DNA from: Pseudogymnoascus verrucosus
Lineage: Eukaryota
NCBI GenBank assembly: GCA_001662655.1
Contig: KV460241.1
Direction: 5' to 3' (one strand)
Length of the DNA stretch: 64,000 nt
Shown: in pieces, positions 1-64,000 of the stretch
Layout: each line of letters starts with the position of its first letter
Position numbering within the stretch: the first letter of the stretch is position 1
Made by a program: the position numbers and the translations under genes
Notes under the pieces: generated by a model
What the model saw: only the letters and a program-made list of their open reading frames with translations
Told to the model about the DNA's origin: nothing
Databases searched by the model: none

Positions 1-1110
1 GTACGTACATCTATACGCCACCATACATTGTCCATTCAAGGAGGAGGGATTCCGACTGGTTATCTTACAAGGCGAATGCTTGTATAGAAACACGCAGACA
101 CGCTCTAGATGCCGGGAAGTTAAAATGAAAGAGAGACATGTAACTAAGACATGTAAGGTGAGAAATTGAAAAATGTAAGGTGTCAGTTAACTGACAAATT
201 TCAGCCCACTTCAGTTATCAATATCCACAACCCCTTACTTACCACTCTCTGCCGTATAAACTGAAGGAAGGGGCGAGAGGACTGGTGCGATTTGCGCTCT
301 AATCCACTTGGAAAGAGCAAACAACGACCACGAAGGGAAGGGACAAGAGAGATGGCGATGCAAGGGGTGGTCAAAGGACCGTGACACCCCTCATTCTCGT
401 GGTACATTGGCCACAATGCCTCCACATTGCCTCCACACCGTCTCCACGCCTCCACGTCGCCACCACCTCCATGCGCCGCACGACCATCAGAAAAGTACAG
501 ACTTGCGGCACTCTCCACATGCTTTTCCACTTTCCACATACCTTACTCTCCACATACAGTACTACTCTCCACCTTGTTGTCGCATTATATTGTCATCCCA
601 CTGCCGCCAAGCCCCCCCCTCAATTACCGCGTCAATTGCCAGGCTAGACTCATCCACCACACATCACACACACTCCCACACACACTCCTCGAACCCAACA
701 CCCTCAATCCGCATACAATCATCTCTTCTGGTAACAGTTGCGATCGTCGCCCATGCCGCCTCTCTCTCGGCGCCAAGCGCTCTCCCAATCCACTCCCAAT
801 CCACTTTCTCCAGCTTCTCCAGTTTCTCCAGTCTCCTCCCCCGGTTTCCCCCAGTTCCGTTCCGTGTCATACGTGGATCCCCGAGTACACGTCCCCTCCT
901 TTCTCCTCTCCTCTCCCATGCGCTGTACCTTCATAAGTAAAGGGTGATCTGCAGTCGTATTTATCCTTTCCAATCTTTATCTCAATCAATCATCTCCTGT
1001 CTCACTCCTCAAAGTCTGACATCTTTCCAACGTTCTTCTCCTTTTCTCTCTTGCCTTGACGCACTCTCACCTCACACACCGGATAGAGTTGACACTGCAA
1101 CCTGCCAACC

Positions 1111-2825
1111 ATGGGGCTCTTCTCCCGCGAAAAGACCGCCGCCGGCACTGAGGTCGCTGCGCCAGAGGTCGCTGACAGCCATGATGGCAAGGCCGGCTCC
1201 GACATGGAGAAGACGGGCATTCACGAGGAGGACATCGTCGCCACCGCTCCAGGCTACGAGGACCCGCGCATCTCCTGCTTCACCCACAAAGAGCAGCGCA
1301 GCATCATGCACCGCGTTGATCGCCGCCTCGTGCTCACCCTCGGCGCCATGTACTGTATCAGTTTGATGGACCGAACCAATTTGAGCGCCGCCAACATTGC
1401 TGGGTGAGTCCGAGTCCAATCCGCCGCGCTTTCGCGATGCGCGCCAATGCTAACCTGCCATCGTAGAATGAGCCGCGACCTCGAATTCAAAGCCACTGGT
1501 ATCGACAGATACAGTGTCATCACCCTCATCTTCTTCATCCCATACGTCATTTGCCAGCCGCCCGCAACAGTCATCATGCGCAAGATCGGCCCCCGCATCT
1601 TCCTCGCTGCCATCACAATCCTCTGGGGCGGCATCATGATTGTAAGCTCCAGCATCCCGCCAATTGGCAAGCAACAGAACCACATAAACTAACACACATG
1701 GCAGGCTTTCGGATTCGTCAAGAACTGGACTGAGATGGTCGGACTGCGCATCATTCTCGGTGTCCTCGAGGCTGGTTTCTTCCCGGGCTGCGTATACCTC
1801 ATGTCGACCTGGTACTCCCGCTTCGAGCTCCAGAAGCGCTACTCGGGCTTCTACCTGATCGGTTCCGGCGCATCTGCTTTCTCCGGTATCCTCGCCTACG
1901 GCCTGATGCAAATGAACGGCCTAGCAGGACTCGAGGGATGGCGCTGGATCTTCATCGTAAGCAGCAACCCCCCCAGCCCGTCTGCGCGCGCGCAACTAAC
2001 ATATCCTAGATGGAAGGCGTCCTCACCTGCGTCCTCGGCGTCGCCGGCTACTTGCTCCTCGTCGACTTTCCCGACCAAGCCAAGGGAGCCCGCGGCTTCC
2101 TCAAGGACGCTGAAGTCGACTTCGTGATCGCGCGCATCGAGCAGGATCGCGCCGACACCGTCGCCCCCGAATTCAACCTCGGCCAATACCTCCGCCACGC
2201 CGGCGACCTCAAGGTCTGGGGCTTCGCCTCGCTCTTCGGCCTCTGCACCACCACCTCCTACGCCATCGCCTACTTCCTCCCCGTCATCCTCATGTTCGGC
2301 ATGGGCTTCTCCGTCGCACAGGCACAGTGCCTCGTCGCGCCCCCTTACGCCGCCGCGGGCATCTTCATGTACATCCAAGCCGTGTTCGCTGACAAGTTCC
2401 GCAATCGCTGCAGCTCCGTCATCATCAACGCCTGCTTCTGCCTCATCGGCCTCCCCATCCTCGGCTTCAGCACCAACAACGGCGCGCGCTACTTCGGCGT
2501 CTTCCTCGCCACCATCGGTGCCAATGCCAACATTCCCGCTATCATGACGTATCAGGCCAACAACATCCGTGGGCAGTGGAAGCGCGCGCTTTGCTCTGCC
2601 ACGCTTGTTGGATTCGGTGGTATTGGAGGTATTATCGGATCCACGGTGTTCAGGGAGGTGGACAAGCCAAAGTACACTCCCGGTATCATGACGTGTATGA
2701 TTGCGAACGGGCTTATTATCTGCATCACCCTGCTGTTGACGCTGAAGTTCTGGAGGGCGAACAAGAGAGTCGATGCTGGGGGGAAGATTATCGAGGGACA
2801 GGTTGGATTTAAATATACCCTTTAG
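1111..2825 (+). CDS. MFS transporter, anion:cation symporter (Dal5/Tna1 allantoate/nicotinate-like) family
   Basis: Four exons (introns 1404-1466, 1642-1704, 1957-2009) splice in frame. Motifs DRTNLSAA, LRIILGVLEAGFFPG, WYSRFEL and GLEGWRWIF; many hydrophobic helices. Confidence 0.93.
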
Positions 2826-3894
2826 TAGTCTCTCTTCTGCAAACCGCTCGGCTCGGTTTTGCTTTTTATCGTTATAATATTTTTTTGGTAAATGAAGCGT
2901 GGAAGGATGGAGGAGGAGGATATGACTAGCACTATATATCACTACAGATAGGTTATGAATTTAACAACTTTTAATGAACTTGATTAGTTTGCTACCCCTA
3001 CAAGACTTGTCATAACAATTGACACGGATTACTCATTATATCCGAGCACCTCTTTTTGTGGCTTGAACTGACGGTGTAGGTGCGATTACTGATCCGTGGA
3101 TACCGAGGTAATGACTCTCCACCAAGGTCGCGGTCCATACTGTCCTATCAAAGACCTTCCTTGGAGCTGTCAATTTCTCTCTAGTGACGGGAATGGAGGG
3201 ACTACTGCAGTATGCAGCCCTCACAAAGTATAAAACCGTCCTTTGTGATAGAAAAATGGATAAACGGCACGGAAAACCTTTTCCAGGAGTTGGGGTCAGG
3301 CGAGGGAGGTGACCTGAAGTAGATATACCCCATGGATGGACCCCTCTCATAGAGGAATGGGTACAGCGGCACAGAATAACTTTTTATCTCCGGCGTTGGG
3401 GTGGGATGGGGAATGGAGGGGCCGAGTGTTGAGGTGCTGACAGCAGGGGGTGGAGGTACAGTTGGAGGGACGAGACTTGGCGAGTCGATATCGATCGATC
3501 GATAAATTCGACATCACACCTTCCGTCGGTAATTTTCACATAGCCATTGGGGTTTATGTGTGTTCTCAAAACCCCATAGTAGATCGTCTACAAGTATACT
3601 GGAAAGAGATGCTTAATATACCTCCGACGCCCGCGGAGGTTAGTGTTTTGTACGCGTGGCGTGTGGGGAAGGGATTTGCGTCGTCACCACCACGAGCATC
3701 ATAAGCCATACATATTAATAAAGGAGATCTGTTTTTCCCCTGCCCTTCCATTTCCCTTCCGTCTTTTAATAAAAAATATATAAACATAAACCTACCCCCT
3801 CGACCATGCATGATTCCGGAAAAATGATATAAACACTCCCTCCCCCCGCTTCTTATTTACAACCCCCCTCTCAACCCCCCTCCCACGGACCAAA

Positions 3895-6680
3895 CTACGA
3901 CGGCCGCTTAAAAACATGCGCCTCAGTATTCAAAACCCACTCATCCAAGCTCACAACCCCCGGCTCACTATACAACAAGTAAAAATACTTCAACGTCTCC
4001 GCCAACCAAAAACTCTCCATAGAATCCTGTTTATGCCCCATCCCCTTCTCGCGATTCACGCCGCTGAACGCGCTGTGTCCGATCGACGTGCGCGTGCCGT
4101 TGATGATGGATTCGAACATGCCCCAGCCCTTTGTGGACCAAGTGGGGGAGCCGGTGATGCGGTGGAGGTAGAATACTGATTCTATTGCTTCGGGGCTGGA
4201 GGGAGATGTTAGCACTGCTTCATTCTACCAAACTAACGCACCAGCTGGCTAATGGAAGGGGGGACATACCGAAGGATATACCTATCACCCTCCACCCTCG
4301 CAAACCCGAGCGGCAAATTATTCCTCTCCAACAGATCAGAAATATATTCCTCATGACTGAGCGGTCTATACGGATCCTCCCTCCCACTCGGAAGATTACG
4401 CTCATGGGGGTTCACTGGGACGCCGGGGGTGCTTGTCTTCGAGGGGGCGACGTATGGGATTTCCGGGAGGGCCTCATCCTTCTCGTCTGTGCTGACTACG
4501 GTGCTGTTCGTTGATATCGCGCGCTTGCGGTTGATATTCGCAGCAGGCGGCGCGCTCCCACCGAGGCTGTAACTGGCCGTCGTCCCATTCGCGCGCGAGA
4601 GGACAGCATCCGCCTCAGCCATCAAGGGCTTCTCCTTAGCCTCCTGCTCCAGCCTCGCTTTCTCCTCCTTCTCCTCCTTCGCCTTCTTCTCCGCCATCTC
4701 GAGCCGCACCTTCTCCTTCCTCACCTTCTCCTTCTCGTACTCCTCGATCTCACCCTCGCGGAGCGACCAGCGGGGATCAAGGTACTTATAATACCTCTCC
4801 TCATCCCACTCACAATCCAGCGGATCCTCACACGGCACCGCTCTGGCGTCCTCAGGCATCACACCGCTCTTCGTCGCCTCATACGCCCACACGCATCCAT
4901 CAGCCAGCTTCGCAGCAATAGACAGATCATCGTCGAGACCGAAGAGCTTAGCGCCCATCCCGACCATCCCGCCGATGAAGCACGTCAGGTGCGTGACCTC
5001 GTAGATCTTCTCGTGGTTCTTGTCGTCGGGGAGGTAGGGGTTAACCTGCACCTTCCCCGAGAACAGGACATTGCGCCCTCCCGGGATCAACGGGCGGTAG
5101 AGGAGGTGGCTACGGATCGCATCCATGGTGTTGGTGTACAGTGTGCTATAGGTGGTCTCTAGCCCGCCGAGGAGGAGGTGCATTTTGGAGAAGTACTCGT
5201 AAGTCGAATCCTGGCCGCCGCCCATGGAGAAGCTTTGACGTTGTGGGCCGGGAGTGAGGCCTTGGGGACGGCAGATCTCTTCTTCAGTGAAAGGGCGTCG
5301 GGGGATGAGTTTCTCGGTTGCGTTTTGAGATGGGGTGGAGGACTTTTCCTCCGGTGGTACGTAAGTCGCGTTGCAGCCGGAGGCATCAACGCTGTCCGGG
5401 AAGATGCCCTTGATCTCCGTGCCGCGCTCTTGCCATTCGACAAGGGCGTTAGTGATGCGCGCAACGGCGTCATAGTACTTGTGCTCCCCCGTGAGCTGCG
5501 CCAGACGCGTGAATTCCATGGTTAAGGATCCTAGTTCCGCGAAATTCGAGCTCCCAGCTGCTCGATGGCGTTCCGAAGCACTATGCGGCTGCCATCGATA
5601 ATGCAGCACTGGCATTCTATTTGGGGTATCGAAGATACTCATCAAGATTTCTCCCAACTCCGTAGCCTTGGTCAGAAGCACGGGGTACTTCGCAGCACTA
5701 ATATCATACGCCCCTAACAAGCCCCCCAGGTATCGAATAGTCGTCTCAAACACGGGAATAGAAGTCTTAGGCGACGTCGTGAAATCGATCTTCTCAACCG
5801 TCTCAAGCGCCTCCTCAAACTCGTCCTTCAATCCCATAATCCAGAGCGTATCCAACGAATCCACAATCGTCGCCGCCCACCCGCAAAACGGGTCACGGAA
5901 CCCCCCCTTCACCGGCCCAACCTCATCGTGTCCCCACGCATATTTCTTATAACCCTGCCACGCGTGCAGAAACTCGTCGCGGACCAAATCCCTCCGCTCC
6001 TCACGCAGGGATCTCGCCTCTACTGACTCTTCGGGGAAGTCGAATTGGATCCGCGGCATCTTCTTGGGCGTGCCGCTGGGGAGGCGGATCAGGTCGCCTG
6101 GGGCGATGGGATAGTACTCTGTCTGCTTCTCCCAGTGTATGGTTTCCTCTTTCCCAGACTCGTCGACTGTGTCATCGTAGGTGATTGCGGCGGGGTTTGG
6201 GGGTGTTATTGGCGTTGGGGGCGCTGTTTGTATGGCTGCCAATGCTTCATTGGTGCTTGGTTCTGGTTCGATGACGGGCTCGCCATTTGCAACGACGGGG
6301 GTATTCACTGCCACCGGCGGCTTCGTTGATATCGGCTCAAGGTCAACAATAGGCACGCCATTGGCAACGACCTGCGTATTCTCCGCCAGCACAGGCTTCG
6401 CCGAAGTTGCCTTAACCGCAGTAACAGGCAACGGATCATTTGAATGTGCAATCCCCTGAATATCAACCACCTTCACAGGGTCCCTTCCCTCCGCACCATT
6501 GCTGTCCCCATTCTGCCCCGACGATTTCCCAGCATCGCCATACGGCGAGGAGGAGGAGGTACCGAACGACTTCGGCCTCGCCGCCTGCGCCTCCGGTTGT
6601 GTCTGCCAGAAATTGTAGAACGTAAACACGAGTATCGCCGAAAAGACGAGAAACAGCCTGTATCGCCGGATTCGAAACAT
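3895..6680 (-). CDS. Class I alpha-1,2-mannosidase (glycoside hydrolase family 47), type II membrane protein
   Basis: N-terminal signal anchor after MFRIRRYR. GH47 motifs HAWQGYKKYAWGHDE, VFETTIRYLGGLL, DSTYEY, LRPEAIES (across intron 4196-4269), MESFWLAETLKY and NTEAH. Confidence 0.95.
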
Positions 6681-7438
6681 TGTGTCCCCTTCAGCTCTCG
6701 TTCGGCCGACTGGCTGGGGGAGTCGGGTGGTCGGTCGTACGCAGGGTCGCGTGGGGTGAGGGCCCTTGTACTGGATGTACAGCACGGTATGGTAGTTGTG
6801 CTAGTAGTGACGGACTCAGTAGTTAGCCAGGCGCGAACCAAACAGACAACTCTCACTGTTCCATTATAGTATCTCTATCGACGACGACGGTGACTATACA
6901 AACAATGAACAGTGTCTGGCACAAAGCCAAGCCAAGCCATTGCGGAGTTAGAGTAAATGTGTTACTTTCTAGTTAACCGTCTCCTACAGTTACCTCGCCA
7001 CATTTAGCATGTGGACGGACCACAAAGCTTGGCCTGGAGCCTTCCGCGGAACAGTAGCCTTGCTTGGCCGATCAGTGAACCAACCAGGGAATTTATGGGA
7101 ATTTATGACCCCGCTTTCTACAAGGAGACTACGGTTGTCTGGGGAAATTTAACCTAATACGACGTCAAATAGGGGGATCCCGAGGGAGCCCTGTCCGGTA
7201 TTTTTATTCATGACATGCTTAATACTGACTCTATAGTTGAAGTTAACTCTTTGTTAGAAAGTAAAATAGTAGGGTTTTAATCCGCGTCATAAACGCATCT
7301 TATCTTTATTAAATTGTATGTAATTGCCTATAAATCCCAAAGGTCTTCTCTTCTTCAAATGCAAATCACTGCCCCGCTATGTGCAATCCCAATTTCAGAA
7401 ACCTGATCGTCGGTCATCATGACTCGTTGAAGCCCCCT

Positions 7439-10400
7439 TCAACTCGCATGCTCAACAGGACAACCCCCTGATATCTTATCCCTCAACAACCGCGCATGCG
7501 TGACCTTGGCTCCAATGCTATGATTCTGTACAAACTGTCCATCTTCATCCAAGTCCACGGACGGCGGCGTTGATGGCCGGGAGGGATGAGTGTACTCGAG
7601 CAGATGGCTGAGATGGAACACATGCCCGCATGCGAATCCCACCAGCGTCTCTTGCTCTCCTTCCGTGAATGGCTCACCGCAGCCAACACAATGGCCTGGA
7701 CGAATTGGTTTCCGAGCGCGCACGGGTTCCACGTTGTCATTATCCTTGTTGACGTTATCCGCGGCGGGTGCTGCTACGTCGACGGGAGCCACATCAATGT
7801 GATCCTCGGCTTTAACCACAACATCGAACTTGACACCCTTTCGTTGCCCTGAACGGAGAGTATTCTGCGCAGTAGCCACTTCGCCACGGAGGACACGGGC
7901 GACGCCTGAGCTGATGCTGTGCTGGATTTCGTATTCTTTAATCATGCGACTCAAGCCATCTCTCAGTCCGTCGATTTCCAGACCTTCAGGAATACGACGA
8001 ACAAGGGTGATAGGGTCGATTGCTGTTCCGACCTCTTCTAAGAGGCCGCGGATGAAGCGAGGCTTGTCCATTGAGTAGTCGAGGAGATCTTCCCACAGGT
8101 CTTTATCAGCTTGCTCCTTAGCGAAGTTGATTGCTTGCGAGACATCTGCAAGTCGATCTATGATCAGGAAAAGGGCGCGTTTCGTTTGCCCAGTCTTGGA
8201 GTAGAGGTAGACAAGTTCTGGTATGTAGTCTCGTTCCTCGCACACTTGAGTTGCCTGGAGAAGGTTAGAAACGTTGGATAAATTGGATAAGAGAGAGTGC
8301 ATACCTTCTCAAAAGTATAAGAAGTAGAGCTCTTGAGAAACTCCATTAGCAAGGCCCGGTCATACGATGCAAAGGCTTGTACAGCGACGTCGGCAAATTG
8401 TTCCACATGCGCTCTGCTCTCAACTAACATCCTCTCCCGCGCTTCGGCGGATTTATCATCTTGGCTATCGCCATTCCACAGTGCTCTAATGTAGAAGAAC
8501 AGGTACAAGGGCATATCCTTATGTTGTAGCTGGGTGATGACAGACTCTGGCCGTACAAGACCACGCTGCGCCTCGTCGACAAGGAGAGTGATGACATCTG
8601 CAGTTGTCTCCTCCAATTCCTTCCTAGATGCGGATTTGATCTGCTCCTTTGTCACGCGGATTAAGACCAACCCGGGAATATCCTCGGCAACGGCATCAAT
8701 CAGATGGTAATCTTTGATAAGTGTCATGGCCGTATCGGCATCCTGTAGTTGCATATAGCACTTTAAGGCATCTTTGGGTCGGCCATCTGCAAGATACAGC
8801 TTCCCCAGACACTCCTTTACTATGCGCCAATCACGTCCCACTTGCCCGTCTTCGACAGAATCTTCTCGGACCTCGCGGTATTTTAGCTGATTCTCAAGAG
8901 CTGTAGTGACGGTTCTGATCCCGAACAACTCTGGTGGCCATACGTCGAGTAATTCCTTGAGTCGGAGTCGATCTGTTGCAATGTAATGCCCGAGAACGAC
9001 CTCGTATATTGTCGAAGGTAAGGGAGGTTGTAATTGCGTTGTGGGTATATAACTTGCAATCTCGCCGAACTTGTTTGCCCCGGCGAAGATCCAAACCCAA
9101 TGCTCCCACCTCGAAGAGCTGCCTAGAACCTTGCCGCATACTTGACCCGCCATGACCCAGTCGCCATCAGAGATAAGCTGTTGAATCCATAATTCTCCAA
9201 TTCGCCGTTTCTCCTTCTCGACTGACGAATCAATGAGTCGAGCAGCTGTTTCCTTAACCGACGACGCATCATCGTAGAAATCGCCGCCGGCATCGTTTCT
9301 TTCTGGGGTCCCAGGGCCAATTTCTGCCAATTTCTCGGCTGATGATGATATGATCTCGGGATGATCGTCAAGAAGGTTCCAGGCATCTTCATACTTGTGA
9401 AATTCTAGTAGCCACGAAAGGTGGTCCGACAAATCTCGCTTGGTAGCCAAAATACAGTCGTACGGACTATGGATGAATATTTTCATACCGGGGGCTGCAA
9501 TGTTCGGGTGAGCTGGTTGTTGAGGGCGAACGGATCTGTTTTTGGAGCTAAGTGACCCAGCTTGGCTGGCAGAATCACCACTGCCAACACTACGGATACT
9601 CTGCGCAGAGCTGAGGAGTGTTGTTGCATTGATTGTGGCGTTCCACATGCCGCTACCCATGCCAGCTAAAGTCTCAAGAGTAGTCCTCGATGTCCGTGTT
9701 GTCGACGGTCCCTTCCCTGCTGGCAGAACACCGAGGTGGTAATCTGCAGCGGACAGCCGCTCAAATCGACTCAAGATTAAGCCATCAGTGTCGATTTCTT
9801 CGGAAGTAGACAGTTCGATAAGTCGCAGCTCAGGGGGGACGGCGTTTTGCCGGCGTTGTATGCCTCCTCGTGGCTCGCTGCCAGTAGAAGCGGTTGAGAG
9901 CTTGGATTTATGGCCCTTTTGAGTTGGTGCCTCCTCGGCATCCTCATCTTCGGGATTAATATAAGCAAGTACAAGAAGCAAAGTAGGGGTATATAACGAC
10001 AATCCAGAAATAATGCAATCCATCCTCAAACTATTCACGTTAGCAACCTTCAACACTGGGATATGGTTCAAAACATACATTTTAATGATCTCTGCACGAC
10101 CAACACTGCGCTCTCCAGCATGCTTGCCAACGCCGACTCCACCAGGGTGAACATGAATGATCCAAATAGTGCTTCCCCAGCCAACTACAAGTTTTTCGAT
10201 TGGTTCCTTATTCTTTGCTGTTTGCTGCCTGAGCTTGGTAACAACAGGAGATAACGCCGTGGTGCTTAATCCGTCGTCATCAGTTCCGAGGGAGCTTTCA
10301 TCGATCCATTCCGCCCGGGCCTTCCACACCGCAGCCATCTCTTCCCAACCAGAGTCTTGAGGGCGATCAACGTGGGCAATGCGCTTCCATGCTGAATCTA

Positions 10401-11463
10401 GATCTGCGCTTTCGAGGCCAATATTTGACCGCATTATCTTTATGCCCTTCTCGTTGACCCAAACAACATATTTTCCTGACAATGACCACTTGATTGTGCT
10501 GATGATTCCTTCGCCAGAATGAAGAACAGTATCCTTTCCTGAGTTGCCTCCGAGCCCAATCGTTCCGAGCCAGCCAGATGCGGTAGCCGCTGCGGTTCCA
10601 GTAGTGGTGGATGTGGCATTCGTTCCGGACCGCCCTCCAACAGTCACGACCAGGTTCCCCGCGGTACCTCCAGAGATATATGTTCGGTCATTCTTGTAGT
10701 CGGGTGATAGGGCAACAGCTTGGACCGGCCTGGCAAAATTTCGTAGCTGTACATCTTTTATATCCACAAGAGATGCAATACAGACATTCCCATCTATAGA
10801 AGACGTGGCAATGTAAATGGCGTTCGATGGAATATTCGGTATGACTTGCTGGCGCGGAGCCCTTTGTGCAGCCGGACTTGATGATGCAGATGTAACTGAT
10901 GCCGCTTTTTGCGATTCATTTATAGCTTGAGATATAGCTCTGTTGACTGCTTCTGACCTCGGGTCTGATGTAGGTGGTGGGAATGGGGAAATCGAAATCG
11001 AGGAGATCGATGCGGAGTGGGCATGGTAGACTCGTAGTGACTGGAATGACGGTAATGCTAAAACGTGCTTCGAAGCCTGTTAGTATAGAGTAAACATACA
11101 TCATATTATCCGACTTACAATATTTCCGTTGTGAGTGCCAATATACTATGAGTTATTAGCATTGGCCTAGGCCTCGGTTCATTACTACATGCATACCATC
11201 TTGTCCCCCGCGACCAGGAAAGAGCTTGTAGCATCCCCATTTCTATACAACTGCGTCATATACCCAGTCATTCGAGCATTCTTCAGCTTCGGTTCATCCT
11301 CCTCCTCCTCATCGTCCTCGTCCTCGTCCTCCTCATCTTCATCACTACCGTTGGTTTTGGTCTCGTTCTCATCGTCGTCGTCCGCAGTGTCTGGTTTGTG
11401 AGACCGAGAGTCAGGTGGAATAGCTTCATGCGCTTCCCCACGCTCCCCCGAATCTTCCGCCAT
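7439..11463 (-). CDS. VPS41: HOPS complex subunit Vps41
   Basis: Acidic N-terminus ending EPKLK, WD40 region (YIGTHNGNI micro-exon 11119-11145; RPVQAVALSPDY), clathrin repeat, C-terminal RING-like CVGC...CGHVFH. Four introns. Confidence 0.93.
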
Positions 11464-11662
11464 TTTCCCAGGCAATAGTCACCCGGGTGCTTAAGTCGCT
11501 GTTCAAACGACAGATGAAGCAGTCGACGTCACAGCACATAGCTACGGGGCGGATGACTAATCAAACCCCGGACAAGGCTGAAGCCTTGCATCGCGGGATG
11601 GTTCCTGAATCGAACTTTACAAATTTACCAACTCACATATGTCACCTTCATTATAATCCGTT

Positions 11663-12895
11663 ATGTCCTTTCATTTTTCTTCGCAGATTATTAGACGGCA
11701 GCTGCTGTCCCAAATAGGGGCACCAGGCCTCATAAATAACGCCCAAAACGCAACTCGTCAATGCCGACCGCGTTTTCCTAGCCAGCTCACCCGAGGCTGT
11801 GGCGCACCGTTACAACCGACACGACCATACAGCGCTGCGACGACCGGTGCAGCAGAATCTCAAAAGCGAAAAAACCCTCGATCTCCCGCAGTACAACGTT
11901 CGCTGAGGCGAGTTGCGGTCGAAGCTGAACGGTCCAGTGGCGATGCGTCGCGGGGTCAGAAATCATCTGGTGATAGCCGTGGCCTCAAAAGGATAACAGC
12001 CATATGTGTTGCAGAAGAATTTGCTATGGACAGCGTTGTACGAATACTTCGATCTCAAGGATACCCGATTGATCCACAAGGTACGGGGTTTCTGGATGAC
12101 CAAGTCGTACACACCAAAGCTGTCAATGGTGGAGATGTATTCATATTTCCTTCGGGGACGATAGTTGCATGGTCCTTGCCAGAGGATCTTGCCATTAATT
12201 TGGCAACACAAACGTTAGCACCTGCGGCTATAAACCCACACTTGGAGCAGATTGAATTGGAGGATCTAGAGTACCAAGAAGATCCCAGTCAAGAAGCGAG
12301 CAGCATCAAGGGAGAGGTTATCACCTTGGGAACCAAGAAGGAGGCTTTGGAGAAAAATACCTCGAGTGGCAAGACCTCAACTACATTGGCACAAATTGCG
12401 TTCTCGTCAGGACTAGCCCGGTCTACGAAGCTCGCAGTTCTTGAAACTTCACTTACCAAATACCTTGACTCGACACGAACCATTCCACCTATACTCTCCC
12501 GCGGTGGCCGCTTGCCATTCAACCAACAATTTATCTTACAGAAGACCGGTGCTCTTTTAGAGCTCCGTGCACAGCTCAACCACTACTCGGAACTCACAGA
12601 CTCGTTGCCAGATCTATTCTGGGACAGTCAGCATGAACTTGGGCTAGAGGGGTACTATGATCAGGTGGGACGGGCCCTCGATGTCAGCGTCCGTATCAAA
12701 AGCTTGAATGCCAAGATGGATTATGCCCATGAGATCGTTAGTGTCTTGAGGGAAACTCTGAGTAAGAACCATAGCACATGGTTGGAATGGATCATTATCG
12801 TCCTTATTGCGGTCGAGGTCGGATTCGAACTGAAACGCGAATGGAAGGAGAGGATGAAGGCTAAAGCTGAAGCTAAGTCGCTGAAGGATGAATAA
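11663..12895 (+). CDS. DUF155 (Rmd1/Mrx10/RMND1-like) protein, probably mitochondrial
   Basis: Single ORF with an Arg/Ser-rich presequence-like N-terminus, AFSSGLARSTKL, LFWD, and C-terminal LEWIIIVLIAVEV transmembrane motif. Confidence 0.88.
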   Translation: MSFHFSSQIIRRQLLSQIGAPGLINNAQNATRQCRPRFPSQLTRGCGAPLQPTRPYSAATTGAAESQKRKNPRSPAVQRSLRRVAVEAERSSGDASRGQKSSGDSRGLKRITAICVAEEFAMDSVVRILRSQGYPIDPQGTGFLDDQVVHTKAVNGGDVFIFPSGTIVAWSLPEDLAINLATQTLAPAAINPHLEQIELEDLEYQEDPSQEASSIKGEVITLGTKKEALEKNTSSGKTSTTLAQIAFSSGLARSTKLAVLETSLTKYLDSTRTIPPILSRGGRLPFNQQFILQKTGALLELRAQLNHYSELTDSLPDLFWDSQHELGLEGYYDQVGRALDVSVRIKSLNAKMDYAHEIVSVLRETLSKNHSTWLEWIIIVLIAVEVGFELKREWKERMKAKAEAKSLKDE

Positions 12896-13383
12896 TGCTG
12901 TAAAATCGGGCGTTTTTTGGGGAAGTATATCAATTTCCGGGTGCTACATGGGCGAACTGGGTTGGGGGGCTTTCTGTATAAGATGGAAAACTGAGAGATG
13001 GTGACGGGGTTAACGCCGCAATACTCTACTTATATCTTGGTATCTGCGAGATAATTATACCCTAAATGTACAAATATAGATTCCTGATAAGATTTCTTCG
13101 ACAACATGTAATTACCACAAGCTGTTGAAAGCTCTTTGATAACCGCTCTTGAAGAACAGGGGCAGCGACTTTCTCATGTCCAAAAAGTGGGTCCACGAGG
13201 CTGTAGAATATGGTCGCCAACGTCGCAAGGCTTGGGAAACAACGCGACAGACGCGTTGAACAATCGTGGAAAGAGCTCACCCCATACTCCCAGCATGCCC
13301 GGTGACCGCAAGTCTTTAAAATGCTACATCTAAATCCGCCTAGATTGACATACGCGGATGGAATTAACTGAGGCGTTGTAGCC

Positions 13384-16300
13384 ATGGCGTCGGTAACCTC
13401 ACTGGGGCTTCATTACCCCACGGCTCTACAATACTTACAACAGGAGCATCTGCTGTCTGAGGACCCGGCGCCCGATACCTATGAGTGGCAAACAATAGCC
13501 AATGATGACGAAGGAGTTGCTGGCTACGATGAACTCGTCACTACGAAAACTTGTGTCGTCTGGTGTAGAGGTGGAATCGTCCGAAAGAGCTTTCGATTTG
13601 AGATTGAAGACGAACCGGTCACCCAAGCACTTCTCACGAGTTTCTCGACAGAGCACACGAAAAGGCATTTTGACCGAAATAAGACAGCTTCTGCCGATTC
13701 CCAACCCCACCACGCGGATGCGGAACGGACGACTACACTGGATGAGGAGCACAGCCGGTCAAAAGCCCTTGTGGTGTTTTTAAGGACACAGGCTCATATC
13801 TACTTCCTCTCTGGCACGAGCCATATCGTCCACCTACCATTCGAAGTTGAGCATGCAATTGCCTCTACAAACGGGCTCATTCTGCAAAGGAAACTGCAGT
13901 CCGAAAAGCTGGCGCCATTGTCATTGAAGTTTCCTCGCGTCCCGCCGAATTCCTTTATGACTTCTCAGCCGCAACCATGGTCTGCAGCTAGTTCAATCCA
14001 ATCTACATTCTCTATTGCAAGCCTCGGCTCTCCACAGCAGCTTAACTTGCCGCCGACATCTTTACTGGGTGACTTATGGCAATCTCCACCTCGCAAAGAT
14101 GATTCTCGCTGGCCCCGACTTTTTTCGCTCACGGATCCGCTCGCGGAACTAGGTCTCGTTGTGGCATCTGCGAAGGTTAACGGTGCCAGGAGGTCATCGC
14201 TGAGGGCTGTAGCCATAGACCCTGCTGACGAAATTATCCATGTGACTGATCCTCATAACGTTACTGAAACGAATATGGATGTCGAGGGTTCAGTTACACT
14301 TGCTGTCACTCTGAACCGAGAAACGAGCATGTATACAGTCTGGACAATGGAATATGTGAACCAAGAAGAACCACTTGTTAGAAAGCCATCAAGGACGAGT
14401 GATGTAAAGCCTCGCCGCCGAAGCTCATTCATGCCAGGCACCGGTGCAACAACCCCAGTTGCAAATACCCAACATACCTTTCGAGAGAGTTTTGGAGGTG
14501 CCGGTGCTGGTATTAGCATACTGAAGCCTTCGAAGAGGAGAGAAGACGACGCAGTCAAACAAAATGTCGATTTTGTTTCCTCTTTGGATCCAGACTCGGA
14601 AATCAACGGTGTTCCGAGGAGGAAATCAAGACGTGTGAGCTCAATGTTAGCAAGAGGCGACCTTTCGGCCTCGGCATCTCACGATCGATCGATGTTCTCG
14701 GAAATGAGCACCGTGGGACAACAACCTAATCCACGTGTGGATTCCATGGGGGGCCACAACGGCAGGGCCAGCTTTGGATTTCACAAGGGATTCAAGAATT
14801 CTACTTCGAACCAGCTTCCGCTTAATTCTAGTGTCAATAGCTTTCTTGAGGCTCCGATTGATGACCTTCTGGAGGAACTGAAGGCTGGAGGAGACTTTGA
14901 AGGGTTTCACAATATGGGACTTGAAGATGAAGACTTCGAGGGTCTCAGGAAGGAGATCGTGTTCACGAAGATCGAATCCATACCTGTCGAACGCAGCAAC
15001 TTACGATATTCAACCCAACACAAACCAGCGCAGAGCCAATGTCGAGTTTTCACTTTGGCTGCTCCATCAAGCTCTCTGCAACGAAACCAAATTTTCCTCT
15101 GTATACTCGATCCCGAGGAGAAGAAATTTGTTGTTGTTACCCTCAATTCAACATTGAGTAAAAAGAAGCGAACACCTCAGGGTGCACAGAAAGCCAAAAA
15201 GCAGAATCCAGATGGAACCAAGGACCCAGTTGTTAACTGGGGCGATGTCGTCAGGGCAGATCATGTCATAGATGCTTGCAAGGTATTTGACGGAGGAATT
15301 TCCCGAATTCTAGTTCTGTCGGAGACAACGGATGGGTTCGGAGAACTGACACTACAAGCACCATGGGGATTACTGATGAAAATATCTGTTCCAGATAGGC
15401 TGGTAATGAATAACATCTTAAGCCTCGGGTATAATGGCCAGCCTCACACCAAATCCGAGGAAAATCGGACGAAAATGTTGAGTAGCGGGCCTAGAGCATT
15501 ACGTGGCTTACGAAACCCATTGCCTGGTGGGATGGTGGATATTGTCGACGAAGAGGGTAGATCCCACCAGTTGCACTTGCGGATGGAGGCTCGACTTCCC
15601 CTTGTGAAAAATGTCCTCGATGCCTGCAAATACGTGCTGCCGAATAAAGGCGGAGAAGCCGTTCTTGCTGGGTGGTGGAACATTCGACAGTGGCTTACTG
15701 ATAAACCATACATTGGATGCGACAACGAATGGAGTGCTCTCGTTGTGTCGCTTTTTATTCTTGTGCTGCCGTTTCGAGATTTGCGAGCAAAGCCTCTTCG
15801 TGCTAGCCCGCGAAAACCCCGAGCCGGCTCCGTACGGACTGGCCGCACTGTAGACTCAGCTACAAAGGATGTAGATGACATTCTCCATCGCGAATGCACC
15901 ATGGGGAATTCACTTCCATCCTGGGCTCTCACGAGTGGGTGGGACTGGCTGAGAAAAGAAGACAAACCTAACCTCATAACTCCACCAAAGCCTTTAGGCG
16001 ATGAAAACAGCTTCTTACAAAGACACGTTAATATTGCTCAAGACTATCTTAATACGGCATTGGGCGATGCTGCTGTCGGGGCTAGTGGATATCTACCCAC
16101 TGCCCATAGCCAGAGTCCAGACTTGCGGATGGAGGCCCTTACTCAAATCATCTCAGGACTACACTTATTGCACGAAGAATATAAACTGAACATCGCAACG
16201 GTCGACTCATTAACTACAGGACGTGCCAGCCTGGCATCTGTACTGTCGCAAATGTGCAGATGGATAGGCTGGAACGACTGGGCGGACTCATACGACATTG

Positions 16301-19300
16301 AAGATGCTGTGGCAGAGGGCGTTGCGTTCAATCCCAGTAAGCATATCCGGCCATTCGACAAAGATTGTGTTAACATGTTATAGCAACTGCCACAGTTTTA
16401 GCTCAGCCTTCTCTTCCGCCGTCTATCTACGACTGGATTGAAAAGTCGTTAACTGTGAAGATAAACACGCCATTTATGGCACTTACAGATGTCAAAAATA
16501 GGACGTATAGTAATGGTGGCTCCATAATTGAGCAAGAATCGTCGTCCATCACACCACGGACGTCACTATTCAGAAAGCTATTCACTGTTGTACATCCGAG
16601 CGCGTCGTCAATTGAGATTGTGGAAGCCCTGTACGCAGCTGGTTTCACCACGCATATTTTAGATACCCTTCCGGAGGCTCTTCTCATACCTTTCAGAGAG
16701 GCATTGATCGATTGTCAAAGTCATCTTCAGGTCTCCTGGGGGAGAGAGCTTCTGAGTCTCGTCGGACGAGAAGATGTTAACATGCTCCTTTTCCCCGAAC
16801 AAAGGGAAAGGGTTGCATACGCATCCCCCTTGGCGCCAACACATGAGTCGAGTAATGATGTACATTCGATCTGTTTATCACTTTCGGAACAAGAGACTGT
16901 CGGCGCTTTTGATGGCTCTGCAGAAGTTGATCGGCAATCAATCAGTCGACTCATTTTCAAAGATGATAGGCGGCTCAATGAAGCGGCCAAAATCTTGAAC
17001 ACCTCGAAACCCACTTTGGCCCGCTGCGAACCGGAACCGGACTGGTCAGAGTCCGATTTACTAGAGGCACAGAAGGTACATGTACAGGAATTGGCGGTTC
17101 GAACATTGGCCGTGCCCCCTGGACGAGGACTGTTGTACTTCAGTGCACGGGTTCCCCTTTTGACAGAGAAGTTTCCTATTGGAGGGTTTAACCTTCACTG
17201 TGTGTTCAAACCAGCAAATAACACTGTTGGGGTCGATAAGAATGCATTCACCGAGGAGAAAGTGTGCTGGGCATTTTTCCATGCTGGCGTCTCGGCAGGG
17301 TTGGGCATTTCCCGCCAAGCAAGAGGCATAGATACCTCTTGGATTTTGTTCAACAAGCCTCAGGAATTAAGCAATCGACATGCAGGATTCCTCCTTGCGC
17401 TCGGCTTAAACGGCCATCTTAAATGTGTGGCGAAATGGGTAGCATTTAAATACCTCACCCCTAAACATACCATGACGTCCATTGGCCTGTTGTTGGGATT
17501 GGCAGCATCATATCTTGGGACGATGGATTCTCTTATTACTCGCCTTCTCTCCGTACATGTTACGCGAATGCTACCTCCTGGAGCTGCAGAGCTTAACCTC
17601 TCTCCTCTGACACAGACAACTGGCATCATGGGCATTGGTCTCCTATACTGCAACACTCAACATCGCCGAATGAGCGAAATCATGCTTTCGGAGATTGAGC
17701 ATGTTGAAACTGAAGTGCTGGATGAGCCCCTGAGAAATGAAGGCTACAGACTTGCAGCGGGATTCGCCCTCGGGTTCATCAACCTAGGGAAAGGTTCTGA
17801 TCTTCGAGGTTTACATGATATGCAGTTGACGGAGAGGCTGTTGAAGCTTGCCGTTGGAAGCAAGAAAGTCAACTTGATACATGTCCTCGACAAAGCAACC
17901 GCTGGTGCTGTTATTGCCATTGCTCTCATATTTATGAAGTCTGAAGATCATGCTTTAGCACGGAAGATCGACGTTCCCAGTTCCATTCTTCAATTTGATT
18001 ATATCAGGCCCGACACGTTCCTGCTCCGCACACTTGCAACACATCTGATTATGTGGAGCAAAATTGAAGCAACTGCGTCCTGGATTGAGAAGAATTTGCC
18101 GAGAGAATACAAATTCAAGAGTAGCCTGACCAGCGTCCATCACCTATCAGCCGAAGATTTACCATTTTACAATATACTCGGTGGCCTTTGCTTCAGTATT
18201 GCTCTACGATACAGTGGAACTGGGGACCTTCGTGTTAGAGACCTCCTTGTCCACTATCTGGACCAATTTATGCGCATCTGTGCTCTTCCAGCCTCCAATT
18301 ATGACCAGAAGCTGGCACGGAATACTATTCGGAACTGTCAAGACCTTCTGGCACTTTGTGCGGCTACAGTGATGGCTGGATCTGGTGACCTGGTGGTTTT
18401 CAGGCGCCTCAGAGTGTTGCGTGGCCGCGACGACAACGAGACGCCATATGGAAGCCACATGGCAGCACACGTTGCAATCGGCGCATTGTTTCTTGCTGGC
18501 GGCACTCACACGTTTGGCACGTCGAACCTTGCCATCGCGGCTCTTATGGCTGCTTTCTACCCACTCTTCCCAACTTCGATTTTGGACAACAAATCTCATC
18601 TCCAAGCTTTCCGCCACTTCTGGGTCCTAGCAACAGAAGCAAGGTGTGTGGTAGCACGCGACATTGATACCAATATGCCGGTTTCCATACCCCTTGAGAT
18701 TTCTCTACGCACGGACAAGTTTACCACGGGAACCAACCCTTCGGTGTCAAGACATGCACCTTGTCTTCTCCCTGAGATTGACAATATAATCTCCGTCGGT
18801 ACCGAAAGTCGAGAATTCTGGAACGTGGTGCTCGATTTTGAGAAGAACCCTGATCACTTGAAAGCATTCAAGTCAACACAAACCATATACGTAAGAAGAC
18901 GCCCTGCTTATGATGCAAGTGCGGCGGCTTTCCACGCTACCCTTCAGGCCCTTGATGATACAGATGGAGCAGATCAGCATCCTCTGCAGTGGTTATTTGA
19001 GCTACCGGCATTTTCCATGCTGACAACAGCGGAACGAGCTCTTGTTATTCCGCCGGAGGGCTCTAAGGGACGAGCAGCTCACACGAGCACAGAAGGTACG
19101 CTGGTGGATGCGCGGTTGGTCCTGGAGGAGGCAACGCTTCACAGTGGTAAGAGAGACAGGTTGCAGGGCCTAAAATTACTGTTTGAATGGGCGAACATGA
19201 TGCAGCGAGATGGCAGAGAGATGCAATGGGTTCGGCAGGAGGTTGTAGATAGGCTCAGGGCAAAAGTTTGGATGATGAGCATCGAAGGTGACGATGAGCA

Positions 19301-19307
19301 TCAATGA
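13384..19307 (+). CDS. APC1: Anaphase-promoting complex subunit 1 (BimE/Apc1/Cut4)
   Basis: Two long ORFs joined in frame by intron 16337-16383. PC repeats (HAGFLLALGLNGHL, SIGLLLGLAASY, YRLAAGFALGFINLG) and HLQAFRHFWVLA. Confidence 0.95.
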
Positions 19308-19421
19308 TGGGGTTAGAAACATAGACGGTATACGAATGCAATGATGCAAGGCTATATTCTTGGAACATAGATAGCAACATAGAAACATAATCTGCTACTT
19401 TTCATGATTCATAAGTGACCA

Positions 19422-20132
19422 CTAACTCGGTGGACTCGAAGTTGCAACTGCCTTCCCTTTGCCAGGTGCCTCTTCGAAAAGCTTCGTCCACTGATCTTCC
19501 TTCTTGAATAGCACTATCGCTGTCATTGCACTTGGGTCACCATGGTCTGGGTCTGCGCCTCCTTCTAATAACGCCTGTTGCTGTGTAAGGATCCGCATAT
19601 ATAACTCATAGGGATGTCCTTCTCTAAGGGAAAGCAAATAGAAAAGCAGTACGTGATCGGAAGGAGAGGTTAAATTACCTTAACGACCTCGCTTTCACCC
19701 TTGAAGACCGCACCGGCAAGAGGCGACTGGCCACGGTCATTTAGAGAATTTGGGTTCGCTCCGTGGGCAATAAGAAGCCTGACGAGTTGGGAGTGCCCAT
19801 GATAGGCCGCTAGCATGACCTCCAAATTGTTAGTTGCTGGTAAATGTGTTTCAGGGATAAAGCTATGCCATAACAGACGGGTTCATAAAATGAGAAGTGC
19901 CGCAAAACAGTATGGAGTGTCACTTTATACAGTCGGCGGAACAGAAATAGGAAACAAGCATCGAAGTATAACTTGCTGCACTCACTAAACTGTCTCCTTT
20001 TTCATTTGTCATATTTGCAGGTAACCCAGCCGGTAGGGCTTGTTCGAAGAGGTCTATCTGCCCAGCACGTGCGGCATCGTAAATCCGAGCAGCAAATGCA
20101 ATAGCTTCGGGTGATAGGGAAGGGGCATCCAT
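19422..20132 (-). CDS. Small ankyrin-repeat protein
   Basis: Three exons (introns 19820-19985, 19575-19678) give NEKGDSLVMLAAYHGH...GANPN...GQSPLAGAVFKG...ALLEGGADP. Confidence 0.85.
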
Positions 20133-20466
20133 TTCTTCGGTAATAAACTAGAACTGGTGGGTATAATATCGGTATAGTCTCTAATCTTCGTAAGGGCGAT
20201 CTTAAACGTGCAGGTGAGACTAAATCAATGATACCGGTGTCGATGTCGTGATGGTGTTCACGCATCATATCTCAGCCTTGCGGATGGTGTTGGGTCGGCT
20301 AGCCTCGGGACTAGCCTCGGCAACTTCGCGCGGAAAGCACTGTCTGTACGTCAGTCAGCCTTGCCCTCTGAGCCTTTAATTATTGTGATATAGGGACTTC
20401 ACAACATCCTTCACTTTAACCCCCCCAACCCTTCAACCTCGATCTCCCACCATCAATTCGCCCACA

Positions 20467-21462
20467 ATGGTCCAAATCCTCCCTCTGCTTAACCGCAGCG
20501 CAACCCGCAGCCTCCGTTTCCTCGCACGCCCTTCAACCGCCCGCTTCTATTCCGCGCCTGCAGGCCCTCAAATCCTCGTCACCGACCTCCCAGCGCCCTC
20601 CACCGGCCGCATCCGCGTTCTCTCCCTGAACCGCCCATCTGCTCGAAATGCCCTCTCTCGCTCTCTCCTCGCAGACCTGCGTGCTCAAATCGACGAGATC
20701 GCCGCGGAGTACGATTCTGAGGGCAACGAGACTCCGATACCGAAGACATACGGCGGCGCGGCAGGCCCCAATGAACGCGGACGCACACGTGCTCTTATCC
20801 TCACTAGCGAGGTAGAGACATGTTTCTGCGCTGGAGCGGATCTTAAGGAGCGCGCGGGCATGAGCCAGGAGGAAACCAATGCGTTCCTCGCGAACCTACG
20901 AGGCACATTCTCTGCCCTTGCAGCGCTGCCCATTCCCACAATTGCGGCTGTGTCGAGCATGGCTTTGGGTGGAGGTTTGGAGCTGGCTCTGTGTGCGCAT
21001 CTGCGCGTGTTTGCGTCGACTGCTATCGTGGGACTGCCGGAGACGAGGCTGGGCATAATTCCGGGAGCTGGTGGAACCTACCGTCTGCCTGCTGTTATTG
21101 GACAGAACCGCGCGAGGGATATGATTTTGACCGGCCGACGTGTGAGCGCCCCGGAGGCGTATTTCTTGGGTCTGGCAGACCGCTTAGTTGAGGTCGTGGA
21201 GGCGGAGGGAACAAAAGAGGGAGAGGAGGATAAGACTCTGCTAAAGAGGGCTGGAAAGGAGGCCCTCAGCGAGGCGGTTAGACTTGCACAGGAGATCTGC
21301 TCGGGAGGCCCGGTGGCAACGAGGGCTGCGATTCAGGCTACGGCGTGGTGCAGGGAGGATATGGAGAACAAGGCGTATGAGACTGTTGTGGCAACGGAGG
21401 ACAGGGATGAGGCGCTCAAGGCATTCAGGGAGAAGAGGGTACCGGTATTCAAGGGGAGGTAA
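20467..21462 (+). CDS. Mitochondrial enoyl-CoA hydratase/crotonase (methylglutaconyl-CoA hydratase, AUH-like)
   Basis: Presequence-like N-terminus; FCAGADLKER, ALGGGLELAL, GLPETRLGIIPGAGGT. Confidence 0.9.
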   Translation: MVQILPLLNRSATRSLRFLARPSTARFYSAPAGPQILVTDLPAPSTGRIRVLSLNRPSARNALSRSLLADLRAQIDEIAAEYDSEGNETPIPKTYGGAAGPNERGRTRALILTSEVETCFCAGADLKERAGMSQEETNAFLANLRGTFSALAALPIPTIAAVSSMALGGGLELALCAHLRVFASTAIVGLPETRLGIIPGAGGTYRLPAVIGQNRARDMILTGRRVSAPEAYFLGLADRLVEVVEAEGTKEGEEDKTLLKRAGKEALSEAVRLAQEICSGGPVATRAAIQATAWCREDMENKAYETVVATEDRDEALKAFREKRVPVFKGR

Positions 21463-21818
21463 AGAAAGTTAAAGAAGTTGTATGATATAGATATATACCT
21501 ACCGATTAAAATTGAATAAAATTGAAAGGAATCTAGCTGCCCAGTGACGAATATTGATAATGATCGGCTTGTTGACCATAAACCGGACGTGATTTGATTT
21601 TAGATTCAACCGGATATAGCTCTATAAAGGGATCGAGATGTGCAGGAAATCTTTGGCGTAGCCGTCACAAACAGGGATTCTACATGAGACGATCCATTTA
21701 CAAGATGTTTCATATTCTACAATCTTGCTATTGTATTGTACATCATTTTGAGGTCGCTATTAAGATCTATGAGTTTTTATCGTATTCTTGAACGCCTCAT
21801 GACAATGCCAAACTCTTC

Positions 21819-23707
21819 TTACTCATCCATTCCCGGACCAGGACCTCCCTGCCTGCCCATCTGCCTAGCCTTCAACATCTCGTCACACAACAACAGATTC
21901 GATGCGATACCAGAGCTGCTTGCCACCGAGTTTCTCAACACACGGAATGAATCGTATACACCCTCCAGAATTGGATCCATCGGCTCACCAGATGATAGGT
22001 CGAGACCGGCAATGTTTCCGTCGGAGTACTCCTCTTGGAGGCCAACCACTAGTAAATGTTAGTTTTCGAGTCCCTTATTACTGGCAGAGAAGAGGACACT
22101 TACGGGAATCCTGGACATCGTGACCAGAGTTGGCAGCCAGAGTCTTGGGAATGATCAACAGCGCATCGGCGAAAGCCTGGACACCCCACTTGGCCTTGCC
22201 CTTAACTGTCTTGCGGAACGCATCGCTGTTAAGATGTGCGGCACATGCAACCTGGAAAGCTCCGGCACCAGGGACAACGCTCTTATCCACGATCATGTTA
22301 TAAACACTGCGAAGACCGTCGCGCACGGCATCCGAAATTTGGGTGATAGTATGTTGGTTGGGTCCCTTGATGAGGAGGGTGACGGACTTCGGGTCCTTGA
22401 CCTCATCAATGAATGTGTACTTCTCCTCACCAAGCTGGTGCTCGTAGACACGGCCTGCCCAGCCCAAAACTTCAGGGGAAAGGTCATCAACACTGTTCTG
22501 TGCAATACCGCCACAGATAAGTTGAAGCCTCTCCATGTTTCTGCGCTTGGCTCTGCGGAGGGCGAAGATGCCGTTCTTGACGAGAACGTCGAGGGAGAGA
22601 GGGTCGATACCCTTTTGGTTGATAATGACGAAGCCCTTCTTCGGGTCGTCGCCGCAAACCTCCTTCTTAAGCCCAACAATCTTGCGAAGCTTCTCATCCA
22701 CGAAACGCCTCTCGCTCTCGACGAGCTTATCCCTCTGCTCGGCACTGGAGTAGTAGAAGCTGGAGTTGATCTCGGACTTCTCATATTCTAAGCTGACATT
22801 CAACGATAGAATAAAGGCGTTCTCGACATGCTTCTGCATATCAGGGTGGCGTGCACCGTGATCCAAAGCCAGTCCACGGATCAGTTGCGTCTCAGAGGCA
22901 GTACGATGCTGCATCTTCATGATCTCAACCATATGTAAATCGGGCTTTGCCGGTGCCTGGTAGATGGCAAGGACAGCATCGACGATATCTGGGGTAAGCT
23001 TGTTGGCGAGGGTGGAGTTGAGCTTGGTTGACAGGGAAGTGCGTGCAACGGAAAGGAGTAATTCGCGGTCGACTTCTCTCTCGAGCTTGAATCCGTCCAG
23101 GAACTGCAAATATGTCAGCAACCGAAATGATGCCACCCGCGCAATGAATCCCATACCTTAAGCGCCTCGTTCTTCGCAATCTCGAAACCATCGGTGATAA
23201 CCCTGGGGTGTAGTCCTTCCGAGATGTGTCTGTCGGCCTGCTTCAAAAGCTCTCCCACTAATAATACAACTGAGGTCGTGCCATCTCCACAGATATCATC
23301 TTGAGCGGTCGCTGCTCTGGCGATCATAACTGCTGTAGGGTTTTGGATCTGCATCTCACGGAGGAGAACGTTGCCATCTTTTGTGAGTTTAATCTGTTGA
23401 TATATTCGTCAGTTCCGTCAAGTATAGCTCTATCGAGGGGTTCGTACTCCACCGGCACCGTCAACCAGCCTAAAGTAGAAGTTAGCAGCCATTCGTCGTC
23501 TTTTGGAGCTTGTCTCTTACATCTTTATTGTCCCCGTGGGACCCAAGTTCGACTTTAAAACATCTTGCAGTCCCTCACCAGCATTAATGTTGACCTTAAG
23601 AGCTTCTCCTCTCCGCTGTAAATTATTAGCAACCCGCTGTGAATCGGGGGGTAGGGTAAGCATACTCTCGACTCCGCCTTGGGGTTCAGAAGCTGTGCTG
23701 CGGACAT
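21819..23707 (-). CDS. CCT6: T-complex protein 1 subunit zeta (CCT6)
   Basis: [14 protein letters not shown] start, [31 protein letters not shown]. Several introns including a 22-nt exon at 23448-23469. Confidence 0.97.
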
Positions 23708-24002
23708 CTTGATGGTCGGAGCAGAGTTCTAAAATTTATATCGAGGCAGATGTCCTGTTTTGTGTGGCTGATAAGAGCTGCTTTCAGCTATTACACACGT
23801 CGATTCGCGTTCTATAATTTCTATGCCTCGCGACTATTCACCAAAAAGCCTCTATACCGGATTAGGCCGCACGCATGGACGCCAATCACGTGACCACTCG
23901 TATGTATTACAGCTCCTTCCGAGTTTGTTTGTATGTTAATCGTAGCAATTTGGCATACTATAACATATGTCGTTCTAAATTGCCAAAGCGGTATCTACGA
24001 CC

Positions 24003-26134
24003 ATGTTTTTGCGAATAAGGCCGAGCCTGTTGGCCTTGCCCTTCGTCATTGGAGTGACTGCCGGCTTCTGGCCCTTCCACACCCAAGTTGATGCTCTGGA
24101 ATCAGACGCGACGAGCGATGTCAAGCAGATCGCGATTATAGGTGCGTGAATTTATTTAATATTTAATAAAGTCTATATCGCGTTATTATTTACCTATACG
24201 ATCTTGAGAATTCAATCCGAAGGCGTCAATCAGAATTGACCCATAGTTCTGATATATGGCCTTCAATCATATCCCTATCTCTTAGGGGTCAGTTCACACC
24301 CATCTCACTAGCACATGCTTAGTCTTTGCAATGATATGTGTGTCACTCAGATTCTTGATTGTCTGTCACTGAGGATTCTATGGATTATGCTAGTTTCCAG
24401 ATAGGGGTTATAAATTGCTTTGTCACGTTTTACTCTGATGCTACTACGAGCCCCTTAACCCCATGCTCTATTCGGTACGGGCAAGCCTCAAGCTGCCAAA
24501 TGATACCACTTTTTATCAGGAACTCTCCGGGCATAATATGGGCTTTATAAACCCTACAGTATGACATTGGGATTCGCATACAGAAGCTAATTCCAACCCC
24601 TAGGTGCTGGCTCTGCTGGTTCATCCACGGCCTACTACCTCCACAAGCTGGCCCAAGAAGAAGGCATCGAAGTGAACATAACAGTCTTCGAACGCTCGTC
24701 ATACGTTGGTGGCCGGTCAACAACTGTTGACGCTTATGATGACCCTGCTCACCCTGTTGAATTGGGCGCATCCATCTTCGTTTCCGTCAATGAGATTCTT
24801 ATGAACGCCACCAAAGAATTTGGTCTCGATCTCAAACCTCTTTCCGACGAAGAAGAACACGAGACTATCGGGATCTGGAATGGCGAAAAGTTCGTCCTAT
24901 TGCAAACATCAGGAGGCTGGGAGTGGTGGAATAATGCCAAAATGCTCTGGAAGTATGGAATGTCACCGATCCGCGCCAACAAACTGATGAAGGCTACCGT
25001 GGGAAAGTTTTTGAAGCTGTACCAGGAACCATTCTTTCCGTTTAGGTCACTGTCAGAGAGAGTGATAGAGTTGGATCTTGTCAGCGCCACTGCGGTCACT
25101 GGCGATGAGCTACTGGCATCGAACTCTGTCTATCCACCTTTCACCACAGACATTATCCAAGCGTTCACTCGCGTCAATTACCTACAGAACCTGGGGGTTA
25201 TCCATGGCTTAGAGACGATGGTCTCCATGGCTACTGATGGCGCCACACAAATTAGGGGCGGAAATTGGCAGATCTTCGACCGCATGCTGAATGCCTCGGG
25301 GGCAACAGTCTACCTCGATACCGCCGTTTCCTCTCTGGAGAAGAACAGTGGACGGTATACTCTTACCGCCAAGCCCGCAAAAGCAGCATGGAATTCTGCA
25401 GCATCGAAACAACAGTTTGATAGTGTTGTGATCGCCGCGCCATTCCAATATTCCGGCCTAAAGCTCTCTGATGGACTCGTCGAGAAAAACCCCGATGAGA
25501 TACCATATGTTCAGCTGCATGCTACTCTCTTCACAACACCTTTGAAGTTGGATGGTAGCTATTTTGGCCTGAAGCCTGGTGACGTTGTGCCTACAACAGT
25601 GTATACCACGCTGTCGCCTTCTGACGATCCAACGAGCAGGACGGACATTGTAGGAAAGGCGGGGTTCTTCAGCATCAGCGCTCTCCGTAGTGTCACTCAT
25701 CCCACATCAGGCCGAAAGGAGTTCATTTATAAGATATTCTCTTCCGAGGCTGTCACCAATGAGTTTCTTGGAAGTCTATTTGGAATCACATGTAAGCCTC
25801 CTTCCCAATCTGTGTTCTCCTATCCTACTAACGTGTATATGCAGTACCCGAAGTCAAGAGCCTGGCAGATTCCCCGAACGACGACATAACCTGGTTTTAC
25901 CCGCATGTCTGGAACAGCTATCCGTATGAATACCCAAGGGTCACCTTCGAAGACATCGAATTGGCACGCGGACTATATTATACGGCTGGAATCGAGAGCT
26001 TCATAAGCACTATGGAGACGAGCGCCTTAATGGGCAAGAATGTCGCTCAGCTTCTTGTTGAAGATTTCACGGAGGTGTTGGGAGGTGAGAAATCTGAACA
26101 GAAGGAGAAGAGTAATGTGATCGAGGAGCTGTGA
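24003..26134 (+). CDS. Prenylcysteine oxidase/lyase (FAD-dependent), ER/secretory
   Basis: Signal peptide; IIGAGSAG FAD motif split by intron 24142-24603; VELGASIFV; second intron 25792-25844; ESFISTMETSALMG; C-terminal IEEL. Confidence 0.9.
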
Positions 26135-26387
26135 GGCGGGATAATAAGATAGCTTTGCTTCATTTCGTGTAGGAAGGGTTAGAGCCGGTGCGTTGGGGGT
26201 ACAAGCGTATACTTTGCAGCATTATTTTTAATAGTCTCACTTCATTTCACTGCGAGTTTCACGGTCTTTCCATCACTGTGAGAGTTTCATGTGTCATAAA
26301 GCCATCGATTGGTACTATCAACTACGAAGCACATCATTGACTCCATTCCCTTGTACAAGCACCTCGCTCGCCATCCCGAATCAGCAT

Positions 26388-27078
26388 TTAAGCCTGGGTG
26401 GTCTTGGCGGCAGCCTGGTTGGGGTTGACCTTCTTGCCGTCCTTGTTGTAGCGAACACGTGGGGGAGGAGCACGGTTGCGGCGGCCCTCGCGGGAGCGGA
26501 CACTATAGGCACCATGTCAGTACATATATTCGTTTACTTACTACGGGCGGATCTAAGGGTTGAAGCCCGAAGTTCGACGCCCGACCAAGGTTCATCTCAA
26601 GGATTGACATACCGGACAATCTTGCCGTGAATGGCGCAAGAGACACAGTATTGCAGCTTGAGGTACATCTTGGGGACAGTGTATTCAGGGAACACCGAGG
26701 CGTCCGAGATATCACCTGCGAATTGTCAGCGAATTGTCCATTGGTGAAGTATGGTCCTCCCTTCTGGTCCCTTCTCTGTTGCACTAGTATTCGTAGAAAG
26801 CTCGTACGCAGAGATAGAGCCCCAGTAGGTCGTAGGGTAAGAACGTACGGATGGCGGCAGACTCGACCATGTTGCGGATGGTAAATCTCTTGATTGCCTT
26901 GTCCTTTGGGGTGCAACGGGAGCAGTTGGAGCAGCGAATCGGGTTCACGTGTCCACGTCCATTCTTGTTACGTCCACTATAGGCCTCGTCGTTAGTTCCG
27001 GTTCTGTTTGGCTTGTCCAATGCGATGGTGATAACCACGAATCGAGGAAACATACTTGGACGCGCGCTTCTTGACCAT
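26388..27078 (-). CDS. RPS26: 40S ribosomal protein eS26
   Basis: [18 protein letters not shown]...[18 protein letters not shown]...[12 protein letters not shown]; three coding-region introns plus a 5'UTR intron at 27090-27142. Confidence 0.97.
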
Positions 27079-27239
27079 TTTTGCGGATTCTAATAATTCA
27101 ATTAGAAGCTGTTATAACATCCACTGCCCAGTCGGTGCTTACTGAAATGTTGTCTATTTCAAATCGTTGAGTTGTCGTGCTTGTCGAGGTTGGTTGTCGT
27201 CACAAATTCAATAATTTCAGATGCGACAGGGCAAATGCT

Positions 27240-27305
27240 AGTGAGAAACCCTATCGCTTGCTGACTAACCCCCGCCACAGAAGTTGTGTGGCTAACCCTA
27301 ACCGA
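27240..27305. promoter_or_regulatory. Telobox/Tbf1-like motifs in the shared RPS26/RPS31 promoter
   Basis: AAACCCTA at 27246, CTAACCC at 27265 and CTAACCCTAACC at 27292-27303, between the two 5'UTR introns. Confidence 0.55.
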
Positions 27306-27529
27306 GCCAAAATTATACGCGATCCATCGTCCAGATCAACGAATTTCCTCTCCAACCCACTTGCGACCGCTCAGGAAGACAATAAGGTTGTCTAGGTATG
27401 TGAAAACAATTTACTTTTCCCTTTGCCTTGTCTTTACGACGAGGCTTTCACAACCAGCAAACGCAATTACGAACGATGAGTTGTGAACCTACAACTTCTC
27501 GTTCCCCGCCGCCGAAGCCGATATACTAA

Positions 27530-28102
<573 letters not shown>

Positions 28103-28279
28103 TGAAGTAGCTTCTGATATGGTGGAATATGTATCATAGCATACTACAATACAGTTGCTACCAACCCTAATTTGTTCATGATTTTACTCTGTGACTTCGA
28201 TTGATCTAGTTCACCCGTAATGTCCAGAATATCCGCTCATCATATGGCCCATTTGCCACTGGGCTCTATCCTGACCCTT

Positions 28280-29744
28280 TCAAACCTCCTCGCCTGGGAA
28301 TCCGTTTTTCAAGTTCTCGTACTTCGTCTCTGGGAATTCCAAGCAGTTCTCCTTCTGATCCAACGTCCCAAGGTCCCCCGCAACGGCCTTGATAATGCTC
28401 TTGTCGCCCTCACCATCCCCGCTGCTCTCCCACCACATCGCACCGCCCAACCCCACCTTCTTTATCCAAGCCGTCTTCCTCCTTGCCGCCTCCACCGTAT
28501 CATAGGTAACCAAAATCCTCTTCTCTTCATGGTAGCAATAGCTGCCCTCGGTCTCCTCATCCAACTTCTCGACCGCACCCTCCAGCGGCAGCTTCTTGAA
28601 ATCATGCACCCCATTCTCCCAAGTCCCCTGCCCGACGCCACTATACGGCTTTCCGAGTCCATCGGTATTTTCAAAAGCGCGGCCATAAAGCGGCATGCCC
28701 AAGACGATCTTGTCCGACCTCACTCCATGGGAAGTGTAGTAGTCTATGGCTTTTTGAGAACTGAACGGGGTACTGGCGGGGTTGCTCTGGGATGGGAATA
28801 CATTGGCCTGGTGGCCTGCATTCGTATCCCACGAGCCAGCGAAGTCATAAGCCATCAAGTTCCAGAAATCCAGATAGCGATCCATGCCCGGGAGATCCAT
28901 GTTATTGAGGTTCTGCTCTCCAGCGGGACTGGCGACAGTGAGTTCGAAGTGGAATGGCGTGGAGAGGGAAGCGCCATAAGCGTCAAGGGCAGAACGGACA
29001 GCTTCAAGTAGGAGCACGTAGTGTTGTCCTTCCTCGGGGGACTTAGGGTACTCCCAATCAATATCTATCCCGTCGAGGCCGACGGTTTTGAGAATATCCA
29101 CGCAGCTAGTGGCAAACTTCTGGCGCCCCTCAGGAGTAGATGCAGGTGCAGCAAAGTTGGAAGAATAGGTCCAGCCGCCGATGGAGAGGAGAATCTTAAG
29201 ATGGCGATTCTTCCTCTTGAGAAGGTTGAGTTGCTTGAAACAGCCGTAAATGTTAGTCCCAACATCGTTCCAGGAGTCCTTCTCATAGTGTTTGTCTGTA
29301 TCAGACCATGGGTCGGTCAAAAAGCTGCGAATATTTAGTAATTATTCTCAAAGATAGCAATTCTATATATCCATCGATGACAATGCGGGGTATAAATGAG
29401 GGGCAGTCTGGGCGTTAACCCAAAGACATCCAAGGACAATGAGTAGGCGAATGGAACATAAACTATGCCTTTGGAAAGCACAGTCTTGACTGTAAACTTT
29501 GGGCATATGCTTTGAAAGGTTTGAATGCTGATGGAAACCGAATACTTACACTTCCCCGCTCTCCGGCCGAACATTGGCGAAGGCGTACAATACGTGTGTG
29601 AGCTTGTCTGCTGGAAGGTCCTGGGGATTGTGATTTCTGCCATAAATAGCCCCTAACACTCATCAGCGTGTCATCTATGCATCTATTGTAGTTGAAAAAC
29701 ATACAGTTTGCAAAGTATGCAATGGATCTGTAGTTGCCGCTCAT
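28280..29744 (-). CDS. Chitinase, glycoside hydrolase family 18 (fungal subgroup A)
   Basis: Exons 29744-29705, 29652-29550 and 29324-28280. [19 protein letters not shown], catalytic [23 protein letters not shown]. The AUG-initiated form has no signal peptide (see findings). Confidence 0.96.
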
Positions 29745-30271
29745 CTTGATTGGTGTAGATGAGTATTCACCTCTTATGAAAGGCTCTGGAAAATAGTTCC
29801 CAAAAATCGATAACAAGGTGCCAGCAAAAAGGGTAAATATGGCAGATATAAAAAAAACTGTTCTAATTGAGGAAGCCAGCTTGTATGTGGTGATGTGAAG
29901 GTGTTTATGGTTTGTTGACGTGGCGGTGCCCACACGAGGTTACTATAGTGGGGGTGTGAGATCTCCACATCGATGATGAGTATTTGAGGCACAGTTTCTT
30001 GGCTACAGCCCGCCATGAAAGCGCCACGCCCAAGTTCAGCTATGAATATTGAATATGTACAGTATTTTCTCATACAAACTCAGCCGTGTCTATGTTCGTC
30101 CGTCTGCAGTCCCTTACGCCATTTGTCATATTTACAAGCGCCTTCCATGCTTCAATCCCGTGAAGTCCATTCCCTGACAATGGCTCCAATTATATCTAGC
30201 ACAGTAAAGCCAGTGCTCTATTTTTTGCTCCAGTTCCCAGTGATATGACCCTGATATGATTCTTCTCAGTA

Positions 30272-31201
30272 TCATTTGCTACTGCGCACATCAGGAGGAG
30301 GTAGTAGTTTCTGGGTGGGTACATGACGAGGGTTCTCAGCCTCATGGGCCAGTTGCTCCCGAGTTCTCAAAAACTCATGTACTCTCTCATTTTTGTTAGC
30401 ATTCATAGAGGCCTCTCTCCGTCGCCTCATGAGTTCTTGGCTCATATCCCTATGTAGGGCATCGATTTGATGTGTCAAGCTTGAGGAGAAGTTATCCACC
30501 ACCCTGTTTTGCCCAACGAACCCGATCGTACCGAATAAAAGAATTAATACAGCAAACACGCCGTTAGAGAAGTATATCGGGTCTTGCTTTTCGTTCCTGT
30601 GGTGCCATTTCTCCCAGTCTTCCCAGGTCGCGTTGTATCTTGGTCCACCAGGGCCACCCTCTCCACTTCTGCCAGAATATGGTGGGGCCCAGCTACCATG
30701 TTGTGTAGCCTTGTCTGATTCTCCTTGCCATCCTGTCCCATATGCATCATATGCAGCTCTCTTGGCCGGATCGGAGAGTAAGTTGTTCGCGGCCACAATA
30801 AGCCGATATCGCTCGAGCTTCGTTGCGTCGGATATCTCGTAGTCATAGGAGCTGCTCTGGCTGAGCCGATCCGGGTGGTAAATCTTCACCAGTTCGTAGA
30901 AACGACGCTTTGAATACGGCGATCCTTTCTTTTGGTTAAAGATCTCGTAGGGTGTAGGAACCGCGTTGGCTGACTTGACTTCGGGCCACGGGATACTTGG
31001 CTGGTGCGCATCTCTACTGTGCCCATCTGCCACTACAGCGTATGCCCTGGGTCCTGTAACTTTCGGCGGGGTGGTCGAAGTTCTAGTGAATGAACCGTTT
31101 TGTTGGCGAAGTCGTGACGTAGCTGACGACGAAGCTCCCGTGGAAGCTCCAATTCCTTTCGCGCATGCTGATGACAGAGCAATTCCAGCCTTCTTCAGCA
31201 T
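30272..31201 (-). CDS. J-domain (DnaJ) protein, mitochondrial Jid1-like
   Basis: TPYEIF...LVKIYHPD...AANNLLSDP J-domain, a C-terminal TM segment and a presequence-like N-terminus. Confidence 0.85.
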   Translation of the reverse strand: MLKKAGIALSSACAKGIGASTGASSSATSRLRQQNGSFTRTSTTPPKVTGPRAYAVVADGHSRDAHQPSIPWPEVKSANAVPTPYEIFNQKKGSPYSKRRFYELVKIYHPDRLSQSSSYDYEISDATKLERYRLIVAANNLLSDPAKRAAYDAYGTGWQGESDKATQHGSWAPPYSGRSGEGGPGGPRYNATWEDWEKWHHRNEKQDPIYFSNGVFAVLILLFGTIGFVGQNRVVDNFSSSLTHQIDALHRDMSQELMRRRREASMNANKNERVHEFLRTREQLAHEAENPRHVPTQKLLPPPDVRSSK

Positions 31202-31828
31202 AACTAAACGCAGGCCACGATGCCTAGATTATTCACACGACCATTCATATGTGAAGAACATGTATAATTCGGCCAAGATAGTTGCGAGCGGTTCTGGCAG
31301 TTCGGGAAATGCGGAGATACAGTTGAGTCGTTGATGGAGAGAGTAGGTTAACAAAGTTACGGGAAGGCCCGGCAAGCCAAGTTTAACGATAACGATTTTG
31401 GTTCAATATCACGGGTGGCAGCGCCTATAATTCCACACCAGCAACTATAGGACTATTAAACACTTGGTGAGGGAAGACAACTGGCTTTTTGCGCCATTAT
31501 CTCTCTTTTATAAAAATGATATAAAAATTGTAACTACAAGTCAATAAACCCTCGCGCTTACTGTCAACACTTCAACGAACTAAGCGCCGATGTGGGGTAA
31601 AGCTCTTATCGGACCCAGTTCCACCCGACCTTTGTTCCCCCAAGGCTATAAGAAGGAGCAACACCATAGACAATTTTGATAGTCTTCCTTTTTTCCAAGC
31701 ATCCAAAAACTCAGCATATTTGCTCAACTCCACATGATGTGAAGAGTACATGACACTGACGCGACCTGTGATCGCTTCTCTCTGTCCGCTATCTATTGGC
31801 GCTGGAGGAATAATCACAGAGATCCATA

Positions 31829-33667
31829 ATGTTTGATGAGAGGACAGGCCAGGTTTTCGAAGAGAGAATCGCCCCAATTCAAAACCAGAATGATGCTCGA
31901 AATTGGCCAAAGAAGACCCCAATTGCGCTCTGCCAGAAGTACAGGAGCTCTGAGACACCTGCATACAGAAACTATTGCAAAGTAGTCGAACAGAACCGTT
32001 CTCCTGCAGAAATAGTTGCAAACGCTCCCAGGAAATTATTCGATATCTCTATCAATGTCTTGGTATCTAATCTGCATTCTCTTCTACCGAATACCCTGAA
32101 GCGCATTCCATTGCATCTTCTTGAGGAAGTTGCTAGGGTAGCCCAAGGGAGGTTCGCTGAGTTGGGCCCTTTGGGCAGTTTCCCAGATGGGTTTTTAGAC
32201 CAGCTCCCACTCTCTACTGTCGAAGGGATGTGGGCGGCCATCAACCAAAGGTATGTGACGAACAATTATTATTCTCTATATTATCTCTATATTATGGGTG
32301 TATGTTGGCTTTTTAAGTGTCTTCAAGCTTAATAGTACGCTTATCACCGATGTAGGGCCCAGTTGAACTTGGACACTTGGAAGAAGATTTCCAAGAGAAT
32401 ACTTTCTGAGAAGCGTGACACTGCGACAGAACTTGGGCTTCGTCGCTACCGCCAAGAAATTGAATCACCAAGTCCAGAGTTGTCATTATACACAGGACCT
32501 GTCACATCGACCTCGTTTGACTTCTTGACATCTCTGACAATCACAGCATGGTATCCAATCAATGAGCTGGTGAACCTCGCTGATGTCGTCAATCTTGGAA
32601 TTTTGCAAATCTATGAAACCGAAGAATCAATTCTCAAGCGTGGATTAGAGAGGCTTGTTCCCGATAGACTTCTGAGAGCTTGGGCAGAGCTCGCGGTTGA
32701 AAAGGGCGCCTTCTCCGTGCTCAGAGTCCTCAAATTCCATGTTCTCGAAGGTGGCCTCACCGAAAGCAGCTTTAGGCACTTCAATTCATTCCCGGCATTG
32801 GGGTTGATATTCCCTGGTCCGGACCGTATGAGCGAATCCGTTGCCGTCAAAGCAAAAGAAGTGGGCTGGCAAGCTCTCTGCGATTCAAAAACATCTTTAA
32901 TCGGAACTCAGTTCAACAATACCATCAATGTGGTAAACCCGCGAGATGATAATTACTCTTACGACTCCTCGAGTAAGCAGGTATGGCATATGCCATTCAT
33001 CAATTTTGGTGCCAATAATCCAACATCATGGGATGGTTGCGAAGTAACAACACTTCCATCCAAGAATAGAAGTGAATTCCTCGCTGATTTGGAAGCTACT
33101 AGACCCCCAACCCATTGGCTGTCTGGAGTAAAGCAAGGCGGCCCCGAAAACCGCATGAGCCGGGTTCGTGAGTATGGTGATTTTGTACAAGGCGAATCCT
33201 GGCAGAAGACTGACTGGAACCTATTTTGCGAGTCTCTGGGGCAGCCTAAGTCACATACTGTTACTGATGGGGATGTGCACTGCCTCGATCAGTTCCACGG
33301 TCTTACCTATCTTCGGCTTGATCGTGATCTCCGTGCTGCTGGAGTTAAGGAGTGCGGGCCGGGTATTGTCAGCATAGGAGATACCTTCAAATCTATCATC
33401 ACCACCGCACCGATAGTTAGCATTCTTCTGGGCCCGAGGAAACTTGGCGACAAGTTCGACAACTTTTCTCGCATCAAGTCCTGGCATTTCTTGCGGACCA
33501 CTATACCGGGTAAAGTGCCAAAACCAGATCAATCGACTTCCAATCCAGCCGATACGAAGCCCTCTACGGCACCGCCATCATTCAATAAGCGGCCGGAGAG
33601 TGAGTCTGCAAGGAAGATGCGTCCTGCAAAAGTGCAGAAATTTAATGATTTCTTTGGGGCTTTGTAG
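31829..33667 (+). CDS. Hypothetical protein (possible BC-box and degenerate leucine-rich region)
   Basis: Two ORFs joined in frame by intron 32251-32355; no confident family; start codon uncertain. Confidence 0.7.
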
Positions 33668-33878
33668 TAAAGGGGCATTAGCATGTGCGGGGACACAAGG
33701 CTTTCCAGTTTTAAAGATGTCTATTTTGAACTTTATTTCCATAGCCTATTCTAGACTGTGTATGGACCATCTACCAATAATTGCAGGAAATTTCCACACC
33801 CAGCTTGGATATCTATATGTAAAGCACGTCTCCCATGGCCCACCTTCTGACAGCAACTTTCCCTGTGACATGCGCCAA

Positions 33879-35906
33879 CTACCCCGGAAACCCTGCCCTC
33901 GCCACCTTCCTCGCCCTCTGGTCTCTCCGATTGTGGTTTGCCACCCTCCCCTTATTTTGGTCCTTCCTTTCTCGCGCCTTATCTGTGTCTTGCCCAGGTG
34001 CTCCCGCAACACTAGACCCTCCCCCCCTACCTCTCCCACCCATACCTCTACCTCGGCCCCTGAACCCTCCTCTACCTCGATTCCCACCATCAACATCACT
34101 ACCATCTGTACCCTCAGTCCCGGAATCCGCACGCCAGCTAGTGGGCGCCAATTGGTTCTGCTGACCGCTGAAACTCGACATCTTCGCTTCGAGTCGGCGC
34201 AATCTGCGCGGGTCGCGAGACAACATGATACCCCAGCCTTCAATAGCCTCATCTGTCATGCCAGTCTCTTGCTTCAAACTGGCTCGCTCTTTGCCCCTTC
34301 TCGTGGGTGCATCCCGCCCAAACACCGCTTGGTTCATTTTCCATGCGCGGAAGAGCAATTCATCCTTCGCATCATCCATTTCTGATCGTTGGTCTCGTAG
34401 TTCGTCGGTGTTGTTTGCGTCTACGGCGCCTCCTACATCTGCGGCGTCGTATGTGTCATCTCTCTCATCATCATCGCTATCAAAAGCTGTGAGGGCTGTG
34501 AGAATAGCTGCTGTATTTGGCGCTGTAGAGCGGTCTTTGAGGATGTCATCTGCGGTCTTGTCGGCATCTTTACGGCCGAAATGTAATCGCGAGGTAGAGA
34601 CGGCTAGCTGGTCGAACTCGTCATCGTCGTAGATGTTGCGGCGAGTAGGGGCGAGTGGTGGTGTAGCACGAGGCGACATATGTGGTAAGGTTGATTCACC
34701 GGACGCAGTTTCGGGGAGTGCTTCTGTGCGGTCCAGCCCATTGAGGTGAGGTGGGAGAGAGTCTTCGAGAAGATGAGAAATCACAACTTCAACATCTTCG
34801 TTGTATTCGTCCAACAGCTTTACTATGAATGCAGAGCCGAGATCTGGGAATAGGTCCTGGACTTGAGATACGAGGCTGATGAGGTGGATGTGAACAGGAC
34901 CTGCCCCATGGTCATGTTCACTATCGACATTGGCTGCTTTCTTTCCTTTATTGATCTTCCGTTTGACGATCCGTTTAGGGCGTGTAGCGTTGGGTTTCCG
35001 GAAGCCCTCCAAGGACGATATGATAGGCTTCGCTCTAGCAGACCCTGTGCCACTCTGATCTATGCGGTCTCTGACTTGCTTTAATAGTGGAGTAGCTGTT
35101 ACTAATTCTGCGACGAGAGAATCATTGACGTTCGTCGGACCAGCCTTGTGAGCTTCCGCTGCAGCTTGTAGAGAATATAGTTGGTCAATAAGTTGAGAAA
35201 ACCTTGGCTTCTCACCCTCGGTCAAGGTGATTAGACACAAATATGTCGTTGAAATGATAGCCTTCCGTAATGGTGGATTCATAAGCTTATAACATGATAT
35301 TAAAGCATCAAGGAAATCAGATCCGCTCATGAAAAAAATAGCGGTATCGGGAGACGCATAGAGAAGATGGTTTAGACGCTTCAACGTCTGTTCGACCTCT
35401 GCGGGTTTACCTTTGAGTCCAGCTTCAAGGTCTTTAGTAAGACGAGACTTAAAGTTGCCCAAAGGTAACGCGAGTGCTTCAGAGGATTTCCTCCAGAGGT
35501 TGGCCAGAGGTTTATTCGAAAGGCCTTTCCCATACGCCTTCGCAAAGTCCGCCAAGAATTCCCACTTAAGAAGCGTCTCCGGAGGCGGCTCTGAGTCCAG
35601 TAGCCTATTGATAAGAAAGAAGACGCTCTTCTTAAGTGTTTTGGACTTCTCGACGTCGCCGAACGAGTCGACGTCAGGTGATAACAGCGCGAGCTGCCTC
35701 GTATATGAAGTAACAAACACCGCTAAATATTCATCGCCGGCAAGGGCCTGAGCAAAATTTTGAGGAGGCAGAGATAAATTGGCCTCAACCAAGACTATCC
35801 ATGCGTCAAGGCATGCTGCCCATTCTTCAGGCACAAGATGTGCTCTCCATTCAGCTTCGGGGAACGGTGCTAGTGACGGAAGCCGTTTGGGCGTATTGGA
35901 GGCCAT
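33879..35906 (-). CDS. CUE3: CUE-domain protein Cue3/ASCC2 (ribosome quality control)
   Basis: CUE motif ISLVSQVQDLFPDLGSAF, DDDERDDTYD, MTDEAIEGW, RGG-rich tail and ANHNRR C-terminus. Confidence 0.88.
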   Translation of the reverse strand: MASNTPKRLPSLAPFPEAEWRAHLVPEEWAACLDAWIVLVEANLSLPPQNFAQALAGDEYLAVFVTSYTRQLALLSPDVDSFGDVEKSKTLKKSVFFLINRLLDSEPPPETLLKWEFLADFAKAYGKGLSNKPLANLWRKSSEALALPLGNFKSRLTKDLEAGLKGKPAEVEQTLKRLNHLLYASPDTAIFFMSGSDFLDALISCYKLMNPPLRKAIISTTYLCLITLTEGEKPRFSQLIDQLYSLQAAAEAHKAGPTNVNDSLVAELVTATPLLKQVRDRIDQSGTGSARAKPIISSLEGFRKPNATRPKRIVKRKINKGKKAANVDSEHDHGAGPVHIHLISLVSQVQDLFPDLGSAFIVKLLDEYNEDVEVVISHLLEDSLPPHLNGLDRTEALPETASGESTLPHMSPRATPPLAPTRRNIYDDDEFDQLAVSTSRLHFGRKDADKTADDILKDRSTAPNTAAILTALTAFDSDDDERDDTYDAADVGGAVDANNTDELRDQRSEMDDAKDELLFRAWKMNQAVFGRDAPTRRGKERASLKQETGMTDEAIEGWGIMLSRDPRRLRRLEAKMSSFSGQQNQLAPTSWRADSGTEGTDGSDVDGGNRGRGGFRGRGRGMGGRGRGGGSSVAGAPGQDTDKARERKDQNKGRVANHNRRDQRARKVARAGFPG

Positions 35907-36106
35907 AGATCCGTGGATGGGTGATATCAACTTCCGTTAATAAATATGTCTCTTCCTGTTCCAAACGATCCATATATTGCTTTGTTCAAAATCAACGCCT
36001 TTGTCCTGAATTCGCTGGTGATAATTCAATAATGCCGGCGAGTCACTTCCATAATCAACCTTGATATCAACCTAAAAGTACGTACCTTATTTGGGAAATC
36101 CACATA

Positions 36107-36140
36107 TCACGTGACAATCACCAATTCAGCCCTAGCTAGC
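36107..36140. promoter_or_regulatory. Cbf1-type E-box plus Tbf1-like site upstream of RPS20
   Basis: TCACGTGAC at 36107-36115 and CAGCCCTAG about 12 nt downstream. Confidence 0.5.
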
Positions 36141-36285
36141 GATGCCAAGAGTTCGTGCCCACCAAAAATACAATTCTCGATATGGATATATTTCCTTCCC
36201 ATCGCTATCACGACAACCCAACGATCGCCTTAGTCACTTTGCCGAAACATAACGTTCGAGTCGCCAAGGTATAACTTATATCAAG

Positions 36286-36808
36286 ATGTCTTTCCAGAAG
36301 CCAGAGAAGGAGTTCGGCGAGGGCCCAGTATGTCTTCCCCATCATCACAACGCGCAATTGAGCGCATTGCGACCTCCGAATCGGTGTCGTCGGATATACC
36401 TTACTGACGCATAATTTTCCAGAAAATCCACCGCATCCGTATCACCCTCACCTCCCGCAAGGTCGACGCCCTCGAGAAGGTCTGCACCGAGCTCGTTGAG
36501 CGTGCCAAATCCAAGGACCTCCGCGTCAAAGGCCCCGTCCGTCTCCCAACCAAGACCCTCAAGATCACCACCCGCAAGACCCCCTGTGGTGAGGGTTCCA
36601 AGACCTGGGACACCTTTGAGATGCGCATCCACAAGCGCCTCATTGAGTAAGTAGCCCGTGATCTTTGCTACGCCCTGGGTGTGGCAAGCAGCTTGTAGGA
36701 GGGCCTCACTAACGTATCAATAGTCTTAACGCCCCCACTGAGGTCGTCAAGCAGATCATCATCAACATCGAGGCCGGTGTCGAGGTTGAGGTCACCATTG
36801 CTGCTTAA
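36286..36808 (+). CDS. RPS20: 40S ribosomal protein uS10 (S20)
   Basis: Exons 36286-36327, 36423-36645 and 36724-36808: [12 protein letters not shown]...KGPVRLPTK...[13 protein letters not shown]...[10 protein letters not shown]. Confidence 0.97.
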
Positions 36809-37100
36809 ATGTATCATGGTCCTTCTTCTGGCATTGCATGTTAGGGTTCGGGGTGCTATTGGACGCTTTTTACTGTAGAGGGCGAGATATTAGCCACCAT
36901 CGAATTACTATATATGCATGACTCTTGAAACATATTCTACATTCTGTCTGTGCCGTGACTTAGGAGTCTCATTGTAGCCCAAGGATGATCCTCCATCCCA
37001 CTTTAACCTGACTTCTCTAAAAAACCGAACTCCAACAGTATTATCCACAACCGGACACCGTCCCATGCTATATATATATTCTTTGTCCCTCCCTGTATTT

Positions 37101-38874
37101 CTAGAAATCCCATTTCGACCACTCCCTCCGCGGCGGTAATAGCGGCAGTTTCCCTCCTTCCAATTCTCCCGTCTGCCTAAGTTTCTCATAGGCTTCTTTC
37201 GTCGCTTGATCATACCCCTCCTCCGGCAGCTCTGTCGCACTATAATACCCCGGAGGCCCATTCGGAAACCATATCTTTTCCCAACTCCCATCAGAGTTCT
37301 GGAATCCCGGCTGGTTATCTTTGTATACCACAGGTCTACCCTTGAACATTGTTATGCGGTTGGAAGCATCTCGTGCACTGTAAGTTGACGGGTGCGGATG
37401 CTGGGCGCTCGAGCCGGGCGGGTAAGGGCTAGGATCGGCGACTTGACCACCAGCGGCAGGAAACCCGGATTGCTGGCCCTGGGCAGCTTGCTGCTGAGGA
37501 ATTGGCGAGAATGGGTTTGGTGCCTGAATATTGCTGGGAGGAGCAGCTCCAAAAGGTTGCGCGCCGCCCTGTTGGAAGCCAGAGGGAGCGGTGGGTGCGC
37601 CGAAGGGGCTTGCTCCCGTAGAGAAACCGCTCGCGGGCTGCGCAGCAGGTTGTCCGAATGGACTTGGCTGGGCAGGTTGTTGAGCCTGTGGCTGTCCGAA
37701 CGGACTTGGTTGAGCAGGCTGCTGAACCTGCGGTTGTCCAAATGGACTTGGTTGGGTAGGCTGCTGGACCTGCGGTTGTCCAAAGGCGCCCTGGGATTGT
37801 TGTTGTGCAAGTAAAGGGTTAGGTGCGTTTTGCTGAAAGCCTCCAGGCTGACCAAATGCACCAATGCCGCCTGGCTGAGGTTGCTGTCCAAAGGGGCTGG
37901 GTTGTGGTGGTTGTACAGGTGCCTGCGCGCCAAAGGGCTGTGACGCCTGAGGATTGGACCCTAGCCCTGGTTGCCCAAATGCCGGAGCTGGAGCGCCGAA
38001 AGCACCTTGCCCTCCAAGCGGATTCGGAGCTTGTCCTAGAATCGACTGGCCTGCACCGAATGCGCTCGCCGGTGGAATTTGACTGGGTTGTCCCAGAGGG
38101 TTCACTGCGGGGATGTTTGCGCCCAACGGAGCCATAGGTTGTGTGGGATTTATGAGCCCCTTTGTATACTGTTCCACAATATCCAGTCGGTTTGGATGTT
38201 CATTCTCACCACGGAGAACGTACGTCAGGGCAGCGTCGATGTTGTGCAGGGCGTTCTGGTTTTGTGCTGCTGCCTTCTGAATCAATTCGTCCTGCTGTTG
38301 CGCCTGGAACAATGTTAGTATAGTTTTGGTATGACGTCTTCTGGGATGCATACAGCCAGAGCTTCTTGCCCTTGCGCTCGAAGCGCATAATGATTCAATC
38401 GCATTTCTTCGAAACTCTTCTCTCTCTCCTCTCCTCCAAAAAGTTGTATAGGGGCCTTCAGGCCCGGTCCATAGGCTGATAGGATCCATTGTGGCAGTTC
38501 AGTCGACAGATCTGTGATCATTGCATCCTTGCCTAGAAGGTATGGAGGCTGCGCTTGCTGTCCTGGTTGAGGACCTGTTGGCGCACGACCACGGGTATCC
38601 GGTGCCCTTCCAAAGCTGCTCTGCCCTTGCGGCTGCCTGGCTCCAAACGTAGACTGTCCTCCGTATCCTTGGTTGACATTGCTTGCGACCGCGTTGAAAG
38701 GATTGCGACCAGGTGCGCCGCCGCCTCCGGCTACTTCTTGGCCAGGAGGGCCAATGTGCTCAAATCGACAATTATCTATTGACAAGTCAGCTTAGGATTA
38801 AGAAAAGTAGCTTTCCACATATACTGACTCCCGTTCTTGCATGTCCCCTTCCCCCAGAACCTGCAAATAGCCAT
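37101..38874 (-). CDS. CCCH zinc-finger FG nucleoporin (Amo1/Nup42-like)
   Basis: MAICRFWGRGTCKNGNNCRFEH zinc finger across intron 38776-38828; PQWILSAYGP, EKSFEEMR, many PFG/AFG repeats, C-terminal LPLLPP. Confidence 0.87.
37640..37790 (-). repeat. Coding tandem repeat (about 39 bp, QPSPFGQPQxQQP) within the nucleoporin
   Basis: GGACTTGG...CTGCGGTTGTCC-like units repeated about four times. Confidence 0.8.
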
Positions 38875-39320
38875 TGTTCCTGTTGCTTAGTCTTCTGGGA
38901 AGGGTTCACTTTGTCCGACAAACAGCATAATAAAAAGCCATATTAAACACAAACAGTAAAACGTGAGATATTATGAGAGCTGCAATTCGCAAAAGGACAT
39001 CAAAACGTATAAACGCCTCTAATGTTGTCAAAGAATTGAACCGTGAATCATCGCGTCGTTATCGATAGCGACAAGGCCGCATTTCGAGTACCGCCACAAT
39101 GTTAATCCATGCCGAGGTGATGAAATCAGTTTGATTACTCTCGAGACAGACAAAGTCTAACCTTAAACCAACATTCATGACATCAATATCAAAGAAAATA
39201 CTACATTAGGTAACTCAATTTGCATTGTAAATGGATAATTCTTTATTCGGCTTACAAAGACGCCAGACGCCATGTTAATTGACTCCCTTACTTTGACTAT
39301 TCCGTGCAAAGTCCAGCCGA

Positions 39321-40383
39321 CTATCTCATCCTTGAAATGTCATATCGCGGTCCCAGGCCCTCCCGTATGCCTTCCTGTAAAGCTTCCCAATTTAAACCGC
39401 CAACAGTTTTGCTCCTGTTACAGTCAACATCCAGTGCCTCGTTAAATTTCCCTGTCCCTATTCTCCGGAGCATCACCAAATCCCTTGCCCTCGCCGCTGT
39501 CCTTCCACCCATGCCCTTCAAGACCTGTTCGAACAAGGCTTCCTCTTCTTTGGTGAATGGCAAGTTTGCGAGCTCTATCCCACGTGCTGCAGTTCTGTCG
39601 CCCAGCGGTTCCTGGGTCATATGCCGTAATAAAGACTCAAACATGCGGGTTTGATCTAGCTCGGATTGGCTTCTGAGGAAAAAGAATGCCTCTGTCACAC
39701 TTGTTCTTGCAATTGCCAGGAATAGGCTGTCCAATGCGGGCGTGTTGATCAGAGCGGGCAGTACAGTATGATAATACGCCAATGGAAGGCTCATGTCGTC
39801 TGCTGGGCAATGTTTGACCAAGACCCCCAAAATTTCTTCTTGAAAGGTAGGAATAAGTGAGGGGTGTGTGAGGTTTTGGAGAGCAAGCTAGAAAGTGTCA
39901 GTTTAAACCATCGTCATGGGTGGCATAACCAACCTCAAATTGTGCTCTGTCCATGCGCCAGAGGCCTTTCATGAATATTTGATACTTTTTCGGCATGAAT
40001 GACATCTCCTCGAAGGCGTTTGAATTCGCATTGTTTCGTGTCTTTTCGTCGCAGTCGAGGAGAATATAATACAGGAGCGACACCTTCGTATGGTGCGCAG
40101 CGTTCGAGCTAACGACAGCTTGGTGAAGGCTCCTCAGGTCGCCATTGCTTTTTGGAGGGTAACTTTTATTGGCTATGACACTGGGTTAGTTAGAGAGCTT
40201 GGAATACCGTTGAACAGACTTACGCCTCTTGATTCCGAGCAGTTTGAGGACCCTGTCAACAAACAACCCTTCAAAGGTTGTCCTGTGGTGCTCTATGCTC
40301 TCCACACTTTCCGCAGAATAGCTGTACTTTGGATCAAATGCGAAAACATCGTCGAAATTGCTAATATCGAACATCTTCGGCAT
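39321..40383 (-). CDS. ELYS-like nuclear pore assembly protein
   Basis: Three exons (introns 40173-40223, 39888-39933). LFVDRVL, SLLYYILLD, FMKGLWRMD, LTHPSLIPTF, SVTEAFFF and LPFTKEEE match the fungal ELYS domain. Confidence 0.82.
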
Positions 40384-40732
40384 TGGCTTATGTTTGCGAC
40401 GTTGTGAAGCAGCCTTGGTGGTCTGGTGGTGCACGGCTGAGGTACAAAAGTTACAGCCTTGTTCGCTTGTGCATGTTGGGACCTCTCGTCGCGAAACTCG
40501 TCACCAATGTTTTGATCAGCCTCGCCGATAAACCGCAACCACGCCGCAAATACCCATCAACATTCCCAGACGCCAAATACGCGTCAAACCAGTGCCTATT
40601 CAGTTTGCCTGAGACCACAGTCACCAGAATTTTGTTTGTCATTTTCAATGTCGCAATAGACCCGTCTGCTCACCGACGACTGCCCCTCCATTTCGAAGGA
40701 AGTAAACAAAGCAACCAAAACGGCTCTGCATC

Positions 40733-43700
40733 ATGGAATCCCCCACCAGACCCTCGAGAAGGGCAGCCGCCCGCCGGAAAATCGTCGATTCGTCTGACGA
40801 GGATGAGCCGAGTGGAAGCTCTCAAAAAGTGAAGGAAGAGAGCGAAGAAGAATTTACCCCCGCACCGGAGCGAAGCCCCCGGAGGCAGACACAGTCGAGG
40901 AGGAAAACAACCACATCAGTGCCAAGTACACCGCGCACATCCGGACGAACTCGCAAGTCAGTTGTGGCCGAAAGCATTGAGCCGTCCGAGATATTCGACC
41001 CTGAGCAAACCGCATACCCAGAGCCACCTTCTCCAACAAAAAGGGCGTCGCCTAGAAAACGAAAGAGCGCCGCGCCTTCGCGTGCAGGAAGTGCTTCTGT
41101 TCCACCAGAACTACCAGCTCCATTGCCTACGCCGCAAGCTTCAGTGTCGCCTGCACCCTACCAACTCCATAGCACCCCACTTGCCGATATCACGGAGACA
41201 CTGAATGACCAACCAGCGGCTCCGGCTCCAGGGAGCCCAGAGGCAATGGCCAAGCCTATCAATCCTATGGATACCGTCCTGGAAAGGCCGATGGATATCG
41301 TGTTGAAGTCAAGGTCAATGGCGGCCCCTGTTGTGGAAGATACTGGCCCCAAGGCCCGAACTGTCATCACATATCTGATCCTCACCAACTTCAAGAGTTA
41401 CGCAGGGAGACAAGAAGTTGGCCCTTTCCATGCGTCTTTCTCATCGGTCGTAGGTCCCAACGGTTCCGGAAAGTCAAACGTCATCGACTCTTTACTATTC
41501 GTCTTCGGTTTCCGAGCCAGCAAAATGAGACAAGGGAAAATCTCCGCATTGATTCATAACTCGGCAGCATTCCCCAATTTAGACCATTGCGAGGTTGCTG
41601 TACACTTCCAAGAAGTAATGGATTTGCCCAATGGAGGGCATGACATTATGCCTGGCTCAGACCTGGTCATTTCGAGGCGGGCGTTCAAGAACAACGCAAG
41701 TAAATACTATATCAACGGAAAAGAGTCGAACTTCACCACAGTAACGACCCTCCTGCGTGATAAGGGCGTGGATCTTGATCACAAGCGTTTCCTTATTTTA
41801 CAGGGTGAAGTCGAATCTATTGCTCAGATGAAGGCCAAGGCTGCAAATGAGCACGATGATGGACTACTGGAATATTTAGAAGACATCATCGGGACATCCA
41901 AATACAAGACTCCTATCGAAGAATCTGCTGCCGAAGTCGAAACACTCAACGAGGTTTGCGTGGAAAAGAGTACCCGTGTGCAACACGTTGAGAAGGAGAA
42001 GAATAGTCTCGAGGATAAAAAGAACAAGGCTCTTGCATACATAAAAGACGAGAATGAACTAGCTCTTAAGCAGTCGGCACTTTATCAATTATACATCGAT
42101 GGCTGCGGTGATAACATAACAGTCACCGAGGAAGCCATTGGCCAAATGCAAGAGCAGCTTGATACGGAGCTCGAGAAGCACAAGGGCAATGAAGATGGAA
42201 TCAAGCAGATGGACAAGCAATACAAGCGAGGCCAGAAAGAGTACGAATTTATGGACAAGGAGACCCAGGCTATCCTGAAGGAAATGGCCAAATTCGACCA
42301 AGACAATGTCAAGTTCGAAGAAAAGAGGAAGTTCTTAACTGGAAAGCAGAAGAAGTTAGAGAAGAGTATTGCTGCTACGGAGAAAAATGGACAAGAAGCC
42401 ACTGCAAGCATCGCCGAATGCACAAATGAAATCGAAGAGTCAGCAGCGGAAATTGCCAATTTGGAGAAGCAGTTGCAAGCCGAGGAGAAAGAGCTCGCAA
42501 GCATTCGTGATAGCCTTAAAGGCAAGACTCAAGTATTCTCCGACCAAATCGCTACCAAGCAGAAATCCCTCGAGCCATGGAACGAGAAGATCAACCAAAC
42601 TCAGTCAGCAGTCGCGGTTGCTGAAAGTGAGCTTGCGATACTTCATGAGAAGGCAAATGCTGGGGCTGTGGCTCTCGAAGAGACGCAGGCCAAAATAGCA
42701 TCTATCCAGGGAAGCCAGGAGGCCAAGCTTGCTGAGTTAGAAGAATGTAAAGCTCAGAAGGCAAAGCTTGAGAAAGAGGTTGCCAAGACAAAATCCGAGT
42801 TAAGCAAGATGGCCCAGAAGGAGCCCGAATACCGTGCGCAGCTTTCTGGGGCCAGGCAAAAGGCCGATGAGGCTCGTGCAAGCCTCTCAAACACTCAGAC
42901 GCAAGGGAATGTTCTTTCCGGACTCATGAGATTGAAGGAATCTGGCCGCATTGAAGGGTTCCATGGCCGTCTAGGGAACCTAGGCACTATCGATCAGAAG
43001 TACGATGTAGCAATTTCTACCGCTTGTGGCGCGCTGGATAACTTCGTTACTGATACAGTCGAAAACGGACAGCAATGTATCGAGTATCTGAGAAAGACGA
43101 ACCTGGGAAGAGGCAACTTCATGTGTCTCGATAAACTTGGCAACCGCAACCTATCACCCATTGCCACACCAGAAAACGTCCCTCGACTTTTCGACTTGAT
43201 CAAGGCAAAGAACGACATCTTCCTCCCAGCGTTCTATCATTCACTCCAAGACACCCTTGTGGCAGATGATTTGGCTCAAGCCAATCGGATTGCGTATGGA
43301 GCCCGCAGATGGCGCGTTGTGACTCTTGACGGACAACTCATCGACAAGTCTGGTACTATGTCCGGTGGAGGTAACACTGTTAAGAAGGGTCTCATGTCCT
43401 CTAAACTTGTTGCCGATGTCTCCAAGACTCAAGTTGCCCAACTGGAAGTTGACAGAGATGCCATGGAGCAAGAGTTCCAAACTTTCCAGGAGCGTCAACG
43501 GGAACTCGAAGCTTCTTTGAGAGATTTGAGCCATCAAATTCCTCGATTAGAAACGAAGATGCAGAAGATTGGCCTTGAGGTTGAAAGCTCAGCGCGCAAC
43601 TTAGCAGATGCCCAGCGGAGAGTCAAGGAGCTGAGCAAGGAGCATCAACCGAATCAAACCGACAATGGCCGAGTTACATCCCTTGAGAAGGAGATTGTTA

Positions 43701-45087
43701 AACTTAACAAGAGTATCGAGAAGCTACATAGTGAGACTTCGAGCGTCGAAGATGAAATCAAGGCTTTACAGGATAAAATTATGGCAGTCGGTGGCGAGAA
43801 GCTACGAGCACAGAAGGTTGAGGTCGATAACCTGAAGCAGCAAATTGACGTTCTCAATGAAGCAGTGTCTACAGCCGAAATCACCAAGGCCAAAGCGGAG
43901 AAGCAGATCCCTAAGCTCGAAAAGGATCACAACAAGGCTACCAAGGATTTACAGGGTGTCATTGCCGGCCTGGAGAAACTAGAGCAGGAAATTCAAAACG
44001 AGGCCACAAACGCCGAAGCTTCGAAGGAGAGATCAGAGCAAGCCAAAGAAGCCCTCGCTGAGAAGAAACAGGAGCTTTCGACACTGAAGGCTGAACTCGA
44101 TGAGAAGACCGCCGAGCTAAACGAGACCCGCGCCGTCGAAATCGAAATGCGCAACAAGCTCGAAGAGAACCAGAAAGTGCTCCTCGAAAACCAAAAACGC
44201 CTCCGCTACTGGCAAGAGAAATTCTCCAAGCTATCTGTGCAAAATATCAATGATCTTGGCGAGGAGTCCGAGCCCCAGGAGCTGCAGGCTTATAGCAAAG
44301 ACGAGCTGGCGGATATGAGCAAGGACACACTGAAGAGTGAAATCGCCATACTCGAGGAGAAGACACAGAACGTCAATGTGGAACTAGGCGTCCTAGCCGA
44401 ATACCGCCGCCGCGTCGAGGAACACACTATCCGCTCCGAAGACCTCGCCGCCGCGGTCGCACAGCGCGATGGCGTCAAGAAGCGCTGCGATGACCTGCGC
44501 CGTCTGCGTCTCGAGGGTTTCATGGAGGGCTTCTCGACTATCTCCTTACGTCTCAAGGAGATGTACCAGATGATTACCATGGGTGGCAACGCGGAGCTCG
44601 AGCTCGTGGACAGTTTAGATCCGTTTAGCGAGGGCATCTTGTTCTCTGTCATGCCGCCGAAGAAGAGCTGGAAGAACATCAGTAATCTGTCTGGTGGAGA
44701 AAAGACGCTTAGTTCGCTGGCACTGGTGTTCGCACTGCATCATTATAAGCCGACGCCGTTGTATGTTATGGATGAGATTGATGCTGCGCTCGATTTCCGC
44801 AACGTGAGTAACCCCCTGGCCCCCGGCTATCTTCTGCGAATTGTAACGAAACTAACACATCCCAGGTCTCTATCGTAGCTTCTTACATCAAGGAACGCAC
44901 CAAGAACGCTCAGTTCATCGTCATTTCCCTGCGCAATAACATGTTTGAGCTTGCGAGCAGGCTCGTGGGTGTGTATAAGGTGAACCATATGACCAAGAGC
45001 GTCACGATTGAAAACAGGGATTACATCACCGGGAAGCCAGCGCCAACAGCGACAACGGCAGCAACACCGGCGATGGCAGCGACGTAG
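40733..45087 (+). CDS. SMC4: Condensin subunit Smc4 (Cut3)
   Basis: NFKSY, Walker A GPNGSGKSN, hinge GRLGNLG, signature LSGGEK, Walker B YVMDEIDAALD. Intron 44804-44865, then FIVISLRNNMFE. Confidence 0.97.
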
Positions 45088-45483
45088 TCGCCTCAGATTG
45101 TATGGCGAAGGAAGCATTGATATATTGGTTTGCTGGTTGCTGGCGTTGCTTGTGCGGGTATTGGTTATTGGAATGGCTGGAACAGTAAGGGGGTGGGGGT
45201 CTTTGGAAGCATAATATTGTTGGGCAGTAGAGCGGGTGTGGCGCTGTATCTACGAGTGAATGACTGGTATATAGTAATGAGAAATGATTTCAGTTGATTT
45301 ATCTCATTCACCGTAACCCGCGAACTAAAATGTCCGGGACCACTATAGCGCACCGTCTAATATACAGCGCTCCGTCTATGTTCGCTCGCCGCTTGCTCGG
45401 TCTCGCATAAAACAAACGCCATGGAAACTCAAATAAACCACCCTCCCCTCCCTCCACCACAACCAATACAGACAACCTCCCCC

Positions 45484-46797
45484 CTACTCCGTAAGAACAT
45501 CCTCCGCATCCACCTCCCTCAAATCCTTCGCCGTCGGCACCCCCCCCGTACTCCTCGGCCTCCCCACCCCCCCCGCCTCCGCAAGCTTCCTCCCATACTT
45601 CTCCTCCCACACCCTCTTCAGTACCTCATAAATAAACCGATACTGCGGCACTGCCTGCACCATATTCGGCCTCTGCATCCTCAAGCTATTCACAGCCTCA
45701 AACACCGGATCATCCCTCCGAAACGCCTCAACCCCCCCCGCAGCACCAGCACCAGCACCAGCCCCACCGCCCCGATCCCCCGGAAACGCCCCCGCCTCAA
45801 GCTCACCCAGTAACTGGTCCAGCGCGATGAACGTCCCCGACCTCCCCACGCCCGCGCGACAGTGCACGATTTTCGGGTTCGTGGGGCTGGCATTCTTTTC
45901 TTTGGTAAGAGCGATCAGATTCAGTAGCGAGGCGGTCTCGTTTTCGGCGGGGATGCCGAAATCAGGCCATTGCGTGTACAGCAAGTGCCAGATGACCTTC
46001 TCCTCCTCCTCGCCCTCCACGCGTAAAACCAGCTTCCTGATCTCCGTCGCGCCGTCGTCCGAGAGCTCCGCGTCGCCCTCACACGTCACGGTTCCCAAGA
46101 AGCCGTCGCCGAATTCGTCAGCCGTGTTGATGGACAGTGTTTGAGACGCGGTGGATGGGAAATAGGGGTACCCCCTCTCGTCGGTCAGCATGACGATCAC
46201 GGCGGGGCTGGCAAGCTCGTGCCATGCCATGCGCCAGACGTGGTCGGTGGTGCATTGCTTGGGGCCTTGCATGGCGATGTATTTGCTTTGGAGTGAGGTG
46301 CGATGGCTTTTCATGATGATGGGGGAGGCGTTGATGTAGTCGTTCATCTCGGAGGGGACGTGCAGCTTCACGCGGTTGTTCTTCCAGACGAAGATGTCGC
46401 CGAAGCGGTCGAGGCCGGCTGTCTTGTCTTCGTCGCAGCGAGCCCATTTGGAGTCCTCGGTGGTGCGGCCATCTGCTGCTCTGGTCCTCTCGAGCCAGTT
46501 TAGCTCTTTGAATTTTTGTAGGGTTTCTGGGACGGCATTAGTAACAGTAAAAATAGAGTAAAAATAGCCATAATAACAGTACTACTTACCTTCTTCAGAT
46601 AATTGCAAGAAGGCCGGCATCTTTCCCAGGGGCAGCATCGGTGGTTCAGATTGAGTATCACGTGTCAGGCTGTGGTCACGCGACAACGGTGCAGCAGTAG
46701 GCGGTCGTCTCTCCTGCCGCTTTGGGGAGATGCTGTCTGGCTGGGGCGACTCCGTTGGCGAGCGCGCGCGCTTGGATGCAGACGTCGAGCGCCGCAT
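45484..46797 (-). CDS. Protein-tyrosine phosphatase (Ptp1-like)
   Basis: DYINAS, YIAMQGP, WPDFG, active site HCRAGVGRSG, QRPNMVQ. Intron 46527-46589. 5' end placed at the first in-frame ATG and uncertain. Confidence 0.9.
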
Positions 46798-47814
46798 CCT
46801 GCGGATCCAACTGGGCGAATCGCTTCGGAGCGTCTTTCTCGCGCCGCCGTCCTCGCTCTGGCTCCGGGATTCGAGGTGTCTGCCCCTGAAGGCGCGGATT
46901 CGATCCAGCTTGCGAGGCTGCAGCGCAGTTGAGAGCTGATGAACGCGGGAGGGGTTTGGTAGCAAAGGTCGTCGGAGGGCGGTGGAGGACCTGCTTAAGG
47001 AGGAGGGAAATGGCGTTTTGGGCGGCGTTTTAGGGCTTAAGGAGGGACTTGTTATGGCTCTAGCTCTCTCCCCTCATACAATAAATATTTATTGTGCCTG
47101 GTGGTGCTGAGTAAGGGACTCCTCTCCAGGCAGGGCAAGCAGGCAGGCAGGCACGGTGATTGCGGGATAAAATTTAAGTGTGTAGGAATAAGTAAAGGCA
47201 ATAAAAGAGTGCCAGTCACTTTTCGCAGCTTTCCAAATCCTTCTAGAGGGTGGTAAATAAGTAAATAAGGTGATGTCAGAGTTGCTGGAAGCCACTGGGT
47301 TTTGTTTCCACTCTAAGCGTTTGTCCCACGGCGGGAACTAAAAAGAAGCCGCGTCCGGATTCAATAGTTTGCAAAGGATCTAGTATAAGGGCCAGATTGG
47401 CAGGCACAAGGGCGCCAGCGATATAAGTCTGAGACCATCATCATAATATAAGCTATATCACAAGCAAAAAAAAGCAACGGGGCAGTGGTGGAATCTTTGT
47501 ATAGTAAGTGGATACGAATAGTGGAAGATGGTGGGGGGTTGTAATGGTTGTCAAACAGAGGGAAGAACGAAGAAACCGGGCGCTCGGGTGAAAGGGCCGA
47601 TACGGAACGGTAGTGGTTGCAGTTAGGGGACTTTAATCGCACCAAACAAGGGCCGATCCTCCCTCTCTACCAGTCAAACAACCAACAATCCTCACAAACT
47701 CAACACCAACCACTCTCTCCGACCACTCTGTTGCGACGGGGCCTCCATCACAACACCCGGGCGTCTGCGCAAACCAATATCTCCTCCAATCTACAGTTCC
47801 ATGTGCCACTGACC

Positions 47815-48128
47815 ATGTCCTGGCTACGCGCCGCCGTCGAACTGTGGCTTATCCAAAAGGTATCCCAACCCATTCGCGCCCCCCCCCCCCCGAGACATCC
47901 GCCACCCTCACTCAGTAGCTGACAACGACCATCTAGCTCATCTCGAGCCCAACCTTCCACCGCGGAGTCCGACGGATCCACAAAGGGGTCCATGAGTTCC
48001 GCCATGGCAAGGACCCGGCCGATATGGGGGGGACGAAGATAGATGTTCCTGGTGGCGAGAAGGGCTTTCTGGGGCACTTTATCGAGGAGCTGAAGGAGCA
48101 GATACGGGGGACTTCGACGAAGAAATGA
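47815..48128 (+). CDS. MRX7: Small mitochondrial protein, Mrx7-like (78 aa)
   Basis: Exons 47815-47859 and 47937-48128 (intron GTATCC...GCTGAC...TAG): MSWLRAAVELWLIQKLISSPTFHRGVRRIHKGV...FLGHFIEELKEQ, resembling yeast Mrx7 (LLSSPGFHRFVR) as recalled. Confidence 0.75.
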
Positions 48129-48479
48129 GGGCTGATATACGGGAGATTGGAACGAACAAACATACTATCCTGTGGCGACCAAGTTGGATGGCCTTCGTGA
48201 AGAGGCTGTGTTGGATAATACGATACGATACCCTCGCTTTGGAGCCCAACTGTTCGACCAACCCCAACGACAATGCGCCCAACACCGAGCACGGCCCTTG
48301 AGGTCGATGCATCTTGGATCAGCGAAACTAGTTGAGGGATCTGAACCTACAGGCGTCAAGATATTGTACGATATGTGTAGAAAAGCGAGGGGAACCAGCG
48401 GCACAAATAGCCTCGGTTGAAGACAGGCGTTAGACCTCCATTCACTATGTTTCACCCATGGAACAGGCGACAGGACTTT

Positions 48480-48780
48480 CAGACTTTTTATTATTATGAT
48501 CTGGGCTGGCTGAAGAATATACTCTTTTATACCACTGATCTTGACAACCTTTTTATGACTATTTCATGTTGACCTCTGACTTCTAACATGGCTCAGTTAC
48601 TTTCTTTCATATTGTCCGGTGTTTTTTTTACTCCCGACTTTTACTATGACTATTTTACATTGATTTGTGTTTCCTTGACTCCTAAATCTTTCTATGACTA
48701 TTTCATATTGACTGTGTTGTTAACTTCTAATATTTCTATGACTATCTCTCACATTGACCTGTATTTCCTTACCTTATAAT
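48480..48780. repeat. Degenerate AT-rich minisatellite, about 45-50 bp period
   Basis: Core (C/T)TATGACTAT...TTGA recurs near 48554, 48643, 48692 and 48735, with weaker copies around them. Confidence 0.7.
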
Positions 48781-49031
48781 ATGGTTTATCTCTTATTTCC
48801 TTTTAAAAATTACTTAACAGACTATTATATTTACCTTGCCTACTAAACTAACTATACTCCCTCCTTTACTAACCTTTAAATCTATTCTTTCTATTACATT
48901 CTTATTAACATACCTTATAACTCTCTCTCTACTCCCTCTAAATCCTTACTCTACATTCTTAAGGCTCCTTAGAATATTATCTCTAGGCCCTTTACTCCTC
49001 TAAACCTAGAACCCCCTATGATACGCCCGGA

Positions 49032-49111
49032 GTGGGGGGTGCGGCTCTTGATGCGGCCGACGGCAACACCGACGGTAACATCGACGGCCGCATCAAAGCC
49101 GCATCCCCCGC
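49032..49111. repeat. GC-rich inverted repeat (27-bp arms) with a 12-bp tandem loop
   Basis: GTGGGGGGTGCGGCT-C-TTGATGCGGCCG (49032-49059) pairs with CGGCCGCATCAAAGCCGCATCCCCCGC (49085-49111). The loop is built from CCGACGG(C/T)AACA units. Confidence 0.9.
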
Positions 49112-49330
49112 GCCTTGCTTACCTCACAGGGACAGACATATTTCGGTTGTTTCAGAAGGGCATTTTATTACTAGACCAGTGAATGACTCATCGGCGAGCG
49201 AGACAAGAAATAGCGCAATGCACGTGGTCTTGACGAGCCTCGAGAAAAATTTCACAGAGGCACATATACTCTATACTTTACACATTCATTATTTACAATC
49301 CAAAAGTTTTATACAGCTAGAACTAGCAGC

Positions 49331-50569
49331 ATGTCTAACATATTATCACCGACCGAAATGGGCCAAATCCCGCCTATTGAGATACCCGCATCTTCAAACA
49401 TCGTGACCGTACGTGTTATTGACACTACTACCCGGTTGCATATGCCCGTGGGTACTATGTTTGATCCGCTTATCAAGGGGCACACTACACTTGCGAGTCC
49501 GTCCTACTCTTTTCTGATAGAAAATGAGCGCCTGGAGCGTAAGGTTCTCTATGACTTAGGAACACAACAAAAGTGGCAGGAGCAAGCTCCTTGCGTTGTA
49601 GACATGATTAGAACTTATGGGTGGGATGTCCGAGTTGAAAAAGATGTCGCAGACATTCTTGAAGAACACAGAGTATCGCTCTCTGCGATTGAAGCAATCA
49701 TCTGGGGGTAAGGTGATGAATCTCTTTGTAGCGAAATATAGGACCTTAGCTAAAAGTGCCATGCAATTAGTCATTGGCATTGGGATCATCTTGGAGATCC
49801 TTCGACATTTCCAACTTCTACTGACGTTGTTGTTGGTCCTGGGTTTTTAGAAGAGTTTCTTCCGGGAGGCAAACCCATAGAAGACTCCCCAATAAAGGAA
49901 GAGTACTATAAGGATCGTAACCTTAGGGAGATTTCGGAAGCACATTTTAACCTAAAGTTTGGTGAATTTGCTGCCTTCGATTATTTCGGAGATGGCAGTT
50001 TCCTTCTTATTAACAGTCCTGGTGTAAGTTTTATGCCTCCAATCTTTATATTCTCTATACAGTTAAAAAGTCAGGTTTAACTCTTATAGCATGCTATTGG
50101 CCACATGTGTGCACTCGCTCGAACTACTACCAATCCGGATACGTTTATTTTCATGGGAGGTGATATTGCAAGCCATGCCGGTGAATTCCGTCCTACCAAA
50201 TACGTGCCACTGCCTTCGTTAATATCGCCCAACCCTCTCAACTTCTTGTCGCCAAAGCCTTGTCCAGGTCACCTTTTTGAGAGTATCCACCCTCAAAGGT
50301 GTGGTAACTCACCTTTTTATCGTATGGGAACTTGGCCAGATGGAGATCCAACAAACGAAGATGTACCAGCTGCAGTTGAAAGCCAGCAGAAGCTGCAACT
50401 TGTTGATGCGCATTCGGACCAAGTTTTTGTCATCTTATCTCATGACGAAAACGTGGGGGATGTGATCGATTTCTTTCCGAAGATAGCAAACGGGTGGAAA
50501 GAGCTAGGTTGGGGTGATAAAGCTAGATGGATGTTCTTAGGAGACTTCAAAGAAGCTATTACCGAGTAG
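49331..50569 (+). CDS. Metallo-beta-lactamase-fold hydrolase (AHL lactonase/fungal lactamase-like)
   Basis: Exons 49331-49707, 49771-50023 and 50090-50569: YDLG, HWHWDHLG (HxHxDH), DYFGDGSF, PGHAIGH, GGDIASH. Confidence 0.92.
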
Positions 50570-51235
50570 TGACCCCCAAATGGGCTCAATGCAATCATTT
50601 CAGGGCCAAGGACAAAATCTAGTGTTAATGCGATAATTCTAAGGGGTTTACTATTTTATAATATGTTATAGATTTAACAGAATCTAACAAGTCTTTTTAT
50701 ACTTTTTTTACCTTTTTTTTAGGATGCTTAGCTAGATTCTTCTTAAACTAGCAGGTTTGGTAATTTAGGTGTTTTTAAACAAAGTTTTAAATCTTTTGTA
50801 GACAAATGGAAATATATTTATAGAACGTTCTATAGAGCTTGTAAGACTTTGAGGGTAATGCTTTTGTAGTGGGGGTGCTGATAAGATAAGATCGAACCGA
50901 GATCTAATCTTGTTGATCTGATACTGTGGCCCAAACAACTCAGTATAGCCCATTCGTCGCAGCGAATTAGCAAAACAGGAAATAAAGTATGAATAGATAG
51001 ATAATGTTACCCTATATTCGTTTTGATTCCTCTCGAGTGACCGCGATGAATCCCTGAAATGATGGCGATTTAAATATCTGAAATCCCACCCAAGTCCACC
51101 CACCTGTGGCGCTAACTCCTGTGGCAGTGCGAGGCCAATTATCTGCACCACACAGCAGCCCAAGTAATCGAGATCAGATAGCTTGCCAGCCCGTAACACC
51201 ACAACCCCGCCAGCGGTGGCATAAATACGAAAAAA

Positions 51236-52136
51236 ATGGCGGACACAGCAACGAAGTAAGTAGCCAGCCGCTCCTTCCCCAAAGCTTGATCCTACTTGTC
51301 GAACCCAGGCTGACCCTGGCGCCTTCCTTCCCTAGAAAACCCGCAGCCCCGACGAACCCTCGGGGTATCCCCTATGCGCCCTTCGTCGATAAGGTCGAGG
51401 ACTACGTAACGACCCGCGCGGATGTGGAGGCTACCCTCAAGAGCTTCCAGGAGATGATTGCGTATGTTGCCCTGAGACTCTCTTGTTCAAACACGCGGAG
51501 AACTGATTCAATGTGTGTGTGTGCAGAAAGTACCAGTTTATGGAAGCCAACCAGCAGCGGAGAGCAGCTGGGTTGAAGGACAAGATGCCCGATATTCAGA
51601 AGACGCTAGATACCGTGCGGTTCTTAAAAACACGAAAGGTGGGCGAGCTTTGATCTCTGCGAGGTTGACGATGTACTGATTGGTGTTGTGTAGCCTGATT
51701 CGGACCCGATAGAGGCGACGTTTGAGCTTAACGATACGCTTTATGCGAAGGCGCATATTCCACCTACGGAGGAGGTTTATCTATGGCTTGGGGTATGTTT
51801 GCTACTTGCTGATCGCAGGATACAAATATTGACATGGCACAGGCAAACGTTATGCTGTCGTACCCGGTCGACGAGGCGGAGGTACTCCTGAACTCGAAGC
51901 TCAACTCGGCGAAAACGAGCTTGTCGAACTGCGAGGAGGATCTCGACTTTCTCAGGGAGCAAATCACAGTATGTGTGCACGTATCATGTCTTTTGGAAAA
52001 CCAACTAACATCGATATAGACTATGGAGGTGGCCACAGCACGTGTGTATAACTGGGATGTCACGATGAAGAGGAAAGAGAAGGCCGAGAATGAGGGCGAG
52101 GAAGACCCAGATAAGAAGGGCTCTGCGAGTGGTTGA
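51236..52136 (+). CDS. PAC10: Prefoldin subunit 3
   Basis: Six exons: NPRGIPYAPFVDKVEDY, FQEMIAKYQFME, FELNDTLYAKA, VYLWLGANVMLSY, LDFLREQITTMEVATARVYNWDV. Confidence 0.95.
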
Positions 52137-52650
52137 AAATATTATATTGACTTCAAACTCTATGCATGAAAATCGGGCTCCTTTCCCATGTGAACCATGT
52201 GAACGAGATATGGGGTGCACGTGAGCACACCAGATGTTACTTGAGAAAGACGACATTTATTGCACTATATAAATATGTAGATACATATAAACGTGTGTAA
52301 ACTATCGCAACTTCTGTAGAACAAACGATTATCCTCATTCTTCACAGACGTTGCACCTGTATACTCTAAATCCTTCCATCGGACGAATTACCCCACGTTG
52401 CCCCTGGCCACCCGTTTGGAGCTCGTCCACATCGTTCGCTCGCTTACGTGGGGTGAGTGGCGGGCCACCCACAGCCTGCGTCACTTCCATCCCGTTAACG
52501 TTAAACGTAAGATTGCTCCTCCCTCCTACCCTACTGATAATCTTGGTAACTGTACATCCCCAACCTTGTCTCACTCCAAAAACAAACACCCTCATAAAAT
52601 AGTATCTTTTTCCCCGCCTCCTTATCTTAATCCTTCGCTCTCTCTCAAAG

Positions 52651-53905
52651 ATGGCAGCCCCCGCTGAGATCGTCCCGCTCAAGACGGACCCGAAATATGA
52701 CGACTACGACTTCCCAACCGTCTCCGCCACGAACCAGCCTGGGCATGCTGGGCACCTCACGCCGGAGCAGGAGGCTCAGGTGCACCAATTGAGGATGTCG
52801 TTGGAGCAGAAGGGGTTCACGGAGCGTTTGGATACTTTGACTCTGGTATGTGCTGTTCTCCGCAGCTTGGAGATATGTTTTGCTGACCCTGATCAGTTGA
52901 GATTCTTGCGTGCACGGAAGTTCGATGTTGCCCTCGCGGAGGTGATGTATGTCGACCCCCTACCCAACGATACGGATATAGCTGTTAAAGGGGATGTGCT
53001 AACATGCACTCAGGTTCGTTAACAGCGAGGGCTGGAGGAAGGAGATCAACCTCGACGACCTGGTCCAGAACTTCGAGTACACCGAGAAGGCCCAGATCTT
53101 CGAATACTACCCCCAATACTACCACAAGACCGACAAGGTAACCTCCCCCCCCCCTTTTCCCCCCAAACCACCAGCGATAACTAACCCCCTCCCCCAGGAT
53201 GGCCGCCCCGTCTACATCGAGCAACTCGGCAAGTGCGACCTAACCGCCATGAACAAAATCACCACCCAAGAGCGCATGCTCCAAAACCTCGCCGTCGAGT
53301 ACGAAAAAGTCTCCGACCCCCGCCTCCCCGCCTGCTCCCGCAAGTCGGGCCACCTCCTCGAAACCTGCTGCACAATCATGGACCTCAAGGGCGTCGGGCT
53401 CGCCAAGATCTCCTCCGTCTACGGATACGTCAAGGAGGCCTCTGCTATGTCGCAAAACCACTACCCCGAGCGCCTCGGACGCCTCTACCTCATCAACGCC
53501 CCATGGGGATTCAGCTCCGTCTTCGGCATGATTAAATCCTTCCTCGACCCCGTTACTGTGGAGAAGATCCACGTCCTCGGCAGCGGATACCAGAGCCAGC
53601 TTCTCGCGCAGGTCCCGGCTGAGAACCTGCCCAAGCAGTTCGGCGGATCGTGCGATTGCGAGGGCGGATGCGGGTTCAGCGATGCGGGACCATGGAAGGA
53701 GGCGGAGTTCTCCAGGCCGCCGAAGTGGGCGAAGAAGAGCGGTGAGGAGAAGAAGGAAGATGCGGCTGTGATTGATACTACGGAGGGCAAGGGCGAGACT
53801 GTGCCTGCTACTGCTACTGCTACTGCACCTATCCCAGAGGCGGGTGGTGTGGCGGCAGAGGCCCCGGCGAAGGAGTTTACGGACCATGGCATCACACCTG
53901 CTTGA
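52651..53905 (+). CDS. SEC14: Sec14 phosphatidylinositol/phosphatidylcholine transfer protein
   Basis: Exons 52651-52845, 52897-52946, 53014-53137 and 53198-53905: LRFLRARKFD, YYPQYYHKTDKDGRPVYIE, SQNHYPERLG, SDAGPW. Confidence 0.96.
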
Positions 53906-54353
53906 GTTGTTGGATGATGGATGAACCTACAAATGGGTGCGTATAAAGTGCGGTAGAACATAACGAGATTACGATGGGGTCTCGATGGGAGGAGGGAAGA
54001 AATTCAACATTGAGACCTTGGAATGCAAATGCAAGCGTAGACTAAGAATGCGACTCGAGAATTCGCCGTTTTGTTTTTGTTTGTTTGTAGAGGTGAGAGG
54101 TCTGACGGATGCGGTGTTGCTGATCATTTGAAGCCTTTGTCTGTCTTTTGTTGTATCTATGAGCGTAATATATATGATTCCACACGACTGGATGGGGGGA
54201 AATCCTTTCTCTCATATTGGTGGTTTAAATAGGCCGTTCCTTTGTTTTATCTTCACGTTAAATAACCCCCCTTCTATCCAACTCGGTGCAAGGTAAGATC
54301 CGAATCATCCAACAAACCAAGCACCGAATCCAAGCACCCGAATCCAAACAAAC

Positions 54354-54739
54354 ATGTCAACCTACGAAGAGTGTTACGAAATCGTACGTCTTCCGCCCCC
54401 CACCGATATCCCCCAAAGCTAACGCCGCCGTCGTCACAAGTTGTACAACGCCTGCGAAAAATTCATCGCACTATACGATCCTCTAGGAATAGAGTTGGAG
54501 GCGATGGTGTATAAGCGCGAGTGTTTCCCCGGATGCGGAATCGGTTGGAGATCAAAAGGCTAAACCCCCTGATAGTAGCTAATAAGTATGATCCGGGTTT
54601 CGCGGAGGCGATGGGGGGGGGGGGGAGGGAGGAGGAGGGAGCCTGGAATGGGGAGGGAGGCCAGGAGAAGGGGACCCAGACGCAGGGGACCCAGACGGAG
54701 GAGGTGACCCAGAAAGAAGTAGGAACCCAGAAGGAATAA
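54354..54739 (+). CDS. Putative small three-exon protein (about 89 aa), unknown function
   Basis: ATG in AAACATG context; intron 54384-54440 (GTACGT...GCTAAC...AAG) and GC-AG intron 54517-54575 splice in frame to TAA at 54737-54739. Confidence 0.5.
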
Positions 54740-55087
54740 GATAATCGGTTCAAATCAAGAAACTGTCCGGGAGAAAACGTAGTTTACTATTCCGAGGCAA
54801 CCTATTTAGGTCTTATACAACTGTTCATCGGTACCCCTCAGACAATACTCGTGACCTAACCCCCCTCTTCATCTTCGAAAATCTTTCATCGTACTCATAC
54901 AAAAAATCCAACCCGGCAGTGCTGCGTATCCATCACGACGACGCCCATTATACCAAACAAAACGCCAACCCCCCCATACCCTCCATTGTCCTCCCAAAAC
55001 GCCATCCAAACTTTCCAATCCCCAAATAAACCCTCATCTGGCAGATACACACACACCCTCTGTCTTCCTGCCTCTGCCATACAGCTC

Positions 55088-55835
55088 TCACCTCTCAGCA
55101 AGTGCATACCCCCCCGCCCTCCTCGCCCTCTCCATCCTCGCCACCAACGCCGGAACCCCCCCCTTCAACCTCCCCAGCCCCTCAACCCCCTCTTTCCAAC
55201 TACCCTCCACCTCCTCCTGCCTCTCTAGTTTCTCCACTTTCACCCCTCCTCCCTCTATTTCTCCCCTCGCTTCCCCATTTTCACTCCCACCCTCATCACC
55301 CACCTCCATATCCCCCACCTCCTCATCCCACGCCAATTCCTCCTTCCACGCCGCTGCTGCTTTAGCGGGTGCTTCGCGACGGAGTTGTCCTACTTCGAGG
55401 AGGAGTTCTTCTTCTGTCCTTAGGAGTTTTGCGGCGCGGTCGCGGAGGGATTCGGAGAAGGGCTCGTATTCTTCCACCACCACCTCTGCTTCTGCTGCGC
55501 CTTCGGGGGCTAAAAGCGATGAGTCTGCTGCCACGGGGTGGCCATTGATAAGAGTATTCGGCGCCGCCATCGAGAATGTCTTCGTCACGTACTAACGGGT
55601 GTGTTAGCTACATCTGCCTCTCTCTTCCCATATATGTATTTGGGAGTTGGGGGAAAGGAGGGTGGACACGCACCGAATTCACCAACTCCTCAACCTTCCG
55701 CCTCAGCACATCCTCCCCCTCAATAGGCGGCAGCGCGACATCAACTTTCTCACCCGCAACGCGTCGCGTGTTGGCGAGGAGGTAGCGGAGATCATCCGGT
55801 TCTTGGAGTTCGATTTTGCGCTGGGGGTCTGCCAT
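55088..55835 (-). CDS. Kinetochore MIS12/MIND complex subunit Nsl1/Mis14
   Basis: RKIELQEPDDLRYL, intron 55592-55673, NTLING, EYEPF, LRREAP, RMERARRAGGY. Confidence 0.8.
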
Positions 55836-56249
55836 TATGTCCCTCCCTTCCTTCGTACAATCGCTATCTCTGTTTGTTGAATTGACGATGCGGGGTTCGT
55901 GGGGGATAAGGGTTGCTCGGGGGGGGGGGGGGGGGCTGGGGATTTGTTTACAGATGATGCGAGGCTGTGGTGCACGCACTTTGGGTGAGGGGCTGAATGG
56001 GGGTTAGTGGCGGGTGCGATTGTGGGCGATTATGATTAGGAAATCTTATCTTATCATACTTAAAGATTAGAGTGGAATTTCGAAATCGGCTTCACACTTA
56101 ATACTAATACTCTATAGATTTAAATTCTTAGTACTAATGTAAACATTAAACTTCACTATGATGTAGTTGATTCATGGCTTACTAGTAATTTCCTTAATTC
56201 ATATAGTCGAGTTACATACAGACTACAGTCCTTACTATGTATGCCCTCC

Positions 56250-57383
56250 TCAATTCACACTTTCTTCCCCATTTTCACCATCCCTATCACTTATCACATC
56301 TTTAGAGGAGCAAAATACCCAACTCCCCCCAAAGCCCCTCGGCATCGGCACCCAACAGCATTCCCCACTACCACTACCACCATCATCAGAAAGTCCACTC
56401 TGAACTCCTCGTACAGAATCTATATAATTTCCATCGCAATTCAAAATCCCACCCGACCCCCCCACAAAGTTCCATAAACCCACGTTGTCGTCGTCCACTG
56501 ACCCACCACCATCACAGCTCTCCCCAACACGCTCCATCCTCTCCCACTCCCTCTCCGTCTCCGTCCCCGCCATCACGTGTCCCTTATCGGCGCACAAATA
56601 AAGCCACTCAAGCCCCTCGAAAAACACCAAGAACCGCCGAAACTGCGGGTCCTCATAGGTTCCCGAGAGCCTCAACGACGGTATAGGCGTCTCAAACTCG
56701 TCCAGGAATCCAAACACCACCCTCCTCCACCCCGCCACAATCCTTCTAAACCCCTCAAACGCACCCGCAGTATCCCGCGGCGGGAACCACCTCCCCAAAT
56801 CATCCTGATACGCATCCCCCACCCCATCAATCAACGAACTCGGGTGTCTCTGCTCAGACGCATAACTCGTCAGGGCGGTGACAAGCACCGTGTCCGTCTT
56901 GGGATTACACCGCACGCGACGCCGCGGATGGATTTCAACATTGGGATACCACATCTCTCTATACACCGTCATCGTCTCCGGGTACATGGACAAGAAAACT
57001 TGGTGGGACTCCCTACACACTCTGCTGAGCTCCCTTACCCCCGCGTCGTCGATGTCGGGGGTGTTGGCGCCGAGGCAGAAGTAGCCGTTGATCATGCTCA
57101 CCAAGCTAGAGCTCGGCTGTTGAGCGGAATCGGGATTGTATAGTGGGCAATGACCATGTTGCCCGCAAAAGCTGCCGTGAAGTGTGATGCAGGAATGGAA
57201 TGTTAGGAGGGGGTGGTGGTTGATAACGACGGGAATCACGCTGTTCCTTGCGGAGTGGAGGGCGTGTTGCCATATTTGGATCCGGAGCTCGAGAGGGAGG
57301 TCTGGGAAGTGAGGAAATGTAGAGGAGGAGGAGGAGGAGGAGGGGGGTAGTTGTTTACTTTCTCCGCCAGCAGAGGTCGTCAT
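56250..57383 (-). CDS. 2EXR (F-box-like) domain protein
   Basis: TFPHFPDLPLELRIQIWQHA at the N-terminus and LSRVCRESH further in; intronless. Confidence 0.75.
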   Translation of the reverse strand: MTTSAGGESKQLPPSSSSSSSTFPHFPDLPLELRIQIWQHALHSARNSVIPVVINHHPLLTFHSCITLHGSFCGQHGHCPLYNPDSAQQPSSSLVSMINGYFCLGANTPDIDDAGVRELSRVCRESHQVFLSMYPETMTVYREMWYPNVEIHPRRRVRCNPKTDTVLVTALTSYASEQRHPSSLIDGVGDAYQDDLGRWFPPRDTAGAFEGFRRIVAGWRRVVFGFLDEFETPIPSLRLSGTYEDPQFRRFLVFFEGLEWLYLCADKGHVMAGTETEREWERMERVGESCDGGGSVDDDNVGLWNFVGGSGGILNCDGNYIDSVRGVQSGLSDDGGSGSGECCWVPMPRGFGGSWVFCSSKDVISDRDGENGEESVN

Positions 57384-58165
57384 TTTGTGAACATTTGTGA
57401 ACGTTTGGTTGTGATAGTGGTTGATTGATGAGAGAGAGTGGCTGATGAGAGAGAGAGTGGCTGGTGAGAGAGTAATTAGGTAGTAAGAAGTGAAAGTTGT
57501 CAGATTTCTAGGCAGACGTTTCATTAGTAAGGCAAGTAATATTAGATCTATATAATTAACAAAAGCCAACAACACTAAGTTCATGCACTGGCATCACGTG
57601 CCGGAAGCCTGGACTCACCGTCTCTTAAAGACATGGGTGATGGATCACAATCTCGAGATGTAGAAAAATAAGTTGCCTTGAGCCTATATAGAACCTCTAA
57701 AAGTGCCCTTGTAACGAAACCCCCCCCAAAAAAAACAAGGTATGGGATGAGAAATAAAAACTATAAATATGTTTGGCGCCGTTTCCACCGAGACACCGCG
57801 AGCTCCAACTCCCCCAATCCATACCAGACAGATCCCAACGTTATACTCGACCCTCCCTTCATGAACTCAAATTATGCTCGTAATTTCATAGACCTATGTG
57901 CACCCCGCCCCCGCCCCCCGGCCTTGCCCGCTGCCCAAAAAGATAATACCCAGTTATACTCCAAAATGCTAAGGCGATCCCCCTGTTCCAAGCCAGCAGA
58001 AAGACATATCCGTTGTCAATCCCGCATATCACACACTAATATGTAACCCCAACCCCGACATTGGTATGTAAGGCAAGACCCTCCCTCCCTTCCTTCCTAC
58101 ACCGCTGCGAGCGCCCTAGGCTCGATGCGAACAATTCGTGGCGTGGCGGCGTGGCGTGGCGTGGC

Positions 58166-58855
58166 TTATTCGGGGAACATGTTCTTCATCTCCTCGTCGC
58201 TGAGGTTGATCTCGTGGACGGGGTCGCGCTTGCGTTCGATGGATTCGAAGTCGCACTCCATGTATGAGGGGAGGAAGATCTCTGGGTAGGGGTCGTTCGT
58301 TAGCTGGTGGTTTTGGTTTAGGGTCAGGATAAGAGGGGGTTTTATTTACCTGGATTCCATTCATAGCCTTGGGAGTAGCGGACGCAGGTGATCTGGAGTG
58401 TACACGTCAGTAACCGGTGGGGGAGTTGTGGTGGTGGCGGAGTGGGTTGGACTCACAAGGCGAGGCGTTCCATCCGGGTCACCGATGTTGATGACGGTGT
58501 GTTCCTGTTGGGAGAAGGACGAGCCTAATGAAACCTGTCAGGCTCACATTCCACAACTATTGTAATTTGAAAGTATCCCATATCCATCATGCTACTTCGT
58601 GGGCTGATGAGCCGTTGACAGCCGCTTGGCCGAATGGTGTGACAGCCGGATCGGGGAGGGAGAGGACTCACTCAGCATGCTCGGCCTACGATTATGGCCC
58701 GCCGACTTGGACGGCGTCGACATCGGGCTCTTCCCCTTCTGCTGGGGAGTCTGAGGCGAGGTGGAATAGCACGATGAAGAGCTCGAGCTCGATCCGACCT
58801 TGCCACCAACCTCACAGTAGGCCTGGCGGGTAGGGATGGTGATTGATGAGGACAT
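58166..58855 (-). CDS. Small four-exon hypothetical protein
   Basis: Introns 58525-58671, 58393-58456 and 58282-58349 are all canonical and in frame: ...HNRRPSMLSSSFSQQEHTVINIGDPDGTPRLITCVRYSQGYEWNPEIFLPSY...DPVHEINLSDEEMKNMFPE. Confidence 0.8.
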
Positions 58856-59579
58856 AGCTATGTGCTCGGGTGGTGAAGTCAGGGTGAAGGAAGCATCCGA
58901 TTTATGATACAGTGAACCCTTAGCCAGGCTGTAAAAGACAGAGCAGGATTTGTTGTCATATGAGGGGATAGCAAGAGTAAGGTAAGGTAAGAAAGTATTT
59001 AAGTTTTGAGGAAGGAGAGAAGGGAAGGGGAAGTTGTGATGTGGCTGGTGATTGTGACTGTGACTGACTCTTGGTTGGCTTGGTTGGTTTGGTTGGGTCA
59101 GGTATCAGGTTCCCATCATGAGAGAGGTACCTTAGCGGATAGACGACTGCTTATCGTTTGATGGGACGCCCCATCTTACTACGGCGGGGTTCTAATGCTC
59201 GATAACGCAGCTACGAGGCCTCAGCCTACAGACAGCCGTACTACTCGCCGTACTAAGTACTAGGGTAGACGAGAAATACAGAAATACACACGGCGACCGG
59301 ACATACTTTAGTCCGACAGTTGCTGTGTCCATCACCTGGCATCCCTGCCAATCAATGGAGATTCCCGTAGTTAGGTAGTCGACATCCAACGAAAGCGAAG
59401 CAACAACTCAGACTAAACAACCTACAAACGCGCCTCATCAACCACCGAACCCAACCTATCATTCCCATCCACGACTTCTACAGTGCTCACAGTCCTCTGC
59501 CTCATCACAGCCTGCTAGCGACGATCTCAATAAATCTGCAAAGCGTCGTCAAAGGTATCCTTACAGCACGAGGAGAGCT

Positions 59580-61007
59580 ATGGCGGACGCGGCTGTCGAG
59601 AACCCTGCGACACAGGTGTTGCCTCACAGGAAGCAGCTGCCATCGTCCATTCCAAACATCGATTCGTTAGAAGGGCTGGCCACGGATGGAAGCGATGAGT
59701 ATTCGACGCTGAAGAAGCTTCAGAGGCACTTGGAGTGAGTTTTGTCGCCATCGTGAAGCTTCATTCAGGCAGGCAGCATGCTGACGAATCCAGGTATATC
59801 CAGCTTCAAGAGGAATACATCAAGGATGAACAGAGGTAAATAACCTTAATCAATATACAGTATGTACAAGGACTCTAACAACATACAGGAGTTTAAAGAG
59901 AGAGCTGGTCAGGGCACAGGAGGAGATCAAGCGCATTCAGAGTGTGCCTCTTGTTATTGGGCAGTTTATGGAAGCTATAGATCAGAAGTAAGGCATTGAT
60001 ATCACCATCACTATTCAATACTAACCGCGCAATCCAGCACCGGTATCGTACAATCATCAACAGGCTCCAACTATGTCGTACGAATCCTCTCGACCCTCGA
60101 CCGCGAGTTGCTCAAGCCATCGTCATCCGTCGCCCTCCATCGCCACTCCAACGCCCTTGTCGACATTCTTCCCCCGGAGGCGGACTCCTCCATCGCCATG
60201 CTCGGCGCACACGAGAAGCCCGATGTCACATACGCAGATGTAGGAGGTTTAGATATGCAGAAGCAGGAGATCAGAGAGGCTGTTGAGCTTCCTCTGACGC
60301 ACTTCGATCTCTACAGACAAATTGGTATCGACCCACCGCGCGGTGTGCTGCTCTACGGCCCACCAGGAACGGGAAAGACTATGCTTGTCAAGGCCGTTGC
60401 GAATTCTACCACTGCCAACTTCATCCGTGTTGTTGGTTCCGAGTTCGTCCAGAAGTACTTGGGTGAGGGTCCTCGTATGGTCCGCGACGTGTTCCGCATG
60501 GCCCGCGAGAACTCCCCAGCAATCATCTTCATTGATGAGATTGACGCCATTGCCACGAAGCGTTTCGATGCCCAGACTGGTGCCGACAGAGAAGTCCAGC
60601 GTATCTTGCTTGAGCTTCTCAACCAAATGGATGGTTTCGATCAGACCTCCAACGTCAAGGTCATCATGGCCACCAACAGAGCGGATACACTTGATCCCGC
60701 TCTTCTGAGACCTGGACGTTTGGACAGGAAGATCGAGTTCCCTAACCTGAGGGATAGACGTGAGAGACGCCTGATCTTCACCACCATCGCGAGCAAGATG
60801 AGTCTTTCTCCCGAGGTGGATCTCGACAGCTTGATCATCAGAAACGACCCGCTCAGCGGTGCGATCATCGCTGCCATCATGCAGGAAGCTGGACTGAGGG
60901 CGGTCAGGAAGAACAGGTATAATATTATTCAGAGCGATTTGGAGGATGCATACTCAAGCCAGGTCAAGGCTGGGGCGGAGAAGGATAAGTTCGCATTCTA
61001 CACCTAA
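59580..61007 (+). CDS. RPT3: 26S proteasome AAA-ATPase Rpt3 (regulatory subunit 6B)
   Basis: [54 protein letters not shown]-terminal FYT; three introns. Confidence 0.97.
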
Positions 61008-61579
61008 ACGAGGCATGGCATTTGCATTGGAGAATACTGGGCTTGTAATATTATAGGAGTAGAGAATGGAATGGCGTGGATATTCAAGACATTGTAATAC
61101 AAACCCGGATGCTCTGGATCCTATCTATCCCGTGCTTGAATATATGCGAGTGAGATGCCAAGACGAGGACATCCCGTGACGGGAGAGCTTCTTTGGTGAC
61201 GACATACGATTTAACTCAACCTAAGGAGAAATTGCTTTTGTTTCTCAACCAGTGAAGCTTCAAAGCTATCAGAAAAAACTATAACAATAGTTAGACAATA
61301 ATTCTAGGTGAGTTCGGAGTCTTTCGGAGGTCCCAATCCCATCCTCCAGTACCTACCTACCTCCCAAACCTCCTTCATCGGCCTCCACCCCTGCACAATC
61401 GATAGCATTTTCGCTAATAAATTTAGCGGATTAACACAACGCGGGGCAGCATCTGGTGGCGGTCAAAATTTTTGGGGTCATTATCGTCATACTTTTCGAA
61501 GTTAATCCCACCATTTATTCTTCTACCATTCACTAAATTTGAAGATTTAAGATTTGACAAGATCGAATCAATTGTCAAA

Positions 61580-63147
61580 ATGGCTTCTACTACCCAACCC
61601 ACATATGCCCTGTCCCAGGCGCACAAGGACGTAAGTTACAGCTATCGGAGTCATAACGGACATGACAGTTGACATCACAATGTAGTCTCTTGAGAAGTCC
61701 TTGTTGGAGACCGACCCTGAGATAGCTGCGATCATGGTAAGTCTAATCCATCATAAGCTTACCTCACGATGGCAATATCTAATTCAAATTCCAGGAGAAA
61801 GAGATCCAGAGACAGCGCGAGTCCATCATCCTCATCGCTTCCGAGAACGTCACCTCCCGCGCCGTTTTCGACGCATTGGGATCCCCAATGTCCAACAAGT
61901 ACTCTGAGGGTTACCCAGGTGCTAGATACTACGGCGGTAACGAGCACATCGATGCCATTGAGTTGACCTGCCAGGCTCGTGCCCTTACTGCCTTCAACTT
62001 GGATAAGGCCAAGTGGGGTGTCAACGTCCAGTGCCTCAGTGGTAGCCCTGCCAACCTCCAGGTCTACCAGGCCATCATGAGGCCCCATGAGAGACTCATG
62101 GGTCTTGATCTCCCCCACGGAGGCCATCTGTCCCACGGTTACCAGACCGCGCAGCGCAAGATCTCCGCTGTCTCCACCTACTTCGAGACCTTCCCTTACC
62201 GTGTCAACATTGAGACCGGCATCATCGACTACGAGCAGCTCGAGCAGAATGCCCTCATGTACAGACCCAAGGTCCTCGTTGCCGGTACCTCCGCCTACTG
62301 CCGTCTGATCGACTACAAGCGCATGCGCGAGATCGCTGACAAGGTCGGTGCCTACCTTGTCGTCGACATGGCCCACATCTCCGGCCTCATCGCCGCCGGT
62401 GTCATCCCCTCCCCCTTCGAGTACGCCGACATCGTCACCACCACCACCCACAAGTCCCTCCGCGGACCCCGTGGCGCCATGATCTTCTTCCGCAGAGGCG
62501 TCCGCTCTACCGACGCCAAGACCGGAAAGGACATCCTCTACGACCTCGAGAACCCCATCAACTTCTCCGTCTTCCCAGGTCACCAGGGTGGACCCCACAA
62601 CCACACCATCACTGCCCTCGCCGTGGCCCTCAAGCAGGCCAACACCCCCGAGTTCAAGCAGTACCAGGAGCAGGTCGTCAAGAACGCCAAGGCCATCGAG
62701 GTCGAGCTGAAGCGTCTCGGCTACAAGCTCGTCGCCGACGGAACCGACTCCCACATGGTTCTCATGGATCTCCGCGCACAGTCCCTGGACGGTGCCCGCG
62801 TCGAGGCCGTCCTCGAGCAGATCAACATCGCCTGCAACAAGAACGCCATCCCCGGCGACAAGTCCGCCCTCAGCCCCTGCGGTATCCGCATCGGTACCCC
62901 CGCCATGACATCCCGTGGATTCGGCGAGGACGACTTCAAGAGAGTCGCCAGCTACATTGACCAGACCATCCAGATCTGCAAGGAGGTCCAGGCCGCGCTC
63001 CCCAAGCCGGATAACAAGCTCAAGGACTTCAGGGCTAAGGTTGCCGGTGGCGAGATCGAGAAGATCAACGCTCTCCGCAAGGAGATCGCCAGCTGGGCTT
63101 CCAGCTTCCCCCTCCCTGTTGAGGGATGGAGAGCCGAGAAGGCTTAA
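61580..63147 (+). CDS. SHM2: Serine hydroxymethyltransferase, cytosolic type
   Basis: Two introns; [24 protein letters not shown]-lysine motif [12 protein letters not shown]; no presequence. Confidence 0.95.
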
Positions 63148-63764
63148 GTGTTGTTTGCTTTTTATGGGTGTTTTGGTGTGGAAAGGGTTAGGGAAAGCTC
63201 ATCGCATTTTCCGGCTGGGTTGTTTATCGTTGCAGAGCCTGCTTCAACGCAGTTGATATAGAATTGGAATTACTTAAAACCATTGTGAATCAAAAGATCA
63301 CTTGACTTGTTTGATTTGAAGTGCCGTGTGCGTGTGCCTGTAGTTGTGGTGGTTTATATTGGCTGTAGTACTCGCATTCGTGGTCTCAAAAAGCATATAT
63401 AGCGTATATATACCGAAATATAACTTCACTCTGAAAGTAAGGATAGCCAAGAGAATTGAACCCAGAAATACTCCGTAAAAATAAATTCTCACTCCGTACT
63501 GAAAGCCTCATCCACTACTAAAAAGTTCACTGGTCGGGTGGTGAAGACGCTAGTATACATTAGGTTTAGCGCCACAGAAATGCTAGCGGGCTGCAAATCG
63601 CACTGCACGAAAAAAGTTCAAGCTGCGAAGCTGTGATTGAGGTTTTCCACTATCGACCAACTATCACCGACAACCATTGGACCGCAACTCTCAAGAATAA
63701 ATCTTGTGAGTTTGATAAGGTCTACGACACCAATTACGGTAGACGCCGAAGACGTTTGCCCACC

Positions 63765-64000
63765 ATGTCCGCCATCGATTACCTGCTCCACGAGAGCTCA
63801 GTGGGATATGCGATCTTCCAGGTCGTCCACCAGCCAGAGACTATTGGCAGCAGATTGAAGGAGGTTGAGGCTGCTTCCCAGGATGTCGCCAAGTTCGGAA
63901 AGATGGTCAAGCTGGTCAACTTTGCGCCTTACAGGTACAATTGAAACGGAATCAATTCTTCTAAGACGAGATTGCTAATTCTGATTACAGAGGTGCGGCC
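63765..64000 (+). CDS. NOP56: Box C/D snoRNP protein Nop56, 5' part (runs off the window)
   Basis: MSAIDYLLHESSVGYAIF...QDVAKFGKMVKLVNFAPY; intron 63935-63990. Confidence 0.85.

Follow-up and report, generated by a model that had tools for sequence, protein, structure and literature searches.

The stretch of DNA analysed here (the window) comprises 64,000 nucleotides of contig KV460241.1 from Pseudogymnoascus verrucosus. Its minus strand carries a group A GH18 chitinase, a gene of three exons and 395 codons counted from the AUG at 29744. The part of exon 1 below this AUG lies at 29704..29744, exon 2 at 29550..29651 and exon 3, which encodes the catalytic domain, at 28280..29324. The introns of 52 and 225 nt are visible as joints in contigs from a relative ∼90% identical to the window: both the 29651/29704 and the 29324/29550 joint occur in X1, and the first also in X4. 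No run recorded as RNA contains this stretch; X1 and X4 are presumably RNA, which their spliced joints support. Exon 3 matches PF00704 (E = 1e-75), the sole Pfam family found there, with no binding module, and the DxDxE motif is intact in the 395-codon model. This large exon is 97% identical to P0001, which is annotated as a 395-aa protein of Pseudogymnoascus sp. and itself matches the solved structures 1w9p, 6igy and 1d2k at E values of ∼1e-156 each. The closest solved relatives are group A enzymes; these matches, together with the domain, the DxDxE motif and the lack of a binding module in the window gene, place the chitinase in group A (class V). No N-glycosylation sequon was found in the 395-aa domain.

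The upstream neighbour is a J-domain protein gene (30272..31201, minus strand; its PF00226 match, E = 4e-06, falls slightly short of the curated cut-off), and the two genes (chitinase at 28280-29879) are adjacent across Pseudogymnoascus. Gene callers sometimes fuse them into models of 799–811 aa, and spliced contigs span both, so that overlapping or read-through transcripts are possible. The plus-strand gene at 27500-28105, converging on the chitinase 3′ end, we take to be a ubiquitin-ribosomal protein fusion gene, and the minus-strand gene at 26300-27180, divergent from it, is presumably ribosomal-protein-like. The same genome holds a broken chitinase copy (L004; G000:C44:93646-94677) with 10 TAG and 6 TAA stops, a pattern that suggests repeat-induced point mutation.

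The AUG at 29742..29744, where the annotated leaderless form of 395 aa begins, has a strong context (AAG-ATG-A). As the initial annotation of this DNA had observed, the upstream frame is open and free of AUG. It runs for 65 codons before reaching a TAA at 29942, and ATG is absent in every frame between 29970 and 29744. The upstream start put forward in that annotation, a CTG at 29877..29879 on the minus strand, lies exactly 45 codons above the AUG in the same frame and has A at −3 and G at +4 (AAG-CTG-G); of the 13 near-cognate codons that the open stretch has in frame, it alone combines the two. Initiation there would add the 45 residues originally described (29745..29879, minus strand), which comprise a short basic n-region, a hydrophobic core and a polar spacer. 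The peptide has one Arg followed by a 21-residue uncharged hydrophobic run (long-form residues 7–27; 29799..29861, minus strand), a candidate signal peptide or signal anchor. Its best 19-residue Kyte-Doolittle mean is 2.28, and residues 2–29 of the long form are predicted to be helical in a single-sequence structure model. The extension is single-copy in the genome, and a Pfam search with it returned no family. Further up the minus strand, an out-of-frame ORF of 21 codons with a weak-context ATG (29905..29970) ends above the CTG; it is a uORF only if transcription begins above it. A helper hairpin was also considered at 29730-29900, where the RNA fold gave z = −2.19 with 6 of 200 shuffles as good, a signal too weak to claim.

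The 135 nt of the extension are T-rich (52 T). When they were base-shuffled 20,000 times, only 0.3% of the products were both open and equally hydrophobic. A scan of the window found only 2 of 1170 ATG sites with a purine at −3 to have an open, ATG-free leader of 45 codons with a 19-residue Kyte-Doolittle mean of at least 2.0, one of them being the chitinase AUG itself. Since shuffles and scan so rarely reproduce the extension, T-rich composition is ruled out as the sole cause of the open hydrophobic frame.

Orthologous loci were collected at the DNA level in one metagenome scan, which kept 80 loci, 11 near-duplicates being removed before a quick tree was built. In this tree the orthologous Leotiomycete/Sordariomycete clade comprises 21 loci and the window, with 84% support; in a second quick tree the corresponding proteins have 100%. 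An in-frame, open, hydrophobic extension is kept in 19 of these 22 distinct loci; L028 is cut by a contig end, leaving 18 complete extensions. The search for stops and frameshifts that the initial annotation had called for thus found the frame largely kept and broken in 3/22, by a frameshift in L021, an in-frame stop in L030 and absence of the extension in L038; at these loci true loss and assembly error look alike. L021, the nearest locus outside the genus (1930-2125), keeps CTG-GCT and a recognisable n- and h-region, and because of the frameshift initiation at this CUG would produce an upstream ORF that overlaps the chitinase frame. Its state represents either recent loss or assembly error. 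Where the extension is complete, the n-region has a net charge of +1 or +2 in 17/18 loci, and the cores are 15–23 residues long. The spacer after the core is variable and, in Neurospora, rich in Ser/Thr, as might be expected of a lumenal stalk; no conserved cleavage motif was found in the extension alignment. In L049 (1734-2293), the chitinase Met is preceded, in a shifted frame, by a long region of Gln/Pro/Glu repeats, with no hydrophobic stretch nearby.

The first start of these loci takes two forms. Seven of the 18 complete loci open the extension with AUG, and in all seven a pyrimidine (C or T) stands at −3, a weak context. Secreted paralogs served as controls: 11 were picked by eye, of which 4 have a further in-frame Met, and all 11 have A or G at −3 of their AUG (Fisher p = 3e-5, for loci that are not independent). 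Outside the clade, the first AUG again has a pyrimidine at −3 in 7 of 10 two-Met loci. Among the other 11 loci, 10 have a near-cognate codon with A at −3 (CTG in 5, GTG in 4, ACG in 1), 39–56 codons above the AUG, against a chance expectation of 0.23 per locus; 8 of the 11 combine A at −3 with G at +4 (chance 0.057). The search zone of 39–56 codons was chosen after inspecting the data and the loci are related, and the p-values are for this reason optimistic. L056 has an open frame and no qualifying start, the CTG of L075 lies a few codons lower than in other loci, and in L022 another AUG stands in frame 22 codons upstream of the CTG. In the Fusarium-like L094 (1-268), an AUG-free hydrophobic extension has an ACG flanked by A at −3 and G at +4; nearly all Fusarium models among those listed are of the 399-aa short form. 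Hypocreales may use ACG as the upstream start.

Ten of the 12 Leotiomycete-side loci were aligned as DNA, L056 and L075 being omitted because their start falls outside the column concerned. Mean column identity is 51%, and the frame, the hydrophobic core and the NTG column are all kept. At the 5′ end, no columns are invariant except those with the T and G of the candidate start codon; its first base is C, G or A, the encoded residue being Leu, Val or Met. Given that TG is invariant and the first base variable, selection appears to act on the start codon rather than on the amino acid. The sister loci L026 and L087 (97% support) have a weak AUG and a GUG, respectively, at the same aligned position. 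The second start is constant, with A at −3 of the downstream AUG in 18/18 complete loci. Between the two starts, ATG in any frame is absent in 16 of the 18; 2 were seen, against 8.3 expected from codon shuffles and 23.9 from base shuffles, and 10 of the 11 secreted-paralog leaders contain at least one. The comparison suggests a case wider than originally claimed, with a family-wide design in which weak AUG, CUG, GUG and ACG interchange.

The Leotiomycete orthologs also have in common a GCCAC motif, which lies 45 nt above the CTG in the window (29920..29924, minus strand). Over the window and L021, L023, L026, L031, L051, L057, L069, L075 and L087, its distance to the first start downstream is 45–86 nt. 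It stands at 131 nt in L056, is absent in L022 and occurs in 10 of 57 control windows. The motif is probably a promoter or leader element. A second element, AGCC-N7-9-TGGAGC, lies further up and in L031 and L075 forms a short inverted repeat. There may be a likeness to Crz1-type sites.

Protein models of homologs were classed as extended when at least 45 residues precede the first catalytic-domain motif. By this measure 120 homologs divide into 41 extended, 56 short and 23 without the motif. The second Met, at the domain start, is kept in 40 of the 41 extended models, and a single Met lies between the two starts in 2263 residues. Three of the 41 begin with a residue other than Met, two of them Helotiales-like. 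A second search added 113 proteins, of which 28 are extended (22 with the second Met; these 28 include single-start secreted paralogs), 68 short and 17 without the motif. Within the orthologous clade, one protein, from Piedraia, no longer has the second Met. When 60 aa from the N-terminus of L084 were used as a query for homologs, no match was returned. Long and short models exist for one and the same gene in Aspergillus section Nigri (447/398 aa), Neurospora (510/401), Pyricularia (456/396) and Lachnellula (446, partial/394). Because databases hold the gene both with and without its extension, secretome predictions for this chitinase family are unreliable. The Aspergillus cluster annotated as "endochitinase B" falls in the same FastTree clade as the window gene (97%), apart from An08g09030; its section Nigri members (398/447-aa models), named by annotation only, begin the extension with AUG. 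The 6IGY sequence matches An08g09030 (CfcB), a secreted paralog, and not A. niger ChiB. The Pyricularia cluster represented by P0244 and P0291 is the one with models of 456 or 396 aa. For MoChia1, the available text of PMC13213659 gives a length of 397 aa and a predicted signal of 26 residues; it resembles the short forms of the window chitinase's family in length.

From these features we infer CUG initiation, ER entry and the ratio of forms: by leaky scanning, one gene most probably gives two chitinases, the minor one targeted to the ER and the major one cytosolic. A minority of ribosomes would initiate at the CUG at 29879 and produce a form of 440 aa, which the basic n-region and hydrophobic core of ∼20 residues would direct into the ER with the catalytic domain lumenal. 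That form would then be either cleaved and secreted or retained as a type II membrane protein. Most ribosomes would scan past the CUG, encounter no AUG on the way and initiate at the strong one at 29744, giving the cytosolic form of 395 aa. Weak AUG and strong-context CUG, GUG or ACG would be two routes to a leaky first start, and the clear path to the strong second AUG would catch the remaining ribosomes. The two-isoform reading of the initial annotation, with a long CUG form and a cytosolic AUG form, thus gains support from comparison of the loci. Cleavage and anchoring appear about evenly probable, with a slight lean towards the anchor because the cores are long (15–23 residues); core length and charge fit a type II signal anchor.

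Yeast SUC2 invertase likewise provides secreted and cytosolic forms of a hydrolase from one gene that differ by the signal peptide; these are chosen by transcription start and are both AUG-initiated, unlike the CUG proposed for the chitinase. A corresponding arrangement at the present locus, in which a long mRNA holds the CUG and a short one begins inside the extension, is improbable. It would suit the 528 nt that separate the stop of the upstream gene from the chitinase AUG, and alternative transcription starts back up dual-start genes in Cryptococcus, according to the available text of PMC7049704. The X1 and X4 contigs run across both neighbouring genes and so cannot show a transcription start. 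Two transcripts, however, would need neither the weak first start found in 17/18 loci nor ATG-free extensions, and the conserved upstream motifs lie above the extension, not within it. Choice of transcription start and leaky scanning can coexist.

Slightly less credible is that the extension is an untranslated relic of an ancestral signal peptide, its frame held open by a T-rich, AUG-poor leader. Comparison within Pseudogymnoascus bears on this. Four fused gene models (three distinct sequences) translate the extension region free of gaps, with 35–40 of 45 residues identical and K-L-A-S kept at the start; the full-length unfused models among those listed all begin at the AUG, as a relic would have it. 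Among the listed differences between the ∼90% identical relative and the window (in positional order, 40 of 109 and 12 of 37), the extension has 12 substitutions in 135 nt and no indels, the 298 nt above it (29880-30177) have 22 substitutions and 10 indels, and positions 29865-29905 are unchanged. The relative gains a stop 11 codons above the CTG. Within the genus the substitution rate of the extension is thus not below that of upstream DNA (12/135 versus 22/298), and ∼15 codons above the CTG are likewise well conserved. The synonymous-biased changes proposed in the initial annotation did not materialise, the relative having 4 silent and 8 non-silent base changes in the extension; contigs of X23 and X24 barely cover it. 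This ordinary rate, the lack of synonymous bias and the breaks in L021, L030 and L038 are what a relic would leave. By contrast, conservation of frame, core and NTG column over Leotiomycete distances, the conservative nature of the non-silent changes in the hydrophobic core and the rarity of matching shuffles argue for a translated extension.

Least likely is an upstream AUG exon (ATG at 29970, donor GTAACC at 29943, acceptor AAG at 29880) spliced into the frame, with the CUG unneeded: the join is in frame on paper and fused gene models splice near here, but the candidate intron (29943-29880) has no branch consensus and an upstream exon would not account for the invariant TG or the A at −3. 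No such exon was found, and it is disfavoured because X1 and X4 contigs, from runs of two studies and spliced at chitinase introns, cross 29704-30500, extension included, with no joint, bearing in mind that contigs drop rare variants and may miss a minor splice.

Leaky scanning from the CUG, the preferred reading, has parallels in other systems. CUG and AUG starts in one mRNA reportedly give proteoforms of the neuronal pentraxin receptor with different localisation (10.1101/2024.02.16.580719), in a mammalian protein unrelated to chitinase. Swaps between weak AUG and near-cognate starts are described for fungal dual-start tRNA synthetases (DualAUG/DualNCC) in the available text of PMC7049704. 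The chitinase resembles these genes in having a weak AUG or strong near-cognate start, a targeting sequence and a strong in-frame AUG. The window locus itself has the DualNCC arrangement, with a strong-context near-cognate codon above a targeting-like sequence and a strong downstream AUG with no AUG between; its conservation agrees as well, with weak-AUG equivalents in relatives and 3/22 loci broken. The difference lies in destination: the synthetase extension leads to the mitochondrion, whereas that of the chitinase, a hydrolase of the cell wall, resembles a signal or anchor for the ER. The genome-wide survey in the same source, in its available text, reports that signal peptides with an alternative start after them were not enriched, and the word "chitinase" is absent from its text supplement.

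In Neurospora extracts, conserved near-cognate starts are functional, and across Pezizomycotina cpc-1 keeps CUG/ACG starts that are in frame and have a good context, comparable with those of the chitinase (PMC5487733, available text). The cpc-1 case differs in its long, uORF-tied extension on a transcription factor, with no targeting signal mentioned in the available text on it. A literature search turned up no fungal chitinase described as having a CUG or dual start; subscription papers or gene-number tables may contain one. The mechanism is known; the target route and the family would be new.

Like the window gene, Aspergillus ChiB and CfcA are group A GH18 chitinases annotated as leaderless, and they occur outside cells (available text of PMC3527191 and PMC4309609). 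A. niger and A. nidulans ChiB have no predicted signal peptide, and A. nidulans ChiB is the major extracellular autolytic chitinase, whose exit route, whether through non-classical secretion or through lysis, is called open (PMC3527191, available text); CfcA appears in culture filtrates at higher pH (PMC4309609, available text). It is a tentative suggestion, somewhat short of an even chance, that the entire ChiB/CfcA-like orthogroup of Pezizomycotina inherited the two-start design from its ancestor and that its "leaderless" autolytic chitinases use the ordinary secretory route. A conserved leaky upstream start offers a third, testable answer beside non-classical secretion and lysis for export of ChiB-type enzymes. 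If the proposal is true, a leaky-initiated and unannotated signal or anchor form would carry Aspergillus and other autolytic chitinases to the wall, non-classical secretion would be unneeded, and start-codon stringency would set the ratio of cytosolic to surface chitinase during starvation. Filamentous fungi would then offer a case in which dual targeting from a near-cognate start leads to the ER instead of mitochondria.
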